Part shown: piece by piece, positions 1 to 64,000 of the stretch
Position numbering within the stretch: the first letter of the stretch is position 1
How the letters are laid out: each line of letters begins with the position of its first letter
Source of the DNA: an uncultured virus (IMG/VR IMGVR_UViG_3300010233_002389)
Lineage: Duplodnaviria > Heunggongvirae > Uroviricota > Caudoviricetes
Reading direction: 5' to 3' (one strand)
Length of the DNA stretch: 64,000 nucleotides
Virus record (IMG/VR): IMGVR_UViG_3300010233_002389
Notes under the pieces: model-generated
The model's input: only the letters and a program-made list of their open reading frames with translations
Databases searched by the model: none
What the model was told of the DNA's origin: nothing
Program-made: the position numbers and the translations under genes

Positions 1-104
1 GTTATGAATTGTGGCGTTTAGCCTCTGTGATCTCACAAGGTGACAACATAATATGTTATTGGGAAAGAGAGCTTCCTCCCGTGTACTATGGAGGATATTA
101 ACAA

Positions 105-302
105 ATGACAACTGTACTTATTATAGTTGGCGCAATCATATTCATCGTTCTCTGTCTATGGGCAGGGGTAAATCCCTTTGGCATACTCTTCGATATCATG
201 ATGATATTCTTTGGCGGTGGCGGAAATAGTAGCGGAAGCAGTAGCGGCAGCGGCTTTGGTGGTGGCGATAATAGCGGTGGCGGTGCTTCGAGCGATTTAT
301 GA
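105..302 (+). CDS. small membrane protein with Gly/Ser-rich tail
   Basis: GGAGG RBS; hydrophobic N-terminus; tail GFGGGDNSGGGASSDL resembles the end of the TPM protein at 644. Confidence 0.7.
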   Translation: MTTVLIIVGAIIFIVLCLWAGVNPFGILFDIMMIFFGGGGNSSGSSSGSGFGGGDNSGGGASSDL

Positions 303-643
303 ACGAAGAAGTAGTTGTTTTTATTAAATGCGTCACATTTGAAGAAGATAGGTATTCATTCGACCTTCCAAAGAAAATGCTTAAGGGATATTTAAAAGAC
401 AGCGATATAATTAAATGTTGCCGAGGAGCACTTTGTTTGGAAGGTTTTGCCGTTTGTGTTTTCGTTTCCGCCATAAATGAAAATGAAGATATCGTTTTTG
501 TTATGATTCCTGGGGACAGGATTGGGGATGATACGCTATTCAAAAGATGGAATGAAAATAAAGATAGATTAAGAAAATACGAAGCGACAATTAAAGACAT
601 TTATAATAAACAATTATTTATCCCTAATTAAGAAAGATAAACC

Positions 644-1795
644 ATGAAGAATAAATTTGTAGCATTTATAATGATGTTGGCATGCTTTGTTTTTGCCACC
701 AATGCTTTTGCATATGATCCTCCTCCGGCTCCAGTTAATGGGGGATATGTTGTTGACCAAAGCGGTCGTTTGACAGCTGGGGATATCAGTCAGATCAATC
801 AGAAAATTGATGCAATAAATAAATCTACTGGAAATGAAATTGGAGTATTGATGATCAGTTCTGTCGGAGATGACAACATCGAAGACATCGCTAATGCAAC
901 TTTTAAGAAGTGGGGAGTGGGCAAGAAAGACATAGACAACGGCGTCTTGATTGTTATTGCCGTAACGAGTCGTAAAGCTCGCATTGAAACTGGCAAGGGA
1001 GTTGGTGGTGAGATTACAGACGTTCAAGCAAAGGGTATTATTAGCGATGTTATGAAGCCCAAGTTTCGAGCTAATGATATGGTTGGTTGTGTAACTTCGT
1101 CTATTGATGCAATTGGCGCTCTATTAGATAATAGGCACAAGGAAGTGGTAGAAAAGAAAGCTGCGGCTGGCGCCACTACATCTGAACAAGTGACAACATC
1201 GCATAACGATTCAGGCTTATCAGGCTTTGGTTTCCTTATGATTCTTCTTTGTGCAGTAGGCGGAATTTCTTTAATAGTATGGTTTCTTAGCCGCGATACA
1301 ACTCCAAAGAACGACTACAGCTATTCAGCATTTTCTCCTCGTACTTATGAAGTAGACTACAGCAGTCCTCCTCCCCCCTCTAATCCTTATACAATTCAAA
1401 ATCTAGTTGATAGTCATACGGAATCTCAACATCAAGCTTCATTGCAAAGCAAATTGAGTAGCTCTCATCCTCGCTCGCATAGTACTCCTGCTGGAATTGG
1501 GGCTGCTGGCATTGCGGCTGGCGCTTTAGCTGGCGGGGCTGCTGGTGTAGCAGCAATGGCATTAGCTGAACGCAAGCGTCGTGAGCGAGAAGAAGAGGAA
1601 CGTGCTAAGGCTCGTCGTCGAGCTGAACGTGAGCGCGAAGCTGAGAGCGAGCGCAGTAGCAGTAGCAGTAGCAGTAGCAGTAGCAGTAGCAGTAGCAGTA
1701 GCAGTAGCTCTTGGGATAGCGGCGGCAGTTCTAGTGATGGTGGTGGCTTTAGCAGTGGTGAATCTGGTGGGGGTGGAGCTTCCGGAGACCTATGA
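644..1795 (+). CDS. TPM-domain (YgcG-like) membrane protein
   Basis: signal peptide; VVDQSGRL, FKKWGVGKKDIDNGVLIVIA, RIETGKG motifs; TM helix; Gly/Ser tail ending GGGGASGDL. Confidence 0.85.
   Translation: MKNKFVAFIMMLACFVFATNAFAYDPPPAPVNGGYVVDQSGRLTAGDISQINQKIDAINKSTGNEIGVLMISSVGDDNIEDIANATFKKWGVGKKDIDNGVLIVIAVTSRKARIETGKGVGGEITDVQAKGIISDVMKPKFRANDMVGCVTSSIDAIGALLDNRHKEVVEKKAAAGATTSEQVTTSHNDSGLSGFGFLMILLCAVGGISLIVWFLSRDTTPKNDYSYSAFSPRTYEVDYSSPPPPSNPYTIQNLVDSHTESQHQASLQSKLSSSHPRSHSTPAGIGAAGIAAGALAGGAAGVAAMALAERKRREREEEERAKARRRAEREREAESERSSSSSSSSSSSSSSSSSSSWDSGGSSSDGGGFSSGESGGGGASGDL
1655..1708 (+). repeat. (AGTAGC)x9 microsatellite encoding poly-Ser
   Basis: nine perfect tandem hexamers. 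Confidence 0.95.
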
Positions 1796-2466
1796 AACTT
1801 CCTAAAATTACACTAGAAGTAATTGAACGCACAAACATACCAAGCGAGAAGCGCTTTCTAAAATCAGTTACTCATTGGATGCGTGCCCATTACGAAGATG
1901 GAACTATAAGCGAACAATTCAAAGTCGATAATGTTGATAGGAAGAATATCGACGCCTCTGTAATCGTTCCATATTATGTAAATGATAATGAAGAAATTAT
2001 AGTGTACTTGCGCAGTTCACTTCGTCCTGGTGTTGCTGCAAAAGAAATACGTAATTTAAATGACGAAGAGGTAAAAGGCAAAATGCTAGAGACTGGAGTT
2101 CTCTGGGAGCTTGCAGCTGGACTTATAGAAGCTAATGAAAGCCCAAAGCATGCCGCTGTAAGAGAGCTGCGAGAAGAGGTTGGGTTTGAAGTAGACGAGA
2201 ACAATGTATATCCTTTAGGTCGGGCATCTTATCCATGCGTTGGTCTTATGGGAGAATTGCTACATTTCTTTTTTGTGAAAGTAGACCCAAAGACAAGATT
2301 AGACCCAACATTAGATGGGTCTGTAATGGAACGCAACGCGGCTATTATAGAAGCCTCTTTAGCTGATTGCTGGGACCTGCTTGATGAAGGCTTACTAAGA
2401 GATATGAAAACCGAAATAGGAATACGAAGGCTGAAAGATCGCGCGATTGCACAAAAGACAGTATGA
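1792..2466 (+). CDS. Nudix hydrolase (ADP-ribose pyrophosphatase-like)
   Basis: Nudix box AGLIEANESPKHAAVRELREEVG; DMKTEIG near C-terminus. Confidence 0.85.
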   Translation: MKLPKITLEVIERTNIPSEKRFLKSVTHWMRAHYEDGTISEQFKVDNVDRKNIDASVIVPYYVNDNEEIIVYLRSSLRPGVAAKEIRNLNDEEVKGKMLETGVLWELAAGLIEANESPKHAAVRELREEVGFEVDENNVYPLGRASYPCVGLMGELLHFFFVKVDPKTRLDPTLDGSVMERNAAIIEASLADCWDLLDEGLLRDMKTEIGIRRLKDRAIAQKTV

Positions 2467-2948
2467 ACAATTTTTTAATATCAGATATTATTAAGCCTTA
2501 TAAAAAACACATTGATTCTATTACAGCAGATGGTTCTTTTTATGTTTCTAAAAATTTTGTCATAGATTATATTAAAGATCTTTCTAGAATTAAGTCAGTA
2601 ACTTATAACATAATAGATACCCATGAATGGGAATATCTTGAAGATATATCTGTTTCATGTAAGAATGACCAGGTAATTTGCCAAGAATGTTGTGCTGTAT
2701 ATGTCTATATGTTTAAGGATCTTACATCATTTACATTTCCTTGCTTTGCTTTATGCCCTCATCTGTCCAGAGTAACGTGCGAAAATAATACTGATCAAAT
2801 ACTTTATAAAGTATATAGGTGTGTACATTGTGGAAATCATTCATTAGCACTAATAGAAGAAGATGATTATAAGATACATTATCGAAATGCTTTATTAGAA
2901 GCTCCACATTTAACTTGTTCTGAATTAGTTATGAAAGAAATATTATGA
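2463..2948 (+). CDS. HxW/CxxC family protein with C-terminal MxxIL tag
   Basis: THEW, CQEC, CVHC, ends LTCSELVMKEIL. Confidence 0.75.
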   Translation: MNNFLISDIIKPYKKHIDSITADGSFYVSKNFVIDYIKDLSRIKSVTYNIIDTHEWEYLEDISVSCKNDQVICQECCAVYVYMFKDLTSFTFPCFALCPHLSRVTCENNTDQILYKVYRCVHCGNHSLALIEEDDYKIHYRNALLEAPHLTCSELVMKEIL

Positions 2949-3799
2949 GTATTGACCATTTGGTAATTGGAGCATCAGGACTTGTTGGATCAGCGATTAT
3001 GGCTGAGCTAAAGAAGCAGGGAAAACCTTGCATCGGCACTTATCATTCACATCGTCAAGGAGGTCTAATTAAACTAGATATGTGTAATGAAGCACAAATA
3101 AAGAAAGTATATACAAAATATAAACCAAAGTATATTTACATATGTGGTGCTGAAACAAACGTTGATCAATGCGAAATAAATTTCTTAGCAGAAAATATAG
3201 ATGGACCAAGAAATGTAGTTAATGCGGCGCCAAAAAATGCTAGATTAATATTCTTTTCCAGCGATTATGTATTTGATGGAAAGAATGGTCCATATAAAGA
3301 AAATGAAAAACCATGTCCAATAAATATATATGGTGCAAATAAATATTATCTTGAACAAAAATTAAGAGACAATAAGAACGTCAATATAATAAGAACCAGC
3401 TGGGTTTATGGTCCAGATAGAGTTGGTAAAAGTTTTATCAGCAGAATTCTTATATTGCTTAGGGCTAAAAAGAAAATAAAAATACCCGAAGATCAATTTA
3501 GTACACCAACTTATTCTCCAGATATTGCTAAATTAGCAATTTATGTTGTCGAGAACAAAAAGATACAAGATGAAATCTTCCACGCTGGCGGGTGGCTGCC
3601 TACAGATAAATATAATTTTGCTTATTTTGCTGCCTTAGTTTGGGATTTAGACACTAAATTAATCATTCCAGTAAAAACAAAAGTTCTAAAACAAATTGCA
3701 CCAAGACCTCTTAATGGTGGTCTTAGGACAATGAAGAAGACACCAATTCAAATGTGTTCTTTTATTGATGGACTAAAAGAATTATATAAAATACAATGA
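2945..3799 (+). CDS. rmlD: dTDP-4-dehydrorhamnose reductase (RmlD-like SDR)
   Basis: GASGLVG, TNVDQCE, SSDYVFDG, YGANK, RTSWVYG, DQFSTPT, APRP. Confidence 0.85.
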   Translation: MSIDHLVIGASGLVGSAIMAELKKQGKPCIGTYHSHRQGGLIKLDMCNEAQIKKVYTKYKPKYIYICGAETNVDQCEINFLAENIDGPRNVVNAAPKNARLIFFSSDYVFDGKNGPYKENEKPCPINIYGANKYYLEQKLRDNKNVNIIRTSWVYGPDRVGKSFISRILILLRAKKKIKIPEDQFSTPTYSPDIAKLAIYVVENKKIQDEIFHAGGWLPTDKYNFAYFAALVWDLDTKLIIPVKTKVLKQIAPRPLNGGLRTMKKTPIQMCSFIDGLKELYKIQ

Positions 3800-4394
3800 A
3801 ATTACGCACGAAGAAAACAAAACAATCTCATCCAACAACAAAACAAATTGGCTGGAACATTTTGAATGAATCAAAACTGGCAAAGTGTTTTTTGTGGGAT
3901 AATTGTGGTTTAGGTTGTTGTTTTTATGATTCAGACCCATTTGGAACATATAGCAATACATCGGATGGTTCTGTTATTTTTAAACAAACTGAAAGAGTGG
4001 CAATACAACATATAGTATTTAATACCTCAGGCGAGCTTGATCAGTTTATTTCAAAGTTTCTAATTTCAGTAGCTAATCATGCTCATAGAAGTTTGGTTAT
4101 ACCAAGCAATCGAGTGAGTCGATATATAGCCTCCGGCTCGCCCGAGTCTGGCGGATATGCTTTTGCTGGTTCCGCCATTGTGGGTGCACAAGATGGAATA
4201 ATATTCTCTCCAGCTTTACCTCCTAATATCGCCATTGAAGTACAAGGCTTCCCAGAACTTTTTGGCATGATTTCTTATTGTGATGATTATTTTGGAATGA
4301 TAATTCATTCGCCTCAGAAATTAAAAGTTGTTAAAACTGTACCCATCATTAGCTCGGCTAAAGACCCCATTATAATCGCCAAAGGAAATCTTTT

Positions 4395-4490
4395 ATGAAG
4401 GGCATTATCTTGGCAGGCGGTTTAGGCTCAAGGCTTTACCCATTAACATATGCTACCATATATACGAATATTGATACATTCATCTTATGA
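4395..4490 (+). pseudogene. truncated duplicate of the rmlA 5' end
   Basis: translates MKGIILAGGLGSRLYPLTYATIYTNIDTFIL*; first 18 aa match the start of 5302. Confidence 0.8.
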
Positions 4491-5305
4491 AAAGAATAAA
4501 TATATCGTTAAAGGAAATTAAGAAAAAATATTATAGTGAAAATAAATCACAAGAACAAATAGCAAAAGAATTTAATGTATCACAATGGGTTATTTCCCAA
4601 AGAATGAAAGAACAAAAATTAAAAACAAAATCTAAAACAAGAAATTTAGGAAAGAAAAAATATTCAGTTAACGAATACTTGTTTGATAAAATAACTCCAC
4701 TATCAGCTTGGATACTAGGATGGCTTGTAAGCGATGGCTATATAGCAAATAATAGAATAACATTACACCTAGCTCAGAAAGACATAGATGTTCTTATTAA
4801 GATAAAACATTATATGGAATATACTGGTCCAATATATAAACAGAATGCAACATTAAATAACAAAATTTTTAAACAAGCTTCATTATCAATATCATCTAAA
4901 AGATTATGTAAAAAATTACTGCAATATGGAATTGTATCACCTAAGACTAACAAAGAAGTTTTCCCCAAAGTAATTATAAAATCTAATAAAGAAAATAAAA
5001 AAGCATTTATAAGAGGAATCTTTGAAGGAGATGGGTCAATATTAATTGATAAAAATAAATCAGTATTATTCCAAATAGTTGGCACTAAACAATTACTAGA
5101 AGAAATACAACTTATTTTGATGAAAATATTACATGTTCCCAAAACAAAATTAACGAAAAATTCTAAACGAAATCATTATGCCTTAAGATACCGTGGAAAG
5201 AAAAATGTATTCAAAATTTTAAATTGGGTTTATAATAAACACAATAATTTTCTCATGAATAGAAAATACATTAAATTTTACGAAATAAAAGGGAGCTTAA
5301 CATGA
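4487..5305 (+). CDS. LAGLIDADG homing endonuclease with N-terminal HTH
   Basis: two motifs, WILGWLVSDG and FIRGIFEGDG; Lys-rich. Confidence 0.85.
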   Translation: MKRINISLKEIKKKYYSENKSQEQIAKEFNVSQWVISQRMKEQKLKTKSKTRNLGKKKYSVNEYLFDKITPLSAWILGWLVSDGYIANNRITLHLAQKDIDVLIKIKHYMEYTGPIYKQNATLNNKIFKQASLSISSKRLCKKLLQYGIVSPKTNKEVFPKVIIKSNKENKKAFIRGIFEGDGSILIDKNKSVLFQIVGTKQLLEEIQLILMKILHVPKTKLTKNSKRNHYALRYRGKKNVFKILNWVYNKHNNFLMNRKYIKFYEIKGSLT

Positions 5306-6019
5306 AAGGAATTGTCCTTGCCGGTGGTCTTGGTACTAGGCTTCATCCACTTACATTGGTTCAAAACAAACATCTTTTGCCAATCTTCGACAAACCAATG
5401 GTTTACTATCCAATAGCCACATTGGTTCAAGCCGGCATTACTGACGTACTTATAGTTGTCTCAGGTCCTCATGCAGGAGACTTCATTAGAGTATTAAAGA
5501 ATGGTCGTGAGCTTGGCTTGACTCATTTAGAATATGCCTACCAAGATAAACCCGATGGCGGCATTGCCGATGCTTTATCCTTAGCAGAAGACTTTGCGGC
5601 AGGAAGTAATGTTGCAGTCATACTTGGTGACANNNNNNNNNNACACTACCGATGCCGATATCTCAAAAGAAGTTAATGAATTCAAATCTGGTGCTCACAT
5701 CTTTTTGAAGAAGGTAACTGATCCATCTCGTTATGGGGTTGCTTCAATTAAGGGACCAGGTATTGCACAAATATGTGAGAAGCCGGCTAACCCACCAAGC
5801 GATTTAGCTGTGACTGGTTTATACCTTTATGACCAAATGGTATTCGAATATATTAAGCGCTGTACTCCATCTATGCGTGGCGAGCTGGAGATTACAGATG
5901 TCAATAACTATTATATTAATGATTATAAATTGACCTGGTCAATGCTGGAAGGATTTTGGCAAGACGCAGGAACATTTGAGTCTTTGTATAAAGCGAATAA
6001 GTATTGGGCAGAAAAATGA
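5302..6019 (+). CDS. rmlA: glucose-1-phosphate thymidylyltransferase
   Basis: MKGIVLAGGLGTRLHP, KPMVYYP, LGD, EKP, RGELEITD, WQDAGT; removing the 10 Ns at 5633-5642 joins the two ORFs in frame (GDNTTD). Confidence 0.9.
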
Positions 6020-6360
6020 ACTTGTATAAGCTCATTAAAGAGGGCAAAGCAAGAGTGAATTGTACTGGGCATCAGTATGGCTATGGAAGGATTGGTTGGG
6101 AGGCTGGTCCATGGGAAGGAGTGTATTGCATTCATTGTCAAGAATTTGCAATATCAACTACCTATCCAGAACATTTTATTCCCGCAATTATGTTTACTAA
6201 AGTAGCTGATACTCATGAGTGGGTACAAGGCAATGGGTTTATACATTGTAAGAAATGTAATATAAAAGGCACCTTTGTAGAAGTAGCTGCCGTAAATAAA
6301 ATTATTCCTATTGAACCTATAAGTTGTAATGTAAGTCTTATGAAAGATGTGCTAACATGA
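6016..6360 (+). CDS. HxW/CxxC family protein with C-terminal tag
   Basis: CIHC, THEW, CKKC, ends SCNVSLMKDVLT. Confidence 0.75.
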   Translation: MNLYKLIKEGKARVNCTGHQYGYGRIGWEAGPWEGVYCIHCQEFAISTTYPEHFIPAIMFTKVADTHEWVQGNGFIHCKKCNIKGTFVEVAAVNKIIPIEPISCNVSLMKDVLT

Positions 6361-6770
6361 TTAACTTTGAATATGCTAAAAAAGTAATTACCAAAGACCT
6401 TAATGGAAATAAGAATGGACATCTCATTGAAATTATGAAGGATGGCAATTTAACAACTTGTTATCTTACAGCTTGTGCTCCTGGATCGTTCAAAGGATAT
6501 CATCTACACAAAATAAGATCATCTAATTATGTTTGTGTTAAAGGCAAAATGCTTATTATTACTTATGAGAATGGTGAGCGCAGAGAGTTTCTAATGACTG
6601 CCGAGTATCCAATAAGATTACATATCCCACCCAATATAGCTACAGGCTTAAAGAATGTTGGCAATGAAGAAGGTTGGTTAATCAACTATCCAGATCCTCC
6701 TTATGACCCAGACCTTAAAGATGAGCAGGTTGATTTTACAGAGGAAGAATTAGAAAATGGAAAAAGATAA
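6357..6770 (+). CDS. RmlC/WxcM-like cupin (NDP-sugar epimerase/isomerase)
   Basis: KGYHLH, LHIPPNIATG, YDP..DE motifs; next to rmlA. Confidence 0.7.
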   Translation: MINFEYAKKVITKDLNGNKNGHLIEIMKDGNLTTCYLTACAPGSFKGYHLHKIRSSNYVCVKGKMLIITYENGERREFLMTAEYPIRLHIPPNIATGLKNVGNEEGWLINYPDPPYDPDLKDEQVDFTEEELENGKR

Positions 6771-7656
6771 AAAACAATCTCGCACTGGACTTTGGGGTCT
6801 ATTCATAAAGTTCGCTGGTAAGTTTGGCGTTAAGTTTTTTGGTCTTCTTGGAAAAGTATTTAAGCTTGGCAAGTTCTCCCTTGCAGCAATTACCTTTTCA
6901 ACCTATGCATTAATGTTTACTTGGAAGTTCGCATTACTTATTATGATTGCTTTGGGCGTTCATGAAACTGGTCACGTTCATGCAATGCGAACAGTAGGAG
7001 TAAAAACAAAAGGCTTTTATTATATTCCATTCCTTGGTGGAGCTGCTATTATGGAAGAGAACTGTAAGTCATATAGAGATTTTTTATATGTAGCTATCAT
7101 GGGACCAGTGTATGGATTTGGATTATCTTTAGCTTCACTTATTGCTTATTGGTTTACAGGCTATCCATTATTCGCGGCTGCGGCTGGATGGATGGCACTT
7201 TTAAATATATTTAACTTACTTCCAATTAATCCTTTGGATGGTGGAAAAATATTTCGTTCGATATGTTTTTCTGTTCATTCAAAGGTTGGCTTAGCTTCAC
7301 TTGTGGCTTCCTTTGCTTTGTGTATGTATATTGCAATTGCATACCATATTAGTTTGCTTTGGTTTCTGATGATATTCGGAGCAATAGAGACCTTCGGAGA
7401 ATGGCTCAATTACAAAAATAGAAAGCAAGATGCAGAGCTTTTTGCACTTATGAATGAAGTATACGTAGCTATGAACCGACTTGAGTCTTTACGAGACTGG
7501 CGGAAAACATTAAACATTCCAAACCTGATGACTCCAAAGCAAACTATTATTTCAACTATAGGATATATAATATTAACAACTGCTTTAATTGCTATAATGT
7601 ATTTGACGAAGCATATTGCTGAGGCAGACGTAGCAATGAAGATATTAGTGGGGTAG
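6757..7656 (+). CDS. site-2 protease (M50) membrane metalloprotease
   Basis: HETGH and FNLLPINPLDGG motifs; multiple TM segments. Confidence 0.9.
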   Translation: MEKDKKQSRTGLWGLFIKFAGKFGVKFFGLLGKVFKLGKFSLAAITFSTYALMFTWKFALLIMIALGVHETGHVHAMRTVGVKTKGFYYIPFLGGAAIMEENCKSYRDFLYVAIMGPVYGFGLSLASLIAYWFTGYPLFAAAAGWMALLNIFNLLPINPLDGGKIFRSICFSVHSKVGLASLVASFALCMYIAIAYHISLLWFLMIFGAIETFGEWLNYKNRKQDAELFALMNEVYVAMNRLESLRDWRKTLNIPNLMTPKQTIISTIGYIILTTALIAIMYLTKHIAEADVAMKILVG

Positions 7657-7929
7657 TTTATGGAAGAAGACCTAAAGGTTAAACTAATAGTCGCAATGAA
7701 AGAAGATGCATTTGAAGAAGGAATTCAATTTGCTAGCGACAAATTAGAGGCTGAAGGTTGGGAAATAATGGTTGAAAAACTAGATGCCGCACAGCGAGAA
7801 GTATTTATTGAATTATCTAAAGCCCCAATAGAGAATCAAAAATATATACGAGAAGCTCCATTTGTTGCTGTCGTTATACCAATAGAGAAAAAGAATAAAG
7901 ACCCTAAATTATTAAATTAAGGATTTTAG

Positions 7930-8607
7930 ATGGCAGATTGTTTAGAAAAATGTAAATGTAATTGTCATAGTAGCTTTGGTGAAACTAGACATATTATGGC
8001 GTGCTGTAATTATTGTTCTTATTGTAATACAAATATAAGAATTGCACATCACCCACAACATGTTCAAGCGTGTGAAAACAAGCAAGTAAATGCAATAAAA
8101 AAAGTATTGGTTAATTGGGATGGTTTAATTTATGCTCATGAAACTATCCCAAAGAAAACAAAGACAATTTTTCTGGCTGGACCAACTCCAAGGGACCCAT
8201 CTGTTCGAGGTTGGAGATTAAATGCGATTTATCATATGGTAACTAAACGATTTGATGGTAAAGTTCTTATCCCTGAACCTCGTGACGGCAAATGGCTTGA
8301 AAATTATGATGCTCAAATAGAATGGGAAGCCGAAGCTTTGCGCAAAGCAACTGTATTGCTATTTTGGATACCAAGAGACTTAAGCACAACACCATCTGGC
8401 GAATTAAAGATGCCTGCCTTTACAACGAACGACGAGTGGGGAGTGTATAAAGCAACTGGAAAGGTTGTGCTTGGAGTTCCTGATGACGCCCCAAATACTC
8501 GTTACCAACTTTACTATGCTAATAAATACAAAGTTCCAGTGTCGTTTACATTAGAACATACATGTGCTAATGCAATTGAATTAGCTAAGAAGAATTACTG
8601 GGGATAA
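7930..8607 (+). CDS. nucleoside 2-deoxyribosyltransferase-like protein with Cys-rich N-terminus
   Basis: IFLAGPTPR, QIEWEAEAL, LLFWIPR, TTNDEWG. Confidence 0.7.
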   Translation: MADCLEKCKCNCHSSFGETRHIMACCNYCSYCNTNIRIAHHPQHVQACENKQVNAIKKVLVNWDGLIYAHETIPKKTKTIFLAGPTPRDPSVRGWRLNAIYHMVTKRFDGKVLIPEPRDGKWLENYDAQIEWEAEALRKATVLLFWIPRDLSTTPSGELKMPAFTTNDEWGVYKATGKVVLGVPDDAPNTRYQLYYANKYKVPVSFTLEHTCANAIELAKKNYWG

Positions 8608-8608
8608 A

Positions 8609-9067
8609 ATGCCTGTAGAATCTAATGTCTATGATACTCCTGAGGGGATAACTCTTCGTAAAGACCAAGATGATCCTTTGGTGATGTATTTTATTATTAG
8701 AGAGTCTCTTAACATGGGTAAAGGAAAAATTGGCGCTCAGTGTGCTCATGCAGCTCAGATGATAATTCTTAAATACGCACAGCTTGCAATACATAAGTCA
8801 ACAGAAATCCTAGATGACACAGAGTTTAAAAAATACAATATCACTAGAGAGTGGTTAGAAGGATCATTTCGTAAGGTTGTATTAAGAGCTGATGATAAAG
8901 AATTTGAAAAAGTAAAAGAGCAATTGGATTGTTTCCTTGTTCGCGATGGTGGCTTAACAGAAATTGCTGCGGGAAGCGAAACTGTCCTTGTCTTATGGCC
9001 AATGAAGAAAAGCGAACGTCCTAAAACAATAAAGAGATTACAGATTCTTAAAGATGAAGAGTCATAA
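8609..9067 (+). CDS. pth2: peptidyl-tRNA hydrolase, Pth2 type
   Basis: MGKGKIGAQCAHA, KVVLRA, VRDGGLTEIAAGSETVL. Confidence 0.9.
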   Translation: MPVESNVYDTPEGITLRKDQDDPLVMYFIIRESLNMGKGKIGAQCAHAAQMIILKYAQLAIHKSTEILDDTEFKKYNITREWLEGSFRKVVLRADDKEFEKVKEQLDCFLVRDGGLTEIAAGSETVLVLWPMKKSERPKTIKRLQILKDEES

Positions 9068-9278
9068 TTTTGAACCTGTAGGAAAAGAAGAGTCTGACAG
9101 TCCGTGTCCTTGCAATACATGTCAAGAAGAAAACAAACATCAGCTATATAAATGTGTTGACTGTGGAATTGTTAAAGCCGTAGCTACAGATAGAACAGAA
9201 ACATTGTGGGCACAATCCGAAGGAGTAATTCCTAGCGAAAATTGTGATGAAATAATAATGGCGGAAATATTAAAATAG
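9054..9278 (+). CDS. CxxC family protein with C-terminal tag
   Basis: SHNF, CVDCG, ends NCDEIIMAEILK. Confidence 0.75.
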   Translation: MKSHNFEPVGKEESDSPCPCNTCQEENKHQLYKCVDCGIVKAVATDRTETLWAQSEGVIPSENCDEIIMAEILK

Positions 9279-9288
9279 GAAAAATTAA

Positions 9289-9843
9289 ATGCCGAATATT
9301 TATGATAGTATAATAGTGATCGATGTCGAAAGTACGTGCTGGGAGGGACCAATACCAAAAGGAGAAGTCAGCGAGATAATAGAAATTGGTGTTGCCGAGC
9401 TTGACCCACGTACTGGTAAAATAAAAGCTAATGAAGCCATTATGATTAAACCAACCAATTCAAGTGTAAGTAAATTTTGTACAGACCTTACAACGCTTAC
9501 TCAAGAAGATGTAGATAATGGGATGTCTTTAGCAGATGCCTGTGCATTGCTTGAGAATAAATATAAAAGCCGTAAGGGACGCATTTGGGCTAGCTACGGG
9601 GATTATGACCGAAAGATGTTCCAGCGAAATTGTAGCGCCGCTAACGTTAGGTATCCATTTGGGGATACACATATTAATGTAAAAATGTTATCCGCATTAA
9701 TGTTTGGACTCAAAAAAGAAGTTGGCATGCCAGGCTCTTTAGAATTATGTGGATTAACACTTGAAGGAGTTCATCATCGGGGAGTCGATGATAGTAAAAA
9801 TATAGCCAATATATTATACAAATTAATAAAACCAGGGGTATAA
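9289..9843 (+). CDS. DEDDh 3'-5' exonuclease (ERI-1/KapD-like)
   Basis: IDVESTC, EIIEIG, SYGDYD, HHRGVDD. Confidence 0.85.
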   Translation: MPNIYDSIIVIDVESTCWEGPIPKGEVSEIIEIGVAELDPRTGKIKANEAIMIKPTNSSVSKFCTDLTTLTQEDVDNGMSLADACALLENKYKSRKGRIWASYGDYDRKMFQRNCSAANVRYPFGDTHINVKMLSALMFGLKKEVGMPGSLELCGLTLEGVHHRGVDDSKNIANILYKLIKPGV

Positions 9844-9860
9844 TATTCATATATTAATAT

Positions 9861-10264
9861 ATGAATCATGACTGGGAATTTATAGAGCAGTTTCCATCGG
9901 CGACTGCAAATCGCAAATATCCATTAAAGCGTTGGCGTTGTAAGTATTGTGGTATGCTTGCAACGGGCTACACCAAAGAGGGTCATGACGAAATCACTCC
10001 ACACGATAATATTACGTGTAATCAATTTGTAATGAAAGAAGTATTGACATGAACCATGATTGGCGCAAATGTGAAATTTATGAGCTAGCCACATTATTTA
10101 GTGACGAAGGACGGGAGTCTCTTCGCTCAGTTGGAATAGATGTATGTATATGTAAAAATTGTAAAGCCATTAGCGCTAAAGGAAGCAATCAGCCTATTGA
10201 TTCAGTATATCACATATCTTGTGCAACTTGCGATGATTTTATTATGAAAGAAATATTACAATAA
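9861..10264 (+). CDS. two tandem HxW/CxxC tagged proteins (9861-10052, 10049-10264)
   Basis: both start MNHDW and end TC...MKE[VI]L; ATGA overlap. Confidence 0.8.
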
Positions 10265-10582
10265 TTATTTGCTCGGCGGATGAGAATGAGAGCTATTACG
10301 ACTTATACTTACACGTAAGTCATGAACAGCCGAACGAAGTTCTTTGATTTCTGCTTTTAATTCTGCTATTGTTCCCATTAGTGGCTCACCCTTCGCTTGA
10401 TTAATAGCTATTTGATGTATGCTCTGCACGAATTGTTTTTCAGCACCTTCAAGAGCCTCTATTCTTTTGTCGATATCTGCGTAATGATTTTTGGCGAAAA
10501 ATGCTATAATTCCAGCCGCCATTGCAAAGATTGCGCATACAATGTTCCAAATTACACCTCCATTTATTTGATTTGGGTCCAT
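10265..10582 (-). CDS. single-TM coiled-coil protein (holin/hemolysin-like topology)
   Basis: one TM helix followed by heptad-like coiled coil; function uncertain. Confidence 0.45.
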   Translation of the reverse strand: MDPNQINGGVIWNIVCAIFAMAAGIIAFFAKNHYADIDKRIEALEGAEKQFVQSIHQIAINQAKGEPLMGTIAELKAEIKELRSAVHDLRVSISRNSSHSHPPSK

Positions 10583-10594
10583 ATTAATATGCCT

Positions 10595-10888
10595 TTATAT
10601 ATGCTTCCATGTTTTTCTTCTTTTAATATCACCCACATTTCCAGTACTTATATTATAATCTATAGCAATGATATTGTGCCTACGTCTATCAGCCCTAATA
10701 CATATAACTTGTTCTGATGTAAGTTTTGACGAACTACATAATTCTCCAACCCATTTTCCCTTATGACTTTTAGCCATTTTTTGTTTTGTAATTTCTTTGT
10801 GCAATTTACCCTTACGATCTCTAGACATATTTTGTCGTGTTTCTTTAGATGGTCTTATTCCAATATGACATATTTTATTATTCATCAA
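10595..10888 (-). CDS. NUMOD3/HTH DNA-binding remnant of a homing endonuclease
   Basis: SKETRQNMS, KEITKQKMA, SKLTSEQV...KRRKTWKHI; no nuclease domain seen. Confidence 0.6.
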   Translation of the reverse strand: MMNNKICHIGIRPSKETRQNMSRDRKGKLHKEITKQKMAKSHKGKWVGELCSSSKLTSEQVICIRADRRRHNIIAIDYNISTGNVGDIKRRKTWKHI

Positions 10889-10961
10889 TAATAATTTTCC
10901 TAACTAACTGTAATTTTAAGCTCATAACTATGCGTAAGTATTATTACATAAAACTATTGCC

Positions 10962-11969
10962 ATGATGCCTCACCAATTAGAAGAATTCATCAAAAAAGTC
11001 TCCTCGACACATAAATGGAAATTTAGTCATTGGGGCTGTCGCAACGAAGGTGATTATTATCTTCTGCATAGCATGTATTATGTTTGCGAAGTATGTAATG
11101 CACATGGCGAAAAAGGCGATAGGCTTGATGACGATTTTATAATGGCTAAAAGCCGGAGAACTTGCGCCGAAAGAGTTATGAGAGATATAATGAAATGAGC
11201 ACTCATAAGTGGAAAGAGATTGATAGTATTCCAAAACTTGCCATACTTTATAAATGTGAAATTTGTAAAATGAGAGCTTGGAACGTAACCTTTCAACGCA
11301 ATAACTTTCTTACTTGTGAAGAATACATTATGAAAAACGTGCTAGAATGACCGAAGAGTTTGCCGAGCCTGAAGAAGATGAGTATGGACATTTATGGGAG
11401 AAAACAAACCATGATTTATAATCGTGATACTCATGATTGGGACGAATGGGAACGTCAACTCGGGCATTATGAATATAAAAGTAATTGTAAAGCATGTGGC
11501 ATGAGAAAAACAAAAGAACATAAGAATGGATTTAATATAATAGATTATTTTGACGCAGATATGACATGTGGCGAATATCTTATGAAGAATGTATTAGAAT
11601 GATCGACCCTAATCACGATTGGACACAATGGGAATATCGCGAAGCTGGAGTATATACGCATATAAGTTATTGTAAAAATTGCGGAATGAAAAAAGGAAGA
11701 GACCTGGTTAACGATATATATATTCTAGATTGGAAAAATATTCACACTAAATGTAATGATTATCTTATGAAGAATATATTGCAATGAATGATGGTCATGA
11801 TTGGCGATATGATATCCTTATTACTGACCGAGGCGTAAACGTTCAAAAATACAAATGCGCAAACTGTGGTACAATAGGAAGTGAAGAAAGCGGGCACACT
11901 GGAGAGAAAATATATACATTTGAAAAATTAAGTTGTCGAGAAATCATAATGAAACAGATATTACAATAA
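10962..11969 (+). CDS. array of five HxW/CxxC tagged proteins (10962-11198, 11195-11350, 11411-11602, 11599-11787, 11784-11969)
   Basis: each has H-x-W, CxxC and a C-x(4)-M-x-x-[IV]-[LM] end; mostly ATGA-coupled. Confidence 0.8.
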
Positions 11970-11990
11970 AATAGCATATAAGCAGAGCAT

Positions 11991-12070
11991 GCGTGCGTAA
12001 CCGAGACGAGCTTCTACCTCGCTAATCGTAACGGAAGTTGCAAATGTGGGTTCGAATCCCTCCGCACGTG
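11991..12070 (+). tRNA. atypical tRNA-Arg(TCT)-like RNA lacking a D-arm
   Basis: GCGTGCG/CGCACGT acceptor; CGAG-CTTCTAC-CTCG anticodon arm; GTTCGAATC T-loop; long extra region. Confidence 0.6.
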
Positions 12071-12089
12071 CTAATATAAAGGAATTGAT

Positions 12090-12482
12090 ATGAGTTATTC
12101 CGCAGCAGTTATCGATCATTATGAAAACCCAAGAAATGTTGGAACATTAGATAAAAATGATCCAAATGTTGGAACTGGTCTTGTTGGCGCCCCTGCATGC
12201 GGAGATGTTCTTCGTATACAAATAAAAGTTAATACAATTACTGAAATTATAGAAGAAGTAAAATTCAAGAGTTTTGGTTGTGGTTCAGCAATTGCCGCTT
12301 CTTCTCTTGCTACAGAATGGCTAAAAGGAAAAACTATAGATGAAGCCGAAACAATCAAGAACACTATGATTGTCAAAGAGCTTTGTCTTCCACCTGTAAA
12401 GGTGCATTGCAGTGTACTTGCCGAAGACGCAATTAAGTCAGCAATAGATGACTTCAAAAAGAAAAGAGCGGCAATTGGATAA
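12090..12482 (+). CDS. iscU: Fe-S cluster scaffold IscU
   Basis: DHYENPRNVG, GAPACGD, FGCGSAIA, LPPVKVHCS. Confidence 0.95.
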   Translation: MSYSAAVIDHYENPRNVGTLDKNDPNVGTGLVGAPACGDVLRIQIKVNTITEIIEEVKFKSFGCGSAIAASSLATEWLKGKTIDEAETIKNTMIVKELCLPPVKVHCSVLAEDAIKSAIDDFKKKRAAIG

Positions 12483-13050
12483 CGAAAATAATAAAAAGTG
12501 GGTTAAAGTCCATGTGTTAGACATGGATTCCTTTGAAATTATCGAAATGGAATTAGAAGAAGAACATCTCAAAGCTATGGAGCAAGCTGAAGAAGAAGCA
12601 AAGTTGCGTTCCGAAGCAGCAGAAGCAGAAGATAGAGAAATAGTATATCACGCAATACAACGCGCCAAATGGGAAGAAGAACAAGAAAGAATCCGTTGGA
12701 TAGATGAACAAGCTAAATCTTATATAGAAGATGATTCTTTTTATATGTCCATAAATGATGAAGACCTTGCGGCAATGGATAAAATTAGCGATGAAACAGA
12801 GGCTAGCTTCGAAGATGCCCGCATGGAAGAATGTATAAACTATCGCTATGATAAGGATTAATGGAAACGGTTATAGTAGAACCAAAGAATGGATACACAG
12901 ACGAAGAAGTAATAAATATACTTAAAGTATGGGGATGTTATTACATCGAGAAACTTACCGATGGATTTATCGAAGCAGATATCAGTGAAGTATATTTAAC
13001 ATGGCTAGAGAAGATAGCTATCGTTCATTGCAAAACAAATAAGAGGATGT

Positions 13051-13395
13051 ATGGACTCCACGGGCTGCCAAATTTATCTATCTACAAGAGCTTTAGAAAA
13101 GATTAAAGAACAATTAGTCGCACGCAAAACTCCCGATGCTGCATTGCGCTTGGGGCTTCGTTCTGGCGGCTGCTCTGGCTATTCCTACGTAATACAATTT
13201 GAAGATGACCCTCCATCAGATAGAGACCATCAATTTGAATTTGATGGCGTTAAAGTATTTGTTGATAAGAAGAGTATGATTTATCTTGCGGGAATAACTC
13301 TTGATTGGGAAAAGAGTTTATCATGCCAAGGATTCAAAATTATAAACGAAAAAGAAAAAACAAAATGTGGATGTGGACTATCATTTTCAGTATAG
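13051..13395 (+). CDS. iscA: Fe-S cluster assembly A-type carrier (IscA/HesB)
   Basis: GGCSGYSY, VDKKS, CGCGLSF. Confidence 0.9.
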   Translation: MDSTGCQIYLSTRALEKIKEQLVARKTPDAALRLGLRSGGCSGYSYVIQFEDDPPSDRDHQFEFDGVKVFVDKKSMIYLAGITLDWEKSLSCQGFKIINEKEKTKCGCGLSFSV

Positions 13396-13404
13396 ATATT
13401 AATT

Positions 13405-14037
13405 ATGCCTTATAAATCAAGAGAAGAGCGATTAGCATGTTGTCGCGAATACCACAAGAAACATAAAGCCGAAATAAAAAAGCGCAACAAAATAAAATAT
13501 CAACTCAATAAAGACGCGATAAAACAAAAAAGTAAAGAATATTATATAAATAATAAGGAAGCATGCGTTCAATACCATAAAGAATATGGCATAAAAAATA
13601 AAGAAAAAATAAAAGAATATTCTAAACAATATAATAAAGCATATGCGCTAAAAAATAAAGAACGCCTTTCAAAATTAAGGCAAGAATATATACGACAACA
13701 TAAAAATAGATATAAAATGGCGATCCGGCGCGCTGCACTCCGCAATTTAACTTTTACACTAACAGAAAAAGAATATATTGACCTAATCACACAGCAATGT
13801 TATTATTGTGAAAATAAGCTTGGTGATACATTTAATTCTAGAGCGGGAGTTGGACTTGATCGTATTGATAATGCTTGTGGATACGAATTAACCAATGTTG
13901 TATCATGTTGCGAAAAGTGTAATATCATTCGTAGTAATATATTAACTCCAGAGGAAACTAAAATTGCCATTCAGGCAGTAATAAATTATCGTAATCAAAC
14001 AGGAAATAAAAATGGACCCGAAGAAAATATTTTATAA
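13405..14037 (+). CDS. HNH-like (His-Me finger) endonuclease
   Basis: CYYC...GLDRIDN...GY..NVVSCCEKCN after a basic repeat region. Confidence 0.75.
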   Translation: MPYKSREERLACCREYHKKHKAEIKKRNKIKYQLNKDAIKQKSKEYYINNKEACVQYHKEYGIKNKEKIKEYSKQYNKAYALKNKERLSKLRQEYIRQHKNRYKMAIRRAALRNLTFTLTEKEYIDLITQQCYYCENKLGDTFNSRAGVGLDRIDNACGYELTNVVSCCEKCNIIRSNILTPEETKIAIQAVINYRNQTGNKNGPEENIL

Positions 14038-14232
14038 AGATATTGAAACAACGACAACCAAAGTTACTCGCAATGAAGAGGGCGAAGTAATTGGGCTGAA
14101 AATAGACGATGAAGAAGAACCCTGTTTAATACGAGCCTTCTTTGAAAGTGAACAAAAGAAGCCACCAGCACAACGTCAAACATCGTGCATGATTTCTTGT
14201 CCATGTTCTCGTTGTACTCCGTACTCACTATA

Positions 14233-14436
14233 ATGGAACACGCTTGGGGACCACCAATAGAAATCGATGATTGCACGATATATACCAAATGTGCAACTTG
14301 CGGGTTTATAAAAGAAGAATGTTATGGAATTTATACTTCAACAAGATTCTTTACAGATAATTTACATCGTAAAGAATATATAAACGAAAGTGATTTAACT
14401 TGTAATGAAGTAATAATGTTATCAATACTAAAATAA
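14233..14436 (+). CDS. HxW/CxxC tagged protein
   Basis: EHAW, CATCG, ends LTCNEVIMLSILK. Confidence 0.75.
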   Translation: MEHAWGPPIEIDDCTIYTKCATCGFIKEECYGIYTSTRFFTDNLHRKEYINESDLTCNEVIMLSILK

Positions 14437-14451
14437 GAAAGATAAATACAA

Positions 14452-15279
14452 ATGTGTATGACCGTAAAAGCAGCTAAATTATCCAATACATTTCTTTATG
14501 CCGGCGAAGCAGAACTTAATGGCAAGTATGTTCACGTACTAGCCTATCAAAACAAAGCAGAGTCATCTGGTCCAAACGCAATGATCTTACCGTTCCCATC
14601 CAATGTGAAAATGGATGAAAACAATATACTAGATACTCGTTCATATAAAGAGTTTTTAAAAAATATTGCGATGGCGACTAAAGAACAAACAAGAGATTTA
14701 TCAGATGATATCAATTTAAAATCTATAAGAAAGAGAAGCGCCAAAGTCTTTGACGTTGGTTCTTACACAGTTGTATTAGCCGAAAAAGCTATCCATATAA
14801 AAAAGGCAATTGAAAAAGTACCAGAAGATAAACGCCCAAGTATATCAAAAGAATTTCTTTCAGATTACACTAAGCTTTACCCAGACCAGCAAGTTGCCAT
14901 TTGTTGCTGGAATGGAAACATCAATCCTGAGCCATTACTTTGGTGGTACGAACCAACGAATAGAGAAAACATCTTTGTGCCAACAATGGATGCTCATGAC
15001 GGTAATGGTCCAGACCTTAATGCTAAGGTACAAAGAGATCATATTATTTCTACCGGCGCAACTACCCGTTCATTAATCGATAAGTTACCATTTAAAGACT
15101 ATACAAGCAGCACAGTTGACTACACAGATAATTTACCAGAAACAGCAAAGCAATTATTACCTACACGTGTTTGGGGAATAAAGATAGACGATTTTATAAA
15201 AAATGGTGATATGTTCATTGAGCCTTTTTCGACTATTAATGTAAATGATCGTCGCATTAAGATGATGGGCTGGGAATGA
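14452..15279 (+). CDS. hypothetical protein
   Basis: 275-aa ORF in a co-directional run; family not recognised with confidence. Confidence 0.6.
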   Translation: MCMTVKAAKLSNTFLYAGEAELNGKYVHVLAYQNKAESSGPNAMILPFPSNVKMDENNILDTRSYKEFLKNIAMATKEQTRDLSDDINLKSIRKRSAKVFDVGSYTVVLAEKAIHIKKAIEKVPEDKRPSISKEFLSDYTKLYPDQQVAICCWNGNINPEPLLWWYEPTNRENIFVPTMDAHDGNGPDLNAKVQRDHIISTGATTRSLIDKLPFKDYTSSTVDYTDNLPETAKQLLPTRVWGIKIDDFIKNGDMFIEPFSTINVNDRRIKMMGWE

Positions 15280-16214
15280 AACAGACCGTCGCTTTAGTTA
15301 TAGGCTATCCCGCTTCAGGAAAATCCACCGCTACAGAGAAAATGTTTAAAGATGGCTTTGCTCGCCTCAATAGAGATATTGAGGGCGGCAAACTTGAAGA
15401 CTTATTACCAAAACTAGATGCATTATTAAGCGATGGCAAAAGTGTTGTACTAGATAATACGTATGCGACAATAGCAAAGCGCGCTGGCGTTATAGAGATT
15501 GCAAAGAAGCACAACATACCAATCGAATGCTATCATATGCAAACAACAATCGAAGAGGCGCAGTTCAATGCTTGCAAACGAATGATTGAACGACATGGCA
15601 AAATCCTTACTCCAGAAGAAATTAACAAGAGCAAGGACCCGAACATGATCCCTACTGCCGTATTGTTCAAGTTCAAAAAGGAATTTGAAAAGCCAACAAC
15701 CGATGAGGGCTTTAGTGTTGTTCGTAAGATTAACTTCGTTCGTCAACTTGATTCTTCCTATTCGCAAGCCGCATTAATATTGGACTATGATGGTACATTG
15801 CGTCAGACTATAAATGGCAATGATAAGTATCCAGTTAAACCAGAACAAGTTGCAGCTATGCCTCGTAGGAAAGAAGTGCTCGCCCTATATAAGAAGAAGG
15901 GCTATCTACTATTAGGCGCATCAAACCAAAGCGGCATTGCCAAAGGAGAGTTAACTGAGCAGAATGCTATTGATTGCTTTGAGCAAACAAATAAGCTAAT
16001 TGGTCATAAAGTTGAATATAGTTTCTGCCCGCATAGAATTCCACCACTGACTTGTTATTGCAGGAAGCCGATGTGTGGTTTAGGGGTTACTTTTATAGAA
16101 AAGTATAAGTTAAACCCCAACCAATGCATAATGGTAGGGAATGCAACTTCGGATAAAACATTTTCAAGCCGATGTGGTTTCCAATACGTAGACCAAGCGG
16201 AATTTTTCGCCTGA
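15276..16214 (+). CDS. polynucleotide kinase/3'-phosphatase-like (P-loop kinase + HAD)
   Basis: GYPASGKST, NRD, VVLDNT; LDYDGT, SNQSG, CYCRKP. Confidence 0.85.
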   Translation: MKQTVALVIGYPASGKSTATEKMFKDGFARLNRDIEGGKLEDLLPKLDALLSDGKSVVLDNTYATIAKRAGVIEIAKKHNIPIECYHMQTTIEEAQFNACKRMIERHGKILTPEEINKSKDPNMIPTAVLFKFKKEFEKPTTDEGFSVVRKINFVRQLDSSYSQAALILDYDGTLRQTINGNDKYPVKPEQVAAMPRRKEVLALYKKKGYLLLGASNQSGIAKGELTEQNAIDCFEQTNKLIGHKVEYSFCPHRIPPLTCYCRKPMCGLGVTFIEKYKLNPNQCIMVGNATSDKTFSSRCGFQYVDQAEFFA

Positions 16215-16227
16215 TATAATATACATT

Positions 16228-16851
16228 ATGAAACCATATTATCACAGCAAAAATTCAGTTAATAAATTTGGCGGGGTAGCTTCAGACTATTCTAAAATAC
16301 ATAACTTTATAGATTCAAGCAAGGCTCATTTTTGTGATGCAAGACACAGAGCAATATTGCATAATTCTTTTGGAATATATTTAACAGAACAAGTGTTTGG
16401 CGAAACAATTACCAACAGTGATGGCAAAGTAATTCCAGTTAGAGAAATTGCTGAACAACATGTTTTGGAAGACCTTGGATTTGTCCCAAGTGTTAAGGAC
16501 TATCTTGATGGAATGCCGTTCTATGATTGGATAAGTAAGTTGCCAGCGGAAGAGACCAAAGCCGTTGTAACCGATAAAAAGAAAAAACCTATGACTGAAA
16601 AGAGAAGGAAAGAGATTCTTGATAAGATCAAGGCTCAAGGACCTCTTGTTAGTTTAACTGATGAAGAGTGGCTGATATTCAACGAATCCGATGAGGGCAA
16701 AGCACAAGCCAAGAAAATGGAAGAAGTAATAAATAATTATAAAAAGGGAGGGCTGCACACTCCTGATAATCATTCATCTAGTGATATCGTTCTTGATAGT
16801 GCGGCTAATCCTTCTGCTCGAAGAATTAACTCTAATCGTCGGCTTGATTAA
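16228..16851 (+). CDS. conserved phage protein (DUF6915-like)
   Basis: HSKNSV.KFGG, IHNFIDSSK, RHRAILH, AEQHVLEDLG. Confidence 0.65.
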   Translation: MKPYYHSKNSVNKFGGVASDYSKIHNFIDSSKAHFCDARHRAILHNSFGIYLTEQVFGETITNSDGKVIPVREIAEQHVLEDLGFVPSVKDYLDGMPFYDWISKLPAEETKAVVTDKKKKPMTEKRRKEILDKIKAQGPLVSLTDEEWLIFNESDEGKAQAKKMEEVINNYKKGGLHTPDNHSSSDIVLDSAANPSARRINSNRRLD

Positions 16852-18663
16852 GTAAGTATATCTTTCATCTGTCGTTCATTGCAGGTTAGATCTTCTTGGG
16901 CTCTAATGGTTCCAAGCATCGCGCAACTTATCATCTTACAGGCTGGGCAAAACTCATGGGACCCTTTATCTATCCATTCATGGGTGGCATAGGAGTCTAC
17001 CGACATTGCTGCGGTACAAATACTAATTAAATAATCTGTTGGGTCTAATCTTACTTCTATTGTAAACGAAGTAAATCTCATTCTAAAATATCTTTCATTA
17101 TATGCTCATTGCATGTTAAGTTAAGTTCTGCGTGAATTAAGTTTGGGTCACCATTACATTTCCATGCAAGCATGTCACAATTTTTACATATTATACGCCG
17201 TGCTGTAGTCATATTTTCGGGCGGTACATTAATCTCGTTTGAAACAAAAAATTTATCTATTTTATCTATAAAGTTGTGCGTTCTTATTTTATTAGAATTA
17301 AGTTTAGTATGATGTCTTGGTGTTAAAGGCAAACTCGTACTTAATTTCAAAAATACATACATATTAAACTTGGCTGGATTCTTTTGTTTCTTATTAATGC
17401 GTTTAATTGGTTCAACGTTTTTTATCATTGATTTATTTTGAATAAATCCATTCATTGTAACTAAATACCTTATAATTATTTCTATTTCGGCTGATTGTTC
17501 TCGCTCTGCTATTTCTCCTATTAAATCTAAAGATATTTGAACATGTGTTCCGTCATCGGTGATCTTTTGTGATTGCACAGTTAAATTTGTATGTCGTGTA
17601 AAATCATTAATTCGGTCAATAAGTGTATCTTCTTCCAACATCATTCCAAAACCTCCTTCATGCAATAAGTTGCACACGAAATTGATTCATCGACATAAAT
17701 TTGAATTGGATCTTCGGTACATGCAGTGCCACCCATACCGCATTGTGTACAAGCAACAGGACGCCCAATATTGTCCTCAGAAAATTTTGGCATAATTTTA
17801 AAATTATGAGTTTCTAAAATTTCGTATGGCAATAAATCATATACTTCTCCAAATTGTGCAACCTTACAATTTAGATATAATCTTAACACATTAGGATCAT
17901 ATGAAGATTCTGCCATTTCTAATTTGTTCCATTCAATACCGTTATACCTTGCCATGTGTAATATTTTTGATTTAATATTTGTCGGAAATGATTTAGCCAT
18001 AAATGTTATATGATATTTTATTTGTCCAGAAATAGGACCCATGCTAGAAATTGGCAATGACATTCCTTGAAACTGATCATAATTTGTGGATTCTTCTATA
18101 TTAATTTTATCAATTCTAACGCTCATATTTTCTTCAACATCATAACAGAACTTACGAATATTGTATTCTACGGATACCAAGCATATGTTCAACCTGTACG
18201 CTCATCATCTTAATACATCCTTCATAATATATTCGCCGCAACTTAAATCATTATCTGGATTTACCCAGATAACATTTTCAATATCTTGTTTTCTTCCAGA
18301 TAAACCACAAACTGAACATCTGGTATCTGCTTCTCCAGCAATAAACAAATAGTCATCTTCCCAACAATGGGTATCTTTATTCACAGGCGAAAGCACTTCA
18401 TAACTTAAGAAATTTACATGCGGTGATGCCAAAGGTGTGTTTATTTTTATTTTAAAATCCAATTTATTATCTATCATTTGAATCGCAGATACATCTGCCT
18501 GACAGGTTATTGGAATTATATTTTGAATTTCAGCTTTAATTCTAGATTCCAGCCGTTTAAAGAAAGCCTCATTATAGGCTTGTGGCATGAACTGCCCAAT
18601 GCAAGTAGTTGAAACTATTTCCTTTATCTGTATTTGTAAGCTTTCTTTTGAGAATCTGTTCAT
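16848..18663 (-). CDS. four minus-strand CxxC tagged proteins (16848-17081, 17078-17677, 17641-18192, 18205-18663)
   Basis: each ends with TH[EN C][WF]...CxxC...C-x(4)-MK[DE][IV]L; three have long variable N-terminal regions. Confidence 0.75.
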
Positions 18664-18743
18664 GGTTTATATGAGTGATTGCAGTCTTTTGCTATCGACA
18701 TGAAATTACATCGTTAACCTGCCAATATTTTAATATTTTAAGT

Positions 18744-21431
18744 ATGAAAAATATAAACGGCAGACTCAACGAATATTTGACCAAGATTGCAGAGCTTTCC
18801 CATTATCAAGAGATTGTTGCTTTACAAAAAGCAATCAGTGGATTGCAAGGCGCTATAAACACTGCCGCTCAAGCAAAATCTGCCGATAGAATGGTTAATA
18901 CCATGGTGTCTGCACTTACTTCCAAAATTAATACTTTGGTAAATATGGTTTATAACTACGGCATCACCGCTCCTGTATCTGCAAAATATCGCAATGAGAT
19001 TGCTGCCAAGGTTAAACAACTCAACACTTACGTTTCTCATTCCAATTCAAACCCATATGATAACAGCGTTTATACGCTTGTTGCAAATGCTCTTGGTCCA
19101 GTCGATAGTAGCATCGCCGCTTACAATCCAGTTAATGTTAATCCACAGACTCGTACAGGCGTAACCACCGTTGAACACGTTGGACGTGGACCAACCCAGC
19201 CTCAAATTCCAGAGCAGGCTAAATATGAATTCCCTCGATCCCAGACTGAAGAAGAAAGCTGGACTTATAATCCTCGTCCAGGAGTTACTACCGATGAATA
19301 TCCTCCAATGCGAGAAGGCGTAACCACTGTTGAACATATTGAACCACGCGAAGGGGTTACTACAGTTGAGCATGTTGGGCGTGAGCCAGGGCAAGCAATG
19401 GAGCAACCAGAGAAAAAGTTTGATCTTCATCCAAAACCAGGCGCTTCTGGATATGTTCCAGGCAGCGAGAAGGATACCTTTAATGTTGAGCCAATCGGAG
19501 CCGTAAAGGGATCTTCAATAAAATTTAAATCTAAAATAAGCACTGGTGAAAGAGATGTAGATAGAGCTATTCAAGATTTGCCATATGCTGTCGGTCGTTT
19601 AGACAAAGAAATAGATCGTGATAATTGGAGATCTGCTTTACAAACATCAGAACAAATTTATCATCATCTAAAATATATTGTTAAAATTAAAGAAGAGGAA
19701 GGCGAATTTGATCCTGACCCTTCAGATGAGTTATATTCAGAAAAAGAAGAAGACCATAGACATTCGCCAGACGATAGTTTTGTTACCGCTTCTGACAGAA
19801 TTAATGAACTAAAGAAGTTCGCAAAAAAAAAAGTTAAATTAGCCGCTTTTGCCGACTCATTAGCAAAAAAAGTTAATTCTTCCATAAAAAAAGCCGGCTC
19901 ACGTCATTCAGGGTATTCTGGGTATGCTGACCCAAATCCAGCTTTCAATTCATATCGCAATGGCACATTAACAAATACTCCTCCTGATAATGGTAACCCA
20001 GATAAGAAGCATGATTATGATAAAACATGTCTTCATTGCCGTGAGGGTGGCGATGAAAAATGGCTATGGAAAGTTTACGATGTCAAAAATGACAAACTAA
20101 TAGAAGAATTTATTGACACATATCCACGTGGGCGTAGAGCTATGGTGGATATAGCACAAGAATTTAATCTACATATAAATGGCGGCTCAAGTGGAGGCAA
20201 AGTACATTACAATCTCCTCTCATCTAATTTTAAGGGAGTTGAGCCTATGCACATTAGAGTTACTGGGGATAAGATCGACGCCAAGGAAACAGGAGCCTCA
20301 AATAGAATTACATTATTAAATAAATTAGCCGCTTTTGCCGACCCAGATGATGGAGAATATAACGATATAGAACGAAACGTAAATGGGCATCTATCAAGAA
20401 TAAAAAAATTCATGCAGCATAGAGATATTGTTGGTATTGCCAAGGCAATTGAAGAGGCAAATGCAATGCTTGATTTACTAAGTGATGTGCATTTTGAATG
20501 GTCTGGGGAAAGAGATTTTGAAAATACTCTATATCCTCTAAGAGAGGAACCTCTAATGCATGAGGCGTCGTCCTCAGATAGAATTGTTAAGCTAAACAAA
20601 TTTGCTCAAGATACCCAATATAACTGGTCCGTCTATGATGGCAAAAGCCAAGCTCCTATTAAAGAGTTTGTTGCTACCCTTGAAAAGGGCGATGCAATTG
20701 TAAAACAGATGGCTAACGAACAACATTTACGTATTAGTGGCGGTGTAGATAAAAGCGGCGCAAACTATTTACTTACATCAGATACAGATAGGACAGTAGA
20801 CATCAGTATATATGCAAGCCCTATTCAACAGGCATCTGATAGAATTACAAAATTACTCAAATTTGCCGCGCATGATTCAGAATATTATGTAACCAAATGG
20901 GTAATTACAGATCAAGCAGAAAAATCTTATGACGAATTCGATAATGAAGAAAAGGCAATTGATGAAGCTGTAAAGATGGCTGCTTCTCATGGTATACCAT
21001 ATTGGGTAGAGAAAGTTATATACAATCAAGACGGAGATGTAATATCAAAAACTTTTTTAAATGATGGGCATGCAATATCATATGGGTCACCATCATCTAG
21101 ACATAAGCCAATAGTATCTTTAGATGCCTGGGCAGGACATTTATCACATAAAGAATATGACCCTACATGTCCTCACTGCAAAAAAGAGTTAGAACAATAT
21201 GCTGATAAAGTAAAAGGTGACGCGCCAGTTATGCCCGCTTACTGGACCAAAGAAGAAGCACTAAATAAATGTAAATATTTTTCAAAATATGTTCCACAAG
21301 AAAAATTTGTTCCAGAAGAATTTATTGGAGGATGGCTAATACAGGTAAATGATAATTTATTTAATGACAAAAAAGGCGTTGGGTGGACAGTTGATCAAAT
21401 AGAAGCAGCTGAAAAATACCGAGCATCATAA
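18744..21431 (+). CDS. large modular protein with repeated SDRIxxLxKFA linkers (possible virion/internal polyprotein)
   Basis: long ORF, likely start at ATG 18744; internal repeats GVTTVEH and S[DN]RI..L.K[FL]A. Confidence 0.7.
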   Translation: MKNINGRLNEYLTKIAELSHYQEIVALQKAISGLQGAINTAAQAKSADRMVNTMVSALTSKINTLVNMVYNYGITAPVSAKYRNEIAAKVKQLNTYVSHSNSNPYDNSVYTLVANALGPVDSSIAAYNPVNVNPQTRTGVTTVEHVGRGPTQPQIPEQAKYEFPRSQTEEESWTYNPRPGVTTDEYPPMREGVTTVEHIEPREGVTTVEHVGREPGQAMEQPEKKFDLHPKPGASGYVPGSEKDTFNVEPIGAVKGSSIKFKSKISTGERDVDRAIQDLPYAVGRLDKEIDRDNWRSALQTSEQIYHHLKYIVKIKEEEGEFDPDPSDELYSEKEEDHRHSPDDSFVTASDRINELKKFAKKKVKLAAFADSLAKKVNSSIKKAGSRHSGYSGYADPNPAFNSYRNGTLTNTPPDNGNPDKKHDYDKTCLHCREGGDEKWLWKVYDVKNDKLIEEFIDTYPRGRRAMVDIAQEFNLHINGGSSGGKVHYNLLSSNFKGVEPMHIRVTGDKIDAKETGASNRITLLNKLAAFADPDDGEYNDIERNVNGHLSRIKKFMQHRDIVGIAKAIEEANAMLDLLSDVHFEWSGERDFENTLYPLREEPLMHEASSSDRIVKLNKFAQDTQYNWSVYDGKSQAPIKEFVATLEKGDAIVKQMANEQHLRISGGVDKSGANYLLTSDTDRTVDISIYASPIQQASDRITKLLKFAAHDSEYYVTKWVITDQAEKSYDEFDNEEKAIDEAVKMAASHGIPYWVEKVIYNQDGDVISKTFLNDGHAISYGSPSSRHKPIVSLDAWAGHLSHKEYDPTCPHCKKELEQYADKVKGDAPVMPAYWTKEEALNKCKYFSKYVPQEKFVPEEFIGGWLIQVNDNLFNDKKGVGWTVDQIEAAEKYRAS

Positions 21432-21435
21432 AATT

Positions 21436-22869
21436 ATGGATATTTTAAAGTGTGCATCTGAGTATGTAAGGTTAATTAATAAATTGGCTGACTCTATACC
21501 TTTAGACAAAGCATATGATATCTTGGGCGTAACGCCTGATGCAACAAAAAATGAAATAAAAGCAAGTTATAAAAAATTAGTTCAATTACATCATCCTGAC
21601 AAGAATCCTAACTCCAATAAGATAGTTGAGATCAACCGAGCATTCAAAGTTCTTATGGACCATGACCCTAAGGATACAGTTAACATTCAAAACGAAGATG
21701 AAATAATTGAACGCGACTATGAGGATGCTGTTAACAATGGCGCCTTATGGGAAATGGAAGGGGATGATGCATCTAACTACGTTGATGTAGTTGAAGAGCT
21801 TCCTGCTGTAGATAGAGAGCGTAGAGAAGAAAAATTACGTAAATATATAACCAGAAATGTAAAAAGAGAAAGATACACAAAAACAAAAACTATAAATGCA
21901 GAGAAAGCATTCAGAAATATAGATTGGACAATTTTACCTATAGCTGTAAATAAAGTCATGATGGAAGCTGAAAAACTAAAGACCGTACATGAGCACGGAT
22001 TTGTTTTTCCTATTGTAGTTAGTGGTTTAAGTTCTGGTACAAATTATTATATAATAAATAGACTCAGCAAAGCAATAACTAAAATATATTATCAAACTAA
22101 ATCATTAGAACATAATAACGGACTTAATTCCGATATTTTTAATTTGCATTGGCGAATCAGAGATGGCGAATATAAAGAAGAAATAAATCAAGCCATTAAA
22201 CAAATAAAAGACATATCGGCTGAATTTGCATTACCAATCAGTGCAGTACAAAATGTATTGGACGCATTATATAATTTAGCTAATGTATACTCTAAGTTTG
22301 CAAATGAATATGAATTATTCATTAATTTATGGCAAGGTATAAATGATGACTACATTGGTAAATTAACAGATCGCGTTCACGCCATAGCTTGTGAATATGA
22401 GGATAAAATACTAAAGCTCGCTCAGGATACGGCTGCGGCTCAAAAAACCCACTACCAGCAAATCGTTAACCTCAATAAGCAAGCCAATACCCTTTGGGAC
22501 ATTATCGCTAAAGCCGCTTATACAGACCAGATAAAAACATATGTAAAGAACATTGCTAATATGGCTGGTGACCTAGCAAGTAAATCTTATGCTCAAGGGA
22601 TTACCAAAGACCACTCCATCTCTTCCCATAGCGCAATTATAGGAGTTGTAACATCACTAAAGAATCTAATAAAAGAAAATACCTTCAAACCATTTGATGA
22701 CCTTGTTAAGGCATTGACTCCTTGGACTCCCGTAGCTTTGCCTGCACAAAATGGCTCAACTAAACCAGAGCAGACCAATCCAGAGAATGTTCCTAATACT
22801 ACCCCAGTGCCAGCCGCTACCCAAAGTAACGTTGCCCCGCAAATCAGTGGTGGAGTCGCAGGTATTTAA
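21436..22869 (+). CDS. J-domain (DnaJ-like) protein
   Basis: AYDILGV...EIKASYKKLVQLHHPDKNP...EINRAFKVL. Confidence 0.85.
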   Translation: MDILKCASEYVRLINKLADSIPLDKAYDILGVTPDATKNEIKASYKKLVQLHHPDKNPNSNKIVEINRAFKVLMDHDPKDTVNIQNEDEIIERDYEDAVNNGALWEMEGDDASNYVDVVEELPAVDRERREEKLRKYITRNVKRERYTKTKTINAEKAFRNIDWTILPIAVNKVMMEAEKLKTVHEHGFVFPIVVSGLSSGTNYYIINRLSKAITKIYYQTKSLEHNNGLNSDIFNLHWRIRDGEYKEEINQAIKQIKDISAEFALPISAVQNVLDALYNLANVYSKFANEYELFINLWQGINDDYIGKLTDRVHAIACEYEDKILKLAQDTAAAQKTHYQQIVNLNKQANTLWDIIAKAAYTDQIKTYVKNIANMAGDLASKSYAQGITKDHSISSHSAIIGVVTSLKNLIKENTFKPFDDLVKALTPWTPVALPAQNGSTKPEQTNPENVPNTTPVPAATQSNVAPQISGGVAGI

Positions 22870-23234
22870 TCGTAGACGCCCAGCTGTCGCCAATATAAAT
22901 TAAGCAAAGGAAACGTGCCAGTTGGGACTCCTATTTTATTCTTCAATATAGATGCCATCCCATGCTTCATAAAGATAACAACATCGGCAAGCTCTCGGTT
23001 ATTAAAGTCAGCCATAGAACGCATTACCAATATTCTCTTCTTGTCTCTGTGGATATCTACAATAAAATCTGGATGTAAAGCCACATACCCATCAAAATTT
23101 TGATAGCCATCGTATCCATCATTATTGGCATCAAATACTTGATTAATATGAAGCTGCTTAATCATATACCTTAAGGTACTAGCAGTCAGATCATTATTCA
23201 CATAAATAATCGCGGCAGGAAATACAGATGACAA
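22866..23234 (-). CDS. hypothetical protein
   Basis: GGAGG RBS upstream; DGYDGY motif. Confidence 0.6.
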   Translation of the reverse strand: MSSVFPAAIIYVNNDLTASTLRYMIKQLHINQVFDANNDGYDGYQNFDGYVALHPDFIVDIHRDKKRILVMRSMADFNNRELADVVIFMKHGMASILKNKIGVPTGTFPLLNLYWRQLGVYD

Positions 23235-23291
23235 ATTAAGCCTCCATATTATATATTAGAAATTAGACAGATAAAGAGTGAAGATTAACTA

Positions 23292-23777
23292 TTAGCGGAA
23301 ATAATCATAAGCATCATTTACATCAGCTTCGTCTTCTTTTTCTTCTTCTTTCTTCTCGTCCTTGGCATCTGCCTTATCTTCGTGGCGCTTATAAGGGGTT
23401 AGGGAACAGTTGCCTTCATGGTCAAACTTGGCATTGTATTCTTTTTTGTCTTTGACATAAGATACGTCATTGCCACGGAATCGAACCTCATCGGCTCCGC
23501 TTAGGTCCATGCCTCTTAATAGGTCGTGGTTACGAAGGACTGTCTTACGAGCGGCAAGCATCTTGTCCTTGGCGTCCATGCAATCGCGCTCTAGGGTAGA
23601 CTTTTGTGCATCAGCGGCATCATGACGATCTTTGTGATGTTGATACTCTTTCTTCGCCTTATCAAGCTGCTTCGCAATATCCTTGCGTGATAATCCAGCA
23701 GCAGTCTTTTTTAAGGACGCAGTCTCGGTTAAAGATTCGTACTTCTCTGCCAATGTCAAAATATCATGCTTTGTCAT
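23292..23777 (-). CDS. hypothetical charged coiled-coil protein
   Basis: GGGAG RBS; N-terminal DILTLAEKYE...LKKTA. Confidence 0.65.
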   Translation of the reverse strand: MTKHDILTLAEKYESLTETASLKKTAAGLSRKDIAKQLDKAKKEYQHHKDRHDAADAQKSTLERDCMDAKDKMLAARKTVLRNHDLLRGMDLSGADEVRFRGNDVSYVKDKKEYNAKFDHEGNCSLTPYKRHEDKADAKDEKKEEEKEDEADVNDAYDYFR

Positions 23778-23885
23778 ACAGATATGCTCCCTAATGCCTA
23801 TTATTAATGTCTATTTAATATAGACTTTTAATAATAGATATCGTTATCAAAATATTATGCAGAAAAATAATAAAATAGGCAGGGC

Positions 23886-23914
23886 TTGACAATGGCGGTT
23901 ACACGCCTTATGAT
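23886..23914 (+). promoter_or_regulatory. sigma70-type promoter
   Basis: TTGACA-17 nt-TATGAT upstream of 23928. Confidence 0.8.
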
Positions 23915-23927
23915 ACCCTAGAAACTT

Positions 23928-24569
23928 ATGAATAAAGTAAGCAAATTACAGAAACTATATGCTTCTTTCAATGGAAAAGAAGTTGAAATGTTCAGTTGGT
24001 TAGATGGACTAACTTATTCCCAAAGCTTTATGGTTTGCATGGGAGCTGGTCCTTGGAAGATAGGAAGGCGCCAAAAGATTCAGGAAGGTGCTTTGAGATG
24101 GTTGGGAAAAAGAGATTTGTATGACACAGACCTTTTGACCAAAAGATTTGATTATAGCAATACTGTTGATTGCTTTCCTTTAGAATGGCAAAAGAAAACA
24201 ACACAATATTTAGTCGGAACATTACATCAACAAAATATTTCAATGGAAAAACTCTGTGAGTTACTTACAGACAAATATTTATGTGATGATGATTATGCAA
24301 GAAAGGAATTTTATAAATCCTGTGGATCTAATGGGACCAAAGTACTCAGTCTGTTCTGTCGAGACGCTCTGAAAATTGATTCTTTCCCGATAGATCGACA
24401 TGTGCGGAGAATTTTAAAAGAGAATGACTTGCCAACCAACGAAGATGATATTATAAATCTTTGTCGAGTGGCTCGGCTCGATCCACGTAAAGTAGCCACA
24501 GCATTCGTTAGGACGGCATCGGTGGATAACCCACATTGGAATTTGATCGTCCCAACCCTTTCGCTGTAA
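23928..24569 (+). CDS. HhH-GPD-like DNA glycosylase
   Basis: GTKVLSLF...FPIDRHVRRIL resembles the endonuclease III/Ogg1 signature. Confidence 0.6.
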   Translation: MNKVSKLQKLYASFNGKEVEMFSWLDGLTYSQSFMVCMGAGPWKIGRRQKIQEGALRWLGKRDLYDTDLLTKRFDYSNTVDCFPLEWQKKTTQYLVGTLHQQNISMEKLCELLTDKYLCDDDYARKEFYKSCGSNGTKVLSLFCRDALKIDSFPIDRHVRRILKENDLPTNEDDIINLCRVARLDPRKVATAFVRTASVDNPHWNLIVPTLSL

Positions 24570-25745
24570 AAGGATTTATAATGATCGATCTTTTGGCAAT
24601 CAAGAATATGGTTGAAGGCAATCAGCGTTCTATTTCAGAAACATTAATGAAAGAAATCAATGATTTTAAAGTACGTGAAAATACAAATGATAGCGAACGT
24701 ATTCTTCATGAAGTAGTTGAGCCAATTCTTATTAGCGCTTTAAGTGCAGTCCTTCACATTTTCTCAAGTATACAATACTCGCCAAAAGATATTGGAGAAA
24801 TTGCCAAAGACCTATATGAAGCACATATCGGGCTCAATCTTGAGATGGAAAAAAAATCAGGCAATAAAAAGACACAAACAGAAAAAACACTAATTGCCTT
24901 GCCAGATACAAGAGATGATGCTAAGATTATTTCTTTCCCGAAGAAAAAAGAAAATAAAAATTTAAACTAAATTCTACTACTTGTGATATATAGATTATAC
25001 AATGACCGCAACTCTAACTGTACTTTTAAACGTAATGACCCAGCCTGCACAAGGCAACGTACAGTTTTATTTTAATAATCAATATAATATATAAAATTAA
25101 ATCCGGGTCAACCATAAACGCATTACCTAGTTGGCTCGGATGAGAGCTGGCGATTAAGGTTGTGCGTTTTTTATTTTGGTGATAAATGGAACATTATGAA
25201 GCTTGGGGTAAACCCAATACAAACCGTTCAGGAGCGTATCAGACTATAGCTAGATCTGAAGGAATTAAAGATATGCTTATGAAAGGCTTAATGTACGATC
25301 ATAACAATGAAAAATTACAACAAATACATTTATATACTGTAATTGCAAAAAATTGGAATGATGCAATGACTTTTATTTATAAAGAATGTTGGAATGAAAT
25401 ATATGTACCAATGGAAAATACGGAGGATGTAAAGTAAATATGCCTAAAAATAAAAGAAAGCTCGTAGTGTCACAAGAACTAATAAAAGAAGATGGTACTC
25501 TTAAAGGTAATTTTTCTGTTAGTGATGCAGAGGTAGAAGTAGCCGTTCAAGCATTGCTAGATACCAAAGAAATTCAAAAACATTTTAAAGTAATAATTTC
25601 ATTGGCAAAAGATTTACAAAAATCAAAACACGTAGAAAATTCAGAGATGTTATTTTTAGGATTCTTAAGCACACTAAAAGGTTTGAAAGAAGTAGTTACA
25701 AAATACGAAAATGAGTGTAAAAAACAATTAGGTATTTAAATTAAT

Positions 25746-25825
25746 GGTGTTGACGATAAATTGGCTAAATCAAGAGTCTGTAAAACTCCCGCTCCGGCTT
25801 GTAGGTTCGATTCCTATCAGCACCA
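25746..25825 (+). tRNA. tRNA-Tyr(GTA)
   Basis: GGTGTTG/CAGCACC; loop CTGTAAA; long variable arm; TTCGATT. Confidence 0.85.
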
Positions 25826-25845
25826 CGAAATTAGAAGATTAATAT

Positions 25846-25917
25846 TCCGGGTTGGTGTAATCGGGAACACGGCTGCCTCTGAAGCAGTAATAATTGGATC
25901 ATAACCAGTACTCGGAA
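25846..25917 (+). tRNA. tRNA-Gln(CTG)
   Basis: TCCGGGT/ACTCGGA; CTGC-CTCTGAA-GCAG; atypical T-loop ATCATAA. Confidence 0.8.
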
Positions 25918-25928
25918 CTAAGGAATAA

Positions 25929-26156
25929 ATGGTAGAGCTTAAGTACATTTGTGATAACCAACGACATTTAATATGTATTCCATATAGTGTCGAGAACTTA
26001 CACCAAATGGCTTCTGAATTAAATATTAAGCGCTGCTGGTTTCATTCCTCTTCGGAATTTAAACATTATGATATTCCAAAGAAAAGAATAGAAGAGATTG
26101 CAAGTAAGTGTACAGTAGTTAGTTCAAAGGATTTACTCAAAATAATTAAAGGATAA
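25929..26156 (+). CDS. DUF4031-like small protein
   Basis: HLIC...LHQMASELNIKRCWFH...HYDIP. Confidence 0.6.
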   Translation: MVELKYICDNQRHLICIPYSVENLHQMASELNIKRCWFHSSSEFKHYDIPKKRIEEIASKCTVVSSKDLLKIIKG

Positions 26157-26232
26157 AAATGAAACAAACAATTTATATAAGAAGGGAGTGTAGCCATGAT
26201 AAATAGTTGAATTTAATAGAAAGGACTATTTC

Positions 26233-27102
26233 ATGTCTACAAAAAAATTATCAAGAACCGTATTGGAAGGTGGTCGTCATAATACCTGGAGACGTCGTCA
26301 AAGTACCCAGGAAGAACGATGCGAAACAAGAGACTGGCTTCGCAAAGTTATAATCGACCCCGACTATGCAGATGAGGTAATTGAACCAATTCGAACGCCA
26401 GTGAGACCTGATTTCAGCGATGTACTAAGTCCAGTAAATCGCTTTATTGAAAGTTTCGTTGGTAAAAACTGGAATGATGCAAGGAGTGTGATTAAACAAA
26501 AATTTGATATGAAAACTCTCGCGGGTTGGCATATCGTTGATACCCATATCTTTGGGACCATTTATGGCGCAAATAAAAAGCAAGGCTCTCCAGCCAATTT
26601 GGAAACTGGAGAATATTTGTATGGCAAATTCTTTATCGATAATGATGGAATATTAAGAAAAAGAATTTACAAAAACTATAGAAAGAGCTGGTACAAAACC
26701 AAAGAGGAATGGGAAATAATTCGTAAGAGCATGGAAGAAACTGCTGATTGGCTTCACGGACGCAAGATTGGTTTTGACGATGGCGTACTTTATTGGTACA
26801 CTTGCCATAATCAAAAACATTATATAACTTCAGTTGAAACACTAACATACGCTTACAAATTATATTGGCACCAAAAAACCGCAACTCACTCTCCAGACCG
26901 ATACAAACTTCCTTCTGGAGCTTGGATGACTGAATATATACTTTGGGAAGAGCCTTCTGGATATAATTGGAACCAAGACGTTAAGCTTGATAAAGAAGAA
27001 GTGAATTACTTCAGAAGCTTATCAAAAGATGTTCGCAGACAAATTTTGGAAAACGCCCCAAACTATAAACAAAAGAAATATAGAAGAGGAAGATATTATT
27101 AA
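26233..27102 (+). CDS. hypothetical basic protein
   Basis: AAGGA RBS; 289-aa ORF. Confidence 0.65.
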   Translation: MSTKKLSRTVLEGGRHNTWRRRQSTQEERCETRDWLRKVIIDPDYADEVIEPIRTPVRPDFSDVLSPVNRFIESFVGKNWNDARSVIKQKFDMKTLAGWHIVDTHIFGTIYGANKKQGSPANLETGEYLYGKFFIDNDGILRKRIYKNYRKSWYKTKEEWEIIRKSMEETADWLHGRKIGFDDGVLYWYTCHNQKHYITSVETLTYAYKLYWHQKTATHSPDRYKLPSGAWMTEYILWEEPSGYNWNQDVKLDKEEVNYFRSLSKDVRRQILENAPNYKQKKYRRGRYY

Positions 27103-27378
27103 ATGAGAACTAAGCCTGCTATGCATGAAGATTTTGAAATTAATCAACGTGTAATATTTGATATTGATGGCTCCAAAGAACTAAAAGGAACAGGAACAAT
27201 AATTGGATTAGCGACAGAACATATATTTAATACATATATTATATTACTTGATTTGCCAATGTTAGTTCCAGAACACAAAGCACCATGGCGAGCAATTGTT
27301 GTTTCGGGATGTTCCATGAAATTAATTCCTGAAATTACAGTAAATAAAATAAATATGGAAGATGTATTGAAATAATAT

Positions 27379-27451
27379 TCGGGATTCGTATATTGGCTTA
27401 TTACCGAAGGCTTTGACCCTTCAGAAGGCAGTTCGATTCTGTCATCCCGAA
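27379..27451 (+). tRNA. tRNA-Gln(TTG)
   Basis: TCGGGAT/ATCCCGA; GAAGG-CTTTGAC-CCTTC; TTCGATT. Confidence 0.85.
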
Positions 27452-27950
27452 CTCACGAAGTTAATTTTAAATAAAGGAAGATTAAAATGAAACCAATGAA
27501 TAAAGACTCAGAGAAGATTTACGATGAACAAATTAGTCCATTAATGACAAAGATAATTGCCGTATGTAAAGAGAATAATATTCCAATGTTTTCATCTTTC
27601 CAATTAACATCAGCAGAAAATGATGAACAAGGTGCTTTATTTTGTACAACCTGTTTGCCATTTGAAGGCATGGACGAGAAGATAAATGAATTTAGTAAAG
27701 TTTCAAAAAAGCACGATGATAACTTCCTGGCTTATGCAATAGCTATTTTGACGCCCGGAAAAGAATAATGAAGAAGGACCCATTTGAAGAAAAAGAAAAT
27801 TGTGTTGTTAGTTTTAGTTATGAATCAAAAACATTTAGAAGCTAACCTATGACACAAGAAGAAGCTCATGAGGTAAAGAATAAAATAGTAAGAAATTTTG
27901 ATGATATTTGTCAACTTGGTGTAATTTGGATAGTTGATTAGATAAAATAT

Positions 27951-28038
27951 TCCAGTCAAGGCAACTCGGTTCGCCGCTAAACTGTTAATTTAGGTATCCC
28001 GCAAGGGTCGTTACTTGGTTCGAATCCAAGGGCTGGAG
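27951..28038 (+). tRNA. tRNA-Asn(GTT) with long variable arm
   Basis: TCCAGTC/GGCTGGA+G73; CTAAA-CTGTTAA-TTTAG; CCC-GCAA-GGG variable hairpin. Confidence 0.8.
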
Positions 28039-28070
28039 CAATTATAAAATGACCGGATATATAATCCGGG

Positions 28071-28973
28071 ATGAAGCCAGATTATGAAGTTGAATGTGTA
28101 CATTGTAACAAAGTATTTGTAGTTAAACGAAAATTATATGTAAGTAAATTACGCAAAAATAAAGAACTTAAATTTTATTGTTCTAAAAAATGTATAACCA
28201 ATGCGTCTAAACGCGGCAAAAATATCAATTGCGCAATATGCAATACTGTAGTTTNNNNNNNNNNAAGAGAAATAGCCAAAGATAATTTTTGTTCTCAAAG
28301 CTGTTCTGCAACATTTCACAATAAACAAAGAAATTTAAATGGCATAACTACAAAAGGAAAAACTAAAAAACTCATATGTAGCAAATGCGAATGTGATTAT
28401 ATAGGTTCTATACATGTAACCAAACATAATAATTTTTGCAAAGATTGTTCTCGTGTTCTCACAAAAGAACGGCGTGATAAGAATAAATGTAAGAAAATAA
28501 CTAAAAATTCAAAATGTATAATTTGCAATATTAACATAAATCATACTGGAAAATATTGCCTCACTTGTCGTACTCAAATTTCTTCGATAAATAGGATTAA
28601 TGCAATAAAGGCTGGTAAAACTAATTTTAAATCAATTAAATGTGAATTTGAATTCAATAATAAATTTATAAAATGCGATTCAAAATTAGAATATTCTTGT
28701 CTTAACTATTTTGTGAATAATTTTGTTGTACTTGATATTGAACGAGCGGAAAAAACGATTCCATATCAATTTAATGGAAAAAATAAAAATTATTTGCCCG
28801 ATTTTAAAATAACAACAAATAATGATACATATATAGTAGAATGTAAAAGTGATGTTGGGTCTAAAACGCTTAATATAAAATGGCATTTTTATAATGAAAC
28901 TTCTAAAATAAAAAAGCAAGTACTAGAAATATGGTGTAAGGCAAATGGATTCAAACATTTTTGGTTTACTTAA
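28071..28973 (+). CDS. Zn-finger + TnsA-like PD-(D/E)xK endonuclease
   Basis: multiple CxxC/CS..C motifs; DSKLE, YLPDF, IVECK; contains a 10-N gap. Confidence 0.7.
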   Translation: MKPDYEVECVHCNKVFVVKRKLYVSKLRKNKELKFYCSKKCITNASKRGKNINCAICNTVVXXXXREIAKDNFCSQSCSATFHNKQRNLNGITTKGKTKKLICSKCECDYIGSIHVTKHNNFCKDCSRVLTKERRDKNKCKKITKNSKCIICNININHTGKYCLTCRTQISSINRINAIKAGKTNFKSIKCEFEFNNKFIKCDSKLEYSCLNYFVNNFVVLDIERAEKTIPYQFNGKNKNYLPDFKITTNNDTYIVECKSDVGSKTLNIKWHFYNETSKIKKQVLEIWCKANGFKHFWFT

Positions 28974-29011
28974 AATATCAACATAAAATACAATAATAAA
29001 ACAAAAATTAT

Positions 29012-29132
29012 GTCTCGGTAGCTCAGCGGTAGAGCAGTCGGCTGTGGGAAGGTGCTGATAATGCAGCTTGGTTCAAAGCCAAACATTCCAAGAATAACCG
29101 ACTCGTCGAAGGTTCAATCCCTTCCCGGGACT
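29012..29132 (+). tRNA. tRNA with 49-nt anticodon-loop insert (Asn GTT or His GTG after removal)
   Basis: GTCTCGG/CCGGGAC; GCTC/GAGC D-stem; GTCGG/CCGAC anticodon stem enclosing 56 nt; GAAGG-TTCAATC-CCTTC. Confidence 0.75.
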
Positions 29133-29145
29133 CTAATAAAAATTT

Positions 29146-29218
29146 GCCACTGTCGTATTCATGGTTGAGACCGCTGTCTGAAGAGCAGACGAAAGCTGAT
29201 CGTAACAGCTCGGTGGCA
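29146..29218 (+). tRNA. tRNA-Phe(GAA)
   Basis: GCCACTG/CGGTGGC; loop CTGAAGA; atypical T-loop ATCGTAA. Confidence 0.75.
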
Positions 29219-29226
29219 CAAAAAAA

Positions 29227-30578
29227 ATGGTTGAATCATTATCACTATATCTTCCAGCCGAAAATATATTTGTAAAAATTTTACCTCATCAATATAATAA
29301 TGTACTAACACATATTTGGGCTAAAGAAGAAGAAAAAACATGGAATCGCTTTACTGATTTCAGATGTCAAGTTTGTGATTTAATATTAATGCAACAATCA
29401 ATGAGTTCAAGAGAGTATGCATTATCATATAATCTAAACTGTAATGAATATCTTATGAAAGAAATTTTAGAATGAAACAACATATTACTAAAATAGTATT
29501 CATTGCAACCTTGGCGGCGTTATTCTATTATCTATACTTGCATGATTGGTTATCGAAGCAAGAGTTCTATAAAGACTTGGCTCATATGGCGCTACATCTA
29601 ATTTCATAATAAATCATAAAATGATACACATAAAATGTTTACATAGAAACATAATAGTAACAAGTATTCAATTGCCCATAATAAAAACTCATACATGGAA
29701 TTTTAATAAACCAATAGAATCATGTCACCCTGATAAAATATATAAAGACTATCAATGCGTTGTTTGTAAAATTATGTTATTAGAGTCGAATTTTTCTGAA
29801 ACTGCCAAAAATCATAAACGAACTAATTACACACATTATTTAGAGTATGGACAAATATTAACATGTAATGAATATATGATGAGAGAAGTCCTTACTTGAT
29901 GATCGTATGTAATGCCCATAAAGAAAAAGCCGATACTCATACTTGGATTAAAGATACCACATATTGGGACGAGACAAGAAAAATAATGTGGAATGATTAT
30001 ACATGTGAAAAATGTGGTTATGTAAAATTATATGAACAAGCATCTGATGTAGAAACATTAGATTATACACATACTCTTTANNNNNNNNNNNNNNNNNNNN
30101 NNNNNNNNNNNNNNNNNNNNNNNNNNNNNNNNNNNNNNNNNNNNNNNNNNGATACAGTTAAGCTTCTACTACAATACGATCGAGAAGCCGCAGAAACACA
30201 TACATGGATAGAAGTTATAAACGAAGAGCCTGATGGTAAGATATATCATGATTTTAAATGCATAGCATGTGGCGATGAAATGTTTCAAACTTATGGTAAT
30301 ACATATAGATTTCTAGAGGTCTTTAGAAATTTAAGCTGTAATCAAAGGTTAATGAAAGCAATTTTAAAGTGAATATAATTTCTTTTCAAAAAGAAGCGGC
30401 TGCTACTCATACTTGGAAAAAATTTCGTGATAGCAGTGGTTTGTATTGGAATGATTATTATTGCACTATATGTTGTTTACCATTAACCGAATATCTTGAC
30501 GATGAAAATTGTAAGATGTTGGCAATGCCAATCAATATAACTTGTAACGAAAAAATAATGAAAGACATAATAAGATGA
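29227..30578 (+). CDS. array of HxW/CxxC tagged proteins (29227-29475, 29621-29899, 29896-30372 across an N gap and probably two genes, 30369-30578)
   Basis: TH[IT]W...D[FY].C..C...CN[EQ]..M.. [IV][LI] in each. Confidence 0.75.
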
Positions 30579-31844
30579 CAAAAGAAACAAAAGCCAAAGA
30601 GGTAATATTACCTGGACCTATGAGAACTGCCGAGGAAGTATTGGCTAGTCCTCCAAAACTAAAGCTAGAAAAAACTATGACGTTCGCAGAAGAGTGGGCG
30701 AAGAAGCAGCAGGAAAGACTTGACAAAGTTTCGGAATTGTTCAATTGTCAGGTCGGCAAAGTCTTCATCCTCACAGAAGACCAAATAAAATTAGCAAATG
30801 AATTGATAACCAAACATGAGGAAGAAAAGCATAAGGGCAAGCCGCCTTATGCAGGAGCGGCTGGTGGGGCATATGCTTGGGAGTTCGTAAATACTGGACT
30901 TGGACAATGCCAGGGTATAAAGTGTATGTGTGGCGAATACATGAGCCTTACTAATTTTGAAGATTGGTAGAATATGAATAAATTTGAAATAGAAAAAGAA
31001 GGTATAGCAATTACTGGACCAGAAGAAGATTATTTCCAAATAACTAATGGAAATAACGAAGAATTTAATATTGCAATTTCAGATTTGCTTGAACCTGTAA
31101 ACGTACCAATTATTAATTGGGACACAATAAGTGCATTTGAATTAATAGGTACCGAAAGTCATACTGATGAATTTTGGAATAGTAAAGTAAATGAATATCG
31201 AGAAGAAACCGGCAGAGAGTTTCCACCAATTTATAAAGTAAAATTTATTGTAGAAGCCGAGCCTCTTTCAGAAGAAGAAACTAAAAAATTCTGGGAAAAG
31301 AAGATAGCTGAAAATACAATGCAGGACGTTCTAAAATAGGAAAAGGATAATGTACAATAAAGGCGCTGTCGCACAAATTACTTGTTTGATCATGAATAAT
31401 GCTTATAATTATGAAAATGCCGATGAGAAGTTCAAGAAGGATATTCTTATGGCATTCGGACTAAGGAAAGATGAGCTGGTCAATGCACTACTAGATCAGT
31501 CTTTTGAAAAGGTGATCCCAGAATGGGCTGAAAACAATAGCAAGATCAATATAGTAGAAAAGTTTGATACACTACTTGAAGCGGCAAAGAAATTCAAATG
31601 ATTCTGAATGAGCATGGAAACCCAATAGACGGCAGTACTTGTGAACACAAAAATATAAAGGTTGAGTTCGATAAGATTGCGGCTGCTGGTTTAGATGCTT
31701 ATGAAGTAAGAAGGCGCTGGCCACGATTTTGTGGAAGATGCCCAGATTGTGGCTATTCAATAATACAATACGCATCTGCCGAACATTATACATATGGTGA
31801 TTGGTAATGATTAAAATTGAAACGAGGAACAGAGGTATTTATAA

Positions 31845-32294
31845 ATGAACCACCCAGCGATAATGGAGCATGAATCACTAAAAGAAGATTTCATTGCTAT
31901 AGAAGATTTCGATAAAATTGGTTTGCGCGCAGGCACAGTAGTTACTGCCGAAGCTGTACATAAGAGCGATAAGCTATTAAATTTACAAGTTGATTTCGGA
32001 GAAACTCAATTAGCATTCTTGATAGATGATTCTGGAACGCTTGATGAGAATGGGCTCCCAATACGTCCATTAGTCCCAGTACAGAGATTGCGTACAGTTC
32101 TTGCGGGTATTGCTAAGTCATTTAAGCCAGAAGATGTGATTGGTAAGCAGTTTGTATTTATTACCAATTTGCCGCCACGAAAGATGATGGGGATAATGTC
32201 TGAAGGGATGATCCTCGCTGCTGCGGGAAATGATGGAACATTGGTATTAGTTAGTCCAACAGGTCCCGTAACTCCAGGAGTAAAATTAGGATGA
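31845..32294 (+). CDS. OB-fold tRNA-binding protein (Trbp111/MetRS C-terminal/CsaA family)
   Basis: EDFDKIGLRAG, SDKLL, RTVLAGIA, NLPPRKMMGIMSEGMIL. Confidence 0.85.
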   Translation: MNHPAIMEHESLKEDFIAIEDFDKIGLRAGTVVTAEAVHKSDKLLNLQVDFGETQLAFLIDDSGTLDENGLPIRPLVPVQRLRTVLAGIAKSFKPEDVIGKQFVFITNLPPRKMMGIMSEGMILAAAGNDGTLVLVSPTGPVTPGVKLG

Positions 32295-32833
32295 ATCAAA
32301 CATTTACTTATTCTCGCAAGATTGAAATAGCAATTAGAAATATGGATTTTAATGATATTGCTAAAATTGCAGATGCATTCATTCCTCCTGATGGAATAAA
32401 TCAATTCGAAACATTTGAAGACGGATTCAAACTAGCACTCAAAGCAAATGGGCAAACAATAAACAAAGCAATGTTCGAGTTTGACTCCGAGTTCTATTTC
32501 ATTGGCAACGAAGATGATGTTTTAAATAAGATTGCGCATGCCGAACCCTGAAATATTTGACGCTTATTTTTGGATAGAACGAAGCGACATTCTTTATAAT
32601 GTTTCTGGTGTCGTAGTAACATTTAAAGGCACACAATATATAGCATGGTGCGATGAAATTTTAATTCAAGATCCAATTCTAAAAAGTTATTATGAACCAT
32701 ATGGACTGGGTAATTCACCAGAAGCAGCTATAAAGAATCTTAGGGAGCTATGCAATTCGGCTAAGTGGACAAAGTGGGCTGTATAATGTCAAAATTAAAA
32801 GATAATTATAATACATGGGGCGCCCAATACTAG

Positions 32834-33103
32834 ATGCCAACGTATGTAATAAATATCTCTCATGGCGATGAATATGATGTATATGTAGGAAGAGGAACTA
32901 TCTGGGGGAACCCATATCATATTGGCAAAAATGGTAGTCGAGACGAAGTGATCGCAAAGTATGAAGATTGGATTCAAACGCAACCAGAGCTAATAGAGAA
33001 AATGAAAAAGGAGCTGACTGGGCGCTGCCTTGGTTGTTATTGTGCTCCTCTCAAATGTCATGGCGATATTATCGTTCGAATATGCGACGACAATAATGAA
33101 TAG
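32834..33103 (+). CDS. DUF4326 protein
   Basis: DVYVGRGTIWGNPY, LGCYCAPLKCHGD. Confidence 0.85.
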   Translation: MPTYVINISHGDEYDVYVGRGTIWGNPYHIGKNGSRDEVIAKYEDWIQTQPELIEKMKKELTGRCLGCYCAPLKCHGDIIVRICDDNNE

Positions 33104-34270
33104 TTCTTGCAAAAGAAGCCGAAAGATGCTAAAGATAAACTAGCAGTCAAAATATGACCAAAGATATTGAAATACTTTTAAGATGGTTACGAATCCGTGA
33201 AGAACACGGCACTCCATTTCCGACTTCATTAATACAGCTACATGCGGATATTGATCATTCCGCTTTGTTGAAAAGGCTATTTGATGGCAAGGAGCCGTTT
33301 GATAAGCCTCCTCCTAGAGCATTCTCATATCCAAACTACGACCTATTTGAACGTGGATTCTCAGAACCATTAGAAGTTTGGAAAGACGGATATAAGTTAG
33401 CAATTCCCGATGAAGAAGCAATCGTTATAGATCAATACCCTTGGCATCTCGTAGAGGTACTTGGCGAAGAAGATTACGTAGTTAAGTATGATGGGAATGA
33501 AGACTTATATAGAGCTTTTCGAATGCCAGGCGTTAGAAAGGGATATGAGAACGAGCAAGATCATCCTTTCGCAAAATTTTGGCGGCTAGAGCCTTACAAT
33601 AAGGGAACTTAACCATGTGCTACTTATGTCTAAGAACAAATCCATTTGATGTGATAGATAAGCTATCCAATCAATTTCCTAAGGACCAAAAGAATAAGGC
33701 TAAAGCTCAAATACTTAAAACGTTGATAAAACGTATTGAGAAAAATGATAAAGATCGCTGCGATTCTGGCGAGGATATGTTTAACAAGCTCAAAGAAGAA
33801 CAGTATAGACTAGCAAAAGAGTTATAAGGAGAATAAATATGAGAATAGAAATTGGACCCGAAAAAGGCAAAGTTGATATCATTTTAAGTTTTGAAGAAAA
33901 TGAATGCATTATAAAACAAATAACAAGCAGCTCTTCAAAAACACTTTTTAAAATGCTTGGACATGACATTATGATTTTACGTGAAGACCACGGATTAGAT
34001 GTTAATGCCTATACATTGGATGGCACCGAAATATATGAAGGCAAAAACGCATTGGTTTTTAAAGGACCCAACTCGGTTATCCCTGAGATTATTGTAAAAA
34101 ATACCAGTCTATTACGTCATAATCCTTGTGATATATGTACTCATTAAAGATAACGCATAACTTAATATAAATATATGAATCATATACACTTCGGTGTTAA
34201 ATTATTGAATAAAATAATTTATACAAAGTTGTATTGGCATATAGTAATGATTCTTAATAGTTTAACCTAA

Positions 34271-35017
34271 ATGAATACAATTTATATAATTCAAAATACC
34301 ATAAATGATAAAATCTATATAGGTCAAACATGGGAGACATTAAATAAAAGATTCGATAAACATAAAACAGATAAAAAGGGTAGATGTAGAAAATTATTTC
34401 GTGCCTTCAATAAACATGGTAGAAATAATTTTTATATTAAATCTTTGTATTCATGTAATAATCAATTTGAAGCAGATTGTTTAGAACAATATTTTATAAA
34501 AAAATTTGATAGCATAAAAACTGGTTATAATATTCGTGAAGGTGGTTCTCGCGGCAAACATTCAGAAGAGACTAAATTAAAAATGTCTAAAGCTGCAATT
34601 AAATTTGGTAGTAAACGACCAACTGGCTATACACAGACTGAAGAGACAAAACAAAAAATATCTTTATCACTTATTGGTAGAAGGCATACAGAAGAAGCTA
34701 AACAAAAAATGCGAAAACCAATATCTGAACAAACAAAAATAAAATTATCATTAATTAACACTGGTAAAAAACACTCAAAAGAAACAAAAGAAAAAATATC
34801 TACACAAAATAAAGGTAAAAGCCGCAATCTTGGCAGAAAAGTATCCAAAGAAACGAAAGAAAAATTATCTATCGCGTTTGCTGGAGAAAATAATCCAAAT
34901 TATGGTAAAACATTTTCTTATGAAACTAAACAAAAATTATCATTAGCACATAAAGGTAAAACTTGGAAGCTAATTGGTGGCAAAAGAGTTTGGTTTACAA
35001 AATCTGTAAATATTTAA
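34271..35017 (+). CDS. GIY-YIG homing endonuclease with NUMOD3 repeats
   Basis: TIYIIQN..NDKIYIGQT, GYNIREGG, repeated HSEETK.K.S. Confidence 0.9.
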   Translation: MNTIYIIQNTINDKIYIGQTWETLNKRFDKHKTDKKGRCRKLFRAFNKHGRNNFYIKSLYSCNNQFEADCLEQYFIKKFDSIKTGYNIREGGSRGKHSEETKLKMSKAAIKFGSKRPTGYTQTEETKQKISLSLIGRRHTEEAKQKMRKPISEQTKIKLSLINTGKKHSKETKEKISTQNKGKSRNLGRKVSKETKEKLSIAFAGENNPNYGKTFSYETKQKLSLAHKGKTWKLIGGKRVWFTKSVNI

Positions 35018-35214
35018 ACATATCAATGAGGTAATTCATAATGAACGAAGAAAAAATTGGAAAAATAATAAAATATACAGGAATGAGCGCAACAATGGTA
35101 GCATTAGCATTCCTAATATTTTGGAGTGCATGTTCGGGTGGCGCTCGTAAACCATTGAATTCAGATGAGAATAAACACTGGATTGATCCGCAAGAGCAAA
35201 ATAAATAAGCAAAC

Positions 35215-35285
35215 GGTCCCATAGTTTAAAAGTAGAACAAAAGCCTTTCAAGCTTTGAACGCCGGCGCGATACCGACTGGGATCA
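35215..35285 (+). tRNA. tRNA-Glu(TTC)
   Basis: GGTCCCA/TGGGATC; AAAGC-CTTTCAA-GCTTT; atypical T-loop CGCGATA. Confidence 0.75.
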
Positions 35286-35291
35286 CAAAAT

Positions 35292-36056
35292 TTATTGATT
35301 AGTCAAGTGTAACATATTCACATTTTTAAGCCTTTTTCTAATTGCATTGTCCGACACTCCTAACTTTCTTGAAACAGCTTTAAAACTAGTTTGATTTACA
35401 AGTTCAACAAGAATTAAATTTTCTGGCCATTCGATTTTAGTTTTATGATTTAATACTTGATTTTCACTTTGAATTCTAAAATTACAATCCCTACATCTAA
35501 TACATAAATTGGACGATAATTTTTTATTGCAATCAACGCAATTATTTTTAATAATTTTATTCTTTCTGTGGTGTTTACCACTAAATGTTTCTGTTTGACT
35601 ATGACAATTTGGGCAAAGCATTCGCAAATTATCTAGTCTATTATCATTAGAAATTCCATTGATATGGTCAATTGTTAACGATAATATTTTACCATTCCAA
35701 TAAGCTTCCATTTCACAAACGTAACATTTATTTTTTAATAAGCCTTCTTTTAACAGCCGTGTTTTAAGGTGTGCTCTGGAATAAGTTGAATTTTCAACTA
35801 ATACAACTTCTAATGGAATAGCTTGTTTATAACCTTTGCCAAATTTGCGTCCCTTATTACTGTTTAAACCTAAAGTAATATTAACTAAATTTATTTCTTC
35901 TTCTTTAATCCTTTTTCTTAATGTTTTATAGTTCCCTGCGCCAACATGAAGATTAAATTTTCTCAAAATATCTGCCAACGAATAACATTCATTAACTAAA
36001 GTTTGAAATTCTTCCTTTGAAAGTTTCCAAATTATACTAGTTCGTTTTCTTTTCAT
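35292..36056 (-). CDS. HNH homing endonuclease
   Basis: CYVC...IDHINGISNDNRLDNLRMLCPNCHSQT; C-terminal HTH. Confidence 0.9.
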   Translation of the reverse strand: MKRKRTSIIWKLSKEEFQTLVNECYSLADILRKFNLHVGAGNYKTLRKRIKEEEINLVNITLGLNSNKGRKFGKGYKQAIPLEVVLVENSTYSRAHLKTRLLKEGLLKNKCYVCEMEAYWNGKILSLTIDHINGISNDNRLDNLRMLCPNCHSQTETFSGKHHRKNKIIKNNCVDCNKKLSSNLCIRCRDCNFRIQSENQVLNHKTKIEWPENLILVELVNQTSFKAVSRKLGVSDNAIRKRLKNVNMLHLTNQ

Positions 36057-36398
36057 AGTAGGACATATATCACGAATAAAAATACGTCCTTACCATGGCA
36101 ATAAAAATGTATTTTAACAAAGAAGGTAAGTAGTGCTAAAGAAAATTATATTAAGATTTTTAACTCTTTGTTTAATTACTGTTGTTTTAATAGAAAGCAC
36201 CGCTTTATTCTTAATAGGTAAAAACGCCTTCCACGCTTCTGTAATTGACGAGCGTACAAAACAAATCGCCACTCAAACATGCCATCCATATACAAATTCT
36301 ACCTGGTTCATACATGATGGCAGAATGTATGTGGTATGTTATTCTGATAATAATCTATTAAGATTCTCTATTGAGCCAGCTAAATATCAACAAGTACT

Positions 36399-36719
36399 AT
36401 GAAATATCGTTCCGAAAAATCTAAGTTCAAAAAGGAACATAGCATGATTGAAGGTTTAAAGAAGCTTCTCGAATCCATACAAAATTGGGATGAAATTCAA
36501 GGCATTATCCCAGGCATTATAAATCCATCTAAAGCATCCTCTGATATCTATTTAACTATACAATATAAGACAACCTCTGGATTAAAATGTATTGCCAAGT
36601 CGAGGGCGGTTGTTCAAGAAGTATTCTTTATATCAAATAATTCTGATGCACTTCAAAAGAAAATTGAGGATTTAAATAAATTACATGTTGATACCAAGCG
36701 AACTAAAGAAGATAGCTAA
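36399..36719 (+). CDS. DUF2103-like protein
   Basis: EHSMIEG, IIPGII, GLKCIAK...VQEVF. Confidence 0.55.
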   Translation: MKYRSEKSKFKKEHSMIEGLKKLLESIQNWDEIQGIIPGIINPSKASSDIYLTIQYKTTSGLKCIAKSRAVVQEVFFISNNSDALQKKIEDLNKLHVDTKRTKEDS

Positions 36720-37348
36720 GAAGGGCAAAGTAGAAAAAACTAAGGTTGATAAAGCTGCACAAAAAGCTCTTGAAGAAAAAAGACGCTTAGACACCCTTGC
36801 AAAACGTAAGAAGGATCGCGAAAATGCTCGAAAAATTATTGAGGATTCCCAATGGAGAATTAAACTTCATGCCGAAAAAGGTGAGAATTCTTTTTTGATA
36901 AGAGTAAATAATGAAGAGGTTCATGTAGAAGACACTGAAGGCAGCAGATTCATTGCTGGCAATAAAAGAACTTTCAAACTTTGCGGCGCAACCAAGATTG
37001 TATTTAATACTTTTAAGAGAAAACACTTTAAAATTGAAATGCATGAACATGATATTTATGACCCCGAAGGACCAACATCTCCAGATTGGTATATCAAAAT
37101 AAGTTGGTAACTAAAAAACAAGTCCACAAATCATTTAGAAGGGCTGTTTTCGAAAGAGATAACTACTGGTGCAAACTCTGCGAATGGCATGACCCATATG
37201 CCGATATTTATGAATTGAATAAAGAAATAGAGTTGGTAGAATCAAACCTTGATTTATTTATAAAAAACTCTATCACTCTCTGTAGAGATTGTACTGTCCA
37301 AGTAAATGCCGATGGCTATGACATCGATATCTTATATAAAAAGATATC

Positions 37349-37747
37349 ATGACAAATCTATTAATTATATTAACAATCGTTGGCTGGGCTATTGGGTCAA
37401 TATTTTATAAGGTTGCCAGTATTAACAACACAGTTCTGCTAGCCACCATCTCTGCATCATATGCCGTTCTAACTATATTTTCTTTCTTTGTATTTAAAGG
37501 AGAGTATGTGTTTACTACATTAGGCGTTTTATATGCCATCCTAGGAAGCGTATCAATGAGTTTTGCAACCTATGCATTCATGCATTTGTTACATAGGGGA
37601 GGAGCTGGAGAAATGACAGCTATTGTATCCATCTACCCAGCTCTAACCGTTTTAATATCATATGTGTTTTTACATGAAGTAATGACTCCAAGGAAAATGA
37701 TTGGATGTGGATTGGCGCTGGTCAGCGTTTATTTATTGGGACATTAA
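37349..37747 (+). CDS. EamA/DMT-family membrane protein
   Basis: multiple TM helices; YPALTVLISYVFLHE...KMIG. Confidence 0.8.
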   Translation: MTNLLIILTIVGWAIGSIFYKVASINNTVLLATISASYAVLTIFSFFVFKGEYVFTTLGVLYAILGSVSMSFATYAFMHLLHRGGAGEMTAIVSIYPALTVLISYVFLHEVMTPRKMIGCGLALVSVYLLGH

Positions 37748-37996
37748 GACCGAAACCACCAACATGAAGTTAATTTTATTAAAACCAGGAGAAATGTTCC
37801 CATATGCTATAAGACAATATGATTATTTTTGTTTTATATGTCAAATGTGGAAACCTATGACGAATCAGGATAGATCATTGTGTCCAGTATTTTTCTGTAT
37901 GCTAGATGATAAAGATACTGTATTGTTAGATAATAAAACTGATGTATTTGTAATGTATAGAAGTAATGGGACTTTTGCCGCTTTTAAGAAACCAAA

Positions 37997-38344
37997 TTAG
38001 CCCATTAACTCTTTCATAAGCTGGGTAAAGATATCAATTCTATCTTTGGGTGTTACGGGTTTATTTGTGGTGGGAGCATAAACTGTAACTCCTTTATGCC
38101 AGCCATTAGGACCGCCAACATATCCGGGGGAATGATAATGTGGCTCTACACGAAAAAAGTACTTGACATTATTGACAGGATAATATAATTCATACCCAAA
38201 CTCTTTGCCGAGAAGTTTTTTAGCCAAATCAGATATTTCGCTAGGGACATTGCCGTTCATCATGGTATAACCAGATGGAGCTTTACCGGCATTTTGAATA
38301 TTTTGATTTTTGATCACTTCTGGTATTGGTGGTAAACTTGCCAT
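37997..38344 (-). CDS. hypothetical protein
   Basis: 115-aa ORF with EPHYH...GWHKGVTVY. Confidence 0.6.
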   Translation of the reverse strand: MASLPPIPEVIKNQNIQNAGKAPSGYTMMNGNVPSEISDLAKKLLGKEFGYELYYPVNNVKYFFRVEPHYHSPGYVGGPNGWHKGVTVYAPTTNKPVTPKDRIDIFTQLMKELMG

Positions 38345-38458
38345 ATCATAATGCTGGAGAAATGACAGTTGCTATATAGTGCTTAATCTTTTAAGGTAAT
38401 AACACAAACGGAGTGTTTACTTATTCTGATTATACAAAATATTTGGTATTATAAGTAG

Positions 38459-39040
38459 GTGAATTGTATGAACATTTGTACAATATATGTTATAAAAAAT
38501 ACGATAAATGATAAAGTTTATATTGGTCAAACTTGGTGCAAATTAAATAAAAGATTTAGTGAACATAAGGGAAATAAAAGTGGTAGTTGTCGTAAATTAT
38601 TTAGAGCCTTTAATCAACATGGTAGAGATAATTTTTATATAGAACAACTTTATAATTGCGATAACCAAATTGAAACAGATATGATGGAAGATTATTATAT
38701 CAAAAAATATAATTCAATTAAGAGTGGCTATAATATAAGAGAGGGTGGATCAAAGGGCAAATTATCTAAAGAAACTAAGACAAAAATGTCATTAGCCGCA
38801 AAAGGTAATAAAAAATGGCTTGGTAAAAAACACTCTAAAGAATCTAAAACAAAAATATCATTATCTAATATGGGTAAAAATATTGGCAAAAAACATTCAG
38901 AAGAAACTAAAACAAAAATGTCATTAGCTAAAATAGGAAATAAAAACTCTTTAGGAACAAACCGTTCAGAAGAAACTAAAAGAAAAATATCATTAGCTAT
39001 GATAGGTAATAAAAATGGCTTGGTAAAGCACTCTAAATAG
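38459..39040 (+). CDS. GIY-YIG homing endonuclease with NUMOD3 repeats
   Basis: close paralog of 34271 (CRKLFRAFN.HGR.NFYI, GYNIREGG). Confidence 0.9.
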   Translation: MNCMNICTIYVIKNTINDKVYIGQTWCKLNKRFSEHKGNKSGSCRKLFRAFNQHGRDNFYIEQLYNCDNQIETDMMEDYYIKKYNSIKSGYNIREGGSKGKLSKETKTKMSLAAKGNKKWLGKKHSKESKTKISLSNMGKNIGKKHSEETKTKMSLAKIGNKNSLGTNRSEETKRKISLAMIGNKNGLVKHSK

Positions 39041-39058
39041 TATATAGGAAATAATAAA

Positions 39059-39595
39059 ATGAATGATAAAGAACTTACAAAAAAATCAAAAAAATTATCT
39101 TATATCTTGCGTCATGATCCTAAGAGTGCTAGCTTGGTGCTCGATAATGCCGGATGGGTAAGTACAAGTAAGCTTCTAACTGCAACAGCTATGACTTCTG
39201 AAGAGCTTGATTGGGTTGTAGCTAACAATAATAAAAAACGGTTTGAGTTCAACGCTGATAAGACGCAGATACGAGCAAGCCAGGGTCATAGTGTAGAAGT
39301 AGATTTGGAATATGAACCTACAAAACCACCAGATGTACTGTATCATGGAACCGCCGTTCACTTTTACGATAACATCATGTTATATGGTCTGAAGAAAATG
39401 GATAGGCATCATGTACATTTATCTATAGACATTAAAACCGCAAAAACTGTTGGAAGTAGAAAAGGAACACCAATTGTATTAGAGATAAATGCAAAACAAA
39501 TGTATGAACAGGGGAAAGATTTTTATTTATCAACAAATGGAGTATGGTTAACTGACTATATACCATCAATCAATATTAAAAAAATAAGCATATAA
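39059..39595 (+). CDS. kptA: RNA 2'-phosphotransferase (KptA/Tpt1)
   Basis: SKKLSYILRH, KKRF, IRASQGHS, LYHGT, RHHVHLS, NGVWL. Confidence 0.95.
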   Translation: MNDKELTKKSKKLSYILRHDPKSASLVLDNAGWVSTSKLLTATAMTSEELDWVVANNNKKRFEFNADKTQIRASQGHSVEVDLEYEPTKPPDVLYHGTAVHFYDNIMLYGLKKMDRHHVHLSIDIKTAKTVGSRKGTPIVLEINAKQMYEQGKDFYLSTNGVWLTDYIPSINIKKISI

Positions 39596-39628
39596 ACATA
39601 AAACAAAATAAAGGATATTAAATAAAAA

Positions 39629-42115
39629 ATGAAATTAAAACTTTCAGTATTGTATTTTATTATAGCTATTTGCTTTATAGCATGTAGTCCAACAAACAAA
39701 TCAGATGATGACATTTCATCAGTTAGCCAAGCTCTATCAGGTCCTATTGCTGCGTATGCATTTGAAGAAGGGTCCGGAAACAAAACAAACGAAATTTCTG
39801 GAAACTCAGCACTTCAGGGAACACTTTATAATAATGTTGGGTGGACAAATTCAGGTAAACACGGGAAAGGAGTAACCTTCCCAAGTGGTGGAACTTTTAT
39901 TCAAATTAATGATGCCACTTCTCTTCATCTCACTACTGGAATGACTTTATCAGCTTGGGTTAATCCAACAAGCACAAATTATTCAACAGCAGTTATTGCT
40001 AAAGAAGGCTCAAGCAATCCTAATTATGCATTATATGCTGGCAATGGTTCTAACATCCCTAAAGTTCAGTACACAAAATCCAACGCAACAAAAACAGTTA
40101 CTGATACAACTTCTGCTGTAGGTGCTTGGAATTATATTGCCGGCACATATGATGGAACAACACTTAAGATCTATCGTAATGGAGTATTAACAGCCAGTGC
40201 CGCACAACCATCACCTATCGATACATCAACCGGCTGGCTAGAAATAGGTTCTGATACTAATAATTCTGCTTATTTTCGTGGTACAATTGATGATGTGCGT
40301 ATTTATAATCGCGCTCTTTCGCTTGCTGAAATTCAAAGCGACATGAATACAGGAGTTGGACAAACTCCAGCTGACTCTGGAGCAGATGTGGCTGCCGAAG
40401 CATCAAATGACGCTACTACTGATGTAGACGCTACAACTGATGTAAATACAGATGCAACAGATGCGAAAACAGATGCTGATGCTACAGCTGACGCTACGAC
40501 TGATGTAAATACAGACGCAACAGATGCGAAAACAGACGCTGATGCAACAGCAGCCGATGCAACAAATGATGCAACAAATACAGATGCAACTGCTGACGCA
40601 ACTGCTGACGCAACTGCTGACGCAACTGCTGACGCAACTGCTGACGCAACAAATGATGCAACTACAGATGCAACTGCTGACGCAGTTGCTGATGTGGCTG
40701 CGGATACAGCTACCGATGTAGTTACAGATACAACAGCTGATGTATCAGTAGATGTAATTGCTGAGGCTGAAGCTGCCAGTCCTGAACCCACACCTGAACC
40801 AACTATTGAAGCTGGACCAGATGCAGAAGCCTCGTCCCCTCCATTCGATGCTGGTCCCAGTATGTTTCCTCTTAAGTTAGTACCAGGAAAACATTATTTA
40901 GCCGATCAAAATAATAAGCCTTTCTTAATTCAAGGCGATTCATCGTGGTCTCTTGGTATTAATACGCAACCAGCTGACGTAGATGCATTTTTAACAGATC
41001 GCGTTGCTAAAGGGTTTAATACTGTGTTTCTTCAAATGGAAGATACAAACCGGAATGGTGACGGAAGCATTACTGCAAATGCACAGGGAGCCTATCCATT
41101 TTTAGTTACTGGTGATTTTTCTACGCCAAATAATACTTATTTTACATATATTGATTCAGTACTTCAAAAAGCATTAGCCCAAAATATTTTAGTATTAATG
41201 TTTCCAACCTATTTAGGATATAATGGACTGGGACAAGGAGTTGCCCCACAGATGCAAGCAAGTGGGATTGCAAAACTTCAAACTTATGGTTCATATTTGG
41301 GTAATCGTTACAAATATTATCCTAATATTATTTGGGTTCAAGGTGGAGATAATAATGAATCTGTTAATATTCCGCTTGTAGATGCCGTTGCTACTGCAAT
41401 TAAAACAGCCGATCCTTTGCACCTTCAAACTGTCCATTATTTTACAGATTTCACGGCAAGTTCAACTTACGGAAATTATTCATGGCTTGATATGGATACT
41501 AATTATCAACAAAACCCAAGCATATTTAATGCGGTGGTAAGCCAATATAATCTTTCTGGCTCACGACCAAGTTTCTTAATTGAATCATATTATGAAGCAA
41601 GAGAAACTTTATCACAAAATTGGGGAATTATTGCAAGCCCACAAACAGTTCGACAAGAAGCTTATGAACCAATTATTGGTGGTAGTGGACAAATGTTCGG
41701 AAATGAAGTTACTTGGCATTTTGCTACTGGATGGCAATCAACACTAAATAGCCAAGGCGCACTTGATATGCAAAAACTACATTCATTAATTACTCCTCGT
41801 CATTGGGAGCTTTTAGTACCAGACCAAACTAATTCATTCTTAGTTGCTGGCGCCGGCTCAGGTACAACTAAAGCATCAGCCGCAAGAGCTTCTGATGGAA
41901 CGTGGGGTATAATTTATATTCCTAATTCGCGCAACATAACAATTGATTTGTCAGGATTTTCTCATCCTGTTACAGGTAAATGGTTTGACCCAACATCTGG
42001 AACAATCACTCCATTTCAGTGTTCTGCATTTAATAATTGTGGCTCACTTCCAATTACATCAACTCCAGGAAATAATTCTTCTGGCGATACTGATTGGGTT
42101 TTATTATTCGAATAA
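39629..42115 (+). CDS. lipoprotein with LamG-like domain, DA/T-rich linker, DUF4038 glycoside hydrolase-like and C-terminal beta domain
   Basis: lipobox FIAC; TYDG...IDDVRIYNRALS; KPFLIQGDSSW, KGFN, NIIWVQGGD, ESYYE, WFDP, DWVL. Confidence 0.8.
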   Translation: MKLKLSVLYFIIAICFIACSPTNKSDDDISSVSQALSGPIAAYAFEEGSGNKTNEISGNSALQGTLYNNVGWTNSGKHGKGVTFPSGGTFIQINDATSLHLTTGMTLSAWVNPTSTNYSTAVIAKEGSSNPNYALYAGNGSNIPKVQYTKSNATKTVTDTTSAVGAWNYIAGTYDGTTLKIYRNGVLTASAAQPSPIDTSTGWLEIGSDTNNSAYFRGTIDDVRIYNRALSLAEIQSDMNTGVGQTPADSGADVAAEASNDATTDVDATTDVNTDATDAKTDADATADATTDVNTDATDAKTDADATAADATNDATNTDATADATADATADATADATADATNDATTDATADAVADVAADTATDVVTDTTADVSVDVIAEAEAASPEPTPEPTIEAGPDAEASSPPFDAGPSMFPLKLVPGKHYLADQNNKPFLIQGDSSWSLGINTQPADVDAFLTDRVAKGFNTVFLQMEDTNRNGDGSITANAQGAYPFLVTGDFSTPNNTYFTYIDSVLQKALAQNILVLMFPTYLGYNGLGQGVAPQMQASGIAKLQTYGSYLGNRYKYYPNIIWVQGGDNNESVNIPLVDAVATAIKTADPLHLQTVHYFTDFTASSTYGNYSWLDMDTNYQQNPSIFNAVVSQYNLSGSRPSFLIESYYEARETLSQNWGIIASPQTVRQEAYEPIIGGSGQMFGNEVTWHFATGWQSTLNSQGALDMQKLHSLITPRHWELLVPDQTNSFLVAGAGSGTTKASAARASDGTWGIIYIPNSRNITIDLSGFSHPVTGKWFDPTSGTITPFQCSAFNNCGSLPITSTPGNNSSGDTDWVLLFE
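40425..40685 (+). repeat. coding tandem repeats (about 60-bp duplication and 12-bp GCAACTGCTGAC run)
   Basis: DATTDVNTDATDAKTDA x2; ATAD x5. Confidence 0.85.
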
Positions 42116-42159
42116 ATAATTAACAAATATAAAAACTAAAAAGAAAAGGTAAAATAAAA

Positions 42160-44205
42160 ATGAATAAAATATTCACAATTGTGTTGTTGTTTTTATTGGT
42201 CGCTTGTTCTCCATCAGGAACTGATTTTATTGGACAAACAAAACAAAAATTATCTGGTCCTGTTGCCGCATATGCATTTGAAGAAGGGTCCGGATATAAA
42301 GCAAACGAAATCTCCGGTAACAGCGCCCTTCAAGGAACACTTTATAATGGTGTTGGATGGACTAATTCAGGTAAACATGGAAATGGAGTCACTTTCCCAT
42401 CTGGAGGAACATTTATACAAATCAATGATGCGGCTTCACTTCATTTAACAACAGGGATGACGCTATCAGCTTGGGTTAACCCAACTAGTACGAACTATCC
42501 AGGAGCGGTAATCGCAAAAGAAGGTTCCAGTAATCCAAATTATGCTTTATTTGCCGGTACAGGAACAAATATTCCACAAATCCAATATACAAATAATAAC
42601 ATAACAAAGTCAATCAGTGATACCACTTCGGCTATTGGCTCATGGACATATATAGCTGGTACATATGATGGTACGACTCTTCGTATGTATCGTGATGGTG
42701 TTCTAACCGCTAGTGCCACACAGCCATCACCTATGGATACATCTACCGGATGGCTAGAGATTGGCTCTGATACAAATATTGCTGCTTACTTTCGCGGCAC
42801 AATTGATGATGTACGAGTTTATGATAGAGCATTGTCACAATCTGAAATTCAATCAGACATGAATACTGGGGTTGGGCAAACTCCAGTAGATGCTAGCGTT
42901 GATGCTCCCTCAGATTCTAATACTGAAGCCGAGGCAGCAACCGTCACACCAGAAGCCGGGTCGGAGTCAGGCTCTGACTCAGGCGCGAGTGTTTATCCAT
43001 TAAAACTTGTAACTGGGAAACGGTATCTTGCTGATCAAACTGACAAACCTTTCCTTATGCAAGCTGACACTGCATGGTCTTTACCTGCACGACTACAAGA
43101 TGCCGATGCTGAAATATATTTAGAAGATCGTCGAGTTAAAGGCTTCAACACAGTTTTGATCGAATTAATCAATCATTTGGATGGACCAAGCGGGATTAAC
43201 AATGCCTACAACATCGCGCCATTCAACGTACCTGGTGATTTCTCAACGCCAAATGACGCCTACTTTACGTATATAGATGCTGTCTTACAGAAAGCGCTTT
43301 CCAAGAACCTCCTCGTAATTGCTTTTCCAGCTTATCTTGGTTATACGGGAACGAATGAGGGGTGGATGGCGGAGATGATCACAAGTGGAGCTACGAAATG
43401 CGCTGCATATGGGACCTATCTTGGCAATCGTTACAAGAACTATCCAAACATTATTTGGGCGAACGGTGGAGATGACTCAACAGCAGATAAATCACTTGTG
43501 GATGCCATCGCGTCCGCCATCCGGGCAGCCGGCGCAACACAATTGCAGACGGCACATGCTTACCCAGACGTTTCAGCTCGTGCCTATTATGGCTCGTACA
43601 CATGGTTGGATGTTGATACTGTATATCGACAAACACCAAGTATTCTAGCAGCTTCATTAGTTGAATATAATCTCGTACCTATAAAACCATTTTTCCTCAT
43701 TGAGTCAGCATACGAGGGCGGAACCACTTCTCCAAACGCGCAAGTAGTTCGCCAAGAAGCTTATGAACCATTACTTGGCGGTGGTTTTGGACAATTTTTC
43801 GGCAATTACCCACTTTGGATCTTCGACTCAGGATGGCAAGCCGCACTTAATAGCCAGGGGTCATTGGACATGCAACGACTTCATACGCTATTCACATCTC
43901 GACGATGGGATCTCCTCGTTCCAGATCAGACTTCGGCGTTTATAACATCAGGCGGGTCAGGAATATCTGCCGCACGTGCATCAGATGGTTCTTGGGGAAT
44001 TGTTTATATTCCTACAACTCGCAACATGATGATTGACTTATCTGGATTCTCACATCCAGTTAATGCAAAATGGTTTGACCCAACCAATGGAACATATACA
44101 ACTATTCAATGTTCTCCATTCAATAATTGCGGAACTCGGTCAATATTATCTACTCCTGGTAATAATAGCGCTGGCGACCAAGATTGGATTTTAGTATTTG
44201 AATAA
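42160..44205 (+). CDS. paralogous LamG + DUF4038-like lipoprotein
   Basis: lipobox LVAC; near-identical LamG region to 39629; shorter linker. Confidence 0.8.
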   Translation: MNKIFTIVLLFLLVACSPSGTDFIGQTKQKLSGPVAAYAFEEGSGYKANEISGNSALQGTLYNGVGWTNSGKHGNGVTFPSGGTFIQINDAASLHLTTGMTLSAWVNPTSTNYPGAVIAKEGSSNPNYALFAGTGTNIPQIQYTNNNITKSISDTTSAIGSWTYIAGTYDGTTLRMYRDGVLTASATQPSPMDTSTGWLEIGSDTNIAAYFRGTIDDVRVYDRALSQSEIQSDMNTGVGQTPVDASVDAPSDSNTEAEAATVTPEAGSESGSDSGASVYPLKLVTGKRYLADQTDKPFLMQADTAWSLPARLQDADAEIYLEDRRVKGFNTVLIELINHLDGPSGINNAYNIAPFNVPGDFSTPNDAYFTYIDAVLQKALSKNLLVIAFPAYLGYTGTNEGWMAEMITSGATKCAAYGTYLGNRYKNYPNIIWANGGDDSTADKSLVDAIASAIRAAGATQLQTAHAYPDVSARAYYGSYTWLDVDTVYRQTPSILAASLVEYNLVPIKPFFLIESAYEGGTTSPNAQVVRQEAYEPLLGGGFGQFFGNYPLWIFDSGWQAALNSQGSLDMQRLHTLFTSRRWDLLVPDQTSAFITSGGSGISAARASDGSWGIVYIPTTRNMMIDLSGFSHPVNAKWFDPTNGTYTTIQCSPFNNCGTRSILSTPGNNSAGDQDWILVFE

Positions 44206-44510
44206 TGTATAAAATAAAGAAAGTATTAGATAGAGTATAGAGACAGGCTAGAGGCATAAATGTACTTTGATACAAACATTGACTGGAATCGTAAAGTATT
44301 AGATAGCGAAGCTCATGATATTGATTCAATAGAAGAGTTAGAAGAATACATTCGCGTTTTACGTGCCAAAGGAGAAAGGCTCTTTAATAAAAAAGAAGAA
44401 TCAATAGTCACTGTAAAAGAAGAAGCGCCACAAGAAGAGTCTGTACAACTAGAATTTCCTGTGGTAACATCATACTACTAATCTTGTGATATATGATTTA
44501 GAAAAGGTAA

Positions 44511-44561
44511 ATGAAAATGTTTGCGTAGCTATATAATATAATCCGTGGTCCGCCACTCTGA
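44511..44561 (+). promoter_or_regulatory. leader peptide MKMFA(TAG)LYNIIRGPPL
   Basis: AAGG RBS-like element; in-frame TAG at 44526; RGPP at 44544-44555; TGA at 44559. Confidence 0.6.
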
Positions 44562-44618
44562 AACTAATTTAATCAAATTTATTGTTAACTAGTTTTTAAA
44601 GAAGGGTTGGTTTGTTAC

Positions 44619-45053
44619 ATGGATACATTAATTGAATATTATAAGAAGAATGATTTTCACCGGCTGCGTGCTCTAGTAAAGGGCTATGGAGCCGAAGGAG
44701 TTACTATTCACAAAGCTATTTGGAGATCGAAGGGGCAGAAGAAAGCCTCATTGCGATACCGAAAGCAAGTGGTTGGTAACTGGGCTAGAAGCTGTTATCT
44801 TGCGTACGGGTTAGTGCGCGGAATTCCATATAAAAATGTAGAGAAGCATTGCGGCGAGCACAATAAGCCATATGCGGATAGTATTTACAACGTACTAAAA
44901 AGCGTTGGCGAAAACTCCTACTATAAAGAATGGAATATCGAAAAAATACAGGCTTGGCTTAATGACGAGAAGTATATAGAAAAGCCAGCCAAAGAGATTC
45001 CACCCAAAGAAGAGCCAAAGAAAGAATCCTGGCTCAAGAGGATATTCCAATGA
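44619..45053 (+). CDS. hypothetical basic protein (LAYGLVRGIPY motif)
   Basis: GAAGGG RBS; its stop overlaps the ATG at 45050. Confidence 0.7.
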   Translation: MDTLIEYYKKNDFHRLRALVKGYGAEGVTIHKAIWRSKGQKKASLRYRKQVVGNWARSCYLAYGLVRGIPYKNVEKHCGEHNKPYADSIYNVLKSVGENSYYKEWNIEKIQAWLNDEKYIEKPAKEIPPKEEPKKESWLKRIFQ

Positions 45054-45391
45054 CGTAGTTACAAGAAGGCGATAAGCTTTATGTAATCGTACGTTCCGAC
45101 ATTACAAAAGGCTACATGTTGGCTCAGAGCTGCCATTGTGCCATTCAATTTTTTATGGAACATACAGAGCTAGCCACTGAATGGTATAACAAATCAAATT
45201 ATATTGCGGTGCTAGAAATAAAGAATGAACCAGCGATTCATGAATTATTAGAAAAGGCGTCGAGCAAGCAAATTCGATTCTCCATTTTCAGGGAGCCAGA
45301 TATTAATGACGAAATAACTGCGATTGTGTTGGAACCTGGCGACAAGAGCAGAAAATTATGTGCTAATTTACCTTTGGCATTGAAAGAATAA
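45050..45391 (+). CDS. Pth2-like peptidyl-tRNA hydrolase with in-frame TAG at codon 3
   Basis: GAGGA RBS; ATG ACG TAG then LQEGDKLYVIVRSDITKGYMLAQSCH...FREPDI..EITAI; the Pth2-like N-terminal strand lies upstream of ATG 45116. Confidence 0.75.
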
Positions 45392-45396
45392 AATAT

Positions 45397-46040
45397 ATGA
45401 TATATACAGGTATGTATGGTCCTCAAATATTGTCTGGATTCACTGGTCCACAAGGAATTATAAAAGAAGAAAGTATTAATGGTAAGCCATACGAGTTGGT
45501 CAACAAATTGGGAGAAATAAGAGACGCGCTACCTGTCATTGAAGGGATGCATAACTTAATTGCAAAAAAGCTAATACTTACAATTGCAATAAATTCAGGC
45601 AATCGCAGCAATATACTCAATAGACATACTGAAGATTTTAAAGAAGAACTTGAAAGATATTCAAATTATATTTTGAGATTACAACAAGAACTTACATCAT
45701 TAATTAATATATTAGCGATGGGCGAGATTATAAAGTAATAGGAGAAGTATTAGATATGACAAATGGACAGGCATCAGCACAGGGAATTGATATGGCAAGT
45801 GAATCTGGTTCTTGGGCATTTCGCCAAAAAGTAGATATTACAATAATGAGACTTGAAGCACTTAGAATATATAATGAATTAATATTAAGGAAATTACAAT
45901 TAATTCGTTCTAATAAAAATAAGGATGTCACCGAAGAAGCATTAGAAGAATTTAACAGATATATTACATATGCAATTAAGGCAAAAGATGAATTTAATTC
46001 TGCTATTAATGAAGCAACTATGTTAGATGTATTGAAATAA
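45397..46040 (+). CDS. two helical proteins with MxxIL-like C-termini (45397-45738, 45756-46040)
   Basis: similar helical bodies (EEL/F.RY..Y); ends MGEIIK and MLDVLK. Confidence 0.65.
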
Positions 46041-46058
46041 AAACTTGAAAGGGTTTCA

Positions 46059-46181
46059 GACCGTCAATCCTTAACCGATCCAGCTGAATGGGTTCCGCCT
46101 GATGAAGACAAAGTTGATGTTAAACGTAGCGCGGCGGACGGCACAAAACGAGTTCACAGCATCGTGTACTTTAGGACGGTC
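46059..46181 (+). ncRNA. putative structured RNA upstream of a tRNA
   Basis: GC-rich intergenic segment; GACCGTC/GACGGTC closing stem; TCCGCC/GGCGGA internal stem. Confidence 0.45.
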
Positions 46182-46188
46182 AATTTAA

Positions 46189-46262
46189 GTGCTTATAGCT
46201 CAATGGTAGAGCGGGAAAATTCTAACTTTTATCGGTTGGTGGTTCAAGTCCACTTAAGCACA
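46189..46262 (+). tRNA. probable amber suppressor tRNA(CTA); alternative Arg(TCT)
   Basis: GTGCTTA/TAAGCAC; AAAA-TTCTAAC-TTTT gives a canonical U32-U33-CUA-A37 loop; the TCT register needs A32 and an A-C closing pair. Confidence 0.6.
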
Positions 46263-46379
46263 CTTTTTGTTTTTGACGATCAATATAACGCTTAATTGCA
46301 GTCCCACTTACACCAAATATTCTTCCCAATTCTTCATAACTGTGATTTTTGGTTAGTTCAATAAGTTTATAGGGCACAA

Positions 46380-47576
46380 ATGGTGAAAAGAATACCGTCA
46401 ATAATTATTACTGTCAAATCATTAGATACAATTGTAAATATTACTAATAAAGGGCACACTTGGCAGCTAGAAGAAGATTTGTATATTTGTTCTAAAACAA
46501 AAGATACAGTTACCGGTGCAGAATGTAAAGTATGTGGGTGTTATGCTGATTATTTCTTTAATGATAAAGGATATTGGGTCGCCGCATTTTCAAATGCAAC
46601 AATACTTACATGTAACGAATATTTGCTAAAAGAAGTTCTGCATTAATGCCAATTGTAAAAATAACCCATGAACATAATTGGGAAAAAATTGAAAACAGTA
46701 ATAGCCCAAAATTTTTTACCCACAGATGTAAAAACTGTGGTTTGCCAGGTATACAAAAAGCTAAGGGTATGTTCACTGGAGCACATCGTCTGGCATCTAT
46801 CTCTTGTAGCACATATGTAATGGAACAAATATTAAAATAAATGGACTATAGTCATTTTTATGAACTTACCATTACAGGTATTGGTCACGATTGGAATAAA
46901 ATAAGTGACCCATTTATACATACACACGTATGTAAAAAATGTGGTATTTATGCCGTTTATCAATCTGGTAAAATGAAATGTGACAGATACCAAGGTTACA
47001 ACAAAACATGTGATGAAATAATAATGAAAGATATACTAAAGTAAATATGATATATAATATTGGTTTTAGGGCGATGGATCATTATGAGCGCGTGAATGAT
47101 AAAGGTCATGATTGGGAAATGGAAAAAGGGGCGAAATATGAAGACGGTCGCTACATTTACTTTGACAATTATAAAATAGAAGACGTTGCTTACGTATATG
47201 TCACTTGCAAAACGTGTGGATTACTAGCAGAATATTTTACGGATGATAACTCGTATATTACATGTTACTCTGTAAAAGGAGATACACGTATGTGTAAGGA
47301 CCGTCTAATGGCAGATATATTAACGTGAACATTTGGACAGAAGAAATTAAAGAACAACATGAATGGGAAAAAGCAGTTATAAACCAAGAGTCTTCATATG
47401 TTGTGGAGCCATATAGTCATATTTGTAAAATGTGTAAATTAGAAGCTTCCCCACATTTTAACTTTAGTAAAATAGATAAAAATAGAATGATGACAAGCGG
47501 TGGCATCTTTGACGATTGGGACCAGCCATGTGCTATAAGAAGAAACACGATGATAATGAAGGATGTACTAAAGTAA
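46380..47576 (+). CDS. array of five HxW/CxxC tagged proteins (46380-46646, 46646-46840, 46841-47044, 47047-47328, 47325-47576)
   Basis: H-x-W, CKxC, C-terminal C...[ML]-x-x-[IV]-L. Confidence 0.8.
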
Positions 47577-47581
47577 AATTT

Positions 47582-47652
47582 GCGCCCATAGCTCAAAGGA
47601 AGAGCAGCGTTCTCTAAAAATGCGGTTGAGATGTCGGAATTCTCTGGGCGCG
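47582..47652 (+). tRNA. amber suppressor tRNA(CTA)
   Basis: GCGCCCA/TGGGCGC+G73; GCTC/GAGC; GCGTT-CTCTAAA-AATGC; T-arm GAGAT-GTCGGAA-TTCTC. Confidence 0.8.
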
Positions 47653-47654
47653 CA

Positions 47655-48306
47655 ATGGTATTACCTTATATTATAATAGCAGAAGATAAAGAACATCAAT
47701 TCATTCCAAATGGTCCGCAAATTCAAATGCAGGAAGCAAATTATATTTGTTCAAAATGTCATTTGAGAGTAGTTGTAGGGTCAGATGAGCAATATCGTTA
47801 TGAAGAGTTGTGGCGTAATGAGGATTGGAAATTAACTTGTAATGAATTGTTGATGCGCGATATACTAAAATGAAAGATAATTGGGGAAAACTTAGATGGG
47901 CGGACATCACAAATAAAGGACATGCGTTCGTTATTGAAGAACCAACTTCAGAAGGCGGCTGTAATCATTGGGCTCATTGTACAACCTGTGGATTATGTGA
48001 TGCTGAGTACCATCCCAAAGAAAAAAAGTATTTCGTATCAACATCTACCGATGAAGATGACCCTTGCGGTGAAATATTAATGAGAAGTGTACTAAAATGA
48101 ATACATATTATATGTCTGACAAAGAACATAGCTGGGAAGAAGACCCCACTGAACCAAATTCGTCAGATGATATTGTATTTTTAGTTAAATGTAAAGTATG
48201 TGGAGTTTGCGCAACTTATGACGTTTCAGACCATGAATATTATTCTTATGACGCTCACTTAGATCTTAAATGTAAAGACCGATTATTATCAGATATATTA
48301 TTATAA
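47655..48306 (+). CDS. three CxxC tagged proteins (47655-47873, 47870-48100, 48097-48306)
   Basis: [DN]K[EG]H-x-[FW], CxxC, ends C.E..MR..LK or CKDRLLSDILL. Confidence 0.8.
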
Positions 48307-48316
48307 AAGGAATCAA

Positions 48317-48880
48317 ATGGACCAATAGCTTCAACTCATTTCAGATATGCAATCATGTAACCAATCGTCCAATCAAACGATTTATGAACATGGTATTGCC
48401 GTTCGCGATAAACTCTTCGAACTTATTAACTCGCAAAACCTAAGCCAATGGCGTATCCCAAATTGGTTCAATGAACATAAAGATAAGCTTTTTAGTAATT
48501 TGTATGATTGGGAAATATTAGAAACGTATACTACATTTCATGATTGCGGAAAACCTTATTGCAGAACTGTAGATGAGAATGGGAAACAACACTTTCCCAA
48601 TCATGCAAATACATCTGCCGATAAGTGGCTTGAAGTCGATGGGTCGAATATCATTGCAAATCTGATTCGAAATGATATGATGGTCCATACAATGAAATCC
48701 TCCGATATAGAGGAATTCTGTAAGGACCCAAAGATGGCGTGCAGTTTACTTTTAACGGCACTTGCAGAAATCCACGCGAACAGTATACTGTTCGGAGGTA
48801 TTGAGTCGGTAAGCTTCAAAATAAAGTGGAAGCAAATTGATAAGATAGGGAAGAAGATTTGTAGCACTATAGTGGTATAA
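48317..48880 (+). CDS. HD-domain phosphohydrolase with in-frame TAG at codon 4
   Basis: AAGGA RBS; ATG GAC CAA TAG CTT in frame with ORF 48347; EHG...FHDCGKP...HFPNHA. Confidence 0.7.
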
Positions 48881-48892
48881 TAATTGTAACTT

Positions 48893-48966
48893 CGGGGTGT
48901 AGCTCAGCTTGATAGAGCGATCGGTTTGGGTCCGATAGGTCGCTGGTTTGATTCCAGTCACCCCGA
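48893..48966 (+). tRNA. tRNA-Pro(TGG)
   Basis: CGGGGTG/CACCCCG; ATCGG-TTTGGGT-CCGAT. Confidence 0.9.
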
Positions 48967-49952
48967 CAAATTAAACAATGTTAAGTTCAGAAGACAAAGC
49001 ATACCTTGACGGTATAAAAGAAGCAGCTATCGCAATTGCCAAAGCAAATGAATTAAGCTGTGCATTGGCATACCATTTATCTGCGCAGTTGTGGTCCTTG
49101 TGGTGGAAGAGATATGAGGTAGGCAATGGACGCGAACAAGCTCAAGAAGTTGAACGACATCAATTACCAAATACCTAAGACATGCGGAATATGCAAACAT
49201 GGTACATTTCCTAAGAATGAATGGGGAACCTGCAATGTCATTACCTATGACCATGAAAAGCATTCCGATTCAAAGCGCCAGCTAAGCATCTACAAAGGTG
49301 GCAAGTGCGCTAACAAGTTTGAACTAGACCAAGCCAAAGCCTTTGCATTGGGCGGATTTATAGAACTAATAAAGTGATGGATGAAGATTTATACAAATTC
49401 CGCCTGAGGCATATGAATATATGTTAATGGAATTAAGACGTCGAGAGGCATCTCTTTCGTGCATTTAATTGGGCATGATAACAATAAAAGAATTAGAGCA
49501 TATAGCTACCTTCGCTAAAACAATTACTGTTAGTTTAGCTACTTTTGCAGTGACAGTAATGGAAGACCCCGATGAAGCTGCTAGGGTGAGATTTATCCCC
49601 TCTACAGACTGCACCTTATTAGCTCAAGGTATATATGGTTCAATTGGCGCTTGTAAAGTCGTAGTAGATACACAAGTACCAGACGGTGAAATAAGAATCA
49701 AATGAAACAAACATTATTATTGGTTGCATTAACATTAACTAGCTGCTATACTTGTCCTGCCAACACTGGCTTTAGTACGAATTGTGCATCGGAAAACACG
49801 GTTCCTTCGCAAACAGATCAATTTGATCCTCATTGGGTAGATAACCAAAGCGATAATCAAATTGAAACAAATTATTGTTCAAAAATGTTATTAACAGAAG
49901 ATGCACGAGCCAGACTAATATTAGAGATTAAGAAACGCAAATTGCATCCGCT

Positions 49953-50216
49953 ATGCGAAAAAGAATTCCATTAACCATAACAAGTATAGAATATCCAGAC
50001 CAAAATATGTACCATGGTTGGATGGATATTGCCAGATTCCTTTATCCAGTATCAGATAAAGAACATGTCCTTTCTGAAGCTACGGGTAATAGATATGAAA
50101 AATGTAAAGCGTGTGGTATTCCATGTATATTTTTAGGAGATGTAATATATACAAATGATGCATTAGCAATTGATTTAAATTGTAATCAGGTAATTATGAG
50201 GAATATATTCAAGTAA
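49953..50216 (+). CDS. CxxC tagged protein
   Basis: DKEH, CKACG, ends LNCNQVIMRNIFK; start may be 50007. Confidence 0.7.
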   Translation: MRKRIPLTITSIEYPDQNMYHGWMDIARFLYPVSDKEHVLSEATGNRYEKCKACGIPCIFLGDVIYTNDALAIDLNCNQVIMRNIFK

Positions 50217-50223
50217 GATTAAT

Positions 50224-50297
50224 GGTGTTTATAGCTTAATTGGTAAAGCATCTGACTATGAATCAGAAAGTCGGGAGTTCGAATCTCCTTAAACACC
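50224..50297 (+). tRNA. tRNA-His(ATG)
   Basis: encoded G-1 and C73; TCTGA-CTATGAA-TCAGA; TTCGAAT. Confidence 0.85.
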
Positions 50298-50299
50298 CT

Positions 50300-50370
50300 G
50301 TGGCTATGGTGTAGCGGAAGCACAGTAGATTGTGGATCTATTAGTGATGGTTCAACTCCATCTAGTCACC
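50300..50370 (+). tRNA. tRNA-His(GTG)
   Basis: GTGGCTA/TAGTCAC+C73; GTAGA-TTGTGGA-TCTAT; no genomic G-1. Confidence 0.85.
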
Positions 50371-50773
50371 CATCGGAGTAAGTTTATGGAAAAATATCCT
50401 CTTAAATCTAAAATATTTAAATTAGGACACGAAATGCCATCTAATGAATCATTTCCATTGGATGACTATATGAATAAATTTATTATTATTAATTCTGAAA
50501 TAATGCAAACAGTTCATACCCATCCAGAATGTACAAATTGGCAGGTTGGTTTTGAAAGCCAATCTCTGGAAGATGATTATGGCGATGAATATAATATCAC
50601 TAAAATATACTTAAGTGCCACTCGTGAAATGAATGAATCGGAAAAGAAAGAATTTAACGATAAACAAAAGTTTTTGGAAGAGTGTGAAGAGGTCTTCAAG
50701 AAGACGAAAAGGAAGATGAAGCGTCAAGAAGCAAAGCAACGCGCAAATATAAAGCAAGCGGTCCTAAATAATA

Positions 50774-51088
50774 ATGGCGCCAAAAACGATTAAAGAATTA
50801 CTAGCTGCTCCTCCCGCTCCCTGCCCATTATGTAATCGTCCCAATCATTATCCTAGCGATCATCATTTAATACCTCGGAGTCGTGGCGGAAAAGAAACTC
50901 TAACGATTTGTCGAGACTGCCATGACGTTGTTCATGCTTTCTTTAGTAACAAGCAATTAGAATCAGATTATACTTCAGTCGAGGCTTTATTGGCTGATAA
51001 TAAATTTGAAAAAGCGATTGCGTGGCTATCAAAGCAAGACCCAACAAGACGAACTAAAACAAAGCAATCAAAGGACCGTAATGGATAA
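50774..51088 (+). CDS. small HNH-like protein
   Basis: CPLC..HHLIPRSRGG...ICRDCH..VH. Confidence 0.75.
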   Translation: MAPKTIKELLAAPPAPCPLCNRPNHYPSDHHLIPRSRGGKETLTICRDCHDVVHAFFSNKQLESDYTSVEALLADNKFEKAIAWLSKQDPTRRTKTKQSKDRNG

Positions 51089-51756
51089 AGAAACTGCATA
51101 TACAAAATACGATGGCGAATATTGTGAGAAATGTGAAAAAACATTAAATTGTTTTGGTCCTCATACTCATTGCCCCAAATGTGGTTCTCCTCCTAATCAA
51201 CATGAATTAAGGAATTATAGTATGATGTGGCATGAGGGAGATATAGTTTGTTTAAATTGTGAGACATATGTGAGAGGATATGACGCAGGGTGATAAGATG
51301 ATTACAAACGAACGTATAACCGAAATATTAACTAAAGACCCATTAGAAGTTATTCCAACACTATTAGAAGGATCTAATGCAACAAGCTTGAAAGACCAAC
51401 AGTTATGGCTACACACTCACATAGAACAACATGACCTTCTAAAAATATATACAACTTTAGTTACATTTTTATCATCCATCAATCAGTTCCCAGACGGAAC
51501 ACCTGAGTGTGAAAAAGCAGATGCTCTATGCGATATGTTAGACCCTCTTTGGTATGCAATGACAGATGCCACACTTAATGAGCTTAGAAATCAAGAAGAA
51601 GTAAAAGCTCTATTTGAAAAGAATGAAAAGGCAATAGAAGATATAAAGCAGATGATGCTAAAGTTAGCAGTTGCTCCTGAAATAAAGAAGATGCTGTCAT
51701 AAAAATAATTTTAGGACACAGCCCAGATAATCTACTAATAATAGTACCTTCCTTAT

Positions 51757-52461
51757 ATGAAAGAAAAACATAAAGAAGTTATAGATATTTATTTAGAAAC
51801 CAAGAGTATAAGGAAAACTGCAAAAATAACAGGGTACTCAAAAACTGGTGTAAGTTATGTACTTGAATTGCATAAAATAAAATCTTTCCCTCGGAATAGA
51901 AAAGGAAAAGAAAACTCCATAAGAAAATCAATGGAGTTATTAGGACCAAATCATCCACGTAACTTAGTTAGAAATAAAACATGGATGACAGAGCTTTATA
52001 TTAAACAAAAACTATCTATTACACAAATTGCTAAATCGCTTGGTGTTGCGGCAACAACAGTTATAACTGGATTGTCACAATGTAAAATACCATTACGAAC
52101 AAAATCTGAGGCGCTAAAAGGTAAGCCGAAGTTAAATATAAGAGGTGCAAACAGCGTTCATTGGCGTGGGGGACTTTCAGGATGGAGAAAATTAGCGCGT
52201 TGTAGATTAAACCAAGTATTTGTCCGCCCAATAATGGAGAGAGATAATTTTCAATGTACTTGGTGCCATTCAAAACAAAAAATCGTAGTTCATCATCACA
52301 GACGTAGATTTATGGAAATAGTAAATAAAGTAAGATTAATTGTAGATGAAAATAATATATTAGATTTTATAGACGCCATTGTTAAAGAACATTCTTTAGA
52401 TGATGGAATTACGTTATGTAAAATATGTCACGATAAATTTCATAAGGAAAACGGCAAATGA
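51757..52461 (+). CDS. HTH + HNH endonuclease
   Basis: HWRGG, ERDNFQCTWC, VVHH, GITLCKICHDKFH. Confidence 0.8.
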   Translation: MKEKHKEVIDIYLETKSIRKTAKITGYSKTGVSYVLELHKIKSFPRNRKGKENSIRKSMELLGPNHPRNLVRNKTWMTELYIKQKLSITQIAKSLGVAATTVITGLSQCKIPLRTKSEALKGKPKLNIRGANSVHWRGGLSGWRKLARCRLNQVFVRPIMERDNFQCTWCHSKQKIVVHHHRRRFMEIVNKVRLIVDENNILDFIDAIVKEHSLDDGITLCKICHDKFHKENGK

Positions 52462-52922
52462 TTATAGCATTCACTGGTCATCGTAACTTATACGGATATG
52501 ACTTATCCTCTCCGGCGTACGATTCACTTCGCGCAGAGATAATTAAGCTCTTACAAGAACATAAACCAGAAAAATGTATTTCTGGCATGGCGCTTGGCGT
52601 TGATCAATTAGCAGCAGAAATCTGTGCAAGTTTAGGCATCCCCTTCATCGCCGCTGTTCCTTTTAAAGGACAAGAAGGCGTTTGGAATCAAGAATCAAAA
52701 GATAAGTACGCGGAATTATTGGGCAAAGCAGCCGAGGTAGTTATTGTATGTGAAGGAGGTTATGCTCCCTGGAAAATGCAAAAGCGTAATGAATACATGT
52801 GCGACAACGCAGATGCCATCATCGCCGTTTGGAACGGAAGCTATGGCGGAACTGGTAATTGCGTTAATTATGCAGAACAAATAAAGAAGCCAATTTATAG
52901 AATTAATCCTGACGAGCTATAA
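52458..52922 (+). CDS. YspA/SLOG family protein
   Basis: AFTGHR, SGMALGVDQ, KRNEYM, GGTGNCV.YA. Confidence 0.85.
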   Translation: MIIAFTGHRNLYGYDLSSPAYDSLRAEIIKLLQEHKPEKCISGMALGVDQLAAEICASLGIPFIAAVPFKGQEGVWNQESKDKYAELLGKAAEVVIVCEGGYAPWKMQKRNEYMCDNADAIIAVWNGSYGGTGNCVNYAEQIKKPIYRINPDEL

Positions 52923-53362
52923 ATATGTGGGAAGGATGGACAATGACTGATCCTACATTGGCAACTGAGCATGTATGGACTACAGTGGCTGGTACAAATG
53001 TTCCAATGTGCTCGAATTGTCATGCTATTCAAAAACCATTTAATGCAAACCATCCAATATGGAATTGGGATGAGGAACCTACCTGCGAACTCTTTACCAT
53101 CAATGTAAATAAAAGATTCGAAAAAATAACTGCCGAAAACGAATATGAAAAACAAGAATATTTTAAACAATATGAACCAGATAATTATTACTGGATAATG
53201 GAAAATGAACATATTTATATTGCTTATCTTGAAGATGATGGTGAATTTATTGTAGGAGATTACCCGATTCCTCACGAGCGGGTAAAAGTTTTAGATAAAA
53301 TAGAAAAACATCCATTATTATTAATGAAAGAAGTATTAGAATAACAATTGTCGAGAGAATAT

Positions 53363-53434
53363 GCCGCTATAGCCTAATGGAGAGGCACCACGGTCCTAAC
53401 GTGACTTATATAGGTTCGAATCCTATTAGCGGTA
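53363..53434 (+). tRNA. tRNA-Arg(CCT)
   Basis: GCCGCTA/TAGCGGT; CACG-GTCCTAA-CGTG; TTCGAAT. Confidence 0.8.
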
Positions 53435-53480
53435 CAAGCGTTCACATTAATTCAGAAATAAAACAATAATAAGGAAAATA

Positions 53481-54301
53481 ATGGCAAAGAAAAAGGCAGT
53501 CCCAGCAGCTCAGAAAAAGAAAGTTACCGTAAGTAAAGTAGCAAAAAAAGTAACTCCAAAGAAAAAGTCCACAAAGCAAACAAAGATTACTAAAACTATG
53601 TTGCTTTCGTACTTGATAAGTCCGGCTCAATGGATAGCGTTAGAACAGAAACTATTTCTGCATTCAATGAGCAGGTTGATAAAATCTGTAAAGATTCTGT
53701 AGGAATCAAAACTAATGTTTCATTAGTTGTATTTAATGATAAAGTTGAAACCGTATTTCATAATGAACCAGTAAAAACATTAACTAAGCTTACACCTGCT
53801 ACATACACTCCATCAGGCTATACTGCAATGTATGATGCTGTAGGTGATACTCTTGATAAACTAGAAGCTTTGAAAGATGTAAATAAGGACAACGTAGCAT
53901 TTTTAGTTCTTGTTATTAGTGACGGCGCAGAGAATGCTTCAAGACGTCATAGCCAAAGATCTGTTGCAGAAAGAATTCAAAAGCTTTCGAATACAAATCG
54001 CTGGACATTTAGCTATCTAGGTGCTAATCAAGATATGTCAGCTATTGCTATCGACTTGAATATTCCAATTCAAAACACTGCTTCTTTCTCTGCTACCAAG
54101 CATGGTTTGGCAGTAGCAAGCGCAACTACAAGCTGCGCAATTGGAAGTTATTACGGCGTCCTCAATGCGGGCGGTTCAATGACAAGAGGATTTTATAGTG
54201 GCGGACCAGTTGCAGTTCCTCCTCCACCACAAGACCCTGTTGCAACACCTCCAGATCCAAAGGATCCAACTAGCAACACAACAGGTTCAACAGTAAAGTA
54301 A
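53481..54301 (+). CDS. vWA-domain protein with Lys-rich N-terminus, frameshifted near 53592
   Basis: AAGGA RBS at 53481; -1 frame reads NYVAFVLDKSGSM..., TAMYDAVG, ISDGAEN, WTFSYLGAN. Confidence 0.75.
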
Positions 54302-54342
54302 AAAGTATAAAAATATCTATATTTAGCTATATAGGTATTGAT

Positions 54343-54416
54343 GGTGCGTTAAGTTAGTGGTAAACTGGATCGCTGTCTACGATCATTCACGGGTTCGATT
54401 CCCGTACGTGCCGCCA
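54343..54416 (+). tRNA. tRNA-Asp(GTC)
   Basis: GGTGCGT/ACGTGCC+GCCA; GATCG-CTGTCTA-CGATC. Confidence 0.85.
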
Positions 54417-54477
54417 GGTCAAAGGATCTTGTAGTAGAGAATACTATGTAGATGTGAGCCGGTTCTTTGACCTCTAT

Positions 54478-54547
54478 AGAGTGCGTGCTGGGTACACGAG
54501 AATGCCTCCAAAACAATCTGCGCAGAGTTCGATTCTCTGGCACTCTG
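54478..54547 (+). tRNA. atypical tRNA-Trp(CCA)
   Basis: AGAGTGC/GCACTCT+G73; loop CTCCAAA; CAGAG-TTCGATT-CTCTG; shortened D region. Confidence 0.7.
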
Positions 54548-54975
54548 CAAAATAAAGAAAGACAAATATATCATGGTTACATTGGAAGAGTTAACTAAAA
54601 TATATGAAGACAGCGATGAAGAACGTCAAAAAAGAGAAGCCGATAAAATCATAGCCGAACTTGAAGCACAAATAAAGCTTTATGCCTCTCTAGGTATTAG
54701 GCGTCATCATGTTGTTGAACAAACAACAGTAGCTAGGGTTTATAAGCCATCTAAATTTTTGCCTTTTTTAAAATCTTTTTCTCATTATAAATTAGTAAAC
54801 AAACATCACCAAAGAATATGGGACCATTTAGTTTCACTTAATCTTAATCCGCAAATAGCATTTAAAAACAATTATTATGAGAGCAATTATTTTAATCGTT
54901 TATATAAAAACGGTAATTCATTATTCGCTCCAGCAATTGTAATTTATTGGTAATAAAGATATATAATATATACAC

Positions 54976-55058
54976 ACTAACGTGGTGGAATTGGCGAGAC
55001 ACAATTGACTTAGAATCAATCGCTTAAGTGCATGAGAGTTCGAATCTCTCCGTTAGTA
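54976..55058 (+). tRNA. tRNA-Leu(TAG)
   Basis: ACTAACG/CGTTAGT; ATTGA-CTTAGAA-TCAAT; long variable arm. Confidence 0.9.
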
Positions 55059-55074
55059 CTAGGAAATAAAGACA

Positions 55075-55536
55075 ATGGCAATTGTAGATAAAGACTTACT
55101 AAAAAAACTAAAGAAAGAAACAGGGCTTGGTATGAATGAATGCAAAGCTGCGCTTGAATCTTTAGATAACGATTATGACGGCGCCCTTCATGCCCTTGAA
55201 GAAAGAGCCCGAGAAAAAGCCGAGAAGCTTGCGGGTGCCGAAGCTTCCGAAGGAGTCATTGCTTCTTATGTTCACCATGACCGTAGAATCGGCTCTATGG
55301 TAGAGCTTAACTGTCAAACAGACTTCGCTGCTCGCTCAGAAGAATTTCTAGCATTTGCTGATGAACTTGCTTTGCAAATTGCGGCAACCAACCCTAAGGA
55401 TATTATAGAATTGCAAATGCAAGAGTCTATGTTCCAAAGCGGCAAAATAATTGAATATTGCAGAATTGAACTATCTGCTAAAATTAAAGAGAATGTAGTA
55501 ATAAAGAGAATTCATAGGTTTGCATTATCAGAATGA
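55075..55536 (+). CDS. tsf: elongation factor Ts (short form)
   Basis: LKKETGLGMNECKAAL, ASEGVIASYVH, VELNCQTDFAARS, LALQIAATNP, KIKENVVIKR. Confidence 0.9.
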   Translation: MAIVDKDLLKKLKKETGLGMNECKAALESLDNDYDGALHALEERAREKAEKLAGAEASEGVIASYVHHDRRIGSMVELNCQTDFAARSEEFLAFADELALQIAATNPKDIIELQMQESMFQSGKIIEYCRIELSAKIKENVVIKRIHRFALSE

Positions 55537-56054
55537 AATATACTAAGGAATTATTAGAAGAATTAGTAAAAGATTGTTTTTCGGTTCATCAGGTTATGAA
55601 AAAGCTTGGATTGAAACTTACAGGCGGATCGCATACTCATTTATCTTCCAGATTGAAAAAATATAATATAGATATTTCACATTTTACTGGTAATGCTACA
55701 AATAAAGGAATTAACCATAAGTGTGGTAATTTGCCTTTGCATAAAGATAAAATATTAGTTTTAGACAGATTGAATGGAAGGCGAGAATCTTCATTTAGAT
55801 TAAGAAGAGCAATGGTTCAGCACGGCATTCAAGAAAAATGTAAAAAATGCAAATTAGAATCACTATGGAATGGTAAGCCACTTAAACTACATATAGATCA
55901 TAAGAATGGAAATGGTTGTGATAATAGACCAAATAATTTAAGATTCTTATGCCCTAATTGTCATTCGCAAACAAGTAATTACGGCGCTTTGAATATAAAA
56001 AAAGTCAACGTGGTGGAACGGCAGACACAATTGGCTAAGAACCAATCGCTTTAA
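55533..56054 (+). CDS. HNH homing endonuclease overlapping tRNA-Leu(AAG)
   Basis: CKKC...HIDHKNGNGCDNRPNNLRFLCPNCHSQT. Confidence 0.9.
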   Translation: MKYTKELLEELVKDCFSVHQVMKKLGLKLTGGSHTHLSSRLKKYNIDISHFTGNATNKGINHKCGNLPLHKDKILVLDRLNGRRESSFRLRRAMVQHGIQEKCKKCKLESLWNGKPLKLHIDHKNGNGCDNRPNNLRFLCPNCHSQTSNYGALNIKKVNVVERQTQLAKNQSL

Positions 56055-56085
56055 CAGCATGAGAGTTCGAGTCTCTCCGTTGGCA
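56004..56085 (+). tRNA. tRNA-Leu(AAG)
   Basis: GTCAACG/CGTTGGC; ATTGG-CTAAGAA-CCAAT; close paralog of the Leu(TAG) gene. Confidence 0.9.
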
Positions 56086-56420
56086 CGAGTTAAATAATAT
56101 AATGAGAAATAAAATAAAGAGAACTCATCGCTCAAGCTTCAAGCCAGTTGGCACGGCAACCCTAGCTAGAGAAGACCTTCGTAGCAATAAGATTAAGGTC
56201 AAGGGGCGTCCCACAATAAAGAAAATATTAACTAAAGAGCTAGGTAAGGAAAAAGCCCAAGAGTTAATAGAAAGCTTTATAGACGACCTTCTAGATAAAT
56301 ATAAAGGCATTATGCCGTCTGGGTCATCTTCGACATATAGTAGTAGAAGCGATTTTGGCGGGCATAATTATAATTGTACTGCCTGTGGACATTGTGGATA
56401 TAATCATTTAGGATAATATT

Positions 56421-56505
56421 GCTGTGGTGGCGAAACTTGGAAGACGCGAAAGTCTCAAAAACTTTTGCCCTTTAGGGCGTGAGGGTTCGACTCCCTCCCG
56501 CAGCA
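56421..56505 (+). tRNA. tRNA-Leu(CAA)
   Basis: GCTGTGG/CCGCAGC; AAAGT-CTCAAAA-ACTTT; GCCC/GGGC variable arm. Confidence 0.9.
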
Positions 56506-56939
56506 CAATAGAAAGAAAGAAAAGACATTATGGTTTGTAGACACTCTGCTGATGACCCTAATTGTAGCTCTCACCGCAATTATATTGTAGACCCCTATAA
56601 ATATCCTAGCTCATTATCTTCCGAAACACCCGAAACACCTGATTCATCAAAATACACAATTGAAGACGCCAAGCGAATAGGCGCCCATCTTGTACTTAAA
56701 GTAAAATACCCCAATTGCTTTAATTGTTCTTATGAGGGCAATAAGATTATGGTATTTCTTAATGTTACCGAGATAGACGTTTTGAAGTGGAAAAAGATAG
56801 ACCCTCATTTCCGTGACCCAAAGCGTAAAGCCGTTAATGAAGCTCCTAGTCCAGCGGCTAGATTCCCTGGAAGTCCTGAAGGATGGTCAGACGCCCTTGC
56901 TTATGCTCAGGGTAAATGCTAATTTAATTACATACATGT

Positions 56940-57917
56940 ATGAAATCAGCTGACCCAATATTATCCTTAGCACATAAATACATGCTTTATTCATCCGCTG
57001 GCAAAAGAAACATCGATAAGCAAAAACTTAATAGCCTAAGAACATTTGATGAACGTGTTGAATGGTTGACTAATGAGGGTTTTGATGTACTTGGATTTGG
57101 TACAGGTAGACTTGTAGTTTTAGTTAACCAGCGCAAAGTTATTAAGCTAGCAATGAATGAAAAGGGCGTTGCTCAAAACGAAGCAGAATTTAATGTATTA
57201 AGTAAAAACAAAAGCGAATGGTTTCCTAAAGTTTTTGATAAAGCTCCTGATAATTCATGGATGGAAGTTGAATTAGTAAAGACATTAGAGTCTATGGACG
57301 CAGTATACAAGCGCCTAGGCACTGATAAATTAACTTTCGAATGTGTAATGGAAGTAACGGATAATATAAATGACAAGTCAGTTCAAACTGCCTTAGAAGA
57401 AAATTTAGTATTCTATGAAAATTGGATAAATAGCAGAATCCAAGAATCCGAAAAACTTACCGAAGACAGATTGGCGGAATATAAAAAAGAACTTGCTGAA
57501 CGCACTAACTTAAATCAAATTAGACAGGCACTAGCTAATCCAAAATTAATCAGCTTATTTCAGGCAATAAAAGACTTTGATATTCCCGCAAATGAATATA
57601 GAAAGGACCCATCACATTTTGGTGTCACTGGTGATGGCAGGTTAGTTATTACAGATGCCGGTTTAACTTCAGATGTGTTTAATAATCATTACTATAAATC
57701 ACCATTTCAACTTCATAATGAAAAAGAAAAGGACCATGATGATGAATATTACTCAAACATGAAACCTCCTTTTAAATATACACATGAATCAGACCCAACT
57801 TATGTAAGCAAAGATCCTAAAAATACTTTGCCTCCTCCAGACCCACAAGCCCCTGCGCCTCCCAAAACTACCCCTAAGCCAGTCAACAAAAATGATATAA
57901 TGTTTTTAAAACCATAA
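56940..57917 (+). CDS. protein-kinase-like fold protein
   Basis: LGFGTGRLV, VIKLA, QNEAE, HFG..DGRLVITDAG; catalytic loop is divergent. Confidence 0.6.
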   Translation: MKSADPILSLAHKYMLYSSAGKRNIDKQKLNSLRTFDERVEWLTNEGFDVLGFGTGRLVVLVNQRKVIKLAMNEKGVAQNEAEFNVLSKNKSEWFPKVFDKAPDNSWMEVELVKTLESMDAVYKRLGTDKLTFECVMEVTDNINDKSVQTALEENLVFYENWINSRIQESEKLTEDRLAEYKKELAERTNLNQIRQALANPKLISLFQAIKDFDIPANEYRKDPSHFGVTGDGRLVITDAGLTSDVFNNHYYKSPFQLHNEKEKDHDDEYYSNMKPPFKYTHESDPTYVSKDPKNTLPPPDPQAPAPPKTTPKPVNKNDIMFLKP

Positions 57918-58809
57918 AATGAATCAACACGATAGAAAATATATTTACTTGCCATTTGATATTTTTCCACCTACACTTGTCGAAGAAGAGCCTAAAGGTA
58001 TGCCCTTCGATATTAGTATTCCAGAAACGCCTGACTATATAGAACCAGCTCATCCTGATTTAGGTATAGAAATAATATTTTAAATGTCTAATGTAAAAAA
58101 TATAGAAGACGCTCGCAAAGAACGCGAGATGAAAAAAATATTGGACGCCATTATTGATGACCTAGGAGTCGATGCTGAACGCCTAGGGATTATGATTGCT
58201 GCTGCCCCTGATGACATCCGTGAAGCCGTCTCGGAAGCTATGGAACGTTATGAAATCTATAATGAACTAAAACAAATAAAGGCACAAGAAGACGAAGCCG
58301 AAGGAATCCCAGCTGACGCCTGTTATAATGGAGTTTGTCCAAAACACAATCAAAGTCATTGTGATGATGGTCCAATGTGTGCTCAAGGATGTATTTTTAG
58401 AATGGTACAAACGCCTCCAAGCGATCCCTTCCAAAAGCTTCCTTCACATGCCGAAGCCATTAGAATGCTTCAAAGATTGGGCGAGCTGAAGCCAGATGAT
58501 TTTGGAGCTTGGAATGGAACAGACTTTATATTTCATGAAAATGTAAAAGATCTATGGAAAGCATATATTGACTTATTGGTCGAGACTGGTAAGATAAATA
58601 ATTCAATATTTACACGAAGTGATGGAACTGAAGTTGAAGATTTTGGCGAAAAACAAAAACAAGCAAAGCGTGCACTAAAGGTACTAAAGAGATGAAGGGT
58701 TTACTACTTATTGTTATAGTTTTCTTGGGATGGGCATTGCTTAAGGTATTAAGCTTACCTACAATTCCAAATAATCGCGACGAGGAATAATACGATATAG
58801 ATAATACAT

Positions 58810-58883
58810 CCAGTACGATGGTCCGGTATGACCTGGAAACTCTGATAAAGTTTTCGTGACAAGTTCGACTCTTGTGTGCTGGA
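58810..58883 (+). tRNA. atypical tRNA-Ile(GAT)
   Basis: CCAGTAC/GTGCTGG+A73; GGAAACT-CTGATAA-AGTTTTC; ACAAG-TTCGACT-CTTGT. Confidence 0.75.
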
Positions 58884-59428
58884 CCCTAGAAAGACATCTT
58901 TAATGAAGCCATCCATAATAGTCAGAGGCGAAGAGTCTGAATCGGAGACTTATGCTGGTAAATTATTCCAATACCATGCTGAGTTTGATAAATACCTTCG
59001 AGATAATTTTTCGTCAGAATATGTTACAAAGATGGAAAATCTTAAAGGCTCAAGTTTACGGGAATATCTTATAACTATAAAAGAAGCAAAAGCCAAGACT
59101 GTAAAAAGAATCATATCCGCAACTCATTCCTGGGTACCAGAAATGAAAGATTTTTTTCGACATGGCAATTGGCATAGTGTTCCTTTTAGATGTAAAGTAT
59201 GTAAGTATGAAGCTGGCACATATGAATATGCGGATGAATTAACTACACCAATAAAAGTAGAAGATAATATTCCAACTCAAACTAAGCATGGAACTTTAAT
59301 TCATTTTACTTGTCAAGAAGTACAGAATAGAAGGTCTGATAGTAAAAAGCTTAGATATAAGAAATGTTGGACATGTGGCGTTTTTGGATGCCCTTGGTAC
59401 ATGATATAATAATACGGCATACTGATAC

Positions 59429-59501
59429 GGTTTCGTGATGTTAATGGCTAGCATGACTCTCTCTTAAAGAGCCTGAGTGAGTTCGAATCTCACCGGAACC
59501 A
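59429..59501 (+). tRNA. tRNA-Lys(CTT)
   Basis: GGTTTCG/CGGAACC; CTCT-CTCTTAA-AGAG; TTCGAAT. Confidence 0.85.
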
Positions 59502-59696
59502 CTGAAAGTAAGAAAATTATGGCAATAGGCGACAAATGGGGAAATATAAAGTGCCCCAAATGTAATAAGATTAAATTGCACGTCTGGCACTTCGCTATGG
59601 ATGATAGCTATAGTGATTCATCATCTGGTGGCGCGTGTAAAGCTTGCGGCTTTAAGCCAGATAAAACCGATTTAGGTAAGTATCTATCAAAAATCA

Positions 59697-60383
59697 ATGG
59701 ACGAAATTAAATTTAAAGAATACCAAGAGCGTTTTCGCACTGCCGCATCGCGTCATGATGGCAATTTAATCGAATTGCCTAATGGTGGAACTATATTTAC
59801 CAAGGGCAAAAGACACCGAGACCATCTCTCAATTATGAGCGGCGTTCATGGAGATGAGCGAAGCGGTCCATTAGCTCTATTAAGATGGTTAGAAGAAACT
59901 GAGCCTGGTAAACTAATCAATAAGTATACTACCTTATGGATTTGTCCACTCGTAAATGATGATGGCTGGGATAAAAAAAATAGACTACATAATGGTTTAG
60001 ACCTTAATCGTTCATTTACAAATGAATTGGCTCCAGAGTTTCTTAAGGTTATTATGGAAAGCCTTAACAACACCAACAATCCTTTAGGCAATAGATTTAG
60101 TACATTTTTTGATTTACATGAAGATGATGAAGTTAATGTTCCGTTCTTATTCCATTGTATAGAAAATAGTATACAGGATGTCCATACTATAGCAAAATTA
60201 TTAGATGCAAAGGTTGAGCTATGGTCAACTGAAGATAATAAGTGGGATGGCTCCAGCGAAACATATGTACGTAGTATAAAGTATAGTTGGGCTATGACGC
60301 TTGAAGCAACCCCATTCTGGGAACTAAATAAAAGAATTGATTGGTATATGAAATTTTTAAACTACTGTAGTCGTACTTGGTAA
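59697..60383 (+). CDS. M14 family metallopeptidase/deacylase (AstE/AspA-like)
   Basis: SGVHGDE, PLVN.DG, DLNRSF, DLHED, TLE. Confidence 0.85.
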   Translation: MDEIKFKEYQERFRTAASRHDGNLIELPNGGTIFTKGKRHRDHLSIMSGVHGDERSGPLALLRWLEETEPGKLINKYTTLWICPLVNDDGWDKKNRLHNGLDLNRSFTNELAPEFLKVIMESLNNTNNPLGNRFSTFFDLHEDDEVNVPFLFHCIENSIQDVHTIAKLLDAKVELWSTEDNKWDGSSETYVRSIKYSWAMTLEATPFWELNKRIDWYMKFLNYCSRTW

Positions 60384-61029
60384 CATGTCTAAAATAAGGC
60401 ATAAACCATAAAGACCATATGACAATTATAGAATTCGTGTGTGATATAATCCCGAAAAATACAAAACCTGAATATTGTATCAATGGCAAAGATGTAATTA
60501 TTCCAATGGAAGAATGTACATTTAGCTCTGCCGATGAATTCAAAGATATATTCAATAAGTTCTCATCTATACTCGAAGGTAGCATTACACAATACCCAAA
60601 GGTAGTTGTATTTATGGTAATTGAAACCCCTACAATATCATTTGCCAGCCATACTGTAAAAACTAAAGTAGGCTTCTATGCAAGTACGGATGAAGAGGCA
60701 TTTGAGGGGATGGAGCGAGTTGATGACAGCCGTTGTCCTAAAATTATACAAGAAAGTTTTAACAAATTATTATTTTTGACGAATTGAGATATTATGGAAA
60801 ATCCTGCTTATTGGACCGAACTTCATTGGAAAATTCATAGAGTTGGCTATGATATGGAACACACTTCACGTGCAAAAGAAATTACAAAAATCTTGCAAGA
60901 TGAAGGAATGCCTGGTACACTAGAAGAAGTAATACAACTCATACAGGCACATAATGATGAAATAGAAGAAGGTATATGTGGGCACTCATTGCCAGCAAAG
61001 ATAATTAATTATTATACAAAGTAAAATTT

Positions 61030-61122
61030 GGGACTGTAGCTTAGACGTAAAGCGCCTGTAAAACGATGTAGCCTCTTAGCAGAGGTTCGGAGATGAAGAA
61101 TCGACCCCTTCCAGTTCCACCA
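61030..61122 (+). tRNA. Ala-identity tRNA-like RNA with enlarged anticodon arm
   Basis: GGGACTG/CAGTTCC with G3:U70 and ACCA end; GCTT/AAGC D-stem; about 36-nt anticodon region with AGCCTC-TTAGCA-GAGGTT. Confidence 0.65.
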
Positions 61123-61124
61123 AT

Positions 61125-61409
61125 ATGCTATTAAATCAAATAGGCAAATCAGAAAACAAAATAGTTGTTTCAGGAGTATTCAAATTCTATGAAACTCATG
61201 GGCTTCCTTTATCAGATATTCTATTTGGCATAAATAATAAGAATGGTTTACCTGATTTTCTATCTTTCTATATAGAAGCTAGAAATGCTGGAATGAAACA
61301 TTCTAGAGTTCTAAGTATTTTAGAAGAAGGTCTAAATGATTCTACAGTTTATCCAAATGAAAGCATAACAATAATACTAGAAAGATTAAAGTCGTTGAAT
61401 GACAAATAA
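61125..61409 (+). CDS. small protein resembling the helical region of alanyl-tRNA synthetase
   Basis: GVFKFYETHGLPLSDI resembles AlaRS AFKLYDTYGFPLDL. Confidence 0.55.
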   Translation: MLLNQIGKSENKIVVSGVFKFYETHGLPLSDILFGINNKNGLPDFLSFYIEARNAGMKHSRVLSILEEGLNDSTVYPNESITIILERLKSLNDK

Positions 61410-61750
61410 ACTATTAGCGGCATTCATATCTATATTAATTGTTTATATAGCATTGTGGATTTTTTGTTTTTGGTATCGCCCATGGTTCGCATTTGCAACC
61501 ATTCCTGCTATATTTATACAATATTTTGTTTATAAATTATTATTGAATAAGATAACAAAGAAAAGTTTTTATTTATAAAAATGTTAAGCTTGCCCAAAAT
61601 AGTATTATATATTATGTTAATTGCTATAATGCAATTTATAGTTGTAACAGTTCTTCCAAAGCCAATAAATTTATTGGCAATTATGGCAGTTTTCTTTGGA
61701 CATTTATATTTATTCAGATACCTAATTGATAATACAAAATTACTACATAA

Positions 61751-62560
61751 ATGAAACATATACGTAATGTATTAATAATTCTCTTTTTTGCATTCGTAGC
61801 GTGCTTAGATCAAAATAATAAGATCGAGTCACAATCTATCATAGCAGAATCACCAATACTTGTATTAGACGAAATAGAAATCAACGAAAATAATTACCAA
61901 TGCCCTTATGATATGGTACTTGTTGATGGAGAATACTGCTCCAACCTAGATATGCAATGTGCTCATATGGGCGGACCCAAACATCACGTTTGTCAAGAAT
62001 TTGCTCAAACAAAATGTATGTCAAAAAAAACCAGACATATGAACTTCTGTATGGATAAATATGAATGGCCAAACGAGGAGGGTATTATTCCAGATGTAAT
62101 GTTTAGTTTTCTTGATTTAGATAAAATGTGCAAATCCATCGGCAAAAGACTTTGCGCCGATGTCGAATTTATAAAAGCGTGTGAAGGTCCAGAAAACAAG
62201 CCATACCCATATGGTTACGTAAGAAATGATTCAATTTGCAATATCGATAAGATACCCATTGAATGGGATCAAGAAAAAATCAAACACAAAGATTGGGATG
62301 AAGTCAAAAAAGTTGACCAAAGAGTACCAAGTGGATCGATGCCTTCTTGCGTTTCTGATTATGGTGTATATGATATAGTTGGAAATGTAGATGAGGAATA
62401 CCAAAATACAATAGGTGAAGGCACTCCTCATCCAAACGTTATGATGAGTGGACACTGGATGAGAGGCGCAAGAAATATGTGTCGAGGCAGGACGCTAGTG
62501 CATAATGAATGGTTTTACATATACGAAGCGGGCGGACGATGTTGTAAGGATCCACAATGA
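61751..62560 (+). CDS. FGE-sulfatase (SUMF1-like) domain lipoprotein
   Basis: lipobox FVAC; CPYDMVLVDG, FCMDKYEWPN, GKRLC, YPYG, GVYDIVGNVDE, GRCC. Confidence 0.85.
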   Translation: MKHIRNVLIILFFAFVACLDQNNKIESQSIIAESPILVLDEIEINENNYQCPYDMVLVDGEYCSNLDMQCAHMGGPKHHVCQEFAQTKCMSKKTRHMNFCMDKYEWPNEEGIIPDVMFSFLDLDKMCKSIGKRLCADVEFIKACEGPENKPYPYGYVRNDSICNIDKIPIEWDQEKIKHKDWDEVKKVDQRVPSGSMPSCVSDYGVYDIVGNVDEEYQNTIGEGTPHPNVMMSGHWMRGARNMCRGRTLVHNEWFYIYEAGGRCCKDPQ

Positions 62561-63227
62561 AATATTTAATTTTAGTTATGTTATTATGTTTGGCATGTAA
62601 CCCCGAAACACGTAAACAACGTAGAACACTAATTGGTCCTGATGGTTATCCAGCATTAGATATTTGTAATTTTTATGATGCCGCAGACTTTTGCCCAAAT
62701 GGATATGATGTCCTTGTCATAAAACATGAGTGTATGTTAATTAGATGTAAGACAAATAATCACAATTAAATGAAAATAGTAAGAAAAATCATAACAACAA
62801 AAGAAGAGGAAGAAGTAGTCGATGTATTGTGCAATAAGTGTGGTAAAACGTGCCGCAATCCAGGTGCCTATGAACAATCTCCTTATGGTTTGATAGAACA
62901 AACATATTCAGGCGGTTATGGGTCTACTCCATTAGATGACTGCACAAATTATACATTTTCAATTTGCGAGTCTTGTCTAAAAGATTTTTTTGACTCATTT
63001 ATAATCCCAGTCGAAATTAGCGAATATTAGCTAGTATGCATAATTTTATATGGTCTTTATGTACGACCAAGACCGTGAAGAGCTAAGGAAAGCAGCCGAT
63101 GCCATTTGGGAACTTGCAAAAAATACTCCAAGCAGTGACGTCGAAAATGTGCTAAAACAATTATCTACTGCATTACACCATTGCGCTGGCGGTCGTAAGT
63201 CTGGTATCATTCTTATAGACGAACTAA

Positions 63228-63461
63228 ATGAACCATAATTGGACAATTGAAATAATTTCAGATATGCCCAGTTTGCATACTTATAGGGATGATCGGCGAG
63301 ATATTTCTTTAAACATAAAATGTCATAATTGTGGATTTTATGTTAATGGAAAAGGAGATTTTCTTTCCGTTAAGGACGCAAAAAATTGGGCTAATGGATT
63401 ACCAAAAAGTTTTGAAGCTGAAAATTGTAACGAACATATAATGAAACAAATATTAAAATGA
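63228..63461 (+). CDS. HxW/CxxC tagged protein
   Basis: MNHNW, CHNCG, ends NCNEHIMKQILK. Confidence 0.75.
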   Translation: MNHNWTIEIISDMPSLHTYRDDRRDISLNIKCHNCGFYVNGKGDFLSVKDAKNWANGLPKSFEAENCNEHIMKQILK

Positions 63462-63467
63462 GGATAC

Positions 63468-63776
63468 ATGGTACAAGAAATTAATGAAGCAAATTGGGAC
63501 GCAGAAGTACTAAAGTCGGAAACACAAGTATTAGTTGACTTTACCGCTACTTGGTGTGGTCCTTGCAAAAGGCTATCTCCCATTGTCGAAGACTTATCAA
63601 AGGACCTCGAAGGTAAAACTAAAGTAGTTAAAGTTGATATAGATAATTCACCTGAACTAGCCAAAAAATATGGCGTTCGTGGCGTTCCTACATTAATGGT
63701 TTTTGATGGCGGCGAAAAAACTGCTAGCATTGTTGGTTTAACCAGCCGCGAGAATATAATTAAATTATTAGCATGA
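63468..63776 (+). CDS. trxA: thioredoxin
   Basis: VDFTATWCGPCK, GVPTL; GAGGA RBS. Confidence 0.95.
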   Translation: MVQEINEANWDAEVLKSETQVLVDFTATWCGPCKRLSPIVEDLSKDLEGKTKVVKVDIDNSPELAKKYGVRGVPTLMVFDGGEKTASIVGLTSRENIIKLLA

Positions 63777-64000
63777 AATATTTAATACTTATAATTCTAT
63801 TACTTGCATCATGTGATCGTCTTGATCTGGACAAGACAACTGCAATTCAAGATAAAGAATTTAAAGAAAAAAAATTAGAAATGTGGAATGGTCCATGTGC
63901 TGACGAAGCAACTTTACTTATAACATCCTCTGGATACTCAGTCTATCATATATGTTCTAATAAATTACATAAAAATGCGAGTACAAGTTGCAACACACCC
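63773..64000 (+). CDS. probable lipoprotein, truncated at window end
   Basis: MKYLILIILLLASC lipobox; open to the end of the window. Confidence 0.55.
   Translation, partial: MKYLILIILLLASCDRLDLDKTTAIQDKEFKEKKLEMWNGPCADEATLLITSSGYSVYHICSNKLHKNASTSCNTP

Follow-up and report, generated by a model that had tools for sequence, protein, structure and literature searches.

A tRNA gene with 49 surplus nucleotides in its anticodon loop

The window analysed here, a stretch of 64,000 nucleotides from an uncultured virus (IMG/VR record IMGVR_UViG_3300010233_002389), carries at positions 29012-29132 a tRNA gene with an anticodon loop of 56 nt, that is, with 49 surplus nucleotides, and it raises the question of what this insert is, whether it is removed from the transcript and by what means. 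A preliminary description of this DNA had reported an intact cloverleaf with an anticodon loop oversized by 49 nt, and this is borne out by the Rfam tRNA model RF00005, whose match (49.3 bits, E 1.5e-7, model positions 1-71) spans the whole gene; acceptor, D, anticodon and T arms are all present. Plain ARAGORN missed the gene, and its intron mode reported a 49-nt intron, yet gave the type as Ile(AAT).

All parts of the gene lie on the plus strand. The 5' exon (29012-29045) comprises the acceptor 5' strand, the D arm, the anticodon stem and loop positions 32-35 (C-U-G-U), after which the insert (29046-29094) sits between positions 35 and 36, and the 3' exon (29095-29132) continues with U36-A37-A38, the stems, the T arm and the discriminator U73. 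When all six possible 49-nt cuts were listed, we recovered both outcomes proposed earlier, as the cut 29046-29094 gives GTT and the cut 29048-29096 gives GTG, the latter with G37. Removal of 29046-29094 leaves a 7-nt loop with the anticodon GUU, as in tRNA-Asn(GUU). G73 is a tRNA-Asn identity element, kept in 69 of the 72 Asn-type hosts among the relatives described below, and U73 in the window is thus atypical for Asn. As a second tRNA-Asn(GUU) gene, uninterrupted and bearing G73 and a long variable arm, lies 1 kb upstream on the plus strand (27952-28040), the interrupted copy is dispensable; considering both this gene and U73, it may be poorly charged or decaying. The long variable arm of the second gene is closed by a GCAA loop, which is unusual for Asn, and tRNA-Asn of this long-armed type occurs also in another insert-bearing phage (G004, L586:8226-8310).

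The insert is a nested tRNA reduced to its acceptor stem and T arm

Counted from the T loop, 29046 is position 1, 29090 is position 72 and 29091-29094 are positions 73-76. The insert therefore has the complete outline of a tRNA from 1 to 76, in which 14 bases replace the D, anticodon and variable arms. Its acceptor 5' strand (positions 1-7) occupies 29046-29052, a small hairpin in place of the missing arms 29054-29067, the T arm (positions 49-65) 29067-29083, with its loop at 29072-29078, and the acceptor 3' strand (positions 66-72) together with the tail 73-76 occupies 29084-29094, all on the plus strand; the tail reads A, then GAA instead of CCA. The acceptor-like stem GGAAGGT/ACATTCC(A), the hairpin GCTG/CAGC and the T arm noticed earlier were all found where they had been placed. 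The small hairpin is not a family trait, since RNAalifold predicts no conserved pair in the middle region of the relatives. There are two kinds of mismatch, a G.A in the acceptor stem (G1.A72) and a C.A in the T stem; with nine of the 12 pairs of the acceptor and T stack, the T loop, G+1 and U-1, the insert has the features of an RNase P substrate.

Folded alone, the insert is no better than chance (z -0.90 against shuffles; z -1.77 for the whole gene). The significance of its structure thus comes from its relatives and not from the fold of a single sequence.

The insert belongs to a widespread family of tRNAs inside tRNAs

Inserts of this kind are present in phages and in some bacterial chromosomes. 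An exon-only pattern returned 27 loci from IMG/VR, 26 of them with inserts of 48-51 nt after the identical base, and the set was widened with four further viral patterns without the demand for TAA, with a GTDB scan (36 loci, of which 20 could be resolved into a host and a nested T arm) and with a metagenome scan (at least 120 loci, 98 parsed); two loose IMG/VR patterns gave mostly chance hits among the matches listed. Because a T-loop motif was obligatory in the patterns, as was one D-arm motif in most of them, and the GTDB and metagenome scans demanded TAA, the set is biased and all counts are lower bounds. It holds at least 139 distinct oversize loops, of which 120 passed a filter (nested T arm plus five of seven acceptor pairs in some register) that inflates the pairing figures, and these form at least 86 clusters at 80% identity. 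In the 73 in-register clusters the insert lies at 35/36 or 34/35 and is 43-77 nt long, and the restored anticodons are GTT (38), TTT (14), TCT (8), TGT (6), CAT (2) and five singles, two assignments in the cluster table being misregistered by a bulge.

The fold is kept in these relatives. RNAalifold on 24 other short inserts, an alignment that leaves out the window insert and its closest relative, gave the same acceptor and T-arm fold, with two-sided changes in 10 of 11 pairs; 87.5% of the cells pair, in comparison to 51.5% after shuffling (a level of 87.5% was reached in 0 of 500 shuffles), and covariation is 0.944, versus 0.203 when shuffled and at most 0.217 with slid partners. Lack of a conserved insert structure in homologs had been named in advance as part of what would refute the earlier reading, and the opposite was found. 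A model built from the same 24 inserts placed 29046-29094, with exact ends, at the top of its 15 matches in the window, even though the score is weak (18.6 bits, E 0.056) and the runner-up, an ordinary tRNA, reached 17.2; the remaining matches were ordinary tRNA halves or noise. G53-C61, U54, C56 and A58 of the T arm do not vary within the set, but these bases had been demanded by both the search patterns and the parser, and outside the T loop there is almost no conserved sequence in inserts of 43-51 nt. Long members of the family are homologous to tRNAs, as they keep D and anticodon arms and two of them score as tRNAs (L428, 49.9 bits; L289, 43.1 bits), and the host bodies are canonical.

Among cultured phages, BLAST with the window gene gave short exon matches alone, in 39 records, and the inserts of two relatives (L293 and L287) had no full-length match. 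Three archaeal loci in Micrarchaeota and Nanoarchaeota bins (L435, L438, L444) matched a pattern and have anticodon inserts of 45-49 nt, but they lack a clear nested T arm and were rejected as family members; the inserts of L435 and L444 open with a copy of the anticodon arm of the tRNA that holds them. Anticodon inserts of 29-48 nt that lack a nested T arm were seen at L007:999-1101, L021:1840-1981, L584:10833-10941, L284:134-238 and L012:1481-1591; they include hairpin types, in genes that are Phe-like or Gly-like, and one repeat-like insert from a giant-virus bin. The mini-tRNA model also matched G003:C1:235195-235239 (L647) with 23.7 bits, at a distance from the tRNA clusters in this record.

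The borders follow the nested tRNA and not the host tRNA

The register was set from the 3' count only. Acceptor pairs 2-7 then average 5.32 of 6 in 85 clusters, versus 2.59 in shuffled controls and 3.26 or 2.67 after a one-base shift of the register. Where the register is unique, in 61 clusters, the 3' end falls at 76 in 40, at 74 in 14, at 73 in 7 and at 75 in none; a true CCA at 74-76 (N-CCA) is present in 18 of 50 four-base tails, and both 74 and 76 ends are found inside single Armatimonas genomes. The 12 of 85 clusters that are off register contain bulges or a 5' leader, and the leader-bearing types resemble the introns of Lak phages discussed below.

In the 34/35 cases the 5' exon is one base shorter and the 3' exon one base longer. 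One insert family, in the same tRNA, sits at 35/36 in L488 and at 34/35 in L526, and although this is a single pair, both borders shift together, so they follow the nested tRNA and not the host tRNA. Alleles without the insert join at 35/36 and fix its borders; they were found in L007-type phages (5 of 22 DNA copies), at the Armatimonas Lys locus and in Arg genes. Regardless of what precedes the insert, 51 of 55 distinct loops end in TAA.

The insert is very probably removed across the family

Three lines of evidence, none of them final, bear on removal: the need for the interrupted gene, RNA contigs, and the conservation of host and insert over deep divergence. Taken across the family, we consider removal very probable.

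As for need, inserts occur in the cultured phage Atu_ph07 and in chromosomes of Armatimonas and Planctomycetota. Atu_ph07 carries two interrupted genes, Asn(GTT) at NC_042013 323905-324023 and Lys(TTT) at 68159-68280, both left unannotated in its record, and no other Asn(GTT) or Lys(TTT) gene was found there among 31 ARAGORN calls in 131 of its 490 kb or with patterns run over the whole record. The bacterial inserts lie among housekeeping genes (truA-rplM-rpsI, pyk, tpiA). Comparisons of these cellular genomes concern incomplete MAGs. In 32 genomes of Armatimonadaceae, Arg(TCT) is interrupted in seven and intact in five, and never both; at the orthologous nadB-pyk locus of Armatimonas, the Lys(TTT) alleles differ by exactly the insert, with flanks 91% and 93% identical. 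In a sample of 251 Gemmatales genomes the intact Lys allele is present in 103 and absent from both insert-bearing genomes, with the caveat that one of the Lys cases (G010) has one further Lys-like motif. Against need, the window and three other records (G002, G003 and G004) each have another Asn gene. Close to the interrupted Lys gene of Atu_ph07 (about 1 kb away) lies FDI40_gp086 (NC_042013 66519-67163, L650), annotated as hypothetical, which matches the RNA ligase family PF09414 (E 6e-25), and an HNH gene is found just upstream of that tRNA.

As for RNA, 4 of 24 listed RNA runs were compared, as contigs and not as reads, with L007, a relative of the window. Contigs of three of these four runs (X1, X2 and X8) skip the 51-nt insert of L007 exactly, with a joint that slides by 2; X1 and X8 contain both forms, and X6 only the unspliced one. 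The joined contig of X2 extends 144 bases on either side, and its upstream flank (one mismatch and a 4-base gap) fits a DNA haplotype that was seen only with the insert (9 of 9 copies), the five insert-less DNA copies carrying other upstream flanks. Since insert-less DNA strains exist (5 of 22 copies), the RNA joints are suggestive only, and the X2 contig could also have come from an insert-less strain missing among the copies sampled, or from an assembly that passed through the shared exon. Further RNA joints on L007, for instance 1988-2073 and 2244-2337, appear to reflect differences between strains and were set aside.

For the window's own copy, the prospect that it yields a working Asn tRNA is evenly balanced.

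A possible route through RNase P, a tRNA 3' endonuclease and an RNA ligase

RNase P cuts before +1 of an acceptor and T stack, leaving a 3'-OH upstream, and it prefers G+1 and U-1, whereas RNase Z leaves a 5'-phosphate downstream. The acceptor stem and the T arm are the parts of a tRNA seen by such end-processing enzymes. We thus propose that RNase P of the host would cut the precursor before nested +1, leaving a 3'-OH on the 5' exon, and that an RNase Z-type or another tRNA 3' endonuclease would cut after position 73-76, leaving a 5'-phosphate on the 3' exon; the two halves could be kept together by the stems of the host tRNA, and an ATP-dependent RNA ligase of the Rnl1 or Rnl2 type, phage-encoded in phages, would seal them into a 7-nt loop, with GUU in the window. 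It seems somewhat more probable than the contrary that this route operates and, jointly, that the family arose from a whole tRNA that was inserted into the anticodon of a second one and later reduced to its acceptor stem and T arm. That RNase P is the 5' cutter is, taken separately, rather probable, as G+1 in 58 of 73 clusters and U-1 in 60 of 73 fit its preferences.

The preliminary description had suggested that the insert is either protein-spliced or excised by tRNA-processing nucleases and then repaired, and had pointed to PNKP and Tpt1 genes in the window. Excision by nucleases followed by ligation is the best-supported version of this idea. The two genes do exist (a PNKP-like gene at 15276-16214 and a Tpt1/KptA gene at 39059-39595, both on the plus strand, 13 and 10 kb away), but they are context only, because ends left by RNase P and RNase Z, 3'-OH and 5'-phosphate, are suited to ATP-dependent ligases and need no healing.

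What do the phages themselves supply? An Rnl1 ligase (in 14) or a PF09414 ligase is over the cut-off in 20 of the 22 large insert-bearing phage records, and RtcB in 0 of the 22; however, ligases are also found in 8 of 10 comparison phages, so no enrichment emerges, and PF09414 also responds in 6 of 14 control genomes. Within the window neither an RNA ligase family nor ligase motif I was detected, and the gene before PNKP, considered as a ligase candidate, resembles DUF2330-like proteins instead. The splicing endonuclease of the EndA type (PF01974), to which 4 archaeal controls respond, matched in 0 of 27 related records, RNase P RNA was not over the cut-off in any of 21 phage records, and an RNase Z-like fold was found in 1 of 23 insert-bearing phage records, as a partial match. 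The cutters would therefore be either those of the host or unknown ones.

The weak points of the route are the 3' cut, which varies between 73, 74 and 76 even within one genome, and the tail in the window, which is not CCA. According to passages of PMC3161902, RNase Z cuts after N73 and is usually inhibited by CCA and C74, and the Thermotoga type cuts after CCA. In addition, for the types with a 5' leader RNase P alone is insufficient, and an extra step is needed.

Other readings of the nested tRNA

The alternative that survives best, though we regard it as unlikely, is that of a true intron in which at least one of the two cuts is the work of a dedicated, as yet unknown nuclease, or of the RNA, docking on the nested T-loop module, so that the tRNA shape is a handle and not a substrate of RNase P and RNase Z. 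The variable 3' ends and the leader-bearing types speak for it, as does the conservation of the G1.A72 mismatch in 26 of 85 clusters; Lak introns too have a leader hairpin before the nested acceptor, as we read rows of Table S6 in Devoto et al. 2019. On the other hand, phage and bacterial loci share no neighbour gene, EndA was not found, and +1 lies exactly at the RNase P position with the base preferences given above; as for self-cleavage, 43-51 nt with little conserved beyond the T loop leave scant room for a ribozyme core.

It is also conceivable, although quite unlikely for the family, that the insert is never spliced and that its borders record its origin, in which a mature tRNA was sealed into a cleaved anticodon and the product converted back into DNA. 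The gene would then be dead, a decoy for an anticodon nuclease or a source of tRNA halves. The genuine CCA ends suit insertion of a mature tRNA, the RNA joints could stem from insert-less strains, and for the window's own copy, with its U73 (G73 is missing in only 3 of 72 Asn-type hosts) and, as in G002, G003 and G004, another Asn gene at hand, this reading is at its most plausible. Against it, covariation is kept across very diverged inserts, hosts retain their identity bases, and no further copy of the interrupted gene was found in Atu_ph07 or in the bacterial cases; the joined X2 contig with its insert-linked flank argues against it as well.

Of the two products first proposed, Asn and His, only Asn stood. 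A canonical 37/38 intron in tRNA-His, cut by an endonuclease of the archaeal or eukaryotic type and healed by PNKP and Tpt1, would account for the GTG and G37 produced by the cut 29048-29096 and for the presence of both repair genes, but is very improbable. We reject it because loops end in TAA, insert-less alleles join at 35/36, giving GUU in the window, and an intact tRNA-His(GTG) gene is already present there (50300); moreover, when the 35/36 and 34/35 sites were examined for a strict bulge-helix-bulge helix, the window had none of its four pairs and only one of 73 clusters had all four, EndA is missing from the 27 records, and relatives read in this way give a non-purine 37 (L008) and keep G73.

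Group I introns are known at 35/36 of Asn and Asp tRNAs in Patescibacteria (they did not come up in our literature search), but a collapsed group I intron, despite the shared site and the U that precedes the 5' junction in 60 of 73 clusters, is hardly tenable, given that no Rfam group I model matched in the window (E up to 1) or in 10 relatives (E up to 0.1), that the last base is G in only 12 of 73 clusters and A in the window, and that long members are tRNAs; the earlier remark that the insert is too short for a group I intron agrees with this.

Returning to the preferred reading, the boldest form of it is that a class of introns moves among phages and bacterial chromosomes with neither a ribozyme nor a splicing endonuclease, as a tRNA that co-opts RNase P together with a nuclease for tRNA 3' ends and an RNA ligase, and that such protein-assisted tRNA splicing occurs in bacteria, where Armatimonas and some Planctomycetota would use it as a housekeeping step in the decoding of Lys and Arg codons. 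We would give this an even chance.

Surroundings of the interrupted gene

With 15 tRNAs called by ARAGORN, numerous endonuclease genes, EF-Ts and PTH2, the gene content of the window suggests a piece of a large phage genome. A Cys-rich ORF on the plus strand (28071-28973) ends 38 nt before the interrupted tRNA and has a weak match to TnsA-like endonucleases (E 1.7e-5, just under the cut-off); it is a possible homing endonuclease. An endonuclease gene adjoins the interrupted tRNA in the window, in Atu_ph07 (HNH) and in G005 (PD-(D/E)XK), and 2 of 29 neighbouring proteins scanned were of this kind. Since such genes are common in these clusters, homing of the insert together with an adjacent endonuclease is a hint only. 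A promoter scan (14 sites versus 9.2 expected) was uninformative.

Several other features of the window deserve mention. A tRNA-Phe(GAA)-like gene with a degenerate T loop and a weak D arm (29146-29219), called at a lowered ARAGORN threshold only, lies 13 nt downstream of the interrupted tRNA. Two tRNAs have the CUA (amber) anticodon (46189-46263 and 47581-47653), and the ORFs read well under code 11, with TAG ending 10 of 116. A34 anticodons, rare in bacteria, are present in His(AUG) (50225-50298) and Leu(AAG) (56004-56086), and two sub-threshold tRNA-like elements lie at 11991-12070 and 61030-61122 (27.4 bits with Rfam; low-threshold ARAGORN). Two tandem LamG and apiosidase-like proteins are encoded at 39629-44205, and Fe-S genes of the NifU and IscA type at 12090-13395.

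Comparison with known systems

To our knowledge, bacterial tRNA introns have been held to be self-splicing ribozymes. If the proposed route is true, there is in bacteria a new kind of splicing, a tRNA-intron route built from ordinary tRNA-maturation enzymes, which would offer a testable mechanism for the "enigmatic" Lak introns and provide bacterial and large-phage RNA ligases with a standing substrate. An element of 45 nt that is able to excise itself by means of host enzymes might also serve as an RNA tool. Annotation is corrected too, as such genes are missed or mis-assigned (unannotated in Atu_ph07, called Ile in the window), and because a cultured phage for which a laboratory host exists (Agrobacterium C58) carries two examples, the question can be tested at once.

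Each part of the proposed route has its counterpart. In mascRNA and menRNA, and in polycistronic tRNA-gRNA cassettes, RNase P and RNase Z release a tRNA-like module that consists of an acceptor stem and a T arm; the flanks of this module stay apart, whereas in the present family they would be ligated into a tRNA. In phage T4, Rnl1 and PNKP reseal the anticodon loop of a tRNA after the cut of an anticodon nuclease, but this is repair of a nick with a cyclic phosphate and a 5'-OH, which requires healing and involves no intron, while the route proposed for the insert needs no healing. Introns spliced by EndA/TSEN and bacterial group I tRNA introns are also located in the anticodon loop, from which the present inserts differ in having no bulge-helix-bulge, no EndA, no terminal G and no ribozyme core. 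Theta ribozymes are HDV-like, lie outside the tRNA and have no nested tRNA fold. They are nevertheless small structured RNAs tied to tRNA maturation, situated beside phage tRNAs, and the phages that carry them are enriched for a DRB0094-family RNA ligase, according to passages of PMC10879173. The word "intron" is absent from the main text of that paper and of PMC7162821, and PMC8172020 mentions group I introns in tRNAs.

The closest known relatives are the introns of Lak megaphages, which likewise interrupt the anticodon of phage tRNAs. In the passages we consulted, Devoto et al. 2019 (PMC6784885, bioRxiv 10.1101/356790) raise the possibility that a tRNA is encoded by the Thr(TGT) intron and describe an excision point displaced by one base, and these passages give no mechanism, miniature forms or cellular cases. 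In our own reading of 15 of the 20 sequence rows in their Table S6, all four intron types resemble the window insert in having an acceptor-like stem and, close to the 3' end, a T arm. The Lak introns are about 80-140 nt long, carry the 5' leader hairpin and, as we read those rows, lie mostly at 36/37; in contrast, the window type is leaderless, 43-77 nt long, located at 35/36 or 34/35 and starts at nested +1. From the same rows, the Lak genes labelled tRNA-Tyr(GTA) can be re-read as Asn(GTT) with an insert at 35/36, judging by G73, a short variable arm and TAA after the nested acceptor. A jumbo phage survey of 2026, covering 262 alternatively coded genomes, remarks that intronic tRNA sequences "could encode another tRNA" (PMC13037316), an annotation-level remark in a passage that gives no borders, structure or mechanism. 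In the literature searched, mostly outside subscription papers, we found no report of the exact 1-76 borders, the miniature forms, the chromosomal cases or the splicing route. The inserts described here thus represent a minimal form of the kind of tRNA-encoding intron of which Lak phages had given a glimpse, and they are far more widespread than described in the literature we found.

Follow-up and report, generated by a model that had tools for sequence, protein, structure and literature searches.

Several described systems resemble the locus analysed here. In the autoregulation of prfB, which encodes RF2, an in-frame UGA is passed only by a +1 frameshift and the release factor is thereby sensed. 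Engineered amber-suppressor logic gates tie expression to a suppressor tRNA, and the bar minigenes of lambda are very short ORFs which load Pth, their products being substrates of peptidyl-tRNA hydrolase. In recoded phages, such as the crAss-like and Lak phages, TAG is read as Gln (code 15), and the portions of the reports consulted propose that suppressor tRNAs time late or lytic genes (bioRxiv 10.1101/2021.08.26.457843, PMC9523058, PMC13037316). For XacN1, the authors read ORFs onward beyond 18 annotated amber stops and reported that this revealed no target of its pair of CUA tRNAs (PMC5852040). RGPP is described, in the sections available, as a robust arrest motif (PMC12992588). Our literature searches found no description of an amber-gated design such as the one presented below.

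The window, i.e. the whole 64,000-nucleotide stretch of uncultured phage DNA analysed, contains three ATGs with a ribosome-binding signal that are followed by an in-frame TAG, at codon 6 of a leader, codon 3 of a Pth2-like gene and codon 4 of an HD gene. We consider it likely that these form a small regulon, in an otherwise standard-code phage, whose gate is opened by the suppressor tRNA that the phage itself encodes, so that the leader and the two enzymes are probably made only when the phage tRNA(CUA) works. The features are as follows.

44511..44561, plus strand: amber-gated leader mini-ORF, MKMFA-TAG-LYNIIRGPPL-TGA (sequence reading)
44541..44624, plus strand: predicted RNA pairing between the leader end and the P0003 start region (partition-function fold)
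44619..45053, plus strand: P0003, 144 aa, proposed to be leader-controlled (ATG 44619; TTG 44607 as alternative)
45050..45391, plus strand: Pth2-like (peptidyl-tRNA hydrolase 2 family) gene (Pfam PTH2; TAG at codon 3)
46189..46263, plus strand: tRNA with the amber-reading anticodon CUA (ARAGORN; Rfam tRNA)
46380..48306, plus strand: eight short, Cys-rich ORFs, paralogous to one another, in an array surrounding the second CUA element (ORF list, sequence)
47581..47653, plus strand: second CUA element, tRNA-like and non-canonical (ARAGORN only)
48317..48880, plus strand: HD-type phosphohydrolase gene (phrog_14850, E 1.1e-63; TAG at codon 4)

On re-reading, the three openings were identical to those given in an earlier note on this DNA: ATG AAA ATG TTT GCG TAG CTA at 44511 (TAG at 44526-28; ATG 44517 is a possible alternative start), ATG ACG TAG TTA at 45050 (TAG at 45056-58) and ATG GAC CAA TAG CTT at 48317 (TAG at 48326-28). 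The ribosome-binding signals it had proposed are each plausible, AAAAGG preceding both leader starts, AAGAGGA lying 7 nt 5' of 45050 and AAAGGA 5 nt 5' of 48317. The bare pattern of an ATG at most six codons 5' of an in-frame TAG preceding an ORF is not rare, occurring in 7 of 130 window ORFs. It is conservation across relatives, and not the pattern in a single window, that places the gate beyond chance.

The recoded phages share with this locus a phage tRNA(CUA), in-frame TAGs in phage genes and suppression as a putative translational switch. Unlike in those phages, as far as the consulted parts of the reports describe them, TAG here remains a stop for other genes, the leader and two tRNA-related genes alone carry the gate, and the TAG always lies within the first few codons, outside conserved sequence. 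Because TAG is limited in this way, the arrangement points to a gate and not to codon reassignment. Among the 130 plus-strand ORFs of at least 60 aa in the 64-kb window, TAA is the commonest stop (76 ORFs), while 13 terminate at TAG. Two TAG gene ends are fixed by homology: a phrog_17776 match covers profile positions 3-112 of 112 with TAG directly after it, and a GIY-YIG endonuclease terminates at TAG 39038, a Tpt1 profile (positions 1-179 of 183) beginning at the following ATG. Genome-wide or block-wise TAG reassignment of the crAss-like and Lak kind (code 15) would agree with the occurrence of CUA tRNAs and with the finding of the Pth2-like gene in Lak-type Prevotella phages (9 records). 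It is nevertheless very improbable, as nowhere else in the 64 kb does an in-frame TAG connect two homologous halves of a gene and the four same-frame TAG junctions divide complete, unrelated families. Judged from these gene ends, TAG is a genuine stop elsewhere in the window and genome-wide recoding is therefore not the case, in line with the earlier claim that the rest of the window is in the standard code. Were suppression efficient, ribosomes would also run past the TAG stops of other genes in the window, four of which are in frame with the gene that follows, and this counts against the regulon reading.

Conservation was scored on IMG/VR loci, a gate being defined as ATG, 1-14 codons and then TAG. 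The expectation that homologues would keep the N-terminal TAG was borne out for 45 of 79 evaluable Pth2-like and 22 of 25 HD-like loci; in this survey of both enzyme families the gate codon was TAG every time and never TAA or TGA. In 41 of the 45 gated Pth2-like loci no canonical start lies between the TAG and the R-x-D motif. Of 11 phages checked by eye (nine named phages, LR745206 and the present window) 10 had the gate. Pth2-like genes with TAG at codon 3-4 occur in LR745206, RsoM2USA (where the gene is unannotated in the record), CBB, Arash, ME3 and pT24, the last as a Pth2::HD fusion, whereas XacN1, Xoo-sp13 and CM1 have HD::Pth2 fusions, also with TAG at codon 3-4. In LR745206 and RsoM2USA the TAG of the HD-like gene is its fourth codon, whereas the HD gene of CBB has TAG at codon 47. 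Like the standard-code jumbo phages with orphan suppressor tRNAs, represented by XacN1 (PMC5852040, as far as consulted), the present phage combines CUA tRNAs with the standard code. The XacN1 fusion opens ATG AAG TAG, and since this 2-codon stub sits 5' of the annotated start, its gate is invisible when ORFs are extended past annotated stops.

It could be argued that the TAGs are assembly errors or nonsense mutations in dispensable, decayed genes, and GenBank annotation is indeed truncated, split or absent in RsoM2USA, CBB_406/407/408 and pT24 BPT24_235. This is hardly credible, since dozens of diverged loci share the N-terminal position of the TAG and the remainder of the genes is intact, with catalytic-type residues invariant; such conservation contradicts decay.

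The sequence around the gates is also informative. Shine-Dalgarno pairing 5' of the gate ATG had a median of -3.9 kcal/mol, compared with -1.8 kcal/mol at random ATGs (p 0.008). A purine 3' of UAG favours amber suppression. Of 56 distinct gates, 43 have A and 10 have G as the base after the TAG, and A followed ordinary TAG stops in 59 of 197 cases; the three gates of the window are followed by C, T and C, a minority context found in 3 of the 56, which weighs against the regulon reading. The Leu codon preceding the TAG differs synonymously (TTA, CTA, CTT) between close relatives, which, like the Shine-Dalgarno values, speaks for translation of the codons ahead of the TAG. A Leu codon after the TAG, claimed as invariable, holds within the window, but in 29 of the 56 distinct gated relatives the codon is ATT, ATC or ATA.

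This last observation bears on re-initiation, in which ATG-x-x-TAG would be a tiny upstream ORF after which the ribosome restarts on the next codon or one close by, the TAG tuning the level of expression without tRNA dependence. With ATG included, 31 of the 56 distinct gates have a start codon, true or near-cognate, directly 3' of the TAG, and mycobacteriophage IkeLoa reads ATG TAG GTG with a Shine-Dalgarno sequence fitting the GTG. The HD gene of the window has an in-frame ATG at 48347, six codons past the TAG, a start that could yield an almost full-length product without suppression. Re-initiation leaves unexplained, however, both the linkage to tRNA(CUA) and the constant TAG in AT-rich phages in which TAA is the commonest stop, as in the window. 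The window codons after the Pth2-like and HD gates are TTA and CTT, there is no start codon ahead of the conserved Pth2 strand, and CM1 lacks any ATG 3' of the TAG. We regard this explanation as rather unlikely.

The tRNA at 46189-46263 has a short variable arm, discriminator A and no encoded CCA, and the Rfam tRNA model scores 46189-46262 at 55.3 bits. Of the two CUA tRNAs that had been placed between the gates, this one was confirmed, while the element at 47581-47653 is doubtful as a tRNA. The Rfam model misses it even at E<=10, its T-loop GUCGGAA is odd and its T-stem contains a U-U pair, although it folds as a cloverleaf at minimum free energy and precisely occupies the gap from a TAA (47574-76) to the next ATG (47655).

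Homologues had also been expected to keep a CUA tRNA, and one was found within 6 kb on either side of 40 of the 45 gated Pth2-like loci; three of the five exceptions are loci cut short. For HD-like loci the count was 12 of 14 within 8 kb on either side. ARAGORN found tRNA(CUA) in RsoM2USA, Xoo-sp13, CBB, pT24 and Arash, and that of ME3 is annotated in its own record. The comparative evidence, with early TAG and tRNA(CUA) together in dozens of diverged phages, thus supports the proposed local, amber-dependent switch on the Pth-like and HD genes. The association is confounded by ancestry, the tree requiring only 6 or more changes, the gate perhaps having a single origin on it, and an independent-pairs comparison lacking statistical power. 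CUA tRNAs also accompany 9 of 35 ungated Pth2-like loci, therefore the tRNA is not present solely for the gate.

The early UAG might instead sense RF1 activity, much as the prfB UGA does for RF2, or be read by near-cognate tRNAs of the host, with tRNA(CUA) having another job. LR745206 fits this, as it retains both gates and the leader, while CUA could not be read in any of the 63 tRNA matches that Rfam gives for it (one 124-nt match is unassigned), and so do the CUA tRNAs of the ungated loci. Ungated Pth2-like genes also adjoin ochre-type and opal-like tRNAs, so that the link of the enzyme to stop-codon-reading tRNAs is wider than the gate. Such a sensor is nevertheless unlikely given how regularly the cognate tRNA lies near gated loci. 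In addition, three ungated loci that fall in the half of the tree where most loci are gated (L110, L117 and L118) bear UUA and not CUA tRNAs, and neither a frameshift site nor any other signal for read-through was seen.

The Pth2-like protein matches Pfam PTH2 over residues 9-100 (E 8.1e-12, 45.8 bits, cut-off 23), and a profile matches the solved Pth2 2zv3 over the full length (E 7e-9). The start of the Pth2 domain, with its invariant Arg and Asp, falls after the TAG but ahead of the earliest ATG, GTG or TTG that follows, which is ATG 45116; for this reason the full-length protein requires read-through. In the HD protein H, HD, H, D and H residues are invariant across 13 sequences, and its model has a pLDDT of 95.5. 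Among solved structures its best relatives are 3wfo-3wfs, entries named 'Poly A polymerase / tRNA processing enzyme', and the phosphohydrolase has its nearest kin in the HD region of class II tRNA nucleotidyltransferases. Other phages have fusions of the Pth2-like and HD domains, and either domain may come first.

The leader has 16 codons and ends in RGPPL; RGPP is encoded at 44544-55, and the stop codon occupies 44559-61. Relatives were searched on both strands with the pattern M-x(0-8)-TAG-x(4-25)-PP(x)-stop. There were 26 amber-gated PP-stop leaders on the module strand and 3 on the opposite strand, as anticipated for a leader kept in homologues; TAA or TGA as gate gave 4 and 3 matches. The relatives have the common ending (R/K)(A/G)?PP-stop. 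Like RAPP/RGPP arrest peptides (ApdA, ApdP, ApcA and Streptomyces uORFs; PMC12992588, PMC10987492), the leader is a short RGPP-ending uORF before a gene with a start predicted to be masked by RNA. Unlike the ApdA/ApdP/ApcA type as described in the parts consulted, its motif sits behind an in-frame UAG, so the ribosome gets there only after suppression; it has just 16 residues and no secretion or membrane segment, and most of its relatives finish with (R/K)PP right at the stop.

In the fold of 44500-44650 the last leader codons (44541-47 and 44553-59) are predicted to pair with the P0003 start codon (44618-24) and with GAAGGG/GG (44603-11) at probabilities of 0.8-0.98. The fold energy is no better than that of shuffles (z = -1.14), and once the ribosome footprint is masked the P0003 AUG is predicted to be merely 0.26 unpaired. 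P0003 has no match in Pfam or PHROG, and its predicted structure is helical (pLDDT 77.5), with no meaningful match in a fold search. Its homologues follow an amber-gated leader in seven other loci (L046, L100, L078, L082, L106, L060 and L090). The TGA of P0003 overlaps the ATG of the Pth2-like gene (ATGA). Control by an arrest leader, as earlier suggested, could extend to P0003 and, via this overlap, the Pth2-like gene, but the leader does not precede the HD gene, which is 3 kb away.

The regulon that we infer would work as follows. When RF1 wins at the UAG, just a peptide of 2-5 residues would result. When tRNA(CUA) has been transcribed and processed and is delivered in charged form, a residue would be inserted in the non-conserved N-terminal tail and the whole protein synthesised. 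Read-through of the leader would move the ribosome onto the RGPP motif, where a stalled ribosome may free the P0003 start from its predicted pairing with the codons of the RGPP region, and translation of P0003 would pass ribosomes to the Pth2-like gene. The Pth2-like and HD enzymes may act jointly at the 3' ends of tRNAs, with acyl or peptidyl esters and phosphoesters as the bonds hydrolysed, and their synthesis would be coupled to suppressor tRNA activity. As in prfB, an early in-frame stop in a translation-related gene would tie synthesis to stop decoding; unlike in prfB, the frame is unchanged and the cognate tRNA is encoded beside the gene. The proposed regulon resembles engineered gates in its suppressor-tRNA-conditional expression, although it would be a natural and conserved case. 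If it is real, the suppressor tRNAs of standard-code phages gain a target.

The 2-3-codon stubs are very short ORFs, as are the lambda bar minigenes, and it is tempting to speculate that they are tied to the hydrolase's own substrate. The Cys-rich ORFs, which have no PHROG match, form the context of the second CUA element and are at most a candidate part of the switch.

An in-frame TAG within the first codons after the ATG, an arrangement here called a gate, stands at three starts in the window, and reading of the sequence agreed with all three motifs described in the earlier note:

44511, plus strand: start of the leader (44511-44561), ATG AAA ATG TTT GCG TAG CTA
45050, plus strand: start of the Pth2-like gene (45050-45391), ATG ACG TAG TTA
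48317, plus strand: start of the HD-like gene (48317-48880), ATG GAC CAA TAG CTT

A purine-rich stretch lies at Shine-Dalgarno distance upstream of each of these ATGs. When the TAG is read as X, 44511 opens a 16-codon leader, MKMFA-X-LYNIIRGPPL-stop, and 45050 and 48317 give proteins of 113 and 187 residues, respectively. The ATG at 45050 overlaps the TGA of the preceding ORF (ATGA), a 144-aa gene at 44619-45053 referred to as P0003. The best-supported reading of these sequences is that translation would be gated by a suppressor tRNA. The G+C content of the window is 35.6 %, its ORFs of at least 60 aa hold 18,973 residues on the plus strand versus 7,144 on the minus strand, and 15 tRNAs were called by ARAGORN. 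No match was found for 44000-49000 among GenBank phages by megablast, and the scan for promoters and terminators gave no clear excess (28 sites compared to 22.5 +- 4.2 in shuffles).

Early TAG codons would also be expected if TAG were reassigned throughout, as in genetic code 15. This was rejected, since TAG is used as a stop in the window and two of the junctions part complete, unrelated genes. TAG terminates 13 of the 130 plus-strand ORFs, and it was read through at four junctions in frame with the next gene (7654, 13393, 30968 and 39038) and at four others. The TAG at 13393 closes a complete IscA-like family gene (profile positions 3-112 of 112), and that at 39038 ends a GIY-YIG endonuclease, the profile of an RNA 2'-phosphotransferase beginning at the following ATG. 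Reading through at 7654 and 30968 produced no family match, and no other split gene of the window was rejoined by TAG read-through. The view that the window is not recoded genome-wide thus holds, as TAG ends complete genes supported by homology. The region 38459-39595, in which the TAG-ended homing endonuclease is in frame with a Tpt1/KptA-like gene (phrog_5470, E 4.6e-59), adds a further tRNA-repair-type gene.

The product of the 45050 gene is a Pth2-family protein, for which peptidyl-tRNA hydrolysis is the putative activity. Residues 9-100 match positions 2-103 of 115 in the Pfam PTH2 profile (PF01981) at 45.8 bits (E 8.1e-12; cut-off 23), and a profile of five phage sequences matches the solved archaeal Pth2 2zv3 over the full length (E 7e-9, positions 6-106 on 2-114). 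The first ATG, GTG or TTG past the TAG is at 45116. The Pth2 match starts before that codon and the invariant Arg and Asp of the phage family are encoded between the TAG and 45116; a complete Pth2 domain is therefore unobtainable without passing the TAG. Invariant in the phage family are R12, D14, Q23, H26, E79, P80 and T87. In archaeal Pth2, catalysis depends on an Asp and on a Lys of the GKGK loop. The phage family is without the two-residue 'mgKGK' insertion, and the Lys at the aligned position is not conserved.

The gate was found in Pth2-like and HD-like genes of other phages as follows.

Position of the TAG in Pth2-like and HD-like genes of other phages
Pth2-like, TAG at codon 3-4: LR745206, RsoM2USA (gene unannotated in the record), CBB, Arash, ME3, pT24 (fusion)
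HD::Pth2 fusion, TAG at codon 3-4: XacN1, Xoo-sp13, CM1
HD-like, TAG at codon 4: LR745206, RsoM2USA
HD-like, TAG at codon 47: CBB
HD-like, ungated: ME3, Arash

In CM1 there is no ATG downstream of the gate TAG. The ATG TAG GTG of phage IkeLoa was rejected as a gate, as its Shine-Dalgarno sequence fits the GTG, which is a plain start. Of 80 Pth2-like loci fetched from IMG/VR, 79 were evaluable and 45 were gated, with an ATG, 1-14 codons and a TAG at 6-13 codons before an R-x-D motif. A canonical start between the TAG and this motif was absent in 41 of the 45, and most of the remaining 34 loci fall in a clade of higher G+C whose genes have plain starts. The HD-like gene was present in 25 of 94 loci, some of them near-identical or on the same contig, and was gated in 22, 16 directly and six at the N-terminus of a Pth2::HD fusion. 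Homologues had been expected to keep the N-terminal TAG, and these counts (45/79 and 22/25) are in agreement with that.

After removal of duplicates 56 distinct gates remained; the TAG was the third codon in 25 of them, the fourth in 16 and the fifth in nine. The base 3' of the gate TAG was A in 43 and G in 10 of the 56; where TAG serves as an ordinary stop in these loci, the following base was A in 59 of 197. The three gates of the window are followed by C, T and C and belong to the minority class. Median Shine-Dalgarno pairing was stronger at gate ATGs than at random ATGs (-3.9 versus -1.8 kcal/mol, p 0.008), and the Leu codon preceding the TAG varies synonymously among close relatives, which together suggest that the codons before the TAG are translated. 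As a result of the early or internal TAG, published phage records omit the Pth2-like and HD-like genes, divide them in two or begin them at a downstream ATG. The GenBank records affected are MG752970 (about 2057-2420 of the locus L002), KU574722 (CBB_406-408), LC168164 (BPT24_235) and AP018399 (ORF364).

The 48317 gene belongs to phrog_14850 (E 1.1e-63). The protein carries an HD signature that was invariant in all 13 aligned sequences (H21, H71-D72 in HDCGKP, H92, D116, H120 and H149). The match to Pfam HD (PF01966) is below the gathering score (15.9 bits versus 22, E 0.016), and the assignment to the HD superfamily consequently rests on motif and fold. The structural model is confident (pLDDT 95.5). 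By both profile and fold the top solved relative is the HD region of 3wfo-3wfs, deposited as 'Poly A polymerase / tRNA processing enzyme', with a marginal match (hmmsearch E 7e-4; Foldseek E 1.3e-3, TM 0.59-0.64 on the query). Unlike the class II tRNA nucleotidyltransferases (PDB 3wfo-3wfs), the 48317 protein has no nucleotidyltransferase head domain. The Pth2-like and HD-like domains are fused in both orders, as Pth2::HD in pT24 and the IMG/VR loci L032, L034 and L037, and as HD::Pth2 in XacN1, Xoo-sp13 and CM1, which argues that the two proteins act together. In the E. coli CCA-adding enzyme, the HD domain acts as a phosphatase and as a 2',3'-cyclic phosphodiesterase. Such activities would fit a role at the tRNA 3' end for the 48317 protein, an analogy which at present is only a lead.

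Two CUA tRNAs had been claimed for the locus, and one of them stands. The element at 46189-46263 is a canonical CUA cloverleaf, recognized by ARAGORN and by the Rfam tRNA model (55.3 bits, cut-off 29). The element at 47581-47653 is doubtful as a tRNA: ARAGORN assigned it a CUA anticodon and its minimum free energy structure is a cloverleaf, but the T-arm is non-canonical and the Rfam tRNA model gave no match at E<=10. It fills an intergenic gap exactly. By similarity, the nearest tRNA types of 25 CUA tRNAs were Lys (7), Arg (4), Met (4), Ala (3) and others, with no clear identity. Two CUA tRNAs occur in seven of the 45 gated loci, and in phages with two, the T-loop of one may deviate from the canonical form (GGGTAAAAATCCC at 8797-8871 of the IMG/VR locus L040, GUCGGAA at 47581-47653 of the window).

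A tRNA(CUA) lies within 6 kb of 40 of the 45 gated Pth2-like loci, three of the five exceptions being truncated loci, and within 8 kb in 12 of 14 HD-like loci. ARAGORN found one in RsoM2USA, Xoo-sp13, CBB, pT24, Arash and IkeLoa, and that of ME3 is annotated in its record. The earlier note's proposal that homologues keep a CUA tRNA thus stood for most gated Pth2-like loci. However, no such tRNA was recognized in LR745206, which has both gates and a leader and where none of 63 Rfam tRNA matches was readable as CUA (one match of 124 nt was unassigned), and CUA tRNAs also occur at nine of 35 ungated Pth2-like loci. Gated loci cluster in the phylogeny; at least six changes are required on the tree, and the gate may have arisen once. 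When gate and CUA tRNA were compared by independent pairs, a single pair was supported and the test lacked power, and for these reasons the raw two-by-two table of gate and tRNA provides no statistical proof. The argument for the gate comes instead from the TAG, which alone is kept through deep divergence, in three elements and in otherwise non-conserved N-terminal tails, with the cognate tRNA present.

Several small features adjoin the CUA elements or concern other tRNAs of the window. A minus-strand ORF of 59 aa (46222-46401), with a helix-turn-helix-like stretch and no PHROG match, extends into the 3' end of the tRNA(CUA) gene. The tandem array at 46380-48306, around 47581-47653, consists of eight short Cys-rich paralogues of 64-93 aa that all end in (D/E)(I/V)LK-stop, with more copies at 9054-9278 and 63228-63461; they have no PHROG match. 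Rfam tRNA matches at 25746-25825, 29012-29132 and 35215-35285 were missed by ARAGORN, one of them being 121 nt long and possibly holding an insert, and the ARAGORN tRNAs at 27379, 27951 and 58809 are below the Rfam threshold. Two tRNA-His genes are adjacent (50225-50298 and 50300-50371); the anticodon of one is GUG, whereas the other has the unusual AUG and scores 72 bits in Rfam.

The leader of the window is a small upstream ORF that ends in IIRGPPL-stop, RGPP standing close to its C-terminus. Relatives were expected to keep an upstream PP leader, and in 1.23 Mb of loci the pattern M-x(0-8)-TAG-x(4-25)-PP(x)-stop indeed gave 26 matches on the module strand versus three on the opposite strand; when the TAG of the pattern was replaced by TAA or TGA, four and three matches were obtained, respectively. 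The 26 module-strand leaders end in (R/K)PP in 19 cases and in R-(A/G)-PP in four, i.e. three RAPP and the RGPP of the window itself. Downstream of the leaders a spacer of 50-100 nt, often with a hairpin, is followed by a small gene. This is a P0003 homologue in eight loci, window included, and the IMG/VR loci L046 and L100 are like the window in having a P0003 homologue, a stop-start overlap and a gated Pth2-like gene. P0003 matched no family in Pfam or PHROG, and comparison of its fold gave no meaningful hit. The leader codons for RG and PL-stop are predicted to pair with the P0003 start codon and a GAAGGG stretch (p 0.8-0.98), and masking of a ribosome footprint in the predicted fold only partly freed the P0003 AUG. 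The fold of the leader region was no more stable than shuffles, and the region matched no known RNA family in Rfam. According to PMC12992588, arrest at RGPP is robust and is not relieved by EF-P.

At the UAG of a gate, RF1 would release a peptide of 2-5 residues, or the phage tRNA(CUA) would take the ribosome onward. With the gate placed in the first codons, failure would be cheap and it would not matter which residue is inserted. The leader, with its predicted arrest, may be a second layer of control for the P0003/Pth2-like pair. It is possible that the amount of these enzymes follows suppressor activity, since suppression would make their substrates (read-through, stalled ribosomes and dropped peptidyl-tRNA), or else that the enzymes act on the suppressor itself, giving a feedback loop.

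The nearest known systems are TAG-recoded phages, RAPP/RGPP arrest leaders and prfB autoregulation. In contrast to TAG-recoded phages, the window keeps the standard code, with in-frame TAG confined to the opening codons of a small number of tRNA-related genes, and unlike in the RAPP/RGPP leaders, its arrest motif stands behind a stop codon. To our knowledge, the suppressor tRNAs of standard-code jumbo phages have so far had no known target. In recoded phages, suppression has been proposed to time late genes (bioRxiv 10.1101/2021.08.26.457843, PMC9523058). The accessible sections of the XacN1 paper state that no targets were found for its two CUA tRNAs (PMC5852040), the CBB paper mentions neither suppressor nor amber codons, and a 2026 jumbo-phage survey discusses suppressor tRNAs for recoded genomes only, as far as its accessible text goes (PMC13037316). 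No prior description of gated tRNA-related genes was found in the literature searched. Conserved genes readable only with such a tRNA would provide a function for orphan suppressor tRNAs and point to a phage state intermediate between the standard code and TAG reassignment. If true, the gate would be a natural counterpart to the amber-suppressor gates of synthetic biology and would couple a ribosome-arrest leader to stop-codon read-through. In practical terms, gated genes are mis-annotated in GenBank phage records, being truncated, split or missing.

Amber, ochre and opal-like neighbours link the Pth2-like hydrolase to stop-codon-reading tRNAs of all three kinds, and since ungated genes adjoin the ochre-type and opal-like tRNAs, the partnership between enzyme and tRNA may be wider than the gate. 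A bolder and rather unlikely extension is that the Pth2-like/HD pair is a dedicated biochemical partner of phage amber, ochre and opal-like tRNAs. A closed feedback loop would then exist for amber tRNAs: the enzymes that remove acyl or peptidyl groups from the suppressor or mend its 3' end would be made only by suppression, and the phage would thereby measure and limit its own code ambiguity. A portable control of stop-codon decoding of this kind could be a stepping stone from the standard code to fully TAG-recoded phages. The ungated Pth2-like genes lie 0.3-2 kb upstream of opal-like tRNAs (UCA, 6- or 8-nt loop; ARAGORN 'tc'/'ttca') or UUA tRNAs in the following IMG/VR loci:

Opal-like tRNA beside an ungated Pth2-like gene: L055-L057, L061, L066, L069, L072, L081, L084, L097, L109
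Ochre (UUA) tRNA beside an ungated Pth2-like gene: L095, L110, L112, L117, L118

Many of these ungated genes are of the higher-G+C clade and are extended at the N-terminus by a basic stretch of about 80 aa that begins with MR.KQ.

What the first reader, a model, noticed from the sequence alone, without database searches (positions are those of the whole stretch)
45050..45391. Second Pth2-like gene interrupted by TAG at codon 3
Seen: GAGGA RBS, ATG coupled to the upstream stop (ATGA), then ACG TAG, then KLYVIVRSDI..G...AQSCH. That matches the Pth2 N-terminal strand (compare VMYFIIRESLNMGKGKIGAQCAH at 8609), which the ORF track's start at 45116 would delete. Established: very short ORFs such as the lambda bar minigenes cause peptidyl-tRNA drop-off, the substrate of Pth. 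Inference: unsuppressed translation gives a Met-Thr minigene and suppressed translation gives the hydrolase, a possible feedback loop.
Basis: partly seen in the sequence, partly recalled or inferred. Interest (0 to 1): 0.8.

Follow-up and report, generated by a model that had tools for sequence, protein, structure and literature searches.

The report
Suppressor-tRNA-gated tRNA enzyme module
Many large bacteriophages keep a stop codon right after the start of two genes for enzymes likely to act on tRNAs, and carry a matching tRNA that can read through it, which points to an undescribed gene switch and a purpose for these phages' unexplained suppressor tRNAs.

Summary
Confirmed, and larger than reported. 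The TAG at codon 3 (45056-58) is conserved: 129 of 153 homolog groups (80% identity) have a start codon, 1-9 codons, then TAG, against 1 of 56 canonical phage Pth2 groups. A tRNA(CUA) lies within 4 kb in 72 of 94 (control 3 of 49). The window holds two such tRNAs and a second gated gene, an HD protein of CCA-enzyme type (ATG 48317, TAG codon 4; 48 of 58 groups gated). Four lineages switched to TGA or TAA with the matching anticodon. In phages CBB and fHe-Yen9-04 the HD TAG lies inside the domain, so in-frame readthrough is needed. These genomes use code 11. The protein has the Pth2 fold, but the catalytic Lys and DxGxT are replaced (invariant Q-x-x-H, EPD, T), so hydrolase activity is unproven. 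Gate by a dedicated suppressor: about 0.9. Best mechanism (about 0.5): the suppressor is a sentinel substrate giving negative feedback on tRNA-end enzymes. The minigene drop-off idea is poorly supported. No expression data. Not found in print in ten searches; the XacN1 paper could not find its suppressors' target, and its ORF364 is now a candidate.

The parts
44619..45053 (+). Gene X: small basic protein of unknown function (..YLAYGLVRG.PY..VE.. motif), not gated; its TGA overlaps the ATG of the Pth2-like gene
   Evidence: Homologs lie within about 2.5 kb of the Pth2-like gene in 36 of 153 groups. No Pfam, NCBIfam, PHROG or PADLOC hit; no usable Atlas hit.
45038..45042 (+). Shine-Dalgarno-like GAGGA, 7 nt before the ATG
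   Evidence: Family-wide, an SD of 4 nt or more precedes the first start in 39 of 129 groups and the codon after TAG in 5 of 129.
45050..45391 (+). Amber-gated Pth2-fold gene (EPD subfamily), 113 aa on readthrough
   Evidence: (Foldseek 2ZV3 TM 0.74, E 2e-7)
45056..45058 (+). Conserved in-frame TAG at codon 3 (gate 1)
   Evidence: 129 of 153 groups; canonical Pth2 control 1 of 56
46189..46263 (+). tRNA gene with CUA anticodon (candidate amber suppressor 1); A73, no encoded CCA, weak anticodon stem (four A-U pairs plus a G.A mismatch)
   Evidence: ARAGORN; Rfam RF00005 55 bits; the MFE fold does not form the anticodon stem
47581..47653 (+). tRNA gene with CUA anticodon (candidate amber suppressor 2); G73, non-canonical T-loop
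   Evidence: ARAGORN; cloverleaf in the MFE fold; not listed by Rfam at the gathering score
48317..48880 (+). Second amber-gated gene: stand-alone HD protein resembling the HD/body region of tRNA nucleotidyltransferases; AAGGA at 48307-48311; internal ATG at 48347
   Evidence: 3WFO, E 2e-4; TM 0.60; TM 0.76-0.81 to predicted CCA-enzyme and poly(A)-polymerase HD regions; 48 of 58 groups gated, 47 of 58 with the Pth2-like gene within 4 kb
48326..48328 (+). Conserved in-frame TAG at codon 4 of the HD gene (gate 2)
8609..9067 (+). Canonical, ungated Pth2 (keeps GKGK and DGGLT); comparator, not part of the module

Best explanation
A portable module in standard-code large phages (rarely on bacterial contigs): a dedicated nonsense-suppressor tRNA plus one or two genes whose full-length products need that tRNA to read an early stop. 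SHOWN by comparison: the stop, its position, its linkage to the tRNA, stop/anticodon co-switching, code 11, and the folds. INFERRED (about 0.9): ribosomes start at 45050 and 48317; the release factor gives 2-3-residue peptides unless charged tRNA(CUA) decodes the UAG; the inserted residue does not matter. INFERRED (about 0.5): both products act on tRNA 3' ends (a Pth2-fold de-acylase with a remodelled active site; an HD phosphoesterase of CCA-enzyme type), and the suppressor is their sentinel substrate. Excess enzyme discharges or inactivates it and stops their own synthesis. When real substrates (peptidyl-, blocked or end-damaged tRNA, e.g. from host defence) occupy the enzymes, the sentinel stays charged and more enzyme is made: prfB-like autoregulation read through a tRNA.
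For: Gate in 129 of 153 groups at median 42% pairwise identity; canonical Pth2 control 1 of 56, p 4e-30. tRNA(CUA) within 4 kb in 72 of 94 vs 3 of 49, and 2 of those 3 loci also hold the EPD gene. Five gated genomes without an ARAGORN call in the flank each had a CUA tRNA or tRNA-like element: 3 called, 2 with a shrunken D-arm beside the gene, read by eye. Co-switching: TGA with tRNA(UCA) in L212 and L273; TAA with tRNA(UUA) in L341 and L309; each is nearest to TAG-gated sequences in the tree. HD gene gated in 48 of 58; fusions in both orders carry one TAG at the front. CBB and fHe-Yen9-04 carry the HD TAG near codon 47, between the first His and the HD motif. RaK2 has an ATG after the TAG, has lost EPD, and no CUA tRNA was found by pattern. 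Purine after the TAG in 124 of 129 vs 78 of 162 natural TAG stops. For the sentinel step: the 183 CUA tRNAs keep no acceptor-stem or discriminator identity (A73 113, G 42, U 25); both gated proteins come from tRNA-3'-end families; no other gene family in the flanks was regularly gated, so the tRNA's only evident clients are these two proteins.
Against: No expression, readthrough or enzyme data. The feedback sign rests on family resemblance alone. The canonical catalytic Lys is present in 1 of 153 and DxGxT is replaced by EPDI, so the protein may be inactive or do other chemistry. 24 of 153 groups lack the TAG gate (5 have a clear TAA/TGA gate, 1 a TGA at codon 11; others are second genes of an operon or plain), and 9 of 21 such loci still have a tRNA(CUA). 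The codon after TAG is ATT in 61 of 129 and R-T-N in 103 of 129 (background 15%), which could allow near-cognate re-initiation. In three cluster C mycobacteriophages a GTG follows the TAG and the SD spacing fits that GTG. The HD gene has a Met at 48347 that is invariant in 7 of 7 aligned sequences, so a short form could be made ungated. In this window the base after each TAG is atypical (T and C) and both tRNAs have structural oddities. At least one of the 129 (L329) is really the upstream gene's stop. Searches used EPD-based patterns and kept the best 80 of 269, 460+ and 482+ hits, so EPD invariance is partly circular and the fractions hold only for that sample.
Confidence: 0.5

Rival explanations
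1. Readiness or timing gate: the enzymes damage or discharge host tRNAs and are made only once the phage's own tRNAs are processed and charged; the suppressor reports on that and is spared.
For: The window and many loci sit in tRNA arrays (15 tRNA genes); CCA is encoded in only 37 of 183 CUA tRNAs vs 322 of 665 others. Recoding as late-gene timing is proposed in Borges et al. (bioRxiv 10.1101/2021.08.26.457843, passages).
Against: Many loci, and the Nocardia, Streptosporangiaceae and planctomycete contigs, have the suppressor as the only tRNA in view. It is often within a few hundred bases of the gene, so probably co-transcribed, which gives little delay (inference).
Confidence: 0.18
2. Positive loop: the proteins mature or charge the suppressor (aminoacyl transfer, end healing), giving a bistable switch that turns on wider stop readthrough.
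For: The tRNAs lack conserved synthetase identity elements; no synthetase appeared among the 30 largest neighbour clusters; the active site is remodelled. TAG-ended genes have an in-frame next gene in 12 of 31 cases vs 51 of 294 (p 0.008, uncorrected, module cases not removed).
Against: No conserved downstream target family was found. A hydrolase fold has no activation chemistry (knowledge). Host LysRS and GlnRS are known to charge many amber tRNAs (recalled).
Confidence: 0.13
3. Termination-stress sensor: the tRNA is a fixed competitor, and readthrough rises when release factor is limiting, producing rescue enzymes when peptidyl-tRNA builds up at stops.
For: Weak-termination context (purine at +4 in 124 of 129; effect of context recalled). 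A GGQ release-factor-like gene is near in 6 of 81 groups. Analogy to prfB.
Against: Works with UAG, UGA or UAA alike, so it is not tied to one factor. It does not explain why both gated products come from tRNA-acting families.
Confidence: 0.1
4. One reading: the unsuppressed Met-Thr minigene causes peptidyl-tRNA drop-off, which feeds back on hydrolase synthesis.
For: 62 of 129 stops are at codon 3; minigene expression is a listed cause of drop-off (PMC11202043, passage).
Against: 34 different codons precede the stop. The same gate is on the HD gene, sometimes near codon 47. There is no route from drop-off to more suppression.
Confidence: 0.04
5. No readthrough: ribosomes terminate at TAG and re-initiate at the next near-cognate codon; the tRNA is a bystander.
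For: ATT/ATA/ATC follow the TAG in 71 of 129; GTG in cluster C mycobacteriophages.
Against: The window has TTA CAA GAA GGC GAT AAG after the TAG, with no ATG, GTG, TTG or ATN before strand 1. It cannot explain stop/anticodon co-switching, stops inside the HD domain, or second internal TAGs in 5 groups.
Confidence: 0.04
6. Pseudogene, sequencing error, or genome-wide TAG recoding (code 15).
For: No reads were available for this window.
Against: Conserved down to 17% pairwise identity. Window coding fraction is 0.90 under code 11 vs 0.88 with TAG=Q, and TAG ends 10 of 126 ORFs. In 46 loci of 15 kb or more TAG ends 107 of 1134 ORFs and long ORFs hold few internal TAGs, whereas Lak-A1 rises from 0.40 to 0.82.
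Confidence: 0.01

Closest known systems
Pth2 (PF01981; archaeal/eukaryotic peptidyl-tRNA hydrolase 2; phage PTH2 noted by Iyer et al. 2021, PMC7824862)
   Same: Fold and length (TM 0.74 to 2ZV3); Pfam score above cutoff; Q-x-x-H helix.
   Different: Catalytic Lys replaced by Tyr/Gln/other, DxGxT by EPDI; early stop codon; linked suppressor tRNA and HD gene. Canonical phage Pth2 genes lack both gate and tRNA. The W.EQPE-type PTRHD1 subgroup is a recalled resemblance, not tested.
Stop-codon-recoded phages (code 15/4; Lak, crAss-like; Borges et al.)
   Same: Phage suppressor tRNA reads stop codons; proposed to control gene expression.
   Different: Here the genome stays code 11, and only one or two tRNA-enzyme genes carry one conserved stop at a position where the residue is free.
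prfB (RF2) frameshift autoregulation (recalled)
   Same: Early in-frame stop used as a sensor of a translation activity.
   Different: In-frame decoding by a dedicated tRNA, not a frameshift; the products are not release factors.
Streptomyces bldA tRNA / TTA codons (recalled)
   Same: One special tRNA gates genes through a single codon.
   Different: A stop codon rather than a rare sense codon; the tRNA is linked to its clients; the clients are tRNA-acting folds.
Pyrrolysine and selenocysteine systems
   Same: Dedicated tRNA decodes UAG or UGA in particular genes; ARAGORN labels these tRNAs Pyl/SeC by anticodon.
   Different: Ordinary cloverleaf with variable loop 4-5 in 163 of 183; the stop lies outside the active site; the anticodon can be CUA, UCA or UUA.
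HD domain of class II tRNA nucleotidyltransferases (3WFO; end-healing phosphoesterase role recalled)
   Same: H..HDxGKP..HF.xH motifs and fold.
   Different: Stand-alone 187 aa or fused to the Pth2-like domain; no polymerase head; Glu151 lies where the last Asp is expected (my alignment by eye); amber-gated.

Membership tests
Pth2 | Pth2 alpha/beta fold | tested here: met
   AF2 pLDDT 96, four strands and four helices; Foldseek TM 0.67-0.79 to Pth2 structures in the top ten
Pth2 | PF01981 above gathering score | tested here: met
   45.8 bits vs 23
Pth2 | NCBIfam equivalog cutoffs (TIGR00283, NF003314) | tested here: not met
   35 vs 82 and 32.5 vs 126; the canonical-looking 8609 protein also falls short (61.3, 59.6), so this test is weak
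Pth2 | Catalytic Lys of GKxxAQ and Asp/Thr of DxGxT (roles recalled; Powers 2005 not held) | tested here: not met
   Lys column: Tyr 95, Gln 22, Lys 1 of 153; D-A-G-H-T of 2ZV3 aligns to E-P-D-I-D
Pth2 | Hydrolyses peptidyl-tRNA | not testable with these tools
   needs an assay
Code-15 recoded phage | Coding density rises with TAG=Gln; TAG inside many genes | tested here: not met
   Lak-A1 positive control
Pyrrolysine system | tRNA-Pyl architecture (3-nt variable loop, no TTC T-loop; recalled) | tested here: not met
   variable loop 4-5 in 163 of 183 parsed CUA tRNAs; the parser required a TTC-like loop, so that half is circular
Pyrrolysine system | pylSBCD genes | not tested
   no dedicated search; none among the 58 window proteins scanned
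Lambda bar-type toxic minigene | Fixed very short ORF with a specific last sense codon (recalled) | tested here: not met
   stop at codon 2-10, 34 different preceding codons
HD phosphohydrolase of CCA-enzyme type | H...HD metal ligands and fold | tested here: met
   H25, H75, D76, H96, H124 invariant in 7 of 7; fold
HD phosphohydrolase of CCA-enzyme type | Curated HD profile score | tested here: inconclusive
   no Pfam hit; TIGR00277 17 bits vs cutoff 27.6
Known anti-phage defence systems | PADLOC profile hit | tested here: not met
   0 hits for 4 of 4 proteins

The most novel reading that the evidence does not exclude
A new class of gene control: a dedicated suppressor tRNA serves as a built-in sentinel whose charged state sets, through one early stop codon, the level of a new Pth2-fold tRNA de-acylase and an HD tRNA-end enzyme. 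It would give large phages a demand-driven counter to host tRNA-targeting defences, account for many orphan suppressor tRNAs in standard-code phages, and supply a ready stepping stone to genome-wide stop recoding.
Probability: 0.4. Interest if true: 0.95.

Novelty: categorically new. Interest (0 to 1): 0.88.

Why it matters
Suppressor tRNAs in standard-code phages have had no known target: the XacN1 paper says it could not identify genes targeted by its two CUA tRNAs (PMC5852040, passage). Here its ORF364 begins Met-Lys-TAG. The same holds in cultured phages CBB, fHe-Yen9-04, ME3, RsoM2USA, pT24, Arash and CM1, where these genes are annotated truncated, split or not at all. The question becomes testable with a reporter and one tRNA gene. 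It also defines a Pth2-fold subfamily with a different active site and suggests how suppressors could be kept before a genome is recoded.

Tried and rejected
No whole genome is held for the window. No sequencing run was listed, so there is no read or expression evidence either way. No complex prediction for the two proteins was obtained, so whether they bind is open. Single-protein locus search gave 1 relative of 50 candidates; alignments were needed. Database proteins starting MTQIKEGDKL were not used as evidence for Gln, because they may be code-15 calls of a TAG. Density tests on 8-kb loci were too noisy and were redone on loci of 15 kb or more. Promoter and terminator scans were at chance level (28 vs 21.4 +/- 5.2; 3 vs 2.7). 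No significant hairpin at either gate (z -1.35 and +1.52). The amino acid carried by the tRNA could not be assigned; second internal TAGs fall mostly in E/D/Q/K columns. The HD gene was not found in 5 of 5 gated genomes tested, so it is optional. The Pth2-like gene was in 1 of 401 genomes of the Nocardia order sample, so cellular copies are sporadic. Earlier findings of this scan: nothing returned. Literature: ten searches showed no paper describing the module; only the open-licence library is covered and no supplements were read.

Full report
OBSERVATION. The window reads as part of a large phage genome (15 tRNA genes; translation and RNA-repair genes; phage identity is inferred from this and from the homologs). 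At 45038-45058 it reads GAGGA, 7 nt, ATG ACG TAG; the ATG overlaps the TGA of the upstream ORF, and the frame then stays open for 110 codons. With the TAG read as a residue the 113-aa product matches PF01981 from profile position 2; the 45116 ORF starts at position 18 and would lack the first strand of a confident model. The Met at 45116 is a Gln column in 126 of 153 groups. The window uses code 11: coding fraction 0.90 vs 0.88 with TAG=Q, and TAG ends 10 of 126 ORFs.

THE STOP IS CONSERVED. I pooled the window with 351 loci from viral, metagenome, genome and named-phage searches (the large scans kept the best 80 of 269, 104, 482+ and 460+ hits). 321 had a full-length hit with EPD and fell into 155 groups at 80% identity, 153 with upstream sequence in view. 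In 129 of 153 a start codon is followed within 1-9 codons by TAG: codon 2 in 7, 3 in 62, 4 in 28, 5 in 23, 6-10 in 9. In 110 of the 129 no ATG, GTG or TTG lies between the TAG and strand 1. Pairwise identity runs from 17 to 80%, median 42%. Matched control: canonical phage Pth2 genes show this in 1 of 56 groups, and that one has a normal start after the stop (78 of 80 loci had the motif). Second control: 71 of 90 module ORFs vs 34 of 1552 other ORFs in the HD loci. An SD of 4 nt or more precedes the first start in 39 of 129 and the post-TAG codon in 5. The base after the TAG is a purine in 124 of 129, vs 78 of 162 natural TAG stops; the window is one of two exceptions with T.

A MATCHING tRNA. 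The window has two tRNA(CUA) genes, at 46189 and 47581. A tRNA(CUA) lies within 4 kb in 72 of 94 gated groups with full flanks, 9 of 21 others, and 3 of 49 control loci, two of which also hold the EPD gene. In five gated genomes without a call in the flank, three had an ARAGORN tRNA(CUA) elsewhere and two had a CUA tRNA-like element with a shrunken D-arm beside the gene, missed by ARAGORN and Rfam and read by eye. The strongest link is co-switching. L212 (Met-Thr-TGA) and L273 (TGA at codon 8) have tRNA(UCA); L341 (Met-Lys-TAA) and L309 (TAA at codon 5) have tRNA(UUA), the last 19 kb away in a 676-kb record where no CUA tRNA was found among the pattern hits checked (2 of 5). Each has TAG-gated nearest neighbours in a FastTree tree. 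L222 (TAA) and L193 (TGA at codon 11) are on short contigs with no tRNA in view.

A SECOND GATED GENE. At 48317 the window reads AAGGA, 5 nt, ATG GAC CAA TAG, then 183 open codons. The product is an HD protein whose nearest solved relative by sequence and fold is the tRNA-processing enzyme of 3WFO and related entries (E 2e-4; TM 0.60, E 3e-3); predicted CCA-enzyme HD regions give TM 0.76-0.81. Of 58 groups (81 loci), 48 are gated, 47 have the Pth2-like gene within 4 kb and 36 have a tRNA(CUA) in the flank. The two genes are fused in both orders, with one TAG at the front. In CBB and fHe-Yen9-04 the HD gene has a normal start and a TAG near codon 47, between the first His and the HD motif, which re-initiation cannot bypass. 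A scan of the whole window for SD, ATG, early TAG and 70 or more open codons gave four hits: these two genes, one that is an upstream gene's own stop, and one antisense to a long gene. In 46 loci of 15 kb or more TAG ends 107 of 1134 ORFs and long ORFs carry few internal TAGs; Lak-A1, a recoded control, rises from 0.40 to 0.82. A third, ungated neighbour (gene X, 44619-45053) accompanies 36 of 153 groups. The HD gene is optional (0 of 5 genomes).

RANGE. Eight cultured phages examined have the gate: XacN1, CM1, CBB, fHe-Yen9-04, ME3, RsoM2USA, pT24 and Arash. A tRNA(CUA) was confirmed in seven; CM1 was not searched genome-wide. RaK2 has an ATG after the TAG, has lost EPD, and none of 3 pattern matches was a tRNA. 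Three cluster C mycobacteriophages read (A/G)TG-TAG-GTG with a tRNA(CUA) 0.5-0.6 kb on; there the SD fits the second GTG, so they may be ungated. Nocardia, Streptosporangiaceae, planctomycete, Nitrospiraceae, Bacillota and Bacteroidota contigs carry gate plus lone tRNA, but only 1 of 401 genomes in the Nocardia order sample did.

WHAT THE PROTEIN IS. It has the Pth2 fold (TM 0.74 to 2ZV3) but fails the active-site test: the Lys of GKxxAQ is Lys in 1 of 153, and DAGHT aligns to EPDID (catalytic roles recalled, the source paper was not held). Q26 (152), H29 (153) and T90 (151) are near invariant; E82-P83-D84 is invariant partly by selection. The 8609 protein keeps the canonical residues. It works like a Pth2-fold tRNA-end enzyme by inference; I do not file it as a Pth2 hydrolase.

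MECHANISM. Readthrough by the linked tRNA is the only reading that covers conservation, linkage, co-switching, fusions and internal stops (about 0.9). The purpose is inferred. The 183 distinct CUA tRNAs keep no acceptor or discriminator identity, the stop type and the residue are free, no other family among the 30 largest neighbour clusters is regularly gated, and both clients belong to families acting at the tRNA 3' end. That fits a sentinel: the tRNA reports the activity of enzymes that act on it, and so limits them (about 0.5). Rivals are a readiness gate on host-tRNA-damaging enzymes (0.18), a positive charging loop (0.13), a release-factor sensor (0.10), the minigene model (0.04) and re-initiation (0.04). 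Re-initiation may still supply a basal leak: ATT follows the TAG in 61 of 129, and the HD gene has a conserved internal Met. Both window tRNAs have oddities, so this copy may be weak.

LITERATURE. Ten searches (listings and abstract starts) showed no description of this module. Passages read: PMC5852040 (XacN1: no target found for its CUA tRNAs); bioRxiv 10.1101/2021.08.26.457843 (recoding and suppressors; no occurrence of peptidyl, hydrolase or HD domain); PMC7918605 (in-frame stops; no occurrence of peptidyl or hydrolase); PMC7824862 (phage PTH2 as ribosome rescue; no occurrence of stop codon); PMC7162821 (no occurrence of suppressor or PTH2 in the main text); PMC8386662 (a phage suppressor of unknown purpose); PMC11202043, PMC3488237 and PMC13023423 (background). 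No supplements were read, and those of PMC7162821 and the bioRxiv paper could bear on novelty; subscription journals are not covered. prfB, bldA, bar minigenes, tRNA-Pyl features, synthetase preferences and context effects are recalled.

VERDICT. A real, widespread and apparently undescribed suppressor-gated module; gate well supported by comparison, function untested. Interest 0.88.

Noticed in passing
L023, L033, L035, L047, L051, L039/L040, L050 (about 0.7-1 kb upstream of the match): The 5' end of the Pth2-like gene is duplicated: an upstream copy (Met-x-TAG-strand 1) runs into an HNH/NUMOD-like ORF, and the full gene follows with its own TAG. It looks like homing-endonuclease insertion that re-supplies the gate.
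   Followed up: partly
L052:3344-4321, L032:3665-4333: Gene X ends in TAG in frame with an ATG-started Pth2-like gene, so suppression would fuse them; L032 has a tRNA(UUA).
   Followed up: partly
L106 (Lak-A1) 3251 and 3935-4260: In this TAG-recoded genome the linked tRNA is UUA and the gene has no in-frame stop; an out-of-frame ATG AAT TAG followed by an A AAA AAC run sits just before strand 1. May be chance.
   Followed up: no
window 7656/7660, 13395/13405, 30970/30974, 39040/39059: Four of nine TAG-ended plus-strand ORFs have an in-frame next ORF, so suppression could fuse them; across loci 12 of 31 vs 51 of 294, not cleaned of module cases.
   Followed up: partly
CUA tRNAs across loci: Pair 31:39 is unpaired in 61 of 183 vs 73 of 665 other tRNAs; some have mismatched acceptor stems or shrunken D-arms that ARAGORN and Rfam miss (L046, L075).
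   Followed up: partly
L017, L022, L031 and 10 more, directly beside the Pth2-like gene: A conserved small protein (IFHFNK..W.IK.KG..YYV.H...KETP) in 13 of 81 groups, and a basic helical family in 12 of 81.
   Followed up: no
L120:4595-5389 and 14 more HD loci: The commonest neighbour of the HD gene (15 of 58, about 4 kb upstream) looks like a tRNA-His guanylyltransferase by recalled motif; not scanned.
   Followed up: no
window 39059-39595, 15276-16214, 31845-32294, 55075-55536: Other RNA-repair or translation genes: Tpt1/KptA, kinase-phosphatase, tRNA-binding domain, EF-Ts.
   Followed up: no
window 29012-29132, 35215-35285, 25746-25825: Rfam tRNA hits not called by ARAGORN; the first is 121 nt and may hold an insertion.
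   Followed up: no
window 39629-42115 and 42160-44205: Tandem paralogs with LamG, apiosidase-like and collagen-binding-like domains.
   Followed up: no
L102 (Myrna), L103 (Catera), L418 (Arash), L415 (ME3): The CUA tRNA is annotated as Ser, Arg, Phe or OTHER in these records.
   Followed up: yes
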